A program made the position numbers and the translations under genes. A model generated the notes under the pieces. That model did no database searches. It was given only the letters and a program-made list of their open reading frames with translations, and had not been told where the DNA came from. From positions 27,714,001 through 27,778,000 of the forward strand of contig OZ249442.1 of assembly GCA_965235115.1 (NCBI GenBank): a stretch of 64,000 nt of DNA. The letters are read 5' to 3'. Of the stretch, positions 1 to 64,000 are shown one piece after another (position 1 is the first letter of the stretch; the number at the start of each line of letters is the position of its first letter). This stretch comes from Laetmonice hystrix. Taxonomy: Eukaryota.

Positions 1-3000
1 TCTTTCTTGTGGTTTGAAATCAGGTGCCCTTGAAATAGATCAAAAAGTCTCACTCCCATTTAAAAATGGTGGCGCCAAATTAGCGGTTATACACGTAACC
101 AGTCGGATAGTGACGAGAGTGGAATGCCACCGAGCCAGAGGAAGGGAGGGCGGGGCTTGGGTTTGAATGGGGGAGGGAAGCACGCCCCCTTTGTTTTTTT
201 AAATTTTTCCATGTCTGGTGTAGGCCTGTTTATCCAGTCTAATTTACTAGACCTCCAATTACTGGGTCAAATTCAACAGGAACAGCAGCCCACTGAGCCA
301 GACTAAGGCCAAAGACCCTTCCTTGCTAAGGTTAAGCACCGACGCCCCACTCCCACATTCTATAGGAGGTAGCATAGATTCACAGGAATCCCCCCTTCGC
401 CTCAGCGATTTTGATTTTGAATGTTGACCCCTTAACAAGAGTGACCTAAAATTTAAATATTTCCTTCCAGTTTGTTTGGTCATCTTTTAAAAGTAATTTA
501 ATTGTAATGTTATACAGACTCGACTGTTGAGCTAATTCATTTTTCATTTTTTCAGGGAAGATTCTGCTGAGCAAACAGAAGAGCACACATTTCTGATGGA
601 CACCGAAAGCTTCAACACAGAGACGGAAAACGGAGAAAACAACCTGAATAAATTTAAGTAGGGGATCATGTATACATTCAATTACTTTTTAAATATTACA
701 TAATAGCCATGTTAACTGTCAATGGTAATTGAGAACTACTTTACAAAGAGAAAATAAGAACTATGCAAGGTAGACACGTCAAGTTTTGATGGATTTGTCT
801 GATAAAAGTATGAATAAAGGTTATTTTCATATAAATGGTATTGAACTCTTATAATTTATACTTGTATCTTGATAGAAATATACGTTGATCCCACTACTTG
901 TCGTTCATTAGCATGTAATTATTTAACAATAGTTCATTTTTCAGTTTAAATAACAAATATATTGAACCTTGTTAAAGTCTCATATGTAAAAATGAAATCA
1001 ATTCTCCTTCTAGTTTGACACAATGTTAGTCAGTATGACCAAGATACTTCGTCATAGTCATAGTTAAAGTCACCCTTAGTCACAATAAGTAGGTCACTTA
1101 TGCTGGCGAACCTTGTTAGACTGTTAGTCAAAATGGCTAAGAATTTTAAAAAAGGTTCGGACATTTCTCCATCGTCAAAAACGCGAACATTTTGCTGATT
1201 TTTTAGCGTTTTTGACTAACATTCTAACCCTGAATTTTTTCTGTGTAGGTTCCTCGAGCCACTTTCTTCTGGTGCTGAGCAGATATGGCCGCCAGAGCCA
1301 GACGTATTTCATCTCGGACATGTGTAAGTTCTCAACGCCAATCTATGGTACTGCGGGTCGGAATTTAATCCTCGGCGCTGAAGTTCACATGTGCCAACCC
1401 CAGTTGCTTACCGTGGGAGGCGAAATACGGTTAGCGGTAACGGCAGTGGACTGGGAGTTACACCAACAGAGCCCGATGTTGCAGTATGCAGGCCCATGAA
1501 CTGTGATCCCGGAAGACCGGTGAACAAGCGCCTTGCCGCACACCCACCCCTTCCACAGGTGCGCCAGGGGCTATCCGATTTCGTCGCCAAATCAAACGCC
1601 TTGGCAAAAAGACAACCTGGCTTATCATTCGGACTGGTTCCAGCTCAAGGCTGTTTGGTGATCATTGCGCCTGAAAGCTCAGCTAAAATAAGTAACAACA
1701 TCCAATAACATTGATTTCCGCCAGCAGTCAGCCCTGAGCTGCGTCAAGTCTAAGATGCGTAAAACGACAAATGACAATATCTGTACTGCGCGCCATAATT
1801 CCTCACAGTATACTCCCGTCTGTAATTGGTCCCTCGGGATCGCTCCGGGAAGATGCCCTTCTAAAACCTCCAAACATAAAATAATACAACCACGTACGTT
1901 TACTGTGCATAAATCGATACAGCCGGCCATCAATTTCATCCCAGTTGCTTCCAAGAATATTTTTCTCATCCATAACTCATTGTTCCAGATCGGACACCTA
2001 CGCAATGTGAACTCTTATTTTAATTCGACTCACCCGGCCACTAGTGCTGTCAAGTCAAGTATGCTCAACCTTTATCCATACTGATGTTAATTTATCTTTT
2101 GATCCATTGACAATAATAACCTTGCACAGCTAAATATCTCAGACATCGGCTTATTTCGTCGCGATACGTCAGTTTAAATTGGTCTTTCCTACAAGAGATT
2201 AAATGTCAAGGGACATTTATTTCATTCGCATGGAGTAAGTTATTAGAAATTAAATATCAAAGGAGACTTATTTCGGTCACCCGGTCTCAGCAAACCAGCA
2301 GGGGAATTGATCAGATTATACAAAATATTAAAGTAATATTTCATCATCGACTTTTTGAGAAGTTCGATTTCGGAGCGCGGTTTGGTGGACAATCTGTGGT
2401 TTAACAGCACAGTCAAAATAAAACGATCGTACGTCACTGCCTCACATGATTCAAGACTTCATGGCGGAAGAATTATACTTTATAGATTCCAGACAACCGT
2501 ACTGAATGCTTATGTATAGTGTATCGACCTCCCTCCGACAGTCATGAGCAATCATGACTTACGGCCAGGTACATGACTGCAGTCTGATTACAATGGCAGT
2601 AATGGTAATACCTGTGTGATTTGATGGCGGGGGCTGTCTGTGGCCCGGGGACCGCTCGTCGTACGGACCAGTCTGTGGGGTGACATCTTCTCGGGAACCT
2701 CGTCTCCTGGCCAACTCAAACCGCCAACTGACCAGTCTTACATTGTGACTGCAGTGACATCTCCACGACGTCCATGGCTGATGTGTTGTGTGACAGCTGG
2801 CCGGGTGGTTGAAGGACTTCAGGACCAGAGTCTGCACGCCTGCGTGTTGGCTTGACCGCGTGGGGTTGTGTGTTTGTACAGTGGCGAGTAGCGGCGTGTG
2901 TCAGCAGTTGTTAGGCCATATTACTCCCAAGCCAGTCGTCGACGTGATGAAGTCCTTTCGGCTGCAGATTACTTGGCCTGGCACTGCGGTCGATGGCGGG

Positions 3001-3552
3001 CTTGAAGACAAGTGTCCTCAGCGGCCGCATGCGTCGTGTGTACCCTCGACTTCTGCTGATGTGTCGTTGGAACGCAATTCATTGCCTCTGAGGCCCGGAT
3101 TGGAGATTTGCTAGATGCTGCTGCAGGTCCGAGTGTTCTTGTTTTGGCTTCGACTGCTGCCGTTAGTCGGAGGCCAGTTGGCGGCAGCCAGACTGGTGGG
3201 TTGGTGCAGGGACGGGGCATGCGCGGCCGGTTGTTTCTGGTGATGGGAAGTCGTAGCGGCGGTGAGTGGGGCGGGGGGGGGGGGGCGCTACAAGCGGTAA
3301 TGCGTTCCACGCGGGGCGGCGCGGAGAGCGTAGCGCTGTTCAATAGTGGCAAGAACACGTGGTCGATCTCCCTGGCAGCAGCTGCTGGTCGTGGGCGACT
3401 GGTGCTGGCTGTCTGCTTTCTCGCCTCCCGCGTCTTACCCCTACCACCTCCAGGCCGTGCCAGAGCCGGGCCGGGGGAAGGGGGGGTGCTTGTCGGTAAC
3501 CCTTGGACTTGTCGAAATATCCGAGAAATCTTCCCAGCACTGCCAGGCCCTG

Positions 3553-5190
3553 CCAGAACCTCACCCAAACACACGCACCCAACCCTGCCATCTTCTCCAC
3601 TCTAACAGTCCCAGAACCTCCATCTCACCCAAACACACGCCTACCCAACCCCGCCATCTTCTCCACTCTAACAGTCCCAGAACCTCCATCTCACCCAAAC
3701 ACACGAACCCAACCCTGCCATCTTCTCCACTCTAACAGTCCCAGAACCTCCATCTCACCCAAACACACGCCTACCCAACCCTGTCATCTTCTCCACTCTA
3801 ACAGTCCCAGAACCTCCATCTCACCCAAACACACGCCTACCCAACCCTGCCATCTTCTCCACTCTAACAGTCCCAGAACCTCCATCTCACCCAAACACAC
3901 GCCTACCCAACCCCGCCATCTTCTCCACTCTAACAGTCCCAGAACCTCCATCTCACCCAAACACACGCCTACCCAACCCCGCCATCTTCTCCACTCTAAC
4001 AGTCCCAGAACCTCCATCTCACCCAAACACACGCCTACCCAACCCCGCCATCTTCTCCACTCTAACAGTCCCAGAACCTCCATCTCACCCAAACACACGC
4101 CTACCCAACCCCGCCATCTTCTCCACTCTAACAGTCCCAGAACCTCCATCTCACCCAAACACACGCCTACCCAACCCTGCCATCTTCTCCACTCTAACAG
4201 TCCCAGAACCTCCATCTCACCCAAACACACGCCTACCCAACCCTGCCATCTTCTCCACTCTAACAGTCCCAGAACCTCCATCTCACCCAAACACACGCCT
4301 ACCCAACCCTGCCATCTTCTCCACTCTAACAGTCCCAGAACCTCCATCTCACCCAAACACACGCCTACCTAACCCTGTCATCTTCTCCACTCTAACAGTC
4401 CCAGAACCTCCATCTCACCCAAACACACGCCTACCTAACCCTGTCATCTTCTCCACTCTAACAGTCCCAGAACCTCCATCTCACCCAAACACACGAACCC
4501 AACCCCGCCATCTTCTCCACTCTAACAGTCCCAGAACCTCCATCTCACCTAAACACACGCCTACCCAACCCCGCCATCTTCTCCACTCTAACAGTCCCAG
4601 AACCTCCATCTCACCCAAACACACGCCTACCCAACCCCGCCATCTTCTCCACTCTAACAGTCCCAGAACCTCCATCTCACCCAAACACACGCCTACCCAA
4701 CCCTGCCATCTTCTCCACTCTAACAGTCCCAGAACCTCAATCTCACCCAAACACACGCCTACCCAACCCCGCCATCTTCTCCACTCTAACAGTCCCAGAA
4801 CCTCCATCTCACCCAAACACACGCCTACCCAACCCTGTCATCTTCTCCACTCTAACAGTCCCAGAACCTCCATCTCACCCAAACACACGAACCCAACCCC
4901 GCCATCTTCTCCACTCTAACAGTCCCAGAACCTCCATCTCACCCAAACACACGCCTACCTAACCCTGTCATCTTCTCCACTCTAACAGTCCCAGAACCTC
5001 CATCTCACCCAAACACACGAACCCAACCCCGCCATCTTCTCCACTCTAACAGTCCCAGAACCTCCATCTCACCCAAACACACGCCTACCTAACCCTGTCA
5101 TCTTCTCCACTCTAACAGTCCCAGAACCTCCATCTCACCCAAACACACGAACCCAACCCCGCCATCTTCTCCACTCTAACAGTCCCAGAA
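3553..5190. repeat. Minisatellite, 66-bp unit, ~25 copies
   Basis: Unit cccaaacacacgcctacccaacc(c/t)gccatcttctccactctaacagtcccagaacctccatctca; it produces the 22-aa periodic ORFs. Confidence 0.97.
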
Positions 5191-6076
5191 GTTCCTCTGA
5201 AACCAAACGACCCGGCGTTCACCAATCTGTTTTTGCTTCCACTACTCGAGATCCACGACAATATATCTCCAAGCACAGTGCTTCCAACATGTCCAGCATT
5301 ATTACGTAAACACAACGAAACATGCAGTCATGTTGGCTTCTAATGAAAAGTGAAATTGAGTCGAATTTTATTTCCAGTCTACAACTGTTTGCAAACTTCA
5401 TCCCCCGGTTGAACGTATCCAGCGGTGTTGATAAGATCACAGTCCTCATAGACCAGTCCCTTAGGAGAAAACTCATGTCTCCTCTTTCACAAATCTTCAC
5501 TCGGACATCCGAGAACGTGACCACATAAAGGTAAATCCTTTTGAAACATGATCGCGATGACCGTAAATTTTTAATGACAAAAGTTTGAAATCCCTCCGAA
5601 AGTCAAACATGGCAAGAGACGCAGTACACTTTGGAAGTTGTAATCTGTTTGCATGCCACAGCGGGCTGACAGCAGTTTGTGTAGGAGGTACTCCCCAAGG
5701 TATCGCCTTCGTGCCTCGTACAGGCATGAGCTCCATGGGCCTCCCGTATGAACATACTGGCTGGTTGGGGCTCATATACAGTACGCTTCGGTAGATCACA
5801 TCAAACATCAAAGTGTGCAGGGAATGAAATCCAAATTACCACAGCAAAAAGCACTGCTTCCAGAGAATCAATGAATCACAATTATGAAGGTACGATCTCA
5901 ATTTGACTATAATTGCCCAAACATCGGCTTGTCTTTTTCTTAAGTATCTATAGCTTTATATGACAGATGACGGAAGGGAAATCCAATGTACGATTTATCC
6001 CGCGACAGGATGGTTAAAAGACTATACTCTACCACATGTAAAACCTTCCATGATTACCTCAATGTTTGTGTTTGAT

Positions 6077-6384
6077 CCCGGTGGGTAGAAATGTCTCAGG
6101 TAACACACCCAATGACCCGGTGGGTAGAAATGTCTCAGGTAACACACCCAATGACCCGGTGGGTAGAAATGTCTCAGGTAACACACCCAATGACCCGGTG
6201 GGTAGAAATGTCTCAGGTAACACACCCAATGACCCGGTGGATAGAAATGTCTCAGGTAACACACCCAATGACCCGGTGGGTAGAAATGTCTCAGGTAACA
6301 CACCCAATGACCCGGTGGATAGAAATGTCCCAGGTAACACACACAATGACCCGGTGGGTAGAAATGTCTCAGGTAACACACCCA
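6077..6384. repeat. Minisatellite, 39-bp unit, ~8 copies
   Basis: Unit gacccggtgggtagaaatgtctcaggtaacacacccaat. Confidence 0.96.
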
Positions 6385-6388
6385 CTTA

Positions 6389-6996
6389 ACACCACCAGTC
6401 CACACGTGTCAGAGTGTTGTACAGGTTGTACTACGTTCACTCGGAGGTCAACCCCGACACCACCAGTCCACACGTGTCAGAGTGTTGTACAGGTTGTACT
6501 ACGTTCACTCGGAGGTCAACCCTGACACCACCAGTCCACACGTGTCAGAGTGTTGTACAGGTTGTACTACGTTCACTCGGAGGTCAACCCCGACACCACC
6601 AGTCCACACGTGTCAGAGTGTTGTACAGGTTGTACTACGTTCACTCGGAGGTCAACCCTGACACCACCAGTCCACACGTGTCAGAGTGTTGTACAGGTTG
6701 TACTACGTTCACTCGGAGGTCAACCCCGACACCACCAGTCCACACGTGTCAGAGTGTTGTACAGGTTGTACTACGTTCACTCGGAGGTCAACCCCGACAC
6801 CACCAGTCCACACGTGTCAGAGTGTTGTACAGGTTGCACTACGTTCACTCGGAGGTCAACCCTGACACCACCAGTCCACACGTGTCAGAGTGTTGTACAG
6901 GTTGTACTACGTTCACTCGGAGGTCAACCCTGACACCACCAGTCAACACGTGTGTTGTACAGGTTGTACTGCGTTTACTCGGAGGTCAACCCTGAC
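6389..6996. repeat. Minisatellite, 68-bp unit, ~9 copies, directly abutting the 39-bp array
   Basis: Unit caccaccagtccacacgtgtcagagtgttgtacaggttgtactacgttcactcggaggtcaaccc(c/t)ga. Confidence 0.96.
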
Positions 6997-7558
6997 TACA
7001 GAACTTGAAGGAAAGCATCATATCCGGTTCAAGAACGACATGTACTACCAGACCCAGCGGGCATTCACTGTCCCCTTTGGCGTCACTTCTTCCCGTTTAC
7101 TTGTCTATTTATTTTTTTTCTAGGTTTTTTTTTCTCACCGGGCTTTCTTAATTGACCATGTTGTCCACTTTGGACCCCTCCCCCCCCCCCCTCGAAAATC
7201 CTGGATCCGCCCCTGATATGTTCTCTTTTCCACGGTTGAGTACGAATGCACCCGAATTAAAACCTTCTGTTATTTCCACCCCTCGCTATTGACTAATAAG
7301 TATACGAGCATGGATCGCCTAACACTCACATAGGACTTTAACACGGATGGCCTAACACTCACATAGGACTTATAAACAAGGGACGTACAAGAACGTCTGT
7401 GTCGTCGACAGACCCCACTGCCACGGCTATCTATGTCCATATCGATTAGCAGCAGTGTGCCAATATATACTTATAGTGCTGACTTGGTGTCGGATGTTTC
7501 AAGCAATCAAGACGGTCGTTGTTATTACGTTCGTGCATGTATCATAACCGCCGATCTC

Positions 7559-8199
7559 CAAACAACGATCGTATTCGTAACCACGCATGTCGAGACAGCC
7601 GGCTGGAACCACGCGCCTGATCAAAACAACGATCGTATTCGTAACCATACATGTAGAGACAGCCGGCTGGAACCACGCGCCTGATCAAAACAACGATCGT
7701 ATTCGTAACCAGACATGTAGAGACAGCCGGCTGGAACCACGCGCCTGATCAAAACAACAATCGTATTCGTAACCACGCATGTAGAGACAGCCGGCTGGAA
7801 CCACGCGCCTGATCAAAACAACGGTCGTATTCGTAACCACACATAGAGACAGCCGGCTGGAACCACGCGCCTGATCAAAACAACGATCGTATTCGTAACC
7901 ATACATGTCGAGACAGCCGGCTGGAACCACGCGCCTGATCAAAACAACGATCGTATTCGTAACCATACATGTAGAGACAGCCGGCTGGAACCACGCGCCT
8001 GATCAAAACAACGATCGTATTCGTAACCATACATGTAGAGACAGCCGGCTGGAACCACGCGCCTGATCAAAACAACGATCGTATTCGTAACCATACATGT
8101 AGGGACAGCCGGCTGGAACCACGCGCCTGATCAAAACAACGATCGTATTCGTAACCACGCATGTAGAGACAGCCGGCTGGAACCACGCGCCTGATCAAA
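7559..8199. repeat. Minisatellite, 64-bp unit, ~10 copies
   Basis: Unit gatcaaaacaacgatcgtattcgtaaccatacatgtagagacagccggctggaaccacgcgcct. Confidence 0.96.
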
Positions 8200-8942
8200 A
8201 GCCCACTTGGCGTCTACTACTTACTTACAGCTTCTGCGCAAAAGAAACTTATCGAAGGGCCTTTGAGTTGCTTCCTCATATCTTCACCCATACGACATGA
8301 TTTTACGCTTAGCTTTACGGCGTCTGGTGGCGGTTATAGATGGGGCATTTTGATAGGCTCCGAGAAAATAAAAATCATAGCCCGGTAGAGGACTTGAAAA
8401 CCCACTCGGTTTGTGTCACGGCTCAGTGGTTTCCTGAGTGTATAAATAAGGGTGCAATGATTGGTGTTGCCACGCATGTACACACAACTGACAGTTGGCT
8501 GGCGGTTCGCTGCGGTTGATAGCATTTTAACCACGCTCCCTGTTTGCGTTGAGTTGGTGCTGCATCCTTAACCATCTCGTTGGAGCGAGGAATGCGTGGA
8601 TTTTTACCGAGAAAGCTCAGGGGGTTGTTTGCACCGCAGTCCGCTACGCTCCACGATCACAAAGTTGTGAACTGCGGACATTCGCCGTTATAAGCTGAAA
8701 AAATCGTAGCGATATAAACTCAAGCATGCACTCTGCCTTGAATCCTGCTAACCGCCAGCAGCCATTAATAATTTTCTCTTCGCCCCTGAGGTGTTTAAAT
8801 CAGCCAGGTAACGCTAATGGATTATTAGTTACGTGGCAACCCATTAAATTCTCAATTTCTGCTTAACGTGTAAGAAGTAGTCGGCAAGCAGGTATTACTA
8901 TTTATGGTATTACGGAGAATTGTGTCAGCACAATTACGTATT

Positions 8943-9242
8943 ATGAGGAGTCGTGCCATGAGGAATCGCGCCATGAGGAATCGCGCCATGAGGAGTCGTG
9001 CCATGAGGAATCGTGCCATGAGGAATCGTGCCATGAGGAATCGTGCCATGAGGAGTCGTGCCATGAGGAATTGTGCCATGAGGAATGGCGCCATGAGGAA
9101 TCGTGCCATGAGGAATCGTGCCATGAGGAATCGCGCCATGAGGAATCGTGCCATGAGGAATCGCGCCATGGGGAATGGCGCCATGAGGAATCGTGCCATG
9201 AGGAATGGCGCCATAAGGAATGGCGCCATAAGGAATGGCGCC
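8943..9242. repeat. Minisatellite, 15-bp unit, ~20 copies
   Basis: Unit gccatgaggaatcgt, with variants. Confidence 0.95.
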
Positions 9243-9567
9243 GATATCATAAACCTTCACACAACATCCCAACTCAATGTTTCTGCACCTACTTATCTCA
9301 AACCATAAGATGTTGGCAGTCGGGAAGACTAATGACATCTTATAGCGTGGAATCAAAAGCAACGCCTTCGACTTTTTCAACTGTTAGTAACGACGGGAAG
9401 CCGTTGCACAAGGAAAGTGTGCCACACAAGACATTTAATGCTAATGTTTCGCGAGTTTTTATAGGCTCGGTTTTAACGGATCAAGTTACGCCATGTACTC
9501 TAGTTTGAAACTAAATGCGGTCCCAGAATAACACGCTATAATTTGGCGCAGTGTTCATCGAGTATTC

Positions 9568-9920
9568 TAACAAAAACACACCTACCGAACTATCAAGTGT
9601 GAAGTTCCGTAGTCTTTTAACAAAAACACACCTACCGAACTATTAAGTGTGAAGTTCCGTAGTCTTTTAACAAAAACACACCTACCGAACTATTAAGTGT
9701 GAATTAGTTCCGTAGTCTTTTAACAAAAACACACCTACCGAACTATTAAGTGTGAAGTTCCGTAGTCTTTTAACAAAAACACACCTACCGAACTATCAAG
9801 TGTGAAGTTCCGTAGTCTTTTAACAAAAACACACCTACCGAACTATTAAGTGTGAAGTTCCGTAGTCTTTTAACAAAAACACACCTACCGAACTATTAAG
9901 TGTGAAGTTCCTTAGTCTTT
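9568..9920. repeat. Minisatellite, 50-bp unit, ~7 copies
   Basis: Unit aacaaaaacacacctaccgaactattaagtgtgaagttccgtagtctttt. Confidence 0.95.
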
Positions 9921-11011
9921 AACATAATTAGGGCAGGATTGTGGGTCTTGGATGTTCCTTGCAGTTCCACCGCCAGGGGATCATTGTGTTTAATACAGCA
10001 CACCCAGCCAGTCAAACGGCGCACGTGTTAGCAGGTGTCCGGAAGGTGACACATCACACTGCCAACACCAGACTCCAGCAATGGTCACATTGTGGTCACA
10101 TTGTGGTCACATTGTGCCTTCCAATCAGGAGAGAACTGCCACCTGATCCAACAAAGCCGCATCATTGTGTGTCCGCGCATGCGTGTGGCAGGGAAGACGG
10201 CGTTTGTAGCCTCCAATATCTCATTCTGTAGCGACACCTGTATTTAGTATTTACCTGACTGAGCTGGGCAGGATTCCGGATATCTCCTCCGTGGTAACTT
10301 CAAACCCACGAAATTTTGTCGGAAGTAAAAATCCATAGCCCTGATCTTATCCCTAACTCGGTCCCTCCGCCTCCCAAAAACATAATATCCCTATCCCTAT
10401 CCCTGACCTTAACCCTAACCCTTAACCAAAAATTTTATCTGGGACTGGAAGTTACCATGGGGGAATAACCTAGGATTCACACTTACAGACTGCTCCCTAC
10501 GCAAACCCAGCTTCGGAAACACCATCAACACTCTACCGTCCCTTCCTGCTGAGACAAAGAGCAATTCACCATCGGTCTATAAAGATATCATAAACTATCT
10601 GGACATTCAATACGTGAAACAATCCTGCCGAATGATTTCATTGCCTGGACTAGATCATTTCCATCGGGCTCACGAGATACTCTGTTTTCGTCATTCCTGT
10701 TCAGTGTCAGACAAAGTTTATCTCCTGTTTCGTGTCCGAGCTGTAAATGCCAAGGTGACACCTGGCGTTATGAGTGTTCCAATCTGTGAAAGCTATTCTA
10801 ACTGCAAGTATAGCATCATGTAGCTATAGCTTCCGACAGCTTCATTTGATTGCCTGACCCGATCATGTCTTGGGATATTGTGTTGTATATATAGCTACAG
10901 CTGCAACACCATGCGACAATATAATATCCCCATGTGTGGAGCCGCGAGCAATAAATAGGCTCCTTTAGGCAGGGTCTCCTTGACAATGACGTGCATATAA
11001 AACATCCCTCT

Positions 11012-11413
11012 TGCTCTCACTCCCGCCATACTGTGTATACAAACACGGACAATCCGTTTTTATTATCCAGTATTAAAACATCTCTCACTCCCGCCATACT
11101 GTGTATACAAACACGGAAAATCCGTTTTTATTATCCAGTATTAAAACATCTCTCACTCACGCCATACTGTGTATACAAACACGGAACATCCGTTTTTATT
11201 ATCCAGTATTAAAACATCTCTCACTCCCGCCATACTGTGTATACAAACACGGACAATTCGTTTTTATTATCCAGTATTAAAACATCTCTCACTCCCGCCA
11301 TACTGTGTATACAAACACGGACAATTCGTTTTTATTATCCAGTATTAAAACATCTCTCACTCCCGCCATACTGTGTATACAAACACGGAACATCCGTTTT
11401 TATTATGCAGTAT
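11012..11413. repeat. Minisatellite, 68-bp unit, ~6 copies
   Basis: Unit ctctcactcccgccatactgtgtatacaaacacggacaatccgtttttattatccagtattaaaacat; unrelated to the 68-mer at 6389. Confidence 0.94.
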
Positions 11414-12257
11414 TCCGCAGAGTTCCCGGGGGGGGGGGGGGGGTCCGTCCGGAATCAGACGGGGTCCATGGCAGCAGCACGGACCGACCACGTGGACCAC
11501 CCATGGACCGCCCATGGACCGTTTCCAATCCCCGGACCCCCAGATTCCGTGGACGGTGACTGTCTACCCACCAACCGACCGAGCAAGCTCTGAGTAGGAG
11601 GGGTGCAGCTAAGATAGATAAAGCCAAGCCCTGGGCCCACCATCTCTGCTTCATCACCCTGCCTGTCACAGGGACTTGGCTCTTGATCATATTCCGCCAG
11701 CCGTCTGGCTAATGGACCCCTTGCCATTTCACTTTCCTCGGCTATTATTACCCATTTGTCAAGATTACTCTCCATAATGACTTTTCCGAGAACGTCCAAA
11801 CCCATGAGCATTTCTATAATCCCAACTGAAGAACAGTTTAAGTGACACTGATTTATCTGTCTATATATTAATTGTCCAGGTTGTACTAATGTAAAGAGGT
11901 ACAACAAGGGGGCTCGTATTGCGTCGCCAATTAATATACTGGGTGACATAGGGCCGTTCCCCACACAGTCATGTGACTCGAGAAGTCCTTTTAGTCAGTT
12001 TCACCTGATAAAACAGTTTTCTGCCTTACAGAATATTTCTGCAAATCATATCAATTTTGATATTTTAATGGGGGGTGCCCCCTTTTTGCGACTGACTAGG
12101 TGCACAAGTCATACGTGGTGTGAAATGCAAGTGTCTGATTGCAGTCGCCACCTGGTGAAGTGGCCCAGCACAGAAAAAGACAAGTTCGGGCAATTAACAT
12201 ACAGAAACCATGGATTGTTATTCATGAAAACACGGTAAGGCTCGGCCGACGTAGGAC

Positions 12258-13230
12258 ATCCAGGTCCACACTCACTATCCACGCTACGCCCTCCTGGCAT
12301 GTTGATACAGACATCCAGGCCCACACTCACTATCCACGCTACGGCCCCCGGCATGTTGATACAGACATCCAGGCCCACACTCACTATCCACGCTACGGCC
12401 CCCGGCATGTTGATACAGACATCCAGGCCCACACTCACTATCCACGCTACGGCCCCCGGCATGTTGATACAGACATCCAGACCCACACTCACTATCCACG
12501 CTACGCCCTCCTGGCATGTTGATACAGACATCCAGACCCACACTCACTATCCACGCTACGCCCTCCCGGCATGTTGATACAGACATCCAGGCCCACACTC
12601 ACTATCCATGCTACGGCCCCCGGCATGTTGATACAGACATCCAGACCCACACTCACTATCCATGCTACCCCCTCCTGGCATGTTGATACAGACATCCAGA
12701 CCCACACTCACTATCCATGCTACGGCCCCCGGCATGTTGATACAGACATCCAGACCCACACTCACTATCCATGCTACGCCCTCCTGGCATGTTGATACAG
12801 ACATCCAGACCCACACTCACTATCCACGCTACGGCCCCCGGCATGTTGATACAGACATCCAGGCCCCCACTCACTATCCACGCTACGGCCCCCGGGCATG
12901 TTGATACAGACATCCAGACCCACACTCACTATCCATGCTACGGCCCCTGGCATGTTGATACAGACATCCAGACCCACACTCACTATCCATGCTACGGCCC
13001 CGGCATGTTGATACAGACATCCAGACCCACACTCACTATCCACGCTACGGCCCCCGGCATGTTGATACAGACATCCAGACCCACACTCACTATCCACGCT
13101 ACGGCCCCCGGCATGTTGATACAGACATCCAGGCCCACACTCATTATCCATGCTACGGCCCCCGGCATGTTGATAAAAATATCCAGAACAGCCCACACTA
13201 TCAACGCTACGCCCTCCTGGCATGTTGATA
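12258..13230. repeat. Minisatellite, 54/55-bp unit, ~18 copies
   Basis: Unit gcatgttgatacagacatccag(a/g)cccacactcactatcca(c/t)gctacggcccccg, with a gccctcctg variant. Confidence 0.96.
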
Positions 13231-13726
13231 CAGATATATATGTTTGGGGAGCACTTAACATACACGCGGGCATGTTTGCATGACGGACGCTAATACCGGA
13301 TAGTATTTCCAGGATCGTGACAGTACTTCGATACACTAGATCCATTTAATATGGGTCCATCAAGGCCCGTGGGTTTCAGGGAGCGATCGGTGTCATCGGT
13401 TATATGGGTCCATCAAGGCCCGTGGGTTTCTGGGAGCGATCGCTGTCATCGGTAATGGAAAGAACGGGTCACAAGGAATTTCATCTCGTCCGAAGCCTTA
13501 CTAGGTTCGGAGAGGCCGTCAAACGTCGGCTGACTGGCGAAAGGGGTTGTTCACTACGTATATATCTCTGTGACTGCCATGGTCGCCTACAAAAACACCG
13601 AGGTTCGTACCCTCGGGCCTAGCGGAATACAGCCTGATGGAGGTGTGTATATACACAACATTATCACTCAGTATCCACGCTTAAAGCAATCGGAGAGTAT
13701 CTCATATTTCAATGAGCGAACGGCTC

Positions 13727-13838
13727 ATGGCTGGTTGTTGACCTGGCATTAAAGTGAACAGCCAATGAAATTCATCGGGCCATGAACCAATGAATTTCAT
13801 TGGCTGTTCAAGTCAATGCCAGGTCAACAACCAGCCAT
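13727..13838. repeat. Palindromic hairpin: 49-bp arms with 3 mismatches, 14-nt loop (MITE-like)
   Basis: 13727-13775 is the reverse complement of 13790-13838 apart from aaag/gact; weaker pairing continues outward. Confidence 0.85.
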
Positions 13839-14394
13839 GAAACGATCGCTTCATAGCGACAACAGACAACTGGAATGTTGAATTTCATTAGAGTTCTCCA
13901 TTTCTGTGGGTAAACATTTATTTATCTAATCTAAGGCCTTATCACCCAACAGCCCATGTGTTCATCTTGGAGTCACTGAAATGACAGACACTGATTGATT
14001 TAAGGCTTAGAACCAAAGAACCTTGCGGTGTGTCCTTTCGACATTGTCGCTGATCCATGTATTGTTCATTCTGACGTGTTTACACGCGCGGTTTTCTAGC
14101 CTTGGCAAGAGGTTTATAATACCAAACTTTCCAGTTGATTGACAGCCGACGGATACAACCCAAGTAGCCGGCGTGTCACAAGAAGTCGATATTGACTTAG
14201 TACTCTGACATGCACGTAGTAACCAATTTTGTTACCTGTTTACAAACATGGCAACCGTTGTTGTTGACTTGTTGTAAACGTGTTGTCGGTGTTTGAGCTG
14301 ACGTAATGCATGCATGGTCGATCATTGGGGTCGAACACGGGGTTTATACTGCTCGCCCCCCTCTGTACCGAGGGCTTCAATAGATTCGGCTGCA

Positions 14395-16364
14395 TACTAC
14401 AACTCCCCAACTGTTCATGGCTACACTACAACTCCCCAACTGTTCATGGCTATACTACAACTCCCCAACTGTTCATGGCTACAACTCCATAACTGTTCAT
14501 GGCTATACTACAACTCCCCAACTGTTCATGGCTACAACTCCCCAACTGTTCATGGCTACAACTCCCCAACTGTTCATGGCTACAACTCCCCAACTGTTCA
14601 TGGCTACAACTCCCCAACTGTTCATGGCTACAACTCCCCAACTGTTCATGGCTACACTACAACTCCCCAGCTGTTCACGGCTACACTACAACTCCCCAAC
14701 TGTTCATGGCTACAACTCCCCATCTGTTCATGGCTACAACTCCCCAACTGTCCATGGCTACACTACAACTCCCCAACTGTTCATGGCTACAACTCCCCAA
14801 CTGTTCATGGCTATACTACAACTCCCCAACTGTCCATGGCTATACTACAACTCCCCAACTGTTCACGGTTACACTACAACTCCCCAACTGTCCATGGCTA
14901 TACTACAACTCCCCAACTGTTCATGGTTACACTACAACTCCCCAACTGTCCATGGCTATACTACAACTCCCCAACTGTTCATGGCTATACTACAACTCCC
15001 CAACTGTTCATGGCTATACTACAACTCCCCAACTGTCCATGGCTACAACTCCCCAACTGTTCATGGCTATACTACAACTCCCCAACTGTTCATGGCTATA
15101 CTACAACTCCCCAACTGTCCATGGCTACAACTTCCCAACTGTTCATGGCTATACTACAACTCCCCAACTGTCCATGGCTACAACTCCCCAACTGTCCATG
15201 GCTACAACTCCCCAACTGTCCATGGCTATACTACAACTCCCCAACTGTTCATGGCTATACTACAACTCCCCAACTGTTCATGGCTATACTACAACTCCCC
15301 AACTGTCCATGGCTACACTACAACTCCCCAACTGTTCATGGCTATACTACAACTCCCCAACTGTTCATGGCTATACTACAACTCCCCAACTGTTCATGGC
15401 TATACTACAACTCCCCAACTGTTCATGGCTATACTACAACTCCCCAACTGTTCACGGCTATACTACAACTCCCCAACTGTTCACGGTTACACTACAACTC
15501 CCCAACTGTCCATGGCTATACTACAACTCCCCAACTGTTCATGGCTATACTACAACTCCCCAACTGTTCATGGTTACACTACAACTCCCCAACTGTCCAT
15601 GGCTATACTACAACTCCCCAACTGTTCATGGTTACACTACAACTCCCCAACTGTCCATGGCTATACTACAACTCCCCAACTGTTCATGGTTACACTACAA
15701 CTCCCCAACTGTCCATGGCTATACTACAACTCCCCAACTGTTCATGGTTACACTACAACTCCCCAACTGTCCATGGCTATACTACAACTCCCCAACTGTT
15801 CATGGTTACACTACAACTCCCCAACTGTTCATGGCTATACTACAACTCCCCAACTGTTCATGGTTACACTACAACTCCCCAACTGTCCATGGCTATACTA
15901 CAACTCCCCAACTGTTCATGGTTACACTACAACTCCCCAACTGTCCATGGCTATACTACAACTCCCCAACTGTTCATGGTTATACTACAACTCCCCAACT
16001 GTTCATGGCTATACAACTCCCCAACTGTTCATGGCTATACTACAACTCCCCAACTGTCCATGGCTATACTACAACTCCCCAACTGTCCATGGCTACAACT
16101 CCCCAACTGTTCATGGCTATACAACTCCCCAACTGTTCATGGCTATACTACAACTCCCCAACTGTCCATGGCTATACAACTCCCCAACTGTTCATGGCTA
16201 TACTACAACTCCCCAACTGTCCATGGCTACAACTCCCCAACTGTTCATGGCTATACTACAACTCCCCAACTGTTCATGGCTATACTACAACTCCCCAACT
16301 GTTCATGGCTATACTACAACTCCCCAACTGTTCATGGCTATACTACAACTCCCAAACTGTTCAT
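14395..16364. repeat. Minisatellite with dimorphic 24/29-bp units, ~70 copies
   Basis: Core ctacaactccccaactgt(t/c)catgg, with or without a 5-bp ctata/ctaca/ttaca insert. Confidence 0.97.
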
Positions 16365-16904
16365 TAGTCTGAACGTCGTGAACAGCTGTGGATCAAGGGG
16401 TTTCAGAAAGACTACCGGACACCTGCTCCTCGCTGTGAGAATATTTAATCTCCCCCTAGACCCAGGAATGGGGTGGGGGTGAAACGTCGTGCCCCTTTCA
16501 CCGAATCCTGTGCGGGCTCGTCGCGGTGTCTATTAGCCAGATTCACGTTTTACGCGTTTGATAAGAACCCGTTGGGACCCTATGAACCCGGACCTGTCAG
16601 AAACTCGGCGTAAAGCGTTCACTCGCCAGCCACGTGTACGAGTGGTCAGTGTAATCGGGCAATCTGTCGGCTTGGTCCGGGCAGGATCGGGCCGAGCTGG
16701 GCCGAGCTGGGCCGAGCGGGCAGGATCGGGCTGGGTTGGCCTGGGTCGGTCCGGACCGGGCCGAACACGCCGGGGCAGTTGGAAGGCTGATGGCGCTGTC
16801 CGCCCAGACGTCCAGCCTCAAGGACAACTGTCAAACCTTTGACAGTTTAATGTTCCTTATTAATGGCTATACGGACAGTCACTTCACTAAAAGGGAATCT
16901 GCCC

Positions 16905-17306
16905 CACCACTTGAGGGCCATGACAGACGTCAAAGTACCACCACTCGAGGGCCATGACAGACGTCAAAGTACCACCACTCCAGGGCCATGACAGACGTCA
17001 AAGTACCACCACTCGAGGGCCATGACAGACGTCAAAGTACCACCACTCCAGGGCCATGACAGACGTCAAAGTACCACCACTCCAGGGCCATGACAGACGT
17101 CAAAGTACCACCACTCCAGGGCCATGACAGACGTCAAAGTACCACCACTCCAGGGCCATGACAGACGTCAAAGTACCACCACTCCAGGGCCATGACAGAC
17201 GTCAAAGTACCACCACTCGAGGGCCATGACAGACGTCAAAGTACCACCACTCCAGGGCCATGACAGACGTCAAAGTACCACCACTCCAGGGCCATGACAG
17301 ACGTCT
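16905..17306. repeat. Minisatellite, 34-bp unit, ~11-12 copies
   Basis: Unit agggccatgacagacgtcaaagtaccaccactc(g/c). Confidence 0.95.
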
Positions 17307-18526
17307 AAATATCTCCACATTAACATCTCACGTCTTAAGTCCCTCATCCGTTGCATGGCTAGCTTTCCCTGCCATCATCAGTTCAACACATGACGTCCAT
17401 TCGCAAATATTTCCTTGCTTTATTAGTCTTGTATTCTAAAAACCCGTTCCAGGCTTAAAACGTCGAAATCTCATGCAGGCAATTAGCAAAATGGCCTTGA
17501 TGTCATATCATCTGCTGCCGAACTGTGCAGGAGAGACGATTATAAACGATGTACTGATGACAGACATGTTGACTAGCCTTGAACATCGAGGAAGGAAGCA
17601 AAATATCACAATCGCTTTCATTGCATCTTTCAGTTAAAGGGCGTACCTATTATATCAATACCACATTAGTCCCCCTTTAAGCTAAACTATCTCCCATTTT
17701 AAAAGGGAGCGCTATAACTTATAAATCTTTTTAAAGTCCATAAAGAAAATCTATACACGTTTATCAGATGACGTATTCCAAATCATGCAAGAACTTTGCA
17801 TTCTTGTAAGTAAAGCAAATTTGTCGTGAGCATTGCATTTAGATCTCCATGTACATCATATGGCTGCTCATTGGATCCTCTTCCCCTGGTCTACGTCATC
17901 TGTCACGGGTGACGTCACTGGCAGTACCCAGGATACCATCCCCGCACCCTGATAAATGCTTTCACTACTTGTAGATTGCCTCATTAGTGCCAAGCCTTAA
18001 CGATGACGTAAACATCTTTAAATTTTAATTGGACAATCGCGTATACACAACCATGCCTCTGAAGTAGACGGTACTCACTGTCATCTTTCAAAGGACGTCT
18101 TGAGAAAGTGTTCCGGGAAGGGTACTTAGAACAAGGCTATGATTGGTCTTGATCGAGAGCCCACTTTAGTGAAACCCTACCCCATCAAACCCAGTCAGCA
18201 TCAAAGCTATCTCAGGCTGGTTCAGGGGCTGAAGACAACCTCCGACTTAATGAAGGTACCCGGCTATCCTTACAAACAGACGCTGGTCAGGTACTAACTG
18301 CCGTCCTGGATCATTGCTGGCCACCGTGTGAAGTGGATAGATCGCCACAGGAAAGCCGACCTGCCTGCGTCCATATACTAATCATGGTAATTGTATCTTT
18401 CAGTGTCTCAGACTGGAATAACCATTAGGGCCTAGAGTATTCTTACCCCCTTACGTATACAGTGTCATCGTTAGACCTGAATTTTTAAAGAAACGTGAAA
18501 CTGTGAAGCCCATCCCCGTACCTTAA

Positions 18527-19054
18527 AGGGGCATGCTATGAAACACATTTTGGAGGATTTCCGGCAATTATCCAACATGACCGTGTACTAGGGATCCAAG
18601 TAAATAATCCTACCACAGCATTTTGTCCTCCGACGTGTTTTCGCTGCGTATGCAGCACAAGTAGGTTCTATACGACCAAACCTATAGATTTCTCCCAATA
18701 GCACATCTCCCGCCATAATTTGGTAGACAACATCCCATCAACCCGTGTAATTGCATACTGTGTCACATCCTGTGTGTGCACTCTCTGCATGTGCTTAGTC
18801 ACGTGCTTTGCTTAGTTGTAAACAATTCAGCAGTGGCACTCGATCGCCCGGCATCAGAATGCCACCCAAAAAATATTTTACGAAATCGGCAGAGAAGCGG
18901 GCAAGGGAGCTTAATAAACTTCGATTTCTCACGTAAAATGAAACTGATAAGTCTGTCTTTGTTTACTAAGCAATTTTAATGAAGAATCTCTTTAAGAAAA
19001 CAGCAACAGTTCTATGAAATACCGATTTTTAACGTTTCCTCATAATATGCCCCT
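18527..19054. mobile_element. Non-autonomous DNA transposon, Kolobok-type (TTAA TSD), 528 bp
   Basis: TTAA|AGGGGCATGCTATGA ... TCATAATATGCCCCT|TTAA. TTAA TSD with RR termini is the Kolobok signature. A second copy lies at 29096. Confidence 0.75.
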
Positions 19055-22000
19055 TTAACCGTCTCAACGCCATTTTCTCGGAGTTAACTTCAAGAACCGG
19101 TGTGCTCCTTTAAGCGACAGTGAGATGACTTCTAACACCCATTGTTAAAAATCAACAAAACTGAAAGGGATTGAGGTCCCTCATTTCGTATAGTAAAATC
19201 ATGTTGCGCTTTGTGCATGTGTGTTCGTATTCATGTTGTTTAAGACCTTTGGGAGACAACCATGGCAATACTTTGACATTTGCGGGAAGCTGGTGACATT
19301 GTTTACGTCCATGGGTGAACCCTTTCAATAACACTGACATTAACACTATTTAAAGTGCGACTATATCACATAATGCATGAAAGTGCCGCATTGGTTCTAT
19401 AAATAATGGGTATATAACTTAGTCTGCCATGCTCCATTTCACGAATTTAAATATATCATGGCCCACTCATAGGCTGCATACTTCCTGCAAACGCCACTGT
19501 ACATCGATTCCATCAAAGAGCACGCCAGTAGATATACCAGCCAAGTAATATAAACACACAGCCATCTAGTTTCTATTTACCCTTTCCCAGTATCGTAGTC
19601 GTCCCCCCTTCCAAATCACCCTATTTCAGCAAGATAACCTGATGTTACATTGTACCACCTACATTGTGGTGAGTGTATTTCTAGGAACTAAATACATTAT
19701 GCCGATTCCTGTCTCCACTACCGTATTTATTACACACCATATTCACAGGTGGCACGTGTTCGCATTTCCACGGTCACAAACACAAAGGACGTGCTGGCGG
19801 TCTCAGCCTCAATTTATTAAGATTTTCCAAATATTGACATTCATTTGAATAAATGGAAGTCAATGTAACATTATGCCTTTCTCTAACAATTCTTTTTATC
19901 GAGGATGTTCCATAACTGCTTCGAGAGGGGTTGGTTCAAAACACACTTCGGCGAATCCATTAACATCATGCCTTTCTCTAAAAATTGTTCATTTCAAAAC
20001 ACACTTCGGCGAACCCAATAACATCATGCCTTTCTCTAACAATTGTTCTTTTATAGGGCATGTTCCGTTCTGCTTCGTGAGGGGCTGCTTCAAAACACAC
20101 ATCGGCGATCCCAATAATATCCACTTTTCCCACCAAACGACTCATGCACCCCTTTGCAAAACTTGGCTACGGGCTGGTGGTGTTGCGTTTATTTGTTTCC
20201 ACTATAGTAGGCCCTACAGCTAGGCCGATATAGTACTAAGTAATCCTCGTAAGGATTAGTGGCACGACCTCTTCCCTCCTGTCTGGTAAGGCGGTCTAAT
20301 TAGTCGCAATATTAAACCGCCACGACGTCGCCCGTGGGAATGTGGTAATTAAAGGTCACAGGAAGGCTCCTGACCTGCTGGGGCTTTAGGCGTTTCAGTC
20401 ACATCACGGGATTTGGAAATCCTCGGACAGACATCGAGTCGAGTTCAATGCCGCCTTTAATTTATAACTGTGCAGCGGGAGAGGTTCAAAGCTTGAGGAA
20501 ACACGCCAGGAACATTTTGTCGGTCTAGGGCCGATCATATCAGTTTGGTCATGACTGAGTTATACTGAGCGTAACGAGATACACAAAGTATTTAATAATA
20601 GGAATGGAGTCAATTTCATTCCCACAGGAACTGTTGTTTTTATTACGATAAAATCTGTCATAAATGTCGACATAATGATGGTATAGACATAACTTGTTCA
20701 CTTTAGAATACATTGACGCCAGCTGGTGCCAGCCCACTGCCCTCGCTTGTTACTCCTACACACGGAGTCAGACTCAACCTCTAAATAAATATGTATACGT
20801 TTTCTGTCAATCTCAGAGCATCTCTTACAAACTGATAGCCTATATTTGGCATTGCGTGGCTGGCAATAAGTAACCCCTACCGGTAGCCGGCCTAACTAAT
20901 GAGATGACACTGAGCACAGTTAGGCCTATCTAGAACGCCTGCACATGCCCAGGACCAGTGAGAACGCCAAAACGTTTCAAAAAGAAATAGGCCTATCGAA
21001 AAGGCATAGATCTAGATGTTGATAAGCAGAATAGGCATACTAAATGATGTCAGTCGAGTTAAGTCATGACCTTTAGATTCTACACTTGTAAGGGCGTTCG
21101 ATTAAGCCTACTCGGCGCAGCGCACAGTTCACCACTCTGAATAAGCTTCTGGCCCTGGTCTAAGCCTAACGAAAGTAGGCCTGTCTGCCTGCCCTAAGTG
21201 TTGGGAGGGCCCCGGCCGGGGGGGGGGGGTACAGAAAAAAAGGCGGCGGCTACACATCTCAGGCCTCTGGTCAAAGGAAAACAGACACAAGTCATTTGTT
21301 GGCGGGAGGATCGAGGGGAGGGGGTCATTAATTTTGACAGAAAAAGACACCCTCCACTAGCTCCAGGCTCGCAGGTCGCCCCTATCTTTTTGTTGATACT
21401 GCCCTGTTTAAGCATAGGCCACCCTATATATGCCTACAAATGTATCAGTATAACAACTAGGCTATATAAGCCCATGAGTCTTCGCATGACTGTAAGCGAC
21501 CATCTCAATGATAGGGCCATGACATGTGTAAATCTAGGAATAGATCATCCTAACGTTACCTCGACTAGGCGTACCGTAGGCCTATTAGGCCTAATAGCTA
21601 GGGCCTACTAGAGGATCTAGGGTTAGCCTAATTACAACAACAAGGTCTACCCAAAGGTCTAGTTTATGGCAAAGAGAATGCATAGATACTCTAAATGGTT
21701 CGAGACGGATGTCGTATACCTTGCTCCTTGCTGGCATGCTTTTCGAAAGTACCTAAAACGGAGTAATCTCACCCATTTATCGCCCAAGCGATGCCTCAGG
21801 GCTGTCTTCCGACGCCCCGAACCAACACAAAACACGGTGACCTGGTTTTGTGGCAGAAATAAACATCGTGGTCGCTTACCTGGCCACCAGCTTGTAAAGT
21901 GTGCCGTCTTCTCCCCGCCTCAGTAAAATCTGCCCCCGTTCGTCAAGAACTTCTTCTGGGTTCATCCATCGACCTCGTGATGTGGAAACTGTAGTTGGCA

Positions 22001-24281
22001 TTAGTGTGATGTCATAGCAATAAAACGATCCCTGTAAGCTTACATAGCGATGATGATAGCGCAGGTATAGACTCACTGACACCGTAGTTTGGTGAGGAGG
22101 TTGCACACCACTCAGCGACTTCACTAGTACAGTGTGGGTGGCGCAATGGTACAGTGCCTCACCGCTCCGCGCCGCACCAGAGGCGCCCCTCGCCTCGGCC
22201 AGGTAAGGTCTACCAATCAATACCGTGTGAACAACACCTAGCCGGCGGGGTGGGGGGGGGGGTGACTGGGGGAGGCGAGGGGAGGGCACAGTGCCTGAGA
22301 CCACTCGGTGTACCAACCGCGAACAGCCGCCTGGAATCTGGTCACTGTCACAGTCATGCACCCGTCTGGAACACTCAGCCTAAGCTATTCTTTGCGACTG
22401 CTTTTTGTGCGAAATCATAATGGCTATAGGCGACCCTGTGCTTAGGATAAGAGGCATACTAAAAAACTTGACAGCCAATGTGTGGACCCTGACATTCCAA
22501 AGGTCGGTACATTGTTAACCGAAGCACAGCAGGATCGAGCCATATGTTACAACTTCCTTAGCTAACTCAGATCGGACACACCGAATGGAGATAGCCTTTA
22601 AATAATCATATCATATGCTATAATAAGCCAAAGATGCCCGGCAAACACGGCCTATCGCCTACCCCCAACCAAGGCCTTATCTTATAAGTGTGTTATACAG
22701 CAGTTATGTGGCTTATTATCATCATATAGACAAGTAGGCCTGGTCCCCTATATGTTATAGGCTTACTAGTATTATATAGACAAGTAGACCTAGTCCCTAT
22801 TGCCTCAAGTAGCGGTCTCCTAAACCAGATCATCCTACAAAGAACGAAATACATTTTCGGTGATGATGCCTTAAGGAGGACCCTCGATCGCATGGCCTAG
22901 GCAGTCTATTTTTCCCAAAAGATGACTCGATAACGGCTTCTATAGAGCTAGGCCTAATATGCTTAACTCAAGCCTGCGACGTGGATGTTTAGGTATAGAT
23001 CTAGGGTATAGGCCTAATTAATTTCCCATGCCATGGGTAATTGAATTTCACCGAACTAATTGTAACTGATGAGATTAATGCGACCAAGGGGTCGATGAAC
23101 CTCTATCTGTTAGCGTTGCCCAGTGTCCCAGTCCGCCCTGCATGACGTAGCCTACTGACCCGTGTGACGATCCCGCGCGAGTCGGGTGGAGGGGGGCGCC
23201 AAGACAGTGCCGCTGACTCATGGCTCGAGGGGGCGCCAAATTTATTGGCGGCAAATATTGTGTATTTGTAGGACACGCCGAGTTCTGAGCCGGAGATTGT
23301 AGACGGGTAGGGAAGATCTGTCGCGAACTCTAAGACAAAAGGCCTAGATGTTTGGCCTCAACCTAAGTTACAGGCATTTTATATAGGCCTAGGCCTAGTA
23401 TATGCCGACGACAGAAAAGACCTAGAGATCTATCATCTATACTCACAGAGAAGCGCAGATCCAGCACTGCACAAAAGGCGGGGGGGGGGGGGGCGCTCGT
23501 TGGTCGAAGGCGTGAGGCGACCATGCGCGGAGGGTGAGGTGGGGGTCAGTGGGGGTCCCCCCCCCCCCCCAGACAGTTTGAATTTAGAAGGCCAAAAACC
23601 GCTAGATAATTCCCGGCATCTGGAGATAAAAACTGTGACGGAAATGAAAAGCTGGCAGACTAGTTTTTTCACATCTTCAACCCCCCCCCCCCCCCTAGGA
23701 TCCACGCATTCACTGATCAACAAGGCTGGCTACGTCTGAAATCGAAGGTCCTCTTGGGGAAAAGGCGCCATGGCAGGCATGCACAGTGACTATCCTGCCA
23801 CAAGGCTAATATATGTAAGTCCCGAGGCCTATACAAATATAGCAAACGTAGGTTTTGGTGTCCCATGCCCTTTTGGCGTCTCTTAGTTTTCAATCCCGCT
23901 GGCTAAAATCTGCCCCTTTCAAACCAGACCAGAACTTGGCGGTGCGAGAGGTAATCTTAGAGTGATCACAATGGGTTGCGCCAGAGGGCGCCACTGGGAC
24001 GTTTTGTGGCTTGAATATAAAAAGGAATCCCACCGTCAACAACCATTAATTTGCTGCCCCCCCCCCCCGCCCCCGCCCAGCTAATTCTCCACTGTGTGCA
24101 GCCCCCTGATTACAACTTCACAATCATCTATGGACAATGATGTGGACTCACTGACACCGTAGTTTGGTGAGGAGGTTGCACACCACTCAGCGACTTCAGT
24201 ACAGTGTGGGTGGCGCAATGGTACAGTGCCTCACCGCTCCGCGCACTTGACTGAAAAGTCCGCAATACGTCTGGGCATTAC

Positions 24282-24636
24282 GTGATCCATAGGCTAAATA
24301 ACCCTCTGACCTGAATGATTATGGCGCCACCCTCATTATGGATCCATAGGCCCTACATAACCCTCTGACCTGAATGATTATGGCGCCACCCTCATTATGG
24401 ATCCATAGGCCCTACATAACCCTATGACCTGAATGATTATGGCGCCACCCTCATTATAGATCTATAGGCTACATAACCCTCTGACCTGAATGATTATGGC
24501 GCCACCCTCATTATAGATCTAAAGGCTACATAACCCTCTGACCTGAATGATCATGGCGCCACCCTCATTATGGATCCATAGGCTACATAACCCTCTGACC
24601 TGAATGATTATGGCGCCACCTTTATTATGGATCCAC
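24282..24636. repeat. Minisatellite, 57-59-bp unit, ~6 copies
   Basis: Unit acataaccctctgacctgaatgattatggcgccaccctcattatggatccataggccct. Confidence 0.93.
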
Positions 24637-26222
24637 CTTTCTATATAATTTGAGGACCGGCCTCGACGACCGGCCGGGGGGCTGTATGCGGATATAAAAC
24701 ATAAAATCACCACGGCCTACTTACTGAGTTTTCTCCCGCGGTTGTCAAAGCGTACTGTATAGCAGGTTGACTTGGAGTGTGGTAACCAAGCGCAGGTTGA
24801 AGAGCAGACAGTCGACACCCAAAGCAAGTCCGACAGAATAAAAGGATGGCAAACAGGAACTGATACGAAATCCAGACACCCCCAACACTGTTTGTGAATA
24901 TTTGTGCATGTTACCAACACAAGGAAGTTACTGCATTATGTTTCGTTTATGAAGTGTTTTTTACTACTCTGGTCGTTGAGCATGTAGGTGTCTATAAAAG
25001 GAATATCTACATGAGTCAAGAATGGGATGGGGTGCTTGTACAAGTGTGGGTGGGTGTGGGTGTGGGGGGGGGGGGGTTCGAAGATTAATAAAAGCATTGT
25101 AACTAAACATGCAGCATATGACTACCTGCTTGCCTTTATTATATGTACAACTTCTTATGCAGTTTAAATTATGTTAAATTGTTTATACAGATCTAGATAT
25201 AACGTAGCACCGATTTTGTTTGGGGCATAATTTTTATTATTATCAGTGTAAAATGTCGGGGAAGGCAGATGGGGACAACATGCATACCCACGACCCCCAA
25301 CTCCCCAGTGGGGCGCCCATCATGTTGCCAGACCTCTATTTATAACTCTAGACCACATATAAAACACCCATATCTTTCCTATTTTTTCTTCTGCAACAGT
25401 ATAGCGTCGCGATGATTAGTGGTTTATTGACTCGTGAGCCCAAAGCGGAAGCGGAAGTCAATCTGGCCACTGCACAGTGCAAACTTCCACCAGAGGTCGC
25501 TTTTGCTGGAACCAACCTCCGGGCCTGGATTCCTTAGTTATGCAGGTCCTAGGTCATCAACTTCGTGGTATAAGACAATATAATTAAGAAAATTCAAATG
25601 AATTAGGGTTAAGGATGGGATTAGGGATAGGATTATAAAAAAATATTTAAAAAATACAACATCACGGACTTCAATTCCTAGGAATGCAGGTCCGTCAGAC
25701 CTGCATTCACGGGGACCTACATTCCTGTCACACCTGGACTAGTCTCAAAGTCAAATGGACACCTGCGAGCAGTTAACTATTACTCACAAAATAATTATAA
25801 TCAAACATTGCTTACATTATCAGAGGTTGTTTATCACTTCATGTCATTGTTCTTAAAGATATAAATGTATCTCATATGAGTTGAAACAGTTCGAATACAA
25901 ACTACTTTGTGGGACAGTGCATTTCTATATCTCTTCGATGCGCCGCTTCGCCGGCGTATGATCTGATGATGCAGATACGATGGCACCAGTGCCTTGTTGG
26001 AAGTCGATTCGACTTCCCACAATCCCTAACCAGCAGGGTCGTAGACTCCAGAGTACGAGCATGCGCAGTTTGCCGCCCCTCACCCTGCGTCACAACCGGT
26101 AAACACACACACAGTCACACCCATTCGTTACAAAATGTATACCAACAAAAAGTCTTGTTAGACTTCGAGTTATACCGGATCAGTCGTTTAATAAAATCAT
26201 CGATACATGCACTTGTCTCGTT

Positions 26223-27422
26223 TTAATCCGAAAGCGGGATCCATTCCGGGAGAAAGTGATCCGATGAAGAAAACGCTTTGGATAGTATCGATTGCGAATA
26301 GATTGGATGAGTGAAGTACACGACCTGCCCCCCTGCCAGCCAGGCGGCCCACCACCCAAACGTTCCTAGTGTGATGATTGAGTGGTTACATTTACAAAGG
26401 ACCGTAAAGTGGTCCTCGTAATCCATCTGACCGACCACAAATACATCTGACCCTTTTATATTCTCCTTGGACCACTCTGTGTCGTCGCTGACGATCAGGA
26501 AAATCGGCGATCTTACCCGTGATCGGTAGTATTTGAAAGCTCTTTGAAGATAATTCATACTGGGTGTTCTGTAATGTTTGTTTGTAAGAAGGTCTCCTCT
26601 ACGAACGTGTACACCAATAAAAGTAGGCGAGTCAACATTCTCGCTCCCGTTGTGCAAATACTTTGATGCTTCCTTGAGGGTTGCTTCAGCTTTGGCATTT
26701 AGGTGATTTTTGATCTGGAATTGTTCCCTGATCTCTTTAAAGCAACATTTGAAGTACTTCCATGTTTGAAAATATCCTCCCAGTTTGACGTCTGCGCAGG
26801 GCATGTCAAGGAACTCGGCACTGAAGCGAGCAAAATCTCGCTCCTCGATTACAGCGGTTCCTGACGGAGCGTAACCAGTTCTCAGTGAGAGGTTGAAAAC
26901 TCGGTGGAGTTTTTCAAAGGCAGGAGAAATGATAAGTGTACGGTTAGTCATCGCAGCCATTCCGATAAGCGAGGCAACCTGGAACAGTTGGTTGCCAAGC
27001 CTTCCGATGGGGTCGATATAAAGTTTGTAGCGATGTTGATGGTTTTGGCGCGCTCTTCGATCACATGATCTCTGAGGCATGTAGCGTAACCTTTGGAGCA
27101 TGATTCCTGCTTTCTTTGTGTTAATAATTATCGACGGCCGAGACCAATCTGTTGTGTCCGTTTTGACCTTGGTTATATCGTTTACTCTCCCTGCAGACCT
27201 ACCCGCTACTCCAGAAAATCGCAGATTCCGAGCGAGGCCGACGTCTACCTTTCTGAAATCATCCGTGTTTCTCCGTACAATAGGGAATTCATGCGGATAA
27301 TTAAACTGGTCATTAAATAATTGAGACAATTCAATGCCAAGTATGAAGAATGTGAAGAAGACAGAAACCGTAAGAATGCTCCATAACGAATACATGTTCC
27401 AGAACGTGCTCAGGAAGTCCAT
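26223..27422 (-). CDS. Alpha-1,2-fucosyltransferase (glycosyltransferase family 11, FUT1/FUT2-like), single coding exon, ~399 aa
   Basis: N-terminal TM anchor LWSILTVSVFFTFFILGI; GRLGNQLFQ; motif I FIGVHVRRGD; motif II FLIVSDDTEWSKENI; motif III CNHSIITLGTFGWWAAWLAGG. First in-frame ATG at 27422 (27395 is an alternative). Confidence 0.93.
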   Translation of the reverse strand: MDFLSTFWNMYSLWSILTVSVFFTFFILGIELSQLFNDQFNYPHEFPIVRRNTDDFRKVDVGLARNLRFSGVAGRSAGRVNDITKVKTDTTDWSRPSIIINTKKAGIMLQRLRYMPQRSCDRRARQNHQHRYKLYIDPIGRLGNQLFQVASLIGMAAMTNRTLIISPAFEKLHRVFNLSLRTGYAPSGTAVIEERDFARFSAEFLDMPCADVKLGGYFQTWKYFKCCFKEIREQFQIKNHLNAKAEATLKEASKYLHNGSENVDSPTFIGVHVRRGDLLTNKHYRTPSMNYLQRAFKYYRSRVRSPIFLIVSDDTEWSKENIKGSDVFVVGQMDYEDHFTVLCKCNHSIITLGTFGWWAAWLAGGQVVYFTHPIYSQSILSKAFSSSDHFLPEWIPLSD

Positions 27423-27839
27423 TGGCAGTGTAAGCACCTTTAGTTAACAATACATGTTACAGAACGTGTTCAGGAAGTCCATTGGCAGTGTAAGCACCTT
27501 TAGTTAACAATCTCGGCATGTAACTGAGAATAAAGTTGTCTGATGATGGAGACGACTGTCCATTGCCTCCGGATGGCATTCTGAAATCACAAAACGTACG
27601 ATTGGATTAGGTGACACAGCGACAGGATACGGAATGATTTTAATTGTACTGGGACAAAAGTCGTCATACAGGAATCTTGTCACACGCCCAGAGATGCCTA
27701 CTTCTTCCTTGCGTGTCATATTTATGGGGAGCGTTAAATTATGGACAAAAATAATGGTTTGAATATGCACAGATGAAATAGTTTTTAACTTAAAAGTAAC
27801 GTCGCCTCGGCGATATCCAATGATCATGAAATCTCAAAT

Positions 27840-28034
27840 AAAACGTCGTTGTGACGGTTGACAAAACGGTTGACAAAACGTCGTTGTGACGGTTAACAAA
27901 ACGGTTGACAAAACGTCGTTGTGACGGTTAACAAAACGGTTGACAAAACGTCGTTGTGACGATTGACAAAACGTCGTCGTGACGGTTGACAAAACGGTTG
28001 ACAAAACGTCGTTGTGACGGTTAACAAAACGGTT
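27840..28034. repeat. Minisatellite, 35-bp unit with 12-bp subrepeat
   Basis: Unit aaaacgtcgttgtgacggttgacaaaacggttgac. Confidence 0.9.
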
Positions 28035-29095
28035 GCAGCTAAAGAGTTATTAAAGAGTGAGGGACCCATGTTTTGAGTCGCATACTTATCTTGATCAGCC
28101 ATGCATCGGTTGTCCCTTTCCAGGGCAGACACACACACAGACAGACAGACAGACAGACAGCTCACTACACCTCAACACGACATGCCAACCTTCGCCTCCT
28201 CCAAGGATTAACCGCAGTTCGTTCCCCTTGACCTACCTTTGGAATATCCTCTATATATGCCATAATATACACAAATATAACTCACAGAGATCACTTTGTC
28301 ATACGTCCGAACCAGAATAACCTTTATCTCCGAGTACTGAGAGTATTCACCGGTCGGACCTGTTCCTCACGGTATTTGGCACTCACTCTTGTCCGTTATG
28401 TGACAAGCAAATGTATATTTTTATATAAGTATAAAAGTATGGCGGTCTGCGGGTTGCCATGGTTTGGGAATGTCCTCAGTGTCTGTAACGAGCCATGAGA
28501 GCGGGCACGGTTCCCGACCACGGTAATTTCCAGCCAGCTTGGCCCGTACCTTCACGATGTCTACTGCTGGGCAGCCGTCGATCATAACCACTGAATATTC
28601 TCATTTCTTTCAGACTGACGAAACACAACTTACCTCTTTGTCTCCGGACAACTTCTGTGACTGGATGATAAAGGAGAGAGAAGACGACGTCTTCAGAAGG
28701 ACAGTGCTCAAGGTTTTAACCCAGGGTCATGCCTGCCTGTATACCTCTGTCCAGCCGGGCCTGCATGCCCCTCGCATGACAAAACCATCTAACCCGCCTT
28801 TCCACAGATTTGCAGAAAATTATATCCACAGGCAAATGAGCTGACCTACATTAGACAGACACCTGTTGTCCTGTCAAAAACACATAGTTTAGGTCGACAG
28901 GCATGCTTAAGTTCCTTTGGTGGGGGTCGCTCGCTCTGAAAATCTTGTTGGAGGGCGGGTGGGGGGGGGGGGGGGGGGTGACTGACAGAGGGTGACCTAC
29001 GAGCAATGTTATAGAATGTGTGCCTTCAGGTTCTAGGAGACACCGTCAAGGTCTGGTAGCCTACACTACCAAGTAACAAAATGTCTTTGTGTTAA

Positions 29096-29414
29096 AGGGG
29101 CATATTATAAGAAAACGTGAAAAATCGGTCTTTTATGAAATTTATGAAGCTCCCTTGCTGGCCATATGGACAAACGGCTCCAACCATCGTTTGCACGTGG
29201 CTTTTGTTGATCGATCGAGTGCAACTGCTGAATTGTTTACAACTAAGCGAAGCACGTGACTAAGCACATCCAAAAAGTGCACACGCAGGATGTGACACAG
29301 TATGCAATTACACGTGTTGATGGGAGGTTGTCTACCCAATTATGGCGGGAGATGTGCTATCGGGAGAAATCTATGCGTTTGGTCGTATAGAATCTACTTG
29401 TGCTGCATACGCAG
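29096..29414 (-). mobile_element. Truncated, inverted second copy of the Kolobok-type element
   Basis: TTAA|AGGGGCATATTATAAGAAAACG matches the right end of 18527-19054; ~29210-29414 is the reverse complement of ~18648-18845. Confidence 0.75.
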
Positions 29415-29951
29415 TCACATTGTGACTATCAGTAAATAAAGGTGCAGGAATGCCATTGTAAGCAAGGTGGAAATTCATGGAATAATTTGTTAAAATAATT
29501 TTCCAGGCCTGGAAAGTCATGGAATTTTGCATCACGTCATGGAAAGTCATGGGATTTAAATGTGGGGGAAAGCTTTGCCTGATTTCGAAAATGGAAACTA
29601 TAAAGACCCCAATTTTGGTTACAAATTTGTTCATAAATTGTTAATAAAATCACAAAGATTAGATGGTATATATTCTTTTTTAATCATATTTTTATTTTTC
29701 GCCCAAGACATTTACAATGATACAAAACAAGACATTTACAATGATAAGAAACGACATTGACAATGTGCCTGTCTTTGATAGTAGATGGTGGTTGATCGAC
29801 AGGAGTCCTTCCCGCACACCAACGAGCGAAGCGACCTCTAGCGAGTAGGACGGTTCTTTCCGACTTTAGCGCCTCTAGCGGTCACGCACTGCATAGCCGC
29901 ATAGCGGCGCTAGGGGCATTATGCAAGACGTCAGATCTACATGTGTGAATG

Positions 29952-30150
29952 CAGTGGCGGATCCGGGGGGGGGGGCTTTGGGAGCTTAGCCCCCCCCCCC
30001 CCGAACTGACTCCAAGGTTATCATTTTACAGTGTGTCTACGGCGCACCTAAGAGGTTATTATGCATAGTATAACATACATCAAGCCCCCCCAGTTGCAAA
30101 ATCCTGGATGTAGCCCCCCCCCCAGTAGCAAAATCCTGGATCCGCCCCTG
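29952..30150. mobile_element. MITE, CAG(T/G)GGCGGATCC TIRs, 5-bp TSD (gaatg)
   Basis: gaatg|CAGTGGCGGATCC ... GGATCCGCCCCTG|gaatg. Confidence 0.85.
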
Positions 30151-30270
30151 GAATGCGTACAAAAGAAAGAGAATCCAACAATTTAACAGAAAAGTTACTT
30201 TCATGGAACTCTAAAGTTTTAAGAAGTTATCCTAGAATATTTTCTTTGAAAAAAAAAGATTGCGCCAAGC

Positions 30271-31746
30271 AGGACCTACCAATCAGGGTGTCATTGTCTG
30301 TCAGACTACCTGCCTAACAGGACCTACCAATCAGGGTGTCATTGTCTGTCAGACTACCTGCCCAACAGGACAAACCAATCAGGGTGTCATTGTCTGTCAG
30401 ACTACCTGCCCAACAGGACCTACCAATCAGGGTATCATTGTCTGTCAGACTACCTGCCCAACAGGACAAACCAATCAGGGTGTCATTGTCTGTCAGACTA
30501 CCTGCCCAACAGGACCTACCAATCAGGGTGTCATTGTCTGTCAGACTACCTGCCCAACAGGACCTACCAATCAGGGTGTCATTGTCTGTCAGACTACCTG
30601 CCCAACAGGACCTACCAATCAGGGTGTCATTGTCTGCCAGACTACCTGCCCAACAGGACCTACCAATCAGGGTGTCATTGTCTGTCAGACTACCTGCCCA
30701 GCAGGACCTACCAATCAGGGTGTCATTGTCTGTCAGACTACCTGCCCAACAGGACCTACCAATCAGGGTGTCATTGTCTGTCAGACTACCTGCCCAACAG
30801 GACCTACCAATCAGGGTGTCATTGTCTGTCAGACTACCTGCCCAACAGGACCTACCAATCAGGGTGTCATTGTCTGTCAGACTACCTGCCTAACAGGACC
30901 TACCAATCAGGGTGTCATTGTCTGCTAGACTCCCTGCCCAACAGGACCTACCAATCAGGGTGTCATTGTCTGCCAGACTCCCTGCCCAACAGGACCTACC
31001 AATCAGGGTGTCATTGTCTGCCAGACTACCTGCCCAACAGGACCTACCAATCAGGGTGTCATTGTCTGTCAGACTACCTGCCCAACAGGGCCTACCAATC
31101 AGGGTGTCATTGTCTGTCAGACTCCCTGCCCAACAGGACCTACCAATCAGGGTGTCATTGTCTGTCAGACTACCTGCCCAACAGGACAAACCAATCAGGG
31201 TGTCATTGTCTGTCAGACTACCTGCCCAACAGGACCTACCAATCAGGGTATCATTGTCTGTCAGACTACCTGCCCAACAGGACAAACCAATCAGGGTGTC
31301 ATTGTCTGTCAGACTACCTGCCCAACAGGACCTACCAATCAGGGTGTCATTGTCTGTCAGACTACCTGCCCAACAGGACCTACCAATCAGGGTGTCATTG
31401 TCTGTCAGACTACCTGCCCAACAGGACCTACCAATCAGGGTGTCATTGTCTGCCAGACTACCTGCCCAACAGGACCTACCAATCAGGGTGTCATTATCTG
31501 TCAGACTACCTGCCCAGCAGGACCTACCAATCAGGGTGTCATTGTCTGTCAGACTACCTGCCCAACAGGACCTACCAATCAGGGTGTCATTGTCTGTCAG
31601 ACTACCTGCCCAACAGGACCTACCAATCAGGGTGTCATTGTCTGTCAGACTACCTGCCCAACAGGACCTACCAATCAGGGTGTCATTGTCTGTCAGACTA
31701 CCTGCCCAACAGGACCTACCAATCAGGGTGTCATTGTCTGTCAGAC
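30271..31746. repeat. Minisatellite, 48-bp unit, ~30 copies
   Basis: Unit caggacctaccaatcagggtgtcattgtctgtcagactacctgcccaa. Confidence 0.97.
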
Positions 31747-32130
31747 TTGCCATTTCATACGAGCCATTTCTGGCTAGCCACGAAGTTGCAGCGCCCACTG
31801 TTTACAAACCCAGAAGAAAATTAAACTCTCTCTCTCTCTAAACACCAAGATGTCGATTACGATTGACCGAATATTTATTCCTTCATATATGTACAGTAAA
31901 GACAGATCTTGTCGGTTGTATTTTTAGATTCATTGATTGGTGCAATACAGGACTTTCAAATTGTGTTTCTGGTTCAACAACTGCTTGCCTCTAAGGTCGA
32001 CGCTGTGATGGTCCTGATCAGTACTGCTATTACAGTGATTGTGTTATATAGGTTCACACAACAAAACAACAACCTTACAAGTCATTAATCTTTTTTATAC
32101 AGAATCAATGGAAGTGTCGAATAAATGTCT

Positions 32131-33081
32131 TGGCCTGGTCAATGTGGTAGGACGCACAAAGGTAGGTCTGGTCAATGTGGTAGGACGCACAAAGGTAGGT
32201 CTGGTCAATGTGGTAGGACAGACAAAGGTAGGCCTGGTCAATGTGGTACGACAGACAAAGGTAGGCCTGGTCAATGTGGTAGGACGCACAAAGGTAGGCC
32301 TGGTCAATGTGGTAGGACAGACAAAGGTAGGTCTGGTCAATGTGGTAGGATAGACAAAGGTAGGCCTGGTCAATGTGGTAGGATAGACAAAGGTAGGCCT
32401 GGTCAATGTGGTAGGACGCACAAAGGTAGGTCTGGTCAATGTGGTAGTACAGACAAAGGTAGGCCTGGTCAATGTGGTAGGGCGACAAAGGTAGGCCTGG
32501 TCAATGTGGTAGGATAGACAAAGGTAGGCCTGGTCAATGTGGTAGGACAGACAAAGGTAGGCCTGGTCAATGTGGTAGGACAGACAGAGGTAGGCCTGGT
32601 CAATGTGGTAGGACAGACAGAGGTAGGCCTGGTCAATGTGGTAGGACAGACAAAGGTAGGCCTGGTCAATGTGGTAGGACAGACAAAGGTCGGGCTGGTC
32701 AATGTGGTAGGACAGACAAAGGTAGGCCTGGTCAATGTGGTAGGACAGACAGAGGTAGGCCTGGTCAATGTGGTAGGACAGACAAAGGTGGTCAATGTGG
32801 TAGGACAGACAAAGGTAGGCCTGGTCAATGTGGTAGGACAGACAGAGGTAGGCCTGGTCAATGTGGTAGGACAGACAAAGGTGGTCAATGTGGTAGGACA
32901 GACAAAGGTAGGCCTGGTCAATGTGGTAGGACAGACAAAGGTAGGCCTGGTCAATGTGGTAGGACAGACAAAGGTAGGCCTGGTCAATGTGGTAGGACAG
33001 ACAAAGGTAGGCCTGGTCAATGTGGTAGGACAGACAAAGGTAGGCCTGGTCAATGTGGTAGGACAGACAAAGGTAGGCCTG
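32131..33081. repeat. Minisatellite, 33-bp unit, ~29 copies, just downstream of the Kelch stop codon
   Basis: Unit ggtcaatgtggtaggacagacaaaggtaggcct; two 27-bp deletion units lie 93 bp apart. Confidence 0.96.
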
Positions 33082-33266
33082 ACCTCTGTGGAAGGCCAGG
33101 TAAAGGTAGGTAACTCTAGACATGATCATAAGCCATAAACTAATTAATGAACAATGAAGTCGCAACAAATTACATAATCTTGATTAGAAAATATATTCCT
33201 GAATGACTAACATAGATCTACGGCTAATATTTACCCCCGTATGACCGTCTAGAAATACATGATAAC

Positions 33267-34732
33267 TTAGGTCCCGGGGATCTGTGACATCGGTACATCT
33301 GTGACACAGACTGGGGAACAAGTGGCTTCAGCCGGGAGTCTGACGTCATCAGTCACAGTGATCTGACCCGTCACCATGTCAACCACTGTCACGTCACGTG
33401 TGATGTCAAACGTCCCGTCATCCTTATAGTAACCCCCTCCGACCACATAGAGCGTGTTACCCACGACCACGGACCCTGCCTGGAAGTGACCCCATGACAG
33501 TGTGGTCAGCACTGACCACTGCTGTGTGACCGTGTCAAACACCTCCACAGGCAGCACGTTACGACACTTACCGTCCACTATGTCCCTCCCCCCACACACC
33601 ACCACCCGACCCGGTACGGACCCCGCTGTGTGGGACTCTCGGCGGTTTATCATGGACGGAGCTGTGGTCCACTCCTCCCGTCCCTCGTCATACGTACACA
33701 CACTGGCGCTGATATCGCCATGCTCAACCCGGCCACCGGTGACGTACACCATCCCTCCACACACAGCAGCAGCGTGGGAGGACCGTGGGTGAGGCACGGC
33801 GGCCACCGGCGTCCATGTGAGGGACGCCAAGTCAAACCGCTCACATGACGAGAGGGGTTGGGATCCGTCAAGTCCCCCGACGGCCAGCACAGCCTGCCCA
33901 CTGGGCAAGGTGGAAACACTGAACCATCTCCGGGCAGTGGTCATGGGTGGCAGTTGGTGCCACGTGGACGTCAGGAACGATAACAGCCACGGACCCTTTC
34001 TTGTCTGGCGACTATTGAGTTTATCTTCCCCACCTATGATAATCAGGTACGGGCCAAAGGACACAGCTTGAGCACTTACAGTTCTGACTTGTAGAGGTGT
34101 GGTTAAAGTGATCCACGGTTGAAGCCGGCCGTCTGGGGACAGTGGGGCGACCATTATGGCGGGGATCGGAACACAACCCCCCACCACAGCCACACAGCGG
34201 GTCGTCAGGACCACATCTGTCGGGTTAACGAGACCCAGGTCAGACACTGCCCTCTCCACCAACACCTCCCCCACGTCAAGGGGTCCCTTAGATAACATGT
34301 CGCCTACACGATCAGTCAGTTTAAGTTCAGTAATCAGCTTGTTTATCTGTTCAACCCGAGTTTGTCTCGCTGCCACTCGAAACGTTTCTTTGAATCCTTC
34401 AACACTGAACATTGTGGCCACCTGGCGGACGGTATGAACGTTTTCAGGGGTCACGTTGAGTACACCGGTGTACAATACATCCAACATTACACCAAGTCCT
34501 ACCGCCGACGTGTTCTTAAGTCCCACCCTGTGGCCCTTAACCTTTGACAGTTGATCTTTGATGACCGGGGAGTAGGACTCGATGAATTGAGAATGGACGG
34601 GGAACTTGACGCCTTCCACTACCAGTTCCTTATCGAAACCTTTGCACTGAGATCGCTGTCCCTTGTAGTATTCCGTAGTTTTATTCAGGTGTCCCCGGGC
34701 TGTGCAACTCTGAGCTGTGCGTGTGGCCACTT
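33267..34732 (-). CDS. Terminal exon encoding a BTB/POZ domain plus six Kelch repeats (kelch-like protein, no BACK domain)
   Basis: BTB: DKELVVEGVKFPVHSQFIESYSP...LGVMLDVLYTGVLNVTPENVHTVRQVATMF. Six GG motifs (VVGG, IIGG, AVGG, VTGG, VCGG, VVGG) with downstream W residues. Phase-1 acceptor ttatttggacag|AA at 34732; TAA at 33267. Confidence 0.92.
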
Positions 34733-37700
34733 CTGTCCAAATAACAAAATGACGGGAAGGATCAGGAATTGTTTTCACAAAATGATTTGTATATTTATTG
34801 GTTGCAAAATGCTTAATCTTAAAAATTGTAAGTTGCACAATAAATTATTTTTTGGTAAATATAGTGACTGATGCAGACAGACTGATGCAGACACGTGTTT
34901 AAGTGTTGAAGAAAATATCAAAATAACATTACCATTATGACAAAATTAAGGGGGGGGGAGACTGAATTTAATTTAAGAGGAGGGGGCCCATTGGGAGCCC
35001 AGTGCTGACCCTAACGATCCTAAGCTTGGACTTACTTCTGACTGAGTGTAAAATGAATGGATATAGAGGCCCCGTTACACCTATACAACCATGTGGTCCA
35101 GCTTGGACTTACTTCTGACTGAGTGTAAAATGAATGGATATAGAGACCCCGTTACACCTATACAACCATGTGGTCCAGCTTGGACTGACTGCTGACTGAG
35201 TGTAAAATGAATGGATATAGAGACCCCGTTACACCTATACAACCATGTGGTCCAGCTTGGACTTACTTCTGACTGAGTATCCAAGCCGTTGGATGACCTG
35301 CGTCTGTCCGCTCACCCGGAGCACCTTCAGGAAGCCGTACACCTGGTCGAGTGGTTTCTGCTGGAGGAACTCTAGCAGCCGGAGGTTCCTCTCCCGTAAC
35401 GCCCTGTCTGGCTCTCGCTGGAAAAACAGTAATCATATATCTTAGGTACAATCATATCAGGGATAGGTCGGATATTTCCCTGAAATTGAATTGAAAAGGA
35501 CTTTAGTTTTTTTACCCACTTTGTTTTGGTCATTTTTAGTCATAAGTCACAGGAAAAGGATGATATCTGTACCTAATTTAAGGTATAAGACAAATACCTT
35601 ATCTGTGATGTGTTGACCAACATATTTCTAAAATATTTTTCAATACTTTCTGCGCATTAACGTACTTTACCTCATTTAAAGGGGGGGGGGCAATACGTCA
35701 TGAGGCAAAGACCTTCGCCCTCAAGTGTTGTAACGTTTCTCATACTAGTTCTCACCTTCACTCGTTCCGTTTCCGACGCGTTGAGTATAGTTTTACAAAG
35801 ACCTACGTCCAAGATGGCGTCTGGGTCGATGAGGTCCCGGATATCTGACGTTGCGTCCTGAAGGTCTTTCTTTACCAGCTGTTCAAGGGTCATTGAGTCC
35901 AGGATAGTTTGTGTCACAATCGCTGGGTCCTCCGTTTGGACATGCTGCTCTGAGGTGTCGGGTCCATCTGTCTGGATGACTTGGTCCGATGTGTCGGGTC
36001 CATCTGTCTGGATGACTTGGTCTGACGTGTCGGGTCCATCTGTAGGATGGAGGAGTTGGTCTGAGGTGTCAGGTCCATCTGGAGGATGGACAAGTTGGAC
36101 CGAGGTGTCGGGTCCATCTGGAGGATGGATGAGTTGGACTGAGGTGTCGGGTCCATCTGTCTGGCTGAAGCGATTAGAGGTTGATGCTCCTGCAATAAAA
36201 ATCCCTTTAGGGCCTATACTGTGACGTAGGTCCGTGCAATTGTACGTGTGCATGTTAGAGTTTGTAGGCCTATATCATTATGTACTGATTAATGCTGCCT
36301 ACTGTAGGCCGACCTAGTTAATGTATGTAGGCTACTAATGTAGGCCTAGTATGTACGCCAAGTGTATGTAAGCATGTACCTATGTGTGTAATGTCTATGT
36401 AGGCCTAATCCTATGTAGGGTATGTAAGCATGTACCTATGTGTGTATAGTAATGTGTATGTATAGGCCTAAGCATGTGCCACATAATATTATGTATCTCT
36501 CATCGTCTTACTCAGCGCTCTCACGTGGCCAGGTTCATCACTTAAAGCCAGCCGTTCCATCCTTCCCTTTATAAAAGAAATAGACGGAAACAAAAATAGA
36601 AGTAAAGTTCTGTTCAGGACAAAAAAACATTGAAAGATTAAAGCCGCTCCCCGATTAGGCCTATAATTCACATATACAGACTGGGAGAACCCGTGCCAGG
36701 AATGTCGTAAATTTCGCTGAAGCTGTTTCAGACAATATTACAAGCGGCCTATACTGCATGGCCCTCCAACCATGTTGCCCTTGATTGGCTAAATCCTCAT
36801 TTGGCTGATTGGCTAAGAAAAGCTAGCATTCCTGTTCGAGAGGCCCAACTCCCTGGCTGACACAGCAGTCTATTGGAGTTACGTCTCGACATAATCTCTT
36901 CACTCACCTGGAGTTCAGACACCTCGTCTCCAGACAGAACACCAAGGTCTGCCATCTTTGGTAAAAGTTGTTCAAACACCCTGAAATCGTCTGGTATCGT
37001 CACTGTAAGAACGGTTACACCAGAGACCTTATTCACAAAGCACACGCAAGACTTACGTGACCGCAAAACTATCATCCTCCAACTGTTTAATAATCGTTTT
37101 CGGTCCGCAAGTCTTGCGTGTGTTTTGTGAATAAGGTCCCAGGACAGTATTAACGGGATCCGATAGATGTCGCTGGTTGGTCTATGTAACTCGATCCGTG
37201 GGTGAATTAGGGGTTTACTGTGTTGTGCCATGTTGCAGGTCGTCTATTAAACCAACACGGCGAGAACAAAAAATAGCAAGAGTTCTTAATACCGATCACA
37301 CAGACGTGGGTGGACATACCAAAGCCTGGTCCTGCAATGCAACCAACTTCTCGACCAGCCCTGTATCTAACTGAGATCTTTGTAACTGAGATTCTAGGGG
37401 GAACGTTGAGGGAAAATTCTCTGTTTCGGGTCTCCGATCAGGCATCATGGCCCAATTTATGGGTAACTACTATATCCGACAAATACTGATAATATATTTC
37501 CACGGGTGGTGCAAGTTAGGTGACAGGTGGCGGGTTTACCACCAGGGGGCGGTACAGTCTCGTAGCCATAGGTAGGCCTAGCGGCTGGCGGATATAGAGT
37601 ATGCTTGCTTGCCTCCACATATCATGTCCAATTCGTGTTCACAATCTACCAGTAAGGTATACTCCCTTCTATATTCTAATTAATACCATTTTCTTTCCTA

Positions 37701-40700
37701 TTTCGTTTATGTTTTATTTACCAACAAATGGCTGGGGGAGAGTGTTTCACTCTATGTCCAACTGTCCCTAGGTCATCTGTTCTGGTCGTTTCTGTCCACC
37801 TCGAGTGAACACATGGCGGGAACAACTTCCGGTCACCATTTAATTTATCGAGTACGTTCGTTCGTTCGTTCGTTCGTGCGTGCGTGCGTACTTGGGTCCG
37901 TTCATTCACAGAGCATGTGCATGGGGTCTCCCAAACCATGAACAATCGGTCCGTCCTATTTCGGGGCTATAATTTCTTATATCAGTATTCGCAACATTTG
38001 TACCAGCGAAAATAGATTTCAAATATTGCATTGTTCTCGTGGAAATCGCGGATATTTCTGTCACGAATTTCGGAACATTGGTTGCGGACTCTACACTACA
38101 ACAACACAATGTTCAAACGATTGCAAATGGCGGCAATCTTTGTCTTGGCATGCATTCCAGCTAGTTTTTGTAATTTTTTCCACCATCAGGCCATTCCGGG
38201 GGCAACTTCACAGGTGCATGTCTAGCCTACAGTACCCATATAGGCTAGGATGTGTTAACAAAATCAATATAAGAAACATTCAATGTCATAAAGTACGTCA
38301 GTGGTGAGTAGCACTAGGTGAGCATAAATCTGAAGATTCCCGTCGATTTGGCGGATGATATACTCCCTTTACAATAACTTCAGAGCCCCTCAGAAGCGAC
38401 CTCTGTCGGGGAAAACAACGAAGGGCAAGACTCAGTAGTGCAGTAACTTACCGGCAGGTGGCAGGAGGGAAGCGACGTGTTCTCTACCAGTAACCATCAA
38501 AGAGTCTATGAGCTTGGCATAGTGCCACATTGACCTCCTTGACATCAGGTCAAAGAACAGGATTGATCGGGCATTTCCAGCAGGCTTCGCCTGAAACAAA
38601 ATACACACTAGAAAATCCCAGTTAAGATAAGATATATAGTTTATATAGTGCTAAAACTGTATGAAATACGGTAATTATTTGAAATAATTTTCTTGGACGG
38701 AGGTCGGGGGGGGGGGGGGTCAGACCTTGATCATACTTGGGGAAAATGTCACGACAGCTCCTACTAGGATAAGTTACCTTAACCTCCTCAGTGACAGAGA
38801 TGTTGAGGACCTCTTCCTTTTGTAAGTGATTCAGGAACTCATCGTTGATCCACAGGTTCTCCCTGGAAGCCACTCTCTGAGACATCAGACGCTGTCTAAT
38901 GTGGGATTGGAGAGGGTGGTCACGTAATGTGGCATCACGAGCCTGGAAACGGAACGAAAGGAGAGTGAGAGGGGGGCACCAGTCCACAGGGGCAGAACCT
39001 AAGGGGGATTCAGAATTACTCCCTCCACCAAAAGTCAAACAAAAGAAGAAATAATATCATTAAAATGTTACCTCCCACTCAGCCTTTGTGATTCCGATGT
39101 GTGCCATTGTTGGTTGGTATGAAATCTGAGCTGTGAACCAGGTTTGTAATCTGGAATCAAAGAGGATATATTCTTGACGTCGTCTAGGGGGCACAAATGC
39201 CTTTCAATAGCCAGACGCCCTCGGGAGGCTATATTTCATTATTCATAGGGCTTATAGCTAGGTTATCCCTATACTAGATCTAAATTGTTTCACAAACACT
39301 GCACTGTCTTCAAAAGCTTTACGCGTTCGTACTCATACGTGAAGTCTTCCCCAGAGAAACTCTCTCCAGGCCGGAGGGGAGGTGGGGGGGGGGGGTTGAT
39401 CTTGGTAGGGGCTACTATCTTGTAGGGACGTAGTGCTGACTGTTCTGACCAAAGACATTTCTACAAAGTGGTATTACCACACTACACTAACGCATACGAG
39501 TCTAGACCTAAAGAAACTACGTCTATGCCAACGATAGTGAAATACCACCTCATATGAGGCCAAATAGGGGCATCACTAAACAGCGAACTGGCGAAGTGAA
39601 CGAACTGAGATCGATTAGTTACGCCTCCAGGGGGGATTTCCGATGGGGACTGGCTATAATTGCCACCAACACGGAAACAGCCGACCTAAATTAGTTTGAC
39701 TAATTCAAACATGAAACAGTGTGTTTGGGTTAGGGTAAAGGTTAGGCCTAGAGTTAATGTTAATTTAGACATAGACACTAAAATAGGCACTAACTTCCGG
39801 CCGTGACGTCATACCTAAAGTCACGGGTTTGTAGCATGACGAATCGATCTCGGTTCGCCCAGTTCGCTGTTTATTAATAATATTGTCACAGACACAGAGA
39901 TTGACACTGTAGTGACACAGACCACCATAACACTTCATCATGTCTTTAAAGGTGCTATTCGTGAACAAAAATTCAATTTTTTTATTTTTAATTTTGTTGA
40001 CGTTTATGTGATCCCACCTATCATGGAAATAGATTCACAACAAAGGAAATCAAATTTTTTTATGGATAACGGCACAAATGGGGCTCTCTCAGAAGGCCTG
40101 TGGATACCCTGACAGGCCCCACCATAGGAAATGGCTCTATCTCGGTGCGCACCGAGATAGGTTTCAAATGCTGCACACAAACTAATAGAAGGTTTATCAG
40201 GCCAATGGTATCGGTAAGAATTTTTTCTAGTACTATGTGCACAATGTATGATAGGAGAAATGCCATTCTGTGCGAGACGAATAGCAACCGGTTTAAGTTA
40301 TCAAATGTATCTCCTTACCTGAGAAATAGCAGCAGTGATAGCTTGAATTAGGCTATAGGCCTACTGAACTCTGCGTTACTTCCGAGGCCTACACAACACC
40401 CTACGTGAGAAGTAGGGCACATAGATAATACTTTTTTCTAGTGCTCGATCTATCTGCTTGTTGGTCATTTGAACCAGTAGTCTCCAGAGTACGAGCATGC
40501 GCAGTTTGCCTGCTGGGTGTTGACTAAAGGCCCGGCCCCATTGGCCCAGGCTACCCGATTCCCTCCGACCCGATGGTCGCCGACCCAGGTAGGCCTACTG
40601 CCGACTAATGAGTCGGACTGAAATCACAAGGGTGGCCCAACATAACCGACTAGATGGTCGGACGTAGCCTACAGAAAACTTTGTTGAGCTGTGATTGGTT

Positions 40701-42276
40701 ATCTACGATCTACCCGACCATCAAGTCTAGTCGGAGTAGCCCCACATACGCGATGACAACGTCATGACCCAGACCATCGAGTCGGTAATCTTCAACATCT
40801 CATGATGACCGACCCGGTTTGATCGGGGATAAAACACCGGTCCTAAAGCCCGCCGCACACCTTCACGACTGATCTCACACATTCTCACGACTCTTGCGTT
40901 ACAACTGCCGCCGATTCCCGCCAAATGATCATGCGAACCTAGCGGATGCTTCAGGAATCTGTGCGGCAACGTCATGGATTCAAAATGGAAGAAGATAAAG
41001 CTGGCAATCGACACCATCGCATATTGGCGACTGATGCGACGTCACGGGCAAGAAATGGCTACGAAGACGCGAGTCTGGAAGAGTCTAGGTTAATATGTTA
41101 CATTTCCAGAAAGGCTATTTCGCAAATCTTGTCACTGAACTTAAGGAGAAAGATGCAATGACGTTCATATCCCGACGTCTTTGACAGAATCTTGTCGCTG
41201 ATAACCCCCCCCCCCCCCCCCCCGATCCAACGTAAAGACACTTTTCTACCGAAAGTGCATATCTCCAGTCGTCATGACGTGCCACGTGATCCTGCGGCGT
41301 GCTGTGATTGGTTGCGGCTGCCGATGACAGCTGACTGGTGCGGCTCCCGATTAACATTTTGAATCGGCTACGATTCTGCCCGACTGCAGTCATGAGGCAA
41401 CTCCCACCAGGTTTCCGACGTCGGCTCGGCTAAGATCGGCTCAAATCGCAAATGATAGCCTAATCGGCTAAAATCCAGACTAGGCGCGATGACCCCGGCC
41501 CCACATACCGACCCGATGGTCGGCGACCATCCCACCTTACCGAGTCAGGTGGCGAGTAGGCAGTCCCGAGTTAACTCATTAAAACTCATAGTAGATTGTA
41601 ACACTCGTCATATAGCTCGTAGGCCTACGTATTAGGCCTATAAAGCCGGCCACACCAAGAAAACTGGGTCAGTGGCAGAGACTGACCCGTCGGGACCAGT
41701 TTTATGGTCTAGGCCTATTAATTAACACCGACCCACCCTCATACAACCTTTATGTTAAAACAGGGCTATGTGCTTGTGCGCCCCAACACACCAAAAAACC
41801 TGACCTGCTAATCTTCACTATTTCATTTCAAAGTAGGAAAACCATATAAGTAGAAAGAACCATAAGTCGAAAAAAAAAAGTTTTACTGTAATTCTATTAT
41901 AATTAAAAAAGTGATAAAACTCATAAAAAGGATTAGGCTACAGGGTTCTCGCCAGAAATTTTCGACAGCGTAGTGGTCAAACTAAGGGCAGAGCCCTGGT
42001 TAGGGGTACAGGAGGGGCAAACCCCAAGCTCAGGTAATTTAGGCTATTTTAGAGCCTTATCTTGTGACATTTTACCGGTATTCCTGTGGGTTCTGTTGAA
42101 TTTAGACAAGTTTTTGCCGCTACGCTGGTCAAGAGACAATGTAGCGGCCTCAAGTCAAAGACAGTGTAGTGGCCTGTAGTGGCCAGTGTAGTGAATTGTG
42201 CATGTGACATGGGCCTGCACTCGGCTCACCCACGATTGACTCCGTCATATCTCGGCTGTACGACGAAGGTCGCCAT
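33267..42276 (-). CDS. Inferred multi-exon gene: tandem CARD-like (death-fold) domains plus BTB-Kelch
   Basis: Phase-compatible GT-AG exons: 42276-42230 (optional; ATG at 39107 is an alternative start), 39150-39072, 38942-38778, 38590-38452, [37393-37320, 37243-37057, 37002-36908, and an unresolved exon], 36189-35756, 35417-35267, 34732-33267. Exon pairs translate to CARD-like helices. Confidence 0.65.
35024..35278. repeat. Minisatellite, 77-bp unit, ~3.3 copies, overlapping a splice donor
   Basis: Units start at 35024, 35101, 35178 and 35255; the last one contains the exon end AGA A|gtaagt. Confidence 0.92.
35267..35417 (-). CDS. Exon: C-terminal half of a CARD-like domain
   Basis: ttttccag|REPDRALRERNLRLLEFLQQKPLDQVYGFLKVLRVSGQTQVIQRLGYSVR|gtaagt; phase 0 to phase 1, 151 nt. 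Confidence 0.72.
35756..36189 (-). CDS. Exon: DGPDTS repeat linker plus N-terminal half of a CARD-like domain
   Basis: ttattgcag|GA ... MTLEQLVKKDLQDATSDIRDLIDPDAILDVGLCKTILNASETERVK|gtgaga; phase 1 to phase 0, 434 nt, open throughout. Confidence 0.7.
36908..37002 (-). CDS. Exon: N-terminal half of a further CARD-like domain
   Basis: ttcttacag|TG ... TIPDDFRVFEQLLPKMADLGVLSGDEVSELQ|gtgagt; same phase-0 break point as the other N-halves. Confidence 0.55.
37539..37552 (+). promoter_or_regulatory. CTCF consensus match
   Basis: CCACCAGGGGGCGG fits CCRSYAGRKGGCRS exactly; sequence match only. Confidence 0.35.
38452..38942 (-). CDS. Two exons (38942-38778, 38590-38452) forming the first CARD-like domain
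   Basis: HIRQRLMSQRVASRENLWINDEFLNHLQKEEVLNISVTEEVK|AKPAGNARSILFFDLMSRRSMWHYAKLIDSLMVTGREHVASLLPP; canonical ttccag/gtaact and tttcag/gtaagt sites, phases 0/0/1. Confidence 0.75.
41065..41207 (+). mobile_element. PIF/Harbinger transposase N-terminal relic, inside a ~40526-41560 remnant with ccgacc/ggtcgg subrepeats
   Basis: RVWKSLG*..KGYFANLVTELKEKDAMTF / (frameshift) PDVFDRILSLITP resembles the Harbinger motif G.Y..L..EL...D...F..FLRM.P..FD.LL.LV.P. Confidence 0.6.
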
Positions 42277-42820
42277 GCTGGGGGGTGGGGTGGGTGGGTG
42301 GCTAGGTCGGGACCACTGACCCGGATGTAAACAACAAACTCGCGCGCTGCCGCCGTGCCGAAAATGTAGAACTCCCTAGTGTCGGACTTTATACAAAGTC
42401 AGAATATCTGGGTTTCCTCCCAGGTGAAGAAGAGACTGTTTTGTCTCCACGATAGAAAATTCGAGGTATAGGTATGCTGAGAAATTATATTTGAACTAGG
42501 CCTATGTGCCTGTGCGTAGGGGTCGACTATTTACTCTCTGTGTTCATGTGCGACCGCTTTACACTACTTTGCACGAAAAAAGGGAAAATGGCCGCTTCAT
42601 ACATCCGAGGCCTGCTTCGCCTCCGGATATGACCTAGAAACAGCCAATCAGAAGCAGCGTCGGTGTTCCGATCGAGTGATGGGCCTGTTGGCCAAACTCC
42701 AAACAGCTAGCTGAGGTCGGTCGAATCACTCCGTTAACGCTGACCAACGGAACGGAAGCGGAAGTGCTTAGAGTTTGATCACTTCCGTTTCGCGGTTTTC
42801 AAACGCATCCGCAAACATAG

Positions 42821-42865
42821 TAGACTCGACGACCAGCGAGAAAAAGGGTCTGGTGATCGAGACTA
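42821..42865. mobile_element. 45-bp miniature TIR element with 9-bp TSD (Mutator-like)
   Basis: caaacatag|TAGACTCGACGACCAG..CTGGTGATCGAGACTA|caaacatag. Confidence 0.75.
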
Positions 42866-43046
42866 CAAACATAGCGGATGCGTTTGGTAGGCAGGGGACC
42901 AGGCTAGCAATAGTTGTCGAACTATTGCCCATGGGAAATAGTTCGCCAAATCGTTGCGTGAGAGCAGGCCTACACTTGGTTTTGAATTTATATGAAAGAG
43001 AGATTCAGGTCTAGGAGTAGGCCTATACGAGTGGCATCACAGTGAG

Positions 43047-43487
43047 CAGGCGCGGATCCAGAGGGAGTTTTGGGGGGTCATGACCCCCTTCCCCTGCTCT
43101 CGGCCATTCCCCCCTCTCTTTCCAATAAACATGCATTAGGCCTAATCAGTGGAGAATCCAGGATTTTGATAAGGGGGTGGGCTCACCTAACTTTTTTTGT
43201 TGCCTCGCTACGCTCGGCATGATTTCATTTTGGCAATGCATCTTCACACAAAAAAAGGAAAATCTAAGAGAGCTGAGCCCCCCCCCCCCCCAATCCCCTA
43301 CTAGGCCTAGTACACAATATTAATTTTGACCAATAAGGTCGGCGCCGAAAGCTCTTCAGTTTGATGCTGAGAAGCCGGAAAATAGCATCTAGAGTCTGCC
43401 TTTTATAGGCCTAGGCCTAGCTATTCCCAAACATTCTCAGTCGGTGCACCCCCCCCCCCCTGCAAAAAAATCCTGGATCCGCCCCTG
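43047..43487. mobile_element. MITE, CAGG(C/G)GCGGATCCAG TIRs, 5-bp TSD (gtgag)
   Basis: gtgag|CAGGCGCGGATCCAG ... CTGGATCCGCCCCTG|gtgag; a second TIR-like start lies internally near 43145. Confidence 0.82.
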
Positions 43488-43675
43488 GTGAGTGTGGCAG
43501 TGGCATCACAGTGAGTGATGTCTAACTAATATAGGTCACACTCACTTGTAGGCAGAGAATAAAAATGACACACCCAGTCGCCGGGAATCGCTATATATGT
43601 TTACTTTTGAAAGAAATGCATACATGTAGGGCCTAGGTAGGTATAGATCTAGGCCTAAGCTATGGCGTATGAAAT

Positions 43676-43878
43676 ACATGTTGACTAGCCTTATTCGGGC
43701 AACAGCATGCATAGACTCTATGTCTGTCCCCCCCCCCCCCCCCCCCGGTCGGGCCATGTTGATCACCCCGAAATCAATCTATTTGCCGAGGGCATATGAT
43801 TGATTTTGGGGTGATCAACATGTCCCTCGGGGGGAACAGACATATGCATGCTGTTGCCCTCTTGACCAGTCAACATGT
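43676..43878. mobile_element. ~200-bp palindromic (foldback) element
   Basis: Inner stem 43755-43779/43798-43822 matches at 24/25. Outer arms acatgttgact..gggcaacagcatgcat..atgtctgt pair with 43832-43878. Confidence 0.7.
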
Positions 43879-44269
43879 GTAGGCCTATAGGCCTACTATT
43901 GTAACTCGGGACTTCTCGGCTTAAGCGGGTCAGATCATGGGAGGAGTAGATCTAGCCTAAATTTCTTTTTTTTCAAATGACGATTTTGCTACGTCAATAT
44001 CCCAATAGGCCTATAGATCTAGGCCGACTCAACTGGTATCTCTGGATATCCGGAACCCTAGACAGAACATTGTCCCAGTAGCTTGTCAGTTCTGGTGACC
44101 ATACCACTGAAGCACCCGAACCCCACACGTGTAGTGATACTGTGATATCGGCCACACGTGTAGGCCTAGATCTCGTGGTTAGATCATGGTAGAAGCTCCC
44201 ACAATTCCCCAGATTACCACGATTTCACTACAAGTTCAGCTCGGTATTACTCGTTGTCCATTAGAATGA

Positions 44270-44600
44270 AAAGTGTGAGAGTAGCTTCTAAAGGATTAAT
44301 GAACTTGCTGACCTTTCTGAAATCTCGGGACGGTGTACGTGTATGTCTCAGGACATATGTTGACGTCAACCCACATCAAACTATATCCAATGTATGGGGG
44401 TGGGTCAGTGGTAATAGACGAATGCGACAGAATCGTGACGTCACGGTAACACTTGTCCTTACACAAACAGGTCGCTGGTCCAGTGTACCCAGGGACGAAC
44501 GTGTGTGTTCGTGTGGAGAGCACGTTGTGTGCAGGTGTAGGCCTACTACTAGAACGGAACATATACGTGCGCCATATCCTGATCTCGCCTTTACAAACAT
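44270..44600 (+). mobile_element. LINE ORF2 C-terminal relic (CR1/L2-group-like)
   Basis: TYVDVNP...TGRWSSVPRDERVCSCG..HVVCRC resembles the ETGRW/PREERLC zinc-knuckle tail of these LINEs. Confidence 0.55.
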
Positions 44601-44676
44601 TCGTTGTTTTTTGCAGCTATAGGGGCCTACTTGCCGTAGCAGCGAGGTCTCTTCGCGAATTTACATGATTGTGTAC

Positions 44677-44936
44677 CATAGGCGGAGCCAGGATTTTGTA
44701 AGGGGGCAAAATTGGGCCAAGTGGAGCTTCAAGTAAACTGACAAGTAAAAAAAAGAGGGCCTGACAATCCAACAGGCAAAAAAAAAAAGGTCAGTGTCCC
44801 AATATCGACAAGCTCCCTCAGCCGGGGGGGGGGGGGGTCCTTAAATTAACAGAAAACACTAGAATTTTTTTTTTTAAACTCGGGCTGGGGGGGGGGGGCA
44901 AATCCCCCCCCCCCCCCACCCCCGGATCCGCCAACG
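44677..44936. mobile_element. MITE of the GGCGGATCC family, imperfect 5-bp TSD (tgtac/tgtag)
   Basis: CATAGGCGGAGCC ... GGATCCGCCAACG. Confidence 0.6.
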
Positions 44937-45167
44937 TGTAGATCTATAATCGTCTTTGTAGGCCCCTTTATATAGATCTTCTATCTTTATTAATGGGCAT
45001 CTTGGAAGTAGAATCTAGGCCCAATTGGTGCGACTAGAATATTCGTATTTTTGGTATGTTTACCTACTCGGTGCTCTGCTCGCTATGTCAATATGGTGTT
45101 GTACTATCGTCGAATGTATCAATAAAACTATTTTATCTATCTACGACAGGTTCGCTATATTGAAATT

Positions 45168-45446
45168 TCATGACTTCTCCATGACTTTTCCAGACCCAAA
45201 CTCCCAAATTTCATGACCAATTCCGGATGAAATTAACAAAATAGACTAAAATCCCAGTATTGACCCCTATATAGTACGTTCTGAAACTTTACCCAATGTG
45301 CAGAAACTGAAATGTGATTCAGAAGAAATCTCAAATTCCATGACTTTTCCATGACTCTCCCTCGTTTTTCTATTTTCCATGACTTTTCCAGGCCTGGAAA
45401 ACCAAATTTCATTTTCCATGACTTTCCATGACCGTGGGAACCCTGT
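45168..45446 (-). mobile_element. Partial hAT-type MITE with ccatgacttt subrepeats
   Basis: Terminus CAGGGTTCCCACGGTCATGGAAAGTCATGG on the minus strand; a related piece lies at ~29475-29555. Confidence 0.5.
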
Positions 45447-46187
45447 ACGAGATATGTGCGGGACGTGTCACGGTCTGGGTGGTCTCAGTTGTAGAGGTGA
45501 TCCGTCAGATGGCAGCACTGCATGCGGTGGCCACCTGGTGTCATGTTTAATCTGCCTTATCACTGCCTCATTCGGGCATTACTGGTAACACGATTGTGGT
45601 CGTCAAAATGTTTATTTGTAATCTCTGTAGTGCTGTGTAGGACGAGGTGGTGATCATACATCCGGTGATCATTATTACAAAGTTAAAAAATAACACCCAA
45701 CTCTGAAAAAAGTGACACTTTCTACCTTGTGTACTACTGAATATGAATATATTGAGAATAGAGTCAGTAGGAGATTTTCTTGTACAAAATACTGCACACT
45801 TCCATGTAACTTCTTAACTTGTTGGAAAAGGTATACAAGTATGATTTTATACCATCTTAAATGCTGGAATGTTTGTAAATTGACAATAAAATACCTGTAA
45901 CACTCAATCTCAATACAATGTTTGGTGTATCTCAATTTTCCAAAGCAACCTCATACACATACTGGTGTGCTTGCAGTCTTGGAAACCAACATGTTCTTCC
46001 TGAGTAGAAGAGTCAGGGCAAGCAACACAGAACACCGATAATGAAATAAATTCTGGAAACTATTTGTCAATAACTTCCGCGTTAACACATTCATCCTCTA
46101 CACTTTCAATGCTTCACGTAATCACTCAGTCCATGCAACATAATTAGTAAACATTTTTCATGTAAATTTGTACAAAAAAAGTTTCTA

Positions 46188-49100
46188 TCATTCCTTTTGA
46201 GCTTCCTTTTTATCCAAACTACCAGAATCAGTATTTTCCTTGCTGTCCCCATTTTCTTTCTTTTCATCTTTTTTTGTTGAGCTCCTGGAGAAAAGACCTT
46301 TGACTTTCGCCAGCAGTCCCTTCCGGACTCTGGGATCATGAACGATGAACCTTCGTGTGGTGAGGTTGTGTATCGACCCAAAGGCGATGGCGACGGCGGT
46401 ACATGCCAGACAGATGACATTATACGGCATACTGAAGTCTGGCGTGGGAAGACTGACGAGTAGGGTCTCAGTGTGGAGGCGAACAAACGAGGAGCTTGAC
46501 TGATTGGTCAGTCTGCAAACACCACCAACAACAACGGTTTGAAAGTTTTCTCAAGGGAAATTGTTATCTTGAAAAAAAGGGCGGGAAAAATATAAAATAA
46601 TATCTTTATAATTATGGCACAAGGTTGGCTCTAAGAGCCCTTCCACAACCGTGACTATATGACAGACTGGTATTGAAGACTTTAGTTGTAAGGCACTCAC
46701 AGGCCACTGATGCGCACACTGTCCTGTGGGGGTACAGTGTATTCGACATCCTCAGGTAATACAGCACTGACAACAGCACTGTTTACGTAGAACCCGTGGT
46801 TGGCGTCAGGCGGGTACTCGGTCCATGTGAGAAGGGCGCGGTCAAACTGGACAGAGAGTTTACTGACCGAGTGAGGTGGCAGTCGGAGAATTGACTCCAA
46901 TTGGTGGGGTCGTGACCTGTCACGTCCTGGTACGTAGTGCGTATATACTGTAACCACGTAGGTTCGCCATGAGAGGGAGAAAATGAAAGAACTCGGGCAT
47001 CAATAACTGGAATCGATCTCATATCTCATAACTTTTCTCATACTGAAAGTCAGGTATATATGGGGTCTTCTGATTTAGGAATGTTCACATTTAAAGAAAC
47101 AGCGACATCAAGAAATGTTAATTTAATACACGTCATTCACTTTTGACAGAGAATGCCATTGCTAAAACGCCAATTTAAGAAACTGCAAATGAAAAACGAA
47201 AAGAAAAGTTATATTTTATCCTCCCACATCAAAGTGATTTACAGTATAAAAATATTTAAAACTCATTGATCAAATTATGTCAGGAGTTTTTGCAACCTGT
47301 ATTTTGTTTTGTTTTCCGACTCAAGTATGTAACGGGTAGCCGAGTTAAAACGTTACCCACATGGTTTGACGACTGTGCCGTTCTCACTCGGCTTCATCTC
47401 CAGACTATAGGTTCGCACAGTCAGGGTGTGTAGGTAAGTCCTTAGATACCAAGGAAACACCTCCAAATAGCTGACAGTAATGGCAGACGTAGGGTGGCTG
47501 TTATACAACAGGCACGTAACACCTCCTTTCTCCTGGCCATAACCTTCAAAATGTAACAAAATTAATCATTTAACCTTCAAAATGTAACAAAAGTAATCAT
47601 TTAACCTTCAAAATGTAACAAAAGTAATCATTTAACCTTCAAAATGTAACAAAATTAATCATTTAACCTTCAAAATGTAACAAAATTAATCATTTAACCT
47701 TCAAAATGTAACAAAATTAATCATTTAACCTTCAAAATGTAACAAAATTAATCATTTAACCTTCAAAATGTAATAAAATTAATCATTTAACCTTCAAAAT
47801 GTAACAAAATTATCATTTACTGCTCTTCCATCATGTGTAATTGGTAAATAGATTCCTTTTTTGTAACTTGCATCCAGAATATACACCTGTTCTCAACACT
47901 GCTGTATTATCTTTGAATCTCAGAAAGAGTTTTAGATTTGGATAAAAGTGTACAATATAAACTGATAATATACCGGTTTGAAAGCGGTGAGCTCGTAGGA
48001 CTGGTGGGTCTATGACACTGTACTCAAAGTTTTTGTTATATTTGACGGCTAGGTTCAATACGTGGTGACTCGTGGTAAACTGTGGTACGTCGTACACGGC
48101 ATAGCGTAACTTCTGGTTGCCCCTCATCATCGTGACCACTTCCCCTGGCTGGGGGCTCAGTGTAAAATAGTAAACTAGGGTCTGCATATGAAAAACAACG
48201 AACACCATCAAACAATTTTCACTCACAACATTTGACCTAACGACGCTTCTCTATTGAGAGTTGGGCCCAAGAATGACTTATTAATCTCTAAATATATATT
48301 TTTAAAAGTCATTTTATTTATTCTGGCAACCTTCAGCTCACTGCTGATGTTCTATGTTCTAACCATGTCAACTAACCATGGCAACCTACCTGTTTTCACT
48401 GTACTTACTTTATTGCTCGTTATATCAACGTAGACTTTACTGGTCGATGCCAACGGGCAGGCCAGAGCAAGGTTACGGCTGAACAACTTCCGGAATGACC
48501 AGTCTGTGCAATCAATAAATCAATTTGATAATGTCCTAGATCTTTGAAAACTAGGCCGTGACTGTGACAGGTTATTTTCTGTTTGTCGTCATGAAGTTCA
48601 ATCACAAAAACTTGAAATGAAAAATACATCGTACATAAAAACACTGAGCTCTGCACATCCAAGTGTGTACAAAATGTTGGTAGAGGAATCAAAACGAAAT
48701 AATGAGTAAATTCATATCCTGTCAAAAAGTTGTGAAGCTTGCCTTGTTTTCCATTCATGATAACAGGAGGTTCAAAAACCAGGCCAAGGTTCAAACTGAG
48801 TTCAACCGAGGTCATCTCACAGTCAGCAACCTGAAAGAACAAACACTCGGAGTCAGCTAGGGTTTCTTAGAAAATACATATCCCAATTCTTAAACTGAGC
48901 TACTCAAAGCATGTCAGTGCTGTGACAATTTCTAGTTGGATTTTTAAAAACTTACCCGACAGACAGGTCGAAAATGGATACCGATGGAATGGTAACTTGT
49001 GTCGTATATTTTTCCAGCATTCATCAGTGATGACAAACCCGCCTAGAGGATTAAAAAACAACCAATAAGATAAACTAACAAAACATGAGAACGAAAGCAT

Positions 49101-51093
49101 TATTACATGGAGTGAAAGGGGCAATAGGATATGTACCCCAGACCTCATCCCTAAAGAAGTTCTTGATATAGTCCATACATTTTTCACACCCTCAAAAAAA
49201 AGTTTACAAATTTCTCCAGCTGACCTTTGAGCCACATGGCAGGAGTTTCTTCCAAGGGGTGAGATTCTCAGTGCAGACATTTTCTCGTGGTAGTGCAGCA
49301 TAACGAACAAGGTTTTTCCCAAACCTTGTGTATACATCTGAAGTGGCCCCTTGTGGTTGAAAAGAGTACTTTGGGACAATTGTAGTCTTACTGTCCATAA
49401 AATTCAGCGATGCACAAAACATGCCTGACAATACGTTGATTAGGTCAGTCCACACTTGATCCACACTGCAAAGTAAGGCAAGAAAAAATTACAGCATCAT
49501 TATTACGAAGAAAATATCAGTTTCAGATATTTTTCAGTTTCTACATCCTGCCTCCTATAGCCCTCACCAGGTCACCTCATACATTAGGCACTGGCCAATG
49601 GGAGACTCGAAATAATTGTGTTAGTCTTTTCCACATGGCAGCATCACGATCTCCTCGGTCCCCCATGGCTACACATTAGTACGATGGGAGTACGAGAGGA
49701 TGATAAAATGCTAACTTGTAGCAGGGTGCCGTAGTGCTGTTAGTTATGGAATATTATGGTGCGTTTAGGAGCTATTCAATTTCTTCAAGGAAAATAATAT
49801 TTTGGCTCGAACGCAAAACTACAGGTCTGTAACTTTATAAAAATCTGGCCACTTACTTGTGTGTACCTTCCTGAAACCATACCCAGAGTTCTGCACCAGG
49901 GGGCGCTGCAGTCAGGGGGTAGCCCCATTTTCTGTAGTCCCAGAGTCCTGCAGTCAAACTCAAGTGCAGCTCCTGAACATGGTACTCGGCCAGCACTTCA
50001 CCCAGAGACTTGGGGAACAAGTGGAAGTGCTGGACTGAAAATAAGGGTGGGGGAAAAAAGAAATGATTTTAGTCAGTGCAGGGCTGCCAAGTTTTTGTGA
50101 AAAGCTTGCGGGTGATGGCGAGCACCAATGGCGCAAAGTAATGCTAGGGGAGTCTGGGGACATGCTCAGCCTCAATCGGCAGATGTTTGCCCAGATATCG
50201 CAGAGGAGATGAGAGTTATTACGTTTAACTCAACTGAGACCTGTTACATCAGCAATAATGAGAGTGGCATCACGGTAAACATGATCTTTTCTTTGCTATT
50301 CTAATTTCTATACATTTAAACTAGGCCTAAGTGCTATTTATTTGAAATTATCACTCTACTGTGTAGTCTTTATTGGGGACTCTGTCTTGCTTAACTTCTG
50401 AGACTGGTAGGGGGCTTGCTCAAATCTGATGCCATTTTTAAAAGCTTGAGCAAGCTTGCTCAAGTGGTTTTCCGACCTGGGCCCTGAGTGCGCGACACCG
50501 GTGTCGCGGTCTGTTTTCTCTGCGGTCTGAAATCTCCGGGAGGTTAGCTGCAGAGTCGTGTGTATTTGTATCGTTATCGGTTAACTATCCGAAATATCAG
50601 GTCTGGATTGAGTCTCACGTAATAACCCCTTTCTTCTCCGTCAGTTTTGGTCCACAATTTGCCTATCCAGGCTGTCGTTTATTACTGTTTGGAAGAAAAC
50701 TCCACCGTCCATCAGCTAGCAGATGACCGGAGGTGTGAGCCCAAAGTGCGACACGCGCGTGCTCACGTCGTCAGGTTCGGTCTCTATACAATAGGAAACC
50801 ATGCACCCGGAGATTACAAACCGGCGGAGAAAACAGACCGCGACACCGGCCCAGGCCCCGGGAAAAGCCAGACCTACCGCCCGGCTGAACTGTCACTTAC
50901 ACGAACTGGCATCGCCTGGGGTAACGTTCCAGTTGGTCGTGAACTGGAAATGGCCATACAGATGTCCGCTTGGTAAAGGCTTTAGGAAAAGCTCCTCGTG
51001 GAATTCGTCGTCAACCTGTGCTCGACTTTTGTGAATTAGAAGAAGGAAAAATACACAAAGTGGAAGTACCGACATTGTCCTGGGCGCCGCCAT
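46188..51093 (-). CDS. PIGT: GPI transamidase component PIG-T (Gpi16), 10 exons, 614 aa
   Basis: Exons 51093-50901, 50034-49857, 49465-49225, 49042-48956, 48830-48743, 48503-48409, 48181-47974, 47543-47361, 46947-46701, 46512-46188 total 1845 nt and are all phase-compatible. Signal peptide; [80 protein letters not shown] plus TM helix. Confidence 0.97.
47541..47818. repeat. Minisatellite, 31-bp unit, 9 copies, each containing the PIGT exon-8 splice acceptor
   Basis: Unit aaccttcaaaatgtaacaaaattaatcattt at 47541, 47572 ... 47789. Confidence 0.95.
50498..50849. mobile_element. ~350-bp element bounded by ~43-bp imperfect inverted repeats in PIGT intron 1
   Basis: ccggtgtcgcggtctgttttctc..aatctccggg pairs with cccggagatt..gagaaaacagaccgcgacaccgg; no TSD found. 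Confidence 0.5.
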
Positions 51094-51301
51094 ATTGCCG
51101 ACTGCAGTGAATCCAATTCTTCCCTCTGATTGGTGGAACGTTACCCTGCCTATCATAGGCCCTAGGTGGCGCCACACAACACAGCTCTGTGGCGCCATCT
51201 AGGGCCTATGGCTGAAGGGCCTAACCGCAAAAAGTTCCAAAAATGACACCCGGCTCAGCGACGGGGCAACAGTGACCCGGCTGCAGGGAAGCATCCTGAA
51301 G

Positions 51302-51535
51302 TCGTGGCTTTCTCGTTGCAAAGATATCCACCACTTTATCAAGTTCTATACTATAGGCTATCTATGACCTCTTTGTGCATGAAGAGGAGCAAGAGGGCAT
51401 TGAGCCTGCTCTCCCCCATCCTGTTCCTCCTATCCGTCATTATGCCTAGCTCCCTCAACTTGGGAGCACCTAGTCCGAAATTTTTTAAGTGTCTGTCCGG
51501 TCGGGCCTCAGGAATGGCCTCAACTTGGGAAAACC
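51302..51535 (-). mobile_element. hAT transposase C-terminal dimerisation-domain relic
   Basis: F.KLR / IMTDRRNRMGESRLNALLLLFMHKE / IELDKVVDIFATRKPR, in broken frames. Confidence 0.7.
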
Positions 51536-51864
51536 GCACCGTAGGCCTACTTTGGGTGTCACTTGATTTTCCATTTTCCAGAGCGGGTGGGGGGCAATTG
51601 CCCCTCTACCCCCTGTATCTCCAGACTTCTCCCGCTTCTAAAGGCGGGAGAACTCCCGAATTTGGGGGTTATTTGCCCTTTTCTCCCGATCTCCCGTCTG
51701 CATTCATTTGTAGAAAAAGACAGTTGATGGTGCTCACATGTGGCCTCTCTGTCGTTCTTTGGCCTATCTTGCAGGCGCCCCCTCATGAATTATGGATAAG
51801 AATATTATTGTATTTACAAGACGTTTGATCACTGGTACCGTTTTTGCCTACCAAGGGGGGAAAT

Positions 51865-52450
51865 CTCGGTAAGTTTGGGGGCCTCAAGGTCGATTTCGGT
51901 AAGTTTAGGCGCTCCCAAACACAATTAGAGGCTGATTTCGGTAAGTTTAGGCGCTCCCAAACACAATTAGGCTAGAGGCTGATTTCGGTAAGTTTGGGGG
52001 CTCTCAAACGTCGATTTAATAAGTTTTGGGGCTCCTAAACCCAGTTAGAGGTCGATTTCGGTAAGTTTGGGGGCTCCTACACACTTTAAAAATAGATTGG
52101 TTGAATTGACCAATATTGGTTGAAATGTGTCCAACCAATCCAATTGGTTGGACACATTTCAACCAATATTGGTTGATTCAACCAATATCTTGATTATTTT
52201 CAACCAATCTGTTAATTAGAAGTCGATTTTTAATTTGGGGGGCTCCTAAAACCAATTAGAGGTCGATTTCGGTAAGTTTGGGGCTCCCAAACACAATTAG
52301 GCCTATAGAGGTCGATTTCAGTAAGTTTGGGGGTCGATTTCGGTATATATAGTCACGGGGTTTCTTGATTTCGGTAAATTCCAGTAGATTTCGGTAGATT
52401 CCGGTAGATTTAGGCCTATTCTGGTAGACTTCGGTAATTAGTCACACCCG
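51865..52450. mobile_element. Solo right arm of the foldback family found at 62752, interrupted by a hairpin
   Basis: gtcgatttcggtaagtttgggggctcccaaac subrepeats ending in ggtaattagtcacacccg. Confidence 0.75.
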
Positions 52451-53772
52451 TAAAAACTATATGAAATAAGTGCCATGATTCCTTTAATGACATTCAGGGT
52501 TACATAAATATTCCCAGCGGGCGTGGAAATCACGTGTAATGCCACGTGCCCCCCCCCCCCCCCCCCTTCAAGTGATGTGGGTGGCTGCTGATTTATCTGT
52601 GTCCTGCTGATCGCCCGAAGTTCGAAATTCCTGGGCGAAACCCTGCACGTGGAAGTGTCTTAATTACATTCATATCACCCAGCTTTCCATTTCTCCAGGT
52701 TTCCACATCATACACACCGTACGTGGGTCTGATATTCATGATATGGCCGCCATGGTTGAGTGGTCACTGACTCCGAGACCCGTAGGCCTATGTCTTTTTT
52801 TCCGCAGCTGCCAGGCACTTGTGGATCTCGTGATTACAGGTCCGCACGTCTCTGCCCAGTCGGCCACGCTTGTAGCTTGTATCTTGCACGGTTGGAATCC
52901 TGTTTTCCCTCCAGTTTCTATCAATAAACCCCGCGCGTTACCGAGGGGGTTTACTGATAGCACCCCTCGGTTGATTATTTCTCTCTCTCAATAAATTCCT
53001 CTACTTCACTATAGACAAACATTGTAAAGCGGTCATATTCTATACCAACAACAACAAAGATTGTAGATAAGGTTTTAAGGTTTATTTTTAATGACCACTC
53101 TTGAAATAAATATTTATACAACCAAGGGTCTGTATCAGTTAACACTAAAAAAAAAGGTTTTCTTGACTTAGATGGTGATTGTCAAACAAGTTAACCAAAG
53201 GTGTTTGGTCTGAAGTATGGACATCCACTCTTGAAGAAGGGGAGAAGTGTTATATATTTGAGACCAATCTCCCACGAGACATTGCGCATTGAGACTATTG
53301 CTGATAGTTCCTACAGTTGCCACCAGGGTTTGACCTCGGCTGGTGACACCACTTGGTGGCTTGTGGCTTGTGGACAATAAAGGAGAGTTACAAAAATGGC
53401 AGCCTCGAGTAGGCCTAGTTGGTCCTCCCGAGTAGCAAAGAAGAATCCGATTATAAATCGAAGTGACAGAGCCATTCAGTGGAAAGCAATACGTGACAGT
53501 GACGACAACACTACGCACGTATCAGCCAGTTCGCCCCAGCTGTCGGCGATGGGTTCAGAAGTTCTGAACAAGATTGCGATGCAACTTTCAGTTAGAGCCT
53601 TGGTGACTAAATTTGGAACATTTGGCCCAACCATTTACAAACATGGGAATAACCTGAAAGTAGGCTGTTTTGTGAGGTGTAGTGAGGAAAATGTGTACAG
53701 GGAAAAAGTTACCACTAAGAACCAATTGCTGCATTTTACACTCACCTGTCCATATAGTATACTTTCTGCTTC

Positions 53773-55303
53773 CTACTTTCTACTTGACCTTTGCTTTGGC
53801 CTTCTACCTTGTTTTGCACCCATAAGGCTATTTGACTGATGTAATATTTGCTCTGTCACTGCCACCTTATCCTTGTGTTTCTTCATGTGCCAGTTGAGAG
53901 CATTTCGCTGGCGACAACTGTATTCACAGAACTCACATTTCAAAGGTTTCTCCCCAGTGTGAATCCTGGTGTGAACCTCAAGTGCATGACTTGTCTTGAA
54001 CTCCTTCCCACACGATTCACACAGATATAAACGCAAACCTTCATGCACCGAACTCATATGCTTGAAGAAATGTGTTCTGTTATACACATAAAAGTCACAA
54101 ATGGAACAGTGGAAGTATTTCACTCCCAAGTGGGACATTTCTATGTGCTTACGTACAATGCGTCTATTTCCAAAATATTGTTGACATATGGCACACTTCG
54201 TTTTCTCATGTGCATCAGACCTGTGCTGGTTGAAAGTTCTGTAAGTAGTAAAATGTTTGGAGCAATCCTGGCACTTGAAGTCTTGTCCCTCTACTTCAGC
54301 CCTATGCACTATTTGTAGGTGTTTACGAATATCTTCCCTAGGGAATCTCTGTCCACATATTCCACATGGGAGATAAACCTTGTTACGACTTGACACATCT
54401 CGTTTCATCACCTTGATGTGTTGACAGACAGGAGAACTCCTGTCCCACTCGTGCTGTCTCTCGAGGTGAAGGTGAATCTGGTATCGATGGATCACCTTGT
54501 ACGGACAGTTCAAACAACTAAACATTGTCTTTTCATGTTGTTCTTCCACGTGGAAGACAAACAATGACGGAATGGTACACATGAACGTACATTGGGTACA
54601 CACGTATTTGTCCCCTTTGTTTCCCCCTGGATTTGCTAATTTTCCAAGACCATGAGCCTCGGCTAGATGATTTGTGACTTCTTGAACTCTATCCTCAATC
54701 AATTCCTTCCACTCGTACCCACAGAAACTGCACTTCTTGACCTCTTGATCACCATGACAACTGAGGCTATGACCAACCATGGGCTGGTATTCATCAAACG
54801 TCTCCTCGCAAAAGTTACAAGGGAAAATCTCCATCTCAATGTTCTGTTTTGGTTCCTGAGGGAGTGGGGCATTGCTCTCAACCACCTCTTCTGCGAAATC
54901 AGCTTGGTTTCTCTTCACCTTCCATGAGAATCCAGGAAACCAACTAGGGTCATCGCCTTTCTCCTCTTCTCCTTCTTCTTCATCTTCATCATCTTCTTCT
55001 AGTTCTTCCTCTTCTTCTCCGTCTTCTTCTTCATTAACTGTTTCTTTTGATAGTGCAAGTTCACCATTAACTTCACTTGTTTGTGCTTCTTCTTTCACTT
55101 TGATCTCATCCAGTGGAAGCTGTATATCGAGAGACAACCTATCACTCCCCTTAGGTTGTATAATTATAGGTTCAGGATTATCTGGACTTGTTCCAGCCAG
55201 CTGCCCAGTCAGATGTTCTATAGGTGTCTCAGCATTACTGCGACTTTTCTTCCATCCGAATGTCGAGTGTACCATTACCATTTGTCCAGCCCCCTCTTCA
55301 TCA
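53773..55303 (-). CDS. Large terminal exon of the zinc-finger gene
   Basis: Open 1531 nt after ttttatgttacag|T; about ten CxxC..HxxxH units. Confidence 0.93.
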
Positions 55304-58300
55304 CTGTAACATAAAAGAGTTGCACAAGACTTTGGGATACTTTAAATTAGAAAGAGGGGTACGTCAAGGGGACCCTTTATCCCCCTATTTTTTGATTTTA
55401 GCAATGGAGATTTTAGCACAGGTTGTTAGGGAGGAGAAAGCTATAAGGGGAGTAACACATTGGGGGAGACGGAAATGAAATTGACTCTCTATGCAGATGA
55501 CAATACTGGGTTAAAGTGAGTTTTATAAAAATATCGGATGTATCGCCTCACTATGGCTCATAATCAACAACAGACCTAGCACAACAATGTTATGGATACG
55601 ACAAAATGTTTTATCAGTCCTGTGGGATAAATTTAAGATCAGGTAAGCTTGAAATACGCAGATTCGTAGGAGATGGGGACACCGCTTCGACAAAACCCGG
55701 TGGCCGTAGGGTGATCGTTTACCTTTAAGTTTCGCACCCCCCCCCCCAGAAAACCTTCTCACATGCCTGGTCAACTGTCCAGGGTCATGTAGGTACAGTA
55801 AATGAGAACTTCAAACAAACCTCAGGTATATGTCGTTGTCATCATATAGGTCCACATCTTCTTCTTGTGGGTATGCTACTGTAAGACTGAAATGATAATT
55901 TCAAGGAGGGTTAGTGTGTACTGAACATTAGTAAAAAGGGTAAAATTACTCCACACTATTGTGGAGCGCCCACACAGATACTGGTCAGGCCATTTGTAAA
56001 ATAACGTTTCTAGTGTTTGCCTTAAAATCTGTATTTGCCCATATAGACAGCCATAAGTCAGGAATGCATTGAAACTTGTCGGGTTGAACTGACAACATAC
56101 AAGTATACTTATACACTCATACCTTAGATCCATGTCAGTCTTCTGTGCAACTTGCTCCTCATCCGATTCTAGTTTTACAACCCCTGAGAGCTCACCACTG
56201 TAATCATATGGCATAATCCTCAATATAACTTCATGGTGTACACTTAGGCAACCCCTGAGAGCTCACCACTGTAATCATATGGCATAACCCTCAATATAAC
56301 TTCATGATGTACCCGTAGTAGGCAACCCCTGAGAGCTCACCACTGTAATCATATGGCATAACCCTCAATATAACTTCATGATGTACCCGTAGTAGGCAAC
56401 CCCTGAGAGCTCACCACTGTAATCATATGGCATAACCCTCAATATAACTTCATGATGTACCCGTAGTAGACAACCCCTGAGAGCTCACCACTGTAATCAT
56501 ATGGCATAACCCTCAATATAACTTCATGATGTACCCGTAGTAGGCCTACTATATGTTTGTCAGGACAAATCCTCTGATATTTACCTATACAATTTGAAGG
56601 CCCCTTTGATTTCATTGAAGTTATTTACTTTAGAAACGTACAATTTACTATTCAACTGTTACATAATTCAGGACACAGATTGCACTGACTAACCTTGAAC
56701 TTGGCACAGTCGATATCGACTCTGCAAACTGAGGTTTGTCAAACTCCATCAATGCTGGCGCTGGAGTCGACGGTCCAGGTTGTGGAGATGGTGGTGCTGG
56801 AGTTGTTGATTTGGAAGTCTCTGGCTGAGGGGTGGGTGCAGATGTGAATGGTGACTTCCTTTTGGGCTGCTGGTTTTCTTCAAAGCTGAAAAAATTTGAA
56901 TAAAATTATCATGTCTGCAGAACTTCTACTCCACATCATAAAAAAGAAAGCAGGTCAGACAACCCCTCAGATAACACGCAAAACTCTTCTCTTTTTTTGT
57001 ACTACATCCTTAATAACTAACAAAAATAAGGATATTTTGCCAGCTGCATAAAACAACACAAAACAGATGGAATGAAAATACTCCTGACAACTCACTATTT
57101 AAATCAACTTTCAAAATGACGGGCAATCTATGATACCAGGTGACTGGCTGAGAGTTGGGGGCCTAGCTGAGGGTGTGTGCGTGTGTGTGTGTGGGGGGGG
57201 GGTCCAGCTGTTGGACAGATCATAGTGCATAGGCAGCCAGAGTGGTCAGTCAACTGAGACAGCCAGACTAGCCAGTAAAGGGGGTACAATGCCAGGCATG
57301 TTATTCTTTCTTCAGATTTAGATGTTTACACACAGAAGCCATGTTAGACGTGGACACCCTTACAGCTCCGCGTTAAGGATGTGGAATGGCCCATCGAGAA
57401 TTTACCAAATGCGTCGGTCGGCTCGGTTTCAACACCGATTTCAAACCCCTGTCGCGATGTCTACTTACAATGAAATGCCCATGTTAATGTGCATAGATTT
57501 ATCTAAATCTTCCTGCAAGACTTCGTCTATTCCGAAGGTGATTTTGACTGTACGAACCTTTTTTTGTAAATTGAAACTGCCATGTCAAGCCATTTCACCT
57601 CCTCCGTCACCATTTTGAAAGGAAGTTGGTTACATTTGCACATGTGCAGTATAGAAAAACAAAATGGCGGACCTCGCGAGCAAGGCCCATAACACTTCAA
57701 TAGAATTACAAAACCAGCCGTAATATATTAAAGAAGGAGCGCATTACTTCCTAAACTGTGCGCTGCACGCCGTCAGATGTAAAGGGAAGTAATCATGTAT
57801 TCATAGAGATATGAATCAGTGCCGTTTCTTTATTTAAAGGGATTTTGCAAAATCTCTACGAGTCCTCTCACGACCCTAACAAATGAATTTGGGCAAGTGA
57901 AAAATAAAGTACATCTTGGCTGCTACTTGCCCAACAGGCAAGTGTAGTTGGTAAAATTTTTTTCGAGCCCTGGTTATTCAGCAACCAGGGGCGGATCCAG
58001 GATTTTGGAAAAGGGGGGGCAGTCGTCCGAGGGCGAAGCCCGAGCCCTGCTAGGGGAGTCCGGGGGCATGCCCCCAGACAATTTTTAACATCTGGAGTCT
58101 CTGAAATAGCATTTCCTGCATTCTGACAAAGCAAAAGGTTTGCTTTTACAGTTGCGGACAACAAATTTTGCCTTTTTTCTGATTGTTACCCTGATGTCCC
58201 CCCCCCATAAATCCGCTCCCACTGGGCACACTATAGTATAGAAAAACAAAATGGCGGACCTCGCGAGCAAGGCCCATAACACTTCAATAGAATTACAAAA

Positions 58301-59840
58301 CCAGCCGTAATATATTAAAGAAGGAGCGCATTACTTCCTAAACTGTGCGCTGCACGCCGTCAGATGTAAAGGGAAGTAATCATGTATTCATAGAGATATG
58401 AATCAGTGCCGTTTCTTTATTTAAAGGGATTTTGCAAAATCTCTACGAGTCCTCTCACGACCCTAACAAATGAATTTGGGCAAGTGAAAAATAAAGTACA
58501 TCTTGGCTGCTACTTGCCCAACGGGCAAGTGTAGTTGGTAAAATTTTTTTCGAGCCCTGGTTATTCAGCAACCAGGGGCGGATCCAGGATTTTGGAAAAG
58601 GGGGGGCAGTCGTCCGAGGGCGAAGCCCGAGCCCTGCTAGGGGAGTCCGGGGGCATGCCCCCAGACAATTTTTAACATCTGGAGTCTCTGAAATAGCATT
58701 TCCTGCATTCTGACAAAGCAAAAGGTTTGCTTTTACAGTTGCGGACAACAAATTTTGCCTTTTTTCTGATTGTTACCCTGATGTCCCCCCCCCATAAATC
58801 CGCTCCCACTGGGCACACTTTTTCAAAAAATGGCACATTTTTTCCAGAGGGTGTAGCCACATCATTTTTCACCCAAGAATATCCCTGGGGCAGCGCTAAT
58901 CAGATTATTAAAGCTAGGGCACATAACGTATGTTGGTTAATAGTTTGTCCCTAATTTATTGGTGGAGTGAATGCACAATACAAAAGAATCTTGAGAATTG
59001 TAATCAGTCGCACACAGCATGTTATTCCATGGCCTAGGGCTGGGGCGATTCCATGGTGTCTGGTACATTCCGACTAACGTCCCATACATTCCGACTACCT
59101 CCCGGTACGTTTCGACTACGGTACATTTTGGCAGCTGTCATTCCGACCATAACGTTAGCTAATAATAGTATTATAGGGGCCGCAAGTAGGTCACGACACA
59201 GGCTGTGTCGTGTCACACAGCACAAGAAATCTCGAGAACTGTGACGTTTGGCACCCACGCGATCGTAGCCTCGTCACTTTAGCACTGCGACTCCCATAGG
59301 AGCCGGCAGCTGTCAACTTCTAAATATTATCATTTCATTGCTAGGGCCCATTCAAAGTTGTACCTTACAAAACAAGAGCACCAACCTGTTGTACGTATGA
59401 AAAAATACGTTTCATGGTTTAGATGTCAAAATTATCAAAAATCTGGTCGATGTTTGAAAGTGCGTTTTCTCATCCTGTGTTAAACCAATGGGGGAATTGT
59501 GACGTAACAATCGTTTAGGTGCCAGAGGGACGCGTTTCGAGGCTATTTCAGCTCATTTGCATATCTAGAACACGAGACTTGCGCGCCCTATTAATAGGCT
59601 TATAGGGGCCTAGCCTACTTACATGTCAAGCAGAAGTTTGGCCCAGTTTGCGTTGCTCATGCTCCCGACCGTAGACTTCAGCTCATCCCATCGACGCCGC
59701 TGATCCCCAATGTTCACTTTCTGAAGTCTGGCTATCTTCTCACTCGCGGCTTTCCTACGTTTTTTCTCCGAATCACTCACCTTTGGGGTCCTTTTCTCTT
59801 TCCATCGGAAATGCCCCACGCCTGGCCACGAAGTTGCCAT
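53773..59840 (-). CDS. C2H2 zinc-finger protein (~10 fingers; last fingers ZNF653/ZFP91/ZNF692-like), 5 exons, 693 aa
   Basis: Exons 59840-59623, 56885-56694, 56197-56123, 55886-55821, 55303-53773 total 2082 nt; all introns are phase 2 GT-AG. HTGEKPLKCEFCEYSCRQRNALNWHMKKH; acidic tract. Confidence 0.85.
55341..55510 (+). mobile_element. L1/Tx1-clade LINE reverse transcriptase fragment in a ZNF intron
   Basis: FKLERGVRQGDPLSPYFLILAMEILA, then after a frameshift KLTLYADD. Confidence 0.85.
56178..56544. repeat. Minisatellite, 71-74-bp unit, 5 copies, each containing the ZNF exon-3 splice acceptor
   Basis: Units at 56178, 56249, 56323, 56397 and 56471. Confidence 0.94.
57648..58819. repeat. Near-identical 587-bp direct tandem duplication in ZNF intron 1
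   Basis: 57648-58232 repeats at 58235-58819; I saw one substitution (ccaacaggca/ccaacgggca). Confidence 0.92.
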
Positions 59841-60137
59841 GCTGCCAGCTGTTTCAGTGTTTATGCACGCACCTTCCTTAGTTACGGCGTGTAGGCCTAC
59901 TCCTTCCGATTACGGAAGTGGTACAACAATGTAGATCCTACAGAAACCTTTCCCAGTAGGGGTAGATTGTGTAGATATCGCCACCAAACTAATCGTTCCT
60001 GCTAGTACCTCTGATACTCAGAACGTCCGTGCACTCCCCGTGTAGAAGGTATGAAGGTTCAAAGCAGTCTTACTCTAGACAAATTTAAAGTGACGCCGAT
60101 TACGCTAACCACTTCCGTTTCGCAGTTTCCTGTTAGT

Positions 60138-60314
60138 GCAATCTCCCATGAGACATTGCGCGTCAGCAGTGACATCTTGCGGCGGAGAGTGTGCCATGCG
60201 CTACTAGCACAGAGTATATATCTACCTATTCTGTGCTACTAGCCTGGTGGATGCGTATGGTAGGCACCGGGGACCAGGCTAATGCGCTACACGCAATGTC
60301 TCATGGGAGATTGC
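60138..60314. mobile_element. Element with 23-bp perfect inverted repeats carrying a nested 77-bp TAG..CTA insertion (60205-60281) with 9-bp TSD
   Basis: gcaatctcccatgagacattgcg/cgcaatgtctcatgggagattgc; atgcgctac|TAGCACAGA...ACCAGGCTA|atgcgctac. Confidence 0.72.
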
Positions 60315-60324
60315 TGTAAGCCTC

Positions 60325-61690
60325 CTCTATACTTATAACATAATCTGTATGTTGATTATTCCCTCCTCCTCTATAAGGGCCTACTTATAGGAATAGTTCT
60401 CCTATCTATAGGCCTATAACATAGGTAGGCCTAGGCTAATCTGTAGGCCTACGTTGATTATCCGATAGGCCTACTTAGCCTATAGGCCTATAACATAATC
60501 TGTATGTTGATTATCCCCTCCTCCTATAGATAGGGCCTATTAATTAGGCCTATATAACATAATCTGTATGTTGATTATCCCCTCCTCCTCTATACTTAGG
60601 CCCTATATAGGCTTAACATAGTCTGTATGTGGATTATCCCCTCCTCCTAGCTATAGATCTACTAAGCCTATAGGCTTAGTATAGCTAGGGCCTATATGCC
60701 CTAACATAATCTGTAGGTAGGGCCTATATGTTGATTATCCCCTCCTCCTAGCTATACTTATCTGTAAGTTGATTATCCCCTCCTACTCTATACTTAGGCC
60801 TATAGGCCTATAACATAATCTGTATGTTGATTATCCCCTCCTCCTACTTATATAACATAATCTGTATGTTGATTATCCCCTCCTCCTCTATACTTAGACT
60901 CTATATAACATAATCTGTATGTTGATTATCCCCTCCTCCTCTATACTTATATAACATAATCTGTATGTTGATTATCCCCTCCTCCTCTATACTTATATAA
61001 CATAATCTGTATGTTGATTATTCCCCCTCCTCTATACTTATATAACATAATCTGTATGTTGATTATCCCCTCCTCCTTTATAACATAATCTGCATGTTGA
61101 TTATTCCCCCTCCTCTATACTTACATAACATAATCTGTATGTTGATTATTCCCTCCTCTTCTATATATATACTTATATAACATAATCTGTATGTTGATTA
61201 TCCCCTCCTCCTCTATAATTATATAACATAATCTGTATGTTGATTATTCCCCCTCCTCTATACTTATATAACATAATCTGTATGTTGATTATTCCCTCCT
61301 CTTCCATACTTGTATAACATAATCTGTATGTTGATTATCCCCTCCTCCTCTATACTTAGACTCTATATAACATAATCTGTAGGCCCCTATGTTGATTATT
61401 CCCTCCTCTTCCATACTTGTATAACATAATCTGTATGTTGATTATCCCCTCCTCTTACATACTTATATAACATATTAATCTGTATGTTGATTATCCCCTC
61501 CTACTCTATACTTAGACCCCTATATAACATAATCTGTATGTTGATTATTCCCTCCTCCTCTATACTTATATAACATAATCTGTATGTTGATTATTCCCTC
61601 CTCCTCTATACTTATATAACATAATCTGTATGTTGATTATTCCCTCCTCCTCTATACTTATATAACATAATCTGTATGTTATCCCTCCAT
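60325..61690. repeat. Minisatellite, ~46-bp unit, ~27 copies
   Basis: Unit ataacataatctgtatgttgattatcccctcctcctctatacttat. Confidence 0.94.
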
Positions 61691-62751
61691 TGACTACATC
61701 ATTGATGAAGTGTAGTGTTTCTCTATATCGTTCCTTGAACAGTGAGACGAAACCTTTGAAAAATTCGTGTCAAAAATTGCAATGCCGGACGAGGGTCGTT
61801 AGCGTGAAGCCGCACGTCTTTTAAGCGGGAAACTGCGAGTCCCGTCGCGTTGAATGACCCAGTTTTCTTGGTGCGTCTGAATGACGTGACGTCAAATGTA
61901 TGAAAATGCCCCCTGCCCAAAACTGGTGGCCAGTCCCGACTTAAACCCCATGGATTAGGCCTACACCATTTGGGATTCCCTGTCTGAAAAAGTCTATAAA
62001 GGTCGCAAACAAAACTACTTACTCTAGAGGAAGTCAGGAAGTCAGCCGGGATATTCAAAAAGAGACTAAAGGTCTGTGTTTGAACAGTGAACAGGATGGG
62101 GGTCACATCGATCACCTTGTCATTTCTAATGAAATAGGTGCGTGACACTTACATGGTTCTCCGGCATTGCATTTTTCGATATGTGATGTTTGATTTGTTT
62201 CTACATAAAGAGTTTTTGCCTATCTGCCTAAAATTTTCACCACAAAATGTTATTAACTACGGTGGCCGGTTAGTGCCAACGACGATTACAAAAGAGGAAA
62301 CACGTTTACAACTTAAAAACGACGAATGCAAAAGAGAAAACACGTTTACAAATTAAAAACGACGAATGCAAAAGAGAAAACACAAACGCAAAAGTTAGAA
62401 CGGCGATTACAAAACAGAAACCACGACCACAAATTCAAAAACGCAAAAACAAAAGAGAAAACACAAACGCAAACGCCAAAACGGCAATTACAAAACAAAA
62501 ACCGCGAAAACAAATTCAAACACGCAAATGCAAGAGAGAGATCACAAACGCGAACAACAAGTTGGCGTGTAGCACGCTTACAAGAATGGTATCCATGTTC
62601 GGGGCCCAGGGACGACCAGGGCGAGTCTAAGTGGACAGGGGTGTTTGCACTCTGACTAGTTCTGGCGATACTGAGACGCTGCGGTAGGAGATTAGCATAA
62701 GGGAGCCAAAGTCTCGGACATGCGCAACTCGTTCCAATTCCTACTAGTCCA

Positions 62752-63598
62752 CGGGTGTGACTAATTACCGAAATCTACCGGAATATACCGAAATCTACCG
62801 GAATATACCGAAATCCAGAAACCCCATGACTAATTACCGAAATCGACCCCCAAAATTACCGAAATCGACCTCTAGTTGTGTTTGAGAGCCCACAAACTTA
62901 CCGAAATTGACCTCTAGAACTTTGTGTTTGGGAGCCCCCAAACTTACCGAAATCGACCTCTAATAGTATTGGGAAGCCCCGAGACTTACCAAAATCGACC
63001 TCTGTAATTGGGTTTGGGAGCCCCTAAAATTACCGAAATCGACCTCTATAGTTGTGTTTGGGAGCCCCAAACTTACCGAAATGGACCTCTAGTTGTGTTT
63101 GAGAGCCCCCAAACTTACCGAAATCGACCTCTAGTTGTGTTTGGGAGCCCCAAACTTACTGAAATCGACCTCTAATTGGGTTTATAGGAGCCCCCAAATT
63201 ACCGAAATCGACCTCTAGTGTTGTTTGGGAGCCCCCAAACTTACCGAAATCGACCTCTATAGTTGTGTTTGGGAGCCCCCAGATTTCGGTAAGTTTGGGG
63301 GCTCCCAAACCCAATTAGAGGTCGATTTCGGTAAGTTTGGGGGCTCCCAAACCCAATTAGAGTGGGTCGATTTCCGTAAGTTTGGGGACTCCCAAACACA
63401 ACTAGAGGTCGATTTCGGAAGTTTGGGGGGTCCCAAACACAACTAGAGGTCCATTTCGGGAAGTTTGGGGGCTCCCAAACACAACTAGACGTCCATTTCG
63501 GTAAGTTTGGGGGTCGATTTCGGTAATTAGTCATGGGGTTTCTGAATTCCGGTAGATTTCGGTAGATTTCGGTAGATTTCGGTAATTAGTCACACCGG
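62752..63598. mobile_element. Foldback element: long inverted arms built from ~42-bp tandem subrepeats, no coding core
   Basis: Left end CGGGTGTGACTAATTACCGAAATCTACCG, right end CGGTAGATTTCGGTAATTAGTCACACCGG; the subrepeats switch orientation near 63280. Confidence 0.85.
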
Positions 63599-63927
63599 TG
63601 CGCGGTTCGGTGCCCCCGCCCGGTGCCCCCGCCCCGCCCCGGCAACGCCCCCGCCCCCCTCCCAACTAGAGGTCGATTTCGGAAGTTTGGGGGGTCCCAA
63701 ACACAACTAGAGGTCCATTTCGGGAAGTTTGGGGGCTCCCAAACACAACTAGACGTCCATTTCGGTAAGTTTGGGGGTCGATTTCGGTAATTAGTCATGG
63801 GGTTTCTGAATTCCGGTAGATTTCGGTAGATTTCGGTAGATTTCGGTAATTAGTCACACCGGTGCGGGGTTCGGTGCCCCCGCCCGGTGCCCCCGCCCCG
63901 CCCCGGCAACGCCCCCGCCCCCCCCCC
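63400..63927. repeat. 264-bp direct duplication of the foldback right terminus plus flank
   Basis: 63400-63663 repeats at 63664-63927. Confidence 0.85.
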
Positions 63928-64000
63928 CCCCCCCAACAATGACCCCCCTAAATCCGCGCCTGGCCCGTTGGATCCGCCACTGCATGGACGGAGGAGCCAC

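Follow-up and report, generated by a model that had tools for sequence, protein, structure and literature searches.

Introduction

BTB-Kelch proteins of the KLHL/KBTBD type, among them KEAP1, KLHL2, KLHL3 and KLHL20 as well as the short KLHL42 and KBTBD13, are to our knowledge ubiquitin-ligase adaptors without death-fold domains. KEAP1 binds its substrate through the propeller face formed by the D-A and B-C loops, and KLHL42 and KBTBD13, which lack a canonical BACK domain, have been reported as Cul3 binders. The known CARD sensors, such as Apaf-1, NOD2 and RIG-I/MDA5, couple their CARDs to an NTPase and to LRR, WD40 or helicase modules. A further type is represented by expanded, positively selected recognition families of ubiquitin ligases, namely the MATH-BTB and F-box proteins of nematodes and plants, finTRIM of fish and TRIM5 of primates; the expanded MATH-BTB adaptor families provide a precedent for positive selection on the substrate face, and we know of no death-fold domain in any of these families.

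Here we analyzed a 64,000-nt window of the Laetmonice hystrix genome (all positions below refer to this window, and all listed features lie on the minus strand), in which the original prediction had proposed tandem CARD-like domains spliced onto a BTB-Kelch protein. Full-text literature searches for a CARD plus BTB-Kelch architecture found no paper. The predicted protein resembles KLHL/KBTBD proteins in having a six-bladed Kelch propeller C-terminal to a long-form BTB, in a propeller sequence that is nearest to KLHL2, KLHL20 and KEAP1, and in a variable surface that corresponds to the D-A/B-C loop face. It differs from them in having two CARDs and a repeat linker ahead of the BTB, in lacking a detectable BACK or 3-box and an evident phi-x-E motif, and in belonging to a family of 24 copies, found in tandem arrays, whose predicted binding face is positively selected. 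As in Apaf-1, NOD2 and RIG-I/MDA5, the CARDs are N-terminal, their tandem arrangement being that of NOD2 and RIG-I, and the C-terminal repeat propeller would lend itself to recognising ligands, like that of Apaf-1. Unlike these sensors, it has no NACHT, NB-ARC or helicase NTPase, with a BTB in the oligomeriser position, and its putative sensor is Kelch rather than WD40 or LRR; it is a member of neither family. With MATH-BTB, F-box, finTRIM and TRIM5 proteins it shares a lineage-specific tandem expansion, and the combination of purifying selection at the scaffold-binding end with diversifying selection at the target-binding domain; unlike them, it has a death-fold, and its coupling to a ligase is putative.

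Results and Discussion

A six-exon gene model

Six exons with canonical AG/GT sites can be joined on the minus strand into an open frame of 796 aa (39107-33267). The coding part of exon 1 (39072-39107) comprises the ATG at 39107-39105 plus 11 codons and is followed by a GT donor at 39071; six paralogs retain all 12 codons, this ATG included, together with the GTAA donor. Exon 2 (38778-38942; 165 nt, phase 0 to 0), which has 25 copies in the genome, encodes the N-terminal half of CARD1, and exon 3 (38452-38590; 139 nt, phase 0 to 1), whose length and phase are identical in all seven rebuilt paralogs, encodes the C-terminal half. Exon 4 (35756-36189; 434 nt, phase 1 to 0) contains a linker and the N-terminal half of CARD2. 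The linker is acidic, Ser/Thr-rich and composed of a 13-residue repeat, visible as a 39-nt period at 35949-36160, and the exon measures 278 to 680 nt in the different paralogs, its length always being 2 mod 3. The C-terminal half of CARD2 is encoded by exon 5 (35267-35417; 151 nt, phase 0 to 1). Exon 6 (33267-34732) begins at a phase-1 acceptor conserved across seven paralogs and encodes a short linker, the BTB, a helical spacer and the Kelch propeller up to the TAA stop at 33269-33267. A minisatellite lies 3' of the gene; its derivation from the C-terminal codons of the gene was considered and rejected for the window copy.

All of the small upstream exons that had been proposed were recovered with their AG acceptors and GT donors. 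The acceptor at 34732 was likewise found, and the GTG start at 34838, where the ORF track begins, is intronic, as the original prediction held. The span given for the locus (33267-42276) holds only in part: the gene extends over 33267-39107, so the upper bound was about 3 kb too generous. On the 5' side of exon 1, a conserved block reaches about 39160-39230, and conservation among paralogs ends at 39163-39231; nothing homologous or conserved was found from about 39230 to 42276, and 39108-42276 is not shown to be part of the gene.

A 77-nt tandem repeat (3.3 copies, 35023-35278) begins within the last 12 nt of exon 5 and re-creates the exon 5 donor motif three further times in intron 5. Genome-wide patterns across the exon 2/3 and 5/6 junctions, with up to three mismatches allowed, revealed no retrocopies. 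The sequencing runs containing the locus are three in number, of unrecorded type and from one study; they carry exons and introns alike and are thus presumably DNA.

A gene family with a shared architecture

The genome contains 24 BTB-Kelch exons of this type, three on contig 7 and the rest on contigs 29, 1, 20 and 21, with contig 29 carrying a tandem array of 17 copies and one further copy at 12.0 Mb. Every one of them has a first CARD exon upstream on the same strand, 2.1-10.5 kb away. Full reconstruction covers seven of the 24 loci, and these rebuilt paralogs (50-85% identical) have open frames of 704-891 aa and share the same phases, and each of their junctions is GT-AG. On the strength of this paralog comparison, from which splicing is deduced, the predicted six-exon CARD-CARD-BTB-Kelch gene is real and intact. 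Its 796-aa product is predicted to be cytosolic, with the order N-terminal peptide, CARD1, repeat linker, CARD2, BTB, 59-residue spacer and Kelch.

The constancy of the arrangement also bears on whether the locus might instead comprise two adjacent genes that are always co-duplicated, a CARD-only adaptor (exons 1-5) and a BTB-Kelch gene. The 35267/34732 junction is not found in RNA, since no RNA run contains the locus, and read-through past the exon 5 donor would end at a stop about 10 codons further on, which makes an unspliced CARD-only product conceivable. However, exon 6 has a conserved phase-1 acceptor and no in-frame Met between that acceptor and the BTB, nor is any Met conserved there in the seven paralogs. 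Exons 5 and 3 end in matching phase 1 in every paralog, and order, strand and spacing are the same at 24/24 loci despite identity down to about 50%. We consider two separate genes quite unlikely, and the paralog comparison, together with the profile tests described below, strongly supports the proposed joining of the CARDs to the BTB-Kelch exon.

Identity of the CARD modules

Pfam gave no match for single half-CARD exons, as is expected of half domains. The CARD assignment of the joined peptides rests on profiles built in this analysis, namely a CARD HMM made from 19 CARDs of the same genome that pass the Pfam cut-off and Death and DED HMMs made likewise. CARD1 and CARD2, the two complete pairs of the original prediction, scored 28.0 and 24.9 bits against the CARD HMM, and none of 4000 shuffled peptides exceeded 11.2 bits. 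Across the rebuilt paralogs, all CARD modules reached 18-39 bits with the CARD HMM and no more than 7.2 bits with the Death and DED HMMs. Profile-profile alignment with hhalign placed exons 2+3 on the CARD profile at 96.4% (E 1.3e-9, 78/80 positions) and exons 4+5 at 96.5% (E 7.7e-10, 73/80 positions), while the values for other profiles were 7-39% (Death) and below 2% (DED). A search of a 1.84-billion-protein library with the exon 2 family profile retrieved a 47-aa protein, P0012 (E 1.5e-5), which matches positions 1-40 of Pfam CARD (PF00619) with 27.0 bits at a cut-off of 23.9; among PDB sequences, the same profile gave only a chance match to Hfq (E 0.5). It is strongly supported by these profiles that the predicted peptides are CARD-like and nearer to CARD than to Death or DED.

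A probable alternative exon and phase-symmetric cassettes

The original prediction also listed a further CARD N-half at 37002-36908. This exon, designated exon 3b (36908-37002; 95 nt, AG/GT, phase 1 to 0), encodes a short CARD N-half and was found in all seven paralogs with dN/dS of 0.07-0.36 (dS being saturated). When paired with exon 5, it scores 20.9-33.1 bits against the CARD HMM and aligns to CARD by hhalign at 96.7%. The claim survives as a conserved coding exon but not as an additional exon placed directly before exon 4. The frame is open without exon 3b and broken when it directly precedes the acceptor at 36189; exon 4 is then read in a frame that runs into a stop at 35914. Most likely, then, exon 3b replaces exon 4. 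In one paralog (C1), no exon 4 match was found, and its model uses exon 3b in frame. Exon 3b is thus probably a conserved coding exon that would serve as an alternative to exon 4 and pair with exon 5. Both exons run from phase 1 to 0 and both are 2 mod 3 in length, as would be expected if they were mutually exclusive and swapped the N-half of CARD2.

A 55-nt candidate mini-exon (36512-36566), with a good acceptor and a GTAAG donor, was considered as a frame restorer between exons 3b and 4 and rejected as doubtful. It is restricted to three close chromosome-7 copies, the differences among these are mostly non-synonymous, and the CARD score of exon 3b plus the mini-exon is 4.4 bits.

Together, exons 4 and 5 make up a cassette of phase 1-1, and one paralog, in which this cassette is duplicated, would have three CARDs. 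The exon phases allow several predicted in-frame forms.

The BTB domain and the question of Cul3

As had been proposed, Pfam assigns BTB and Kelch to the 3' exon. The BTB/POZ domain (34383-34664, residues about 332-425) matches PF00651 with 39.6 bits (cut-off 20.5), and PF00651 is present in 12/12 paralogs. In searches of the exon pieces and exon 6, Pfam yielded BTB and Kelch only, with no NTPase (NACHT, NB-ARC or DExD/H helicase), and the CARDs, repeat linker, BTB and Kelch between them cover the entire protein. In the AF2 model of exon 6, residues 1-151, which include the BTB, have pLDDT below 40 and are unusable; a complex prediction of the BTB homodimer scored 0.00, which is evidence neither for nor against.

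KLHL/KBTBD adaptors are characterised by the combination of BTB and Kelch, and the protein could accordingly be a substrate adaptor of a Cul3-RING ligase, whose BTB would bind Cul3 and whose Kelch face would pick substrates, the CARDs docking the ligase onto CARD platforms (tuning or terminating them) or being regulatory. Several features of the region argue against this alternative. BACK (PF07707) was found in 0/12 copies at E up to 10, with no detectable 3-box. The segment from the BTB to the first propeller strand is helical and has 59 residues, compared with the 127 residues of the KLHL3 BACK (PMC3616122). The best solved relative of the BTB is that of ZBTB17/Miz-1 (E 8.7e-9), which is of the transcription-factor rather than the KLHL type, and PDB alignments of the region end where the BTB ends. 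The alpha3/beta4 loop aligns without gaps to its short counterpart in Miz-1; the window copy has no Glu in this loop, and the paralogs have no conserved one. In this comparison with Miz-1, phi-x-E is not evident. In KLHL3, the E85A mutation abolishes Cul3 binding (PMC3616122).

The Kelch propeller

The Kelch region (33291-34205, residues about 485-789; Kelch_1 E 7.9e-31) contains five stretches matched by Pfam Kelch_1. AF2 models it as 24 strands forming six four-stranded blades, with pLDDT of about 85-95. The nearest solved propellers are those of KLHL2, KLHL20 and KEAP1, and the nearest ESM-Atlas clusters are KLHL42, KLHL22, KLHL13 and KBTBD13; these neighbours speak for the Cul3 adaptor. 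A word-indexed protein search with exon 6 retrieved distant Kelch proteins only (37% identical at most), and the searched database evidently does not contain its lineage. Contig 30 contains more distant Kelch ORFs that have Kelch domains only and no BTB, and they thus give no clue to how the fusion arose. Within the propeller, the D-A and B-C loops are hypervariable.

Selection differs between domains

Among the domains, omega was 0.21 for CARD1 (LRT against 1: p 2e-22), 0.43 for CARD2 and 0.55 for the BTB. For the Kelch region, where loop classes were taken from the predicted structure, the top-face loops (D-A and B-C) gave 1.59-1.68, significantly above 1 (LRT p 0.001-0.005), while the bottom loops gave 0.58, the strands 0.79 and the non-top remainder in a first partition 0.52. 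Parsimony counts of nonsynonymous to synonymous changes were 236:55 on the top face and 66:52 elsewhere (Fisher p 4e-7). Synonymous sites have diverged less in the Kelch region than in the 5' exons, which hints at gene conversion, a process able to bias omega. As judged from these modelled loop classes, the putative ligand-binding face of the propeller shows positive selection of the kind seen in immune receptor families, and CARD1, not the BTB, is the most constrained part of the predicted protein. The signalling end is conserved and the sensing end variable, as in CARD sensors.

The overall omega of Kelch is near 1 among recent copies and two of the 24 loci look disrupted, as might be the case in a decaying or non-functional array of pseudogenes or of exons carried along by segmental duplication. 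Such an array is nevertheless very improbable, given that the frame is open in each of the seven rebuilt genes and in each of the 12 3' exons compared, and that CARD1 and the BTB are constrained; the strands and bottom loops are also constrained and only the top-face loops exceed 1, a structured pattern rather than one of neutral decay.

Positive selection on a substrate face would fit a ligase adaptor in an arms race with pathogens equally well; the position of the strongest constraint, in CARD1 and not in the BTB, speaks against it. With this evidence and that from the BTB region, we regard the Cul3 adaptor as a serious but rather unlikely alternative.

Proposed function

Slightly favoured overall is a cytosolic recognition family in which a variable Kelch sensor, a BTB oligomeriser and a CARD output would be combined, a mechanism that we infer from the domain order and selection. 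This sensor reading draws its advantage from the positive selection on the Kelch face, the conserved CARD1, the lack of BACK in 12/12 copies and the absence of an evident phi-x-E. The top face of the propeller (D-A and B-C loops) would bind fast-changing protein targets, probably derived from pathogens or other non-self sources; the BTB would make the protein dimeric or oligomeric; and CARD1 would contact a CARD-bearing caspase or adaptor homotypically, so that target binding could produce a proximity-induced death or inflammatory signal. The BTB would thereby stand in for the NTPase of the known CARD sensors, and Kelch for their WD40, LRR or helicase modules. A conserved CARD together with a diversifying Kelch pocket is the selection pattern expected of a recognition family, and the fusion would directly and physically link death-fold signalling to BTB-Kelch target selection. 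If so, a 24-member family of CARD + BTB-Kelch fusions would be a third way in which animals build intracellular recognition proteins. The junctions, domain boundaries and hypervariable loops are now defined as a concrete set for testing.

More tentatively, and with less than even confidence, the family may constitute an undescribed class of animal cytosolic immune receptors, with a BTB-oligomerised hypervariable Kelch sensor and tandem CARD output. Its diversity would come from the 17-gene array, from duplicable CARD cassettes (three CARDs in one copy) and from the mutually exclusive exons 3b/4. Phase-symmetric half-domain exons of this kind would offer a way for CARDs to be added, lost or swapped.

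Gene structure

In the source DNA (contig 7 of the 627-Mb genome assembly G000, 27714001-27778000), the exons and splice sites of the original prediction were recovered on the minus strand, with AG and GT dinucleotides at each proposed base. Exon 2 (38942-38778, 165 nt), exon 3 (38590-38452, 139 nt), exon 3b (37002-36908, 95 nt), exon 4 (36189-35756, 434 nt) and exon 5 (35417-35267, 151 nt) each have canonical AG/GT splice sites. They are followed on the same strand by exon 6, which runs from an AG acceptor at 34732 to a TAA stop codon at 33269-33267 and encodes BTB and Kelch domains. The start assigned to the BTB-Kelch protein by the ORF track (34838) is indeed intronic, and the stretch from the acceptor to the BTB domain contains no Met. 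Instead, a block of about 110 nt upstream of 38942 is kept among paralogs and contains the coding part of exon 1 (39107-39072, minus strand). There, an ATG in favourable context opens a run of 12 codons that leads to a GTAA donor, and all these elements are retained in six copies. When the exons are joined without the 95-nt exon 3b, a single open frame is obtained, and the coding sequence including exon 1 is 2388 nt long (796 aa). The gene was originally proposed to span 33267-42276, which holds as far as exon 1 (39107). Since similarity among paralogs stops at 39163-39231 and no further pieces of the protein were found elsewhere in the window, the remainder (39108-42276) is without support as part of the gene.

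Two kinds of repeats were observed in and next to the gene. A 77-nt tandem repeat at 35023-35278 on the minus strand (3.3 copies, 97% identical) starts within the final 12 nt of exon 5 and copies the exon end and its GTAAGT donor three more times within intron 5. These additional sites may serve as decoys or as cryptic donors, and their use would shift the frame. Directly 3' of the stop codon are large minisatellites at 32132-33110 (33 nt x 30) and 30265-31747 (48 nt x 31); the C-terminal codons of the gene are not the source of the 33-nt unit.

Identification of the CARD domains

Single half-domain exons had no match in Pfam. G000 contains at least 55 Pfam-CARD matches, 19 non-redundant ones of which were used to build a local CARD HMM. 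The joined peptides of the window scored 28.0 bits (CARD1, exons 2 and 3, residues about 13-113) and 24.9 bits (CARD2, exons 4 and 5, residues about 199-308) against this model, the top score among 4000 shuffled peptides being 11.2 bits, and all CARD modules across all rebuilt paralogs scored 18-39 bits. Death and DED HMMs built in the same way from G000 domains gave at most 7 bits with the CARD modules. In profile-profile comparisons, CARD1 matched CARD at 96.4% (E 1.3e-9, 78 of 80 positions) and CARD2 at 96.5% (E 7.7e-10), with values of 7-39% for Death and under 2% for DED. Together, these matches and the failure of Death and DED argue for the proposed CARD-like nature of the joined peptides.

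The intron site is identical in CARD1 and CARD2, directly past the N-terminal half of the domain. In an independent test, a library of 1.84 billion proteins, which is without this animal lineage, was queried with the exon-2 profile (alignment A2), and four proteins were obtained at E <= 0.001. The sole interpretable match was P0012 (E 1.5e-5), a 47-aa CARD N-half ORF from a metagenome or another genome, which covers positions 1-40 of the Pfam CARD profile with 27.0 bits (cut-off 23.9). It ends just past 'IK', where the CARD intron of the gene family sits, suggesting that this intron position may be old and common to other CARD genes.

A family of CARD-BTB-Kelch genes

A total of 24 copies of the BTB-Kelch exon were found in G000: three on contig 7, 17 in a tandem array on contig 29 (6.64-7.69 Mb) plus one at 12.0 Mb, one each on contigs 20 and 21, and two on contig 1. 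The first CARD exon is present in 25 copies. For each of the 24 BTB-Kelch exons, a CARD exon lies 2.1-10.5 kb upstream (median 5.3 kb) on the same strand. Seven genes, with identity to the window gene from 85% down to about 50%, were completely rebuilt; they have GT-AG at all junctions, identical phases and unbroken frames, and encode 704-891 aa. Throughout, exons 3 and 5 end in phase 1, and exon 6 starts in phase 1 without a conserved initiator. In codon models, omega was 0.21 for CARD1 (LRT against 1: p 2e-22) and 0.43 for CARD2 (LRT p 2e-5), values that show, at the level of codon substitution, upstream exons that are coding and under constraint. A CARD-only gene next to a separate BTB-Kelch gene is therefore unlikely, given the co-oriented CARD exon at 24 of 24 loci, the matching phases of exons 3 and 5 with exon 6, the intact frames, the constrained upstream exons and the missing initiator. 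A search for sequencing runs found no RNA run that covers the locus. As judged from this genome comparison, the order, strand, phases and open frames kept in paralogs support the predicted joining of the CARD exons to the BTB-Kelch exon.

Exon 3b and CARD cassettes

Exon 3b, initially described as a further N-half, was found in seven of seven paralogs, and its dN/dS of 0.07-0.36 (dS saturated) indicates a genuine coding exon. Joined to exon 5, it scored 20.9-33.1 bits with the CARD HMM and 96.7% by hhalign. Its identity as a coding CARD N-half is thus retained; what fails is direct joining before exon 4, as placing it immediately before 36189 breaks the frame. Both exons run from phase 1 to 0 with a length of 2 mod 3, and inclusion of both or neither causes a frameshift, as is characteristic of mutually exclusive exons. 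We infer that 3b and 4 may be alternatives that exchange the N-half of CARD2. No match to exon 4 was found in paralog C1, whose model using 3b stays in frame. A mini-exon at 36566-36512 (55 nt) is a poorly supported candidate bridge between 3b and exon 4.

Exons 4 and 5 form a phase 1-1 cassette. In paralog C29a (contig 29, 7674996-7683772), this cassette is tandemly duplicated, so that the intact protein of 891 aa carries three CARDs. Direct splicing of exon 3 to exon 6 would likewise keep the frame.

Selection on the Kelch propeller

Exon 6 matches Pfam BTB (PF00651, 39.6 bits) and Kelch_1 (E 7.9e-31). The AF2 model of its product contains a six-bladed propeller (pLDDT 85-95), with KLHL2, KLHL20 and KEAP1 as the nearest solved structures; the BTB part has pLDDT below 40 and is unusable. 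Among twelve exon-6 sequences, pairwise dN/dS was approximately 0.36 for BTB and 0.95 for Kelch, and variable sites concentrate after each GG (B-C loops) and right before each A strand (D-A loops). Parsimony counts on the ML tree gave a dN/dS of 1.45 for these loops (236 non-synonymous and 55 synonymous changes) versus 0.47 for the rest (Fisher p 4e-7). In the first ML GY94 partition, the top face formed by these loops had an omega of 1.68, significantly above 1 (LRT p 0.001); omega was 0.52 in the remaining propeller and 0.55 in the BTB domain. With strictly DSSP-defined loops, the values were 1.59 for the top face (p 0.005), 0.58 for bottom loops and 0.79 for strands. The loop assignments rest on the predicted structure. 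Synonymous divergence between the window gene and contig-29 copies, for the same gene pairs, was about 0.17 in Kelch, 0.45 in BTB and 0.68 in CARD1. Compared with the 5' exons, synonymous sites in Kelch have diverged less, which points to gene conversion or to interchromosomal exchange of the 3' region and is a caveat on the Kelch omega.

The contig-29 array also has decaying members, namely an orphan CARD1 exon (7692770-7692928) with no BTB-Kelch exon downstream, and two BTB-Kelch exons each split in two matches (7338716-7340177 and 7502709-7508632), one resembling a frameshift and the other an insertion of about 4.4 kb. Decay is an unlikely account of the array itself, given the constraint on CARD1 and CARD2 and a selection pattern that differs by propeller region.

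Possible function

Beyond the exon anatomy, domain identities, family expansion and selection pattern demonstrated here, we propose that the variable Kelch face would bind fast-evolving targets, the BTB domain would make the protein oligomeric, and the conserved CARD1 would recruit a caspase or an adaptor bearing a CARD. Apaf-1, NOD2 and RIG-I follow a similar logic, but the protein has no NTPase and thus falls outside these families. The chief alternative is a Cul3 adaptor through which ubiquitination would reach CARD platforms or pathogen proteins. KLHL3 contacts Cul3 through the first BACK hairpin (3-box) and the phi-x-E motif M83-S84-E85, and E85A abolishes binding (PMC3616122). BACK comprises 127 residues in KLHL3, whereas the BTB-to-Kelch spacer here has 59 residues, and no BACK domain was detected in any of 12 copies at thresholds up to E 10. 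Among solved BTB domains, that of ZBTB17/Miz-1 is nearest (E 8.7e-9), with KBTBD2, gigaxonin and KLHL3 next; the loop matching the KLHL3 phi-x-E site aligns with the short loop of Miz-1 without gaps, and no Glu is evident in it, the BTB model being of low confidence. On the other hand, ESM-Atlas neighbours include KLHL42 and KBTBD13, which lack a canonical BACK domain yet are reported to bind Cul3, so that Cul3 coupling is unsupported here yet possible. The roles of CARD sensor and Cul3 adaptor are not mutually exclusive.

Full-text literature searches for this architecture yielded no description of a CARD-BTB-Kelch protein, and the protein libraries searched are without this animal lineage. 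As far as these searches show, the combination of known domains is new, and it carries a receptor-like evolutionary signature.

Neighbouring genes and other CARD loci

The window also contains a single-exon, fucosyltransferase-like glycosyltransferase family-11 ORF (26226-27437, minus strand; E 4.6e-42), a C2H2 zinc-finger ORF (53776-55281, minus strand) and a nuclear-receptor zinc finger fragment (6414-6992, plus strand); no immune function is evident among these three. Elsewhere in the genome, thirteen near-identical CARD ORFs (L015-L026 and L029; 87-194 aa, Pfam CARD 32-39 bits) are spread across six chromosomes (contigs 2, 3, 5, 8, 11 and 12), and this CARD looks like the cargo of a repeat or mobile element that was active recently. 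Moreover, a cluster of about 20 weak matches to CARD lies at 16.9-22.4 Mb of contig 19; they score 25-27 bits, and most are in open frames of 104-128 aa. This second CARD family has also expanded and has no relation to the CARD-BTB-Kelch family.
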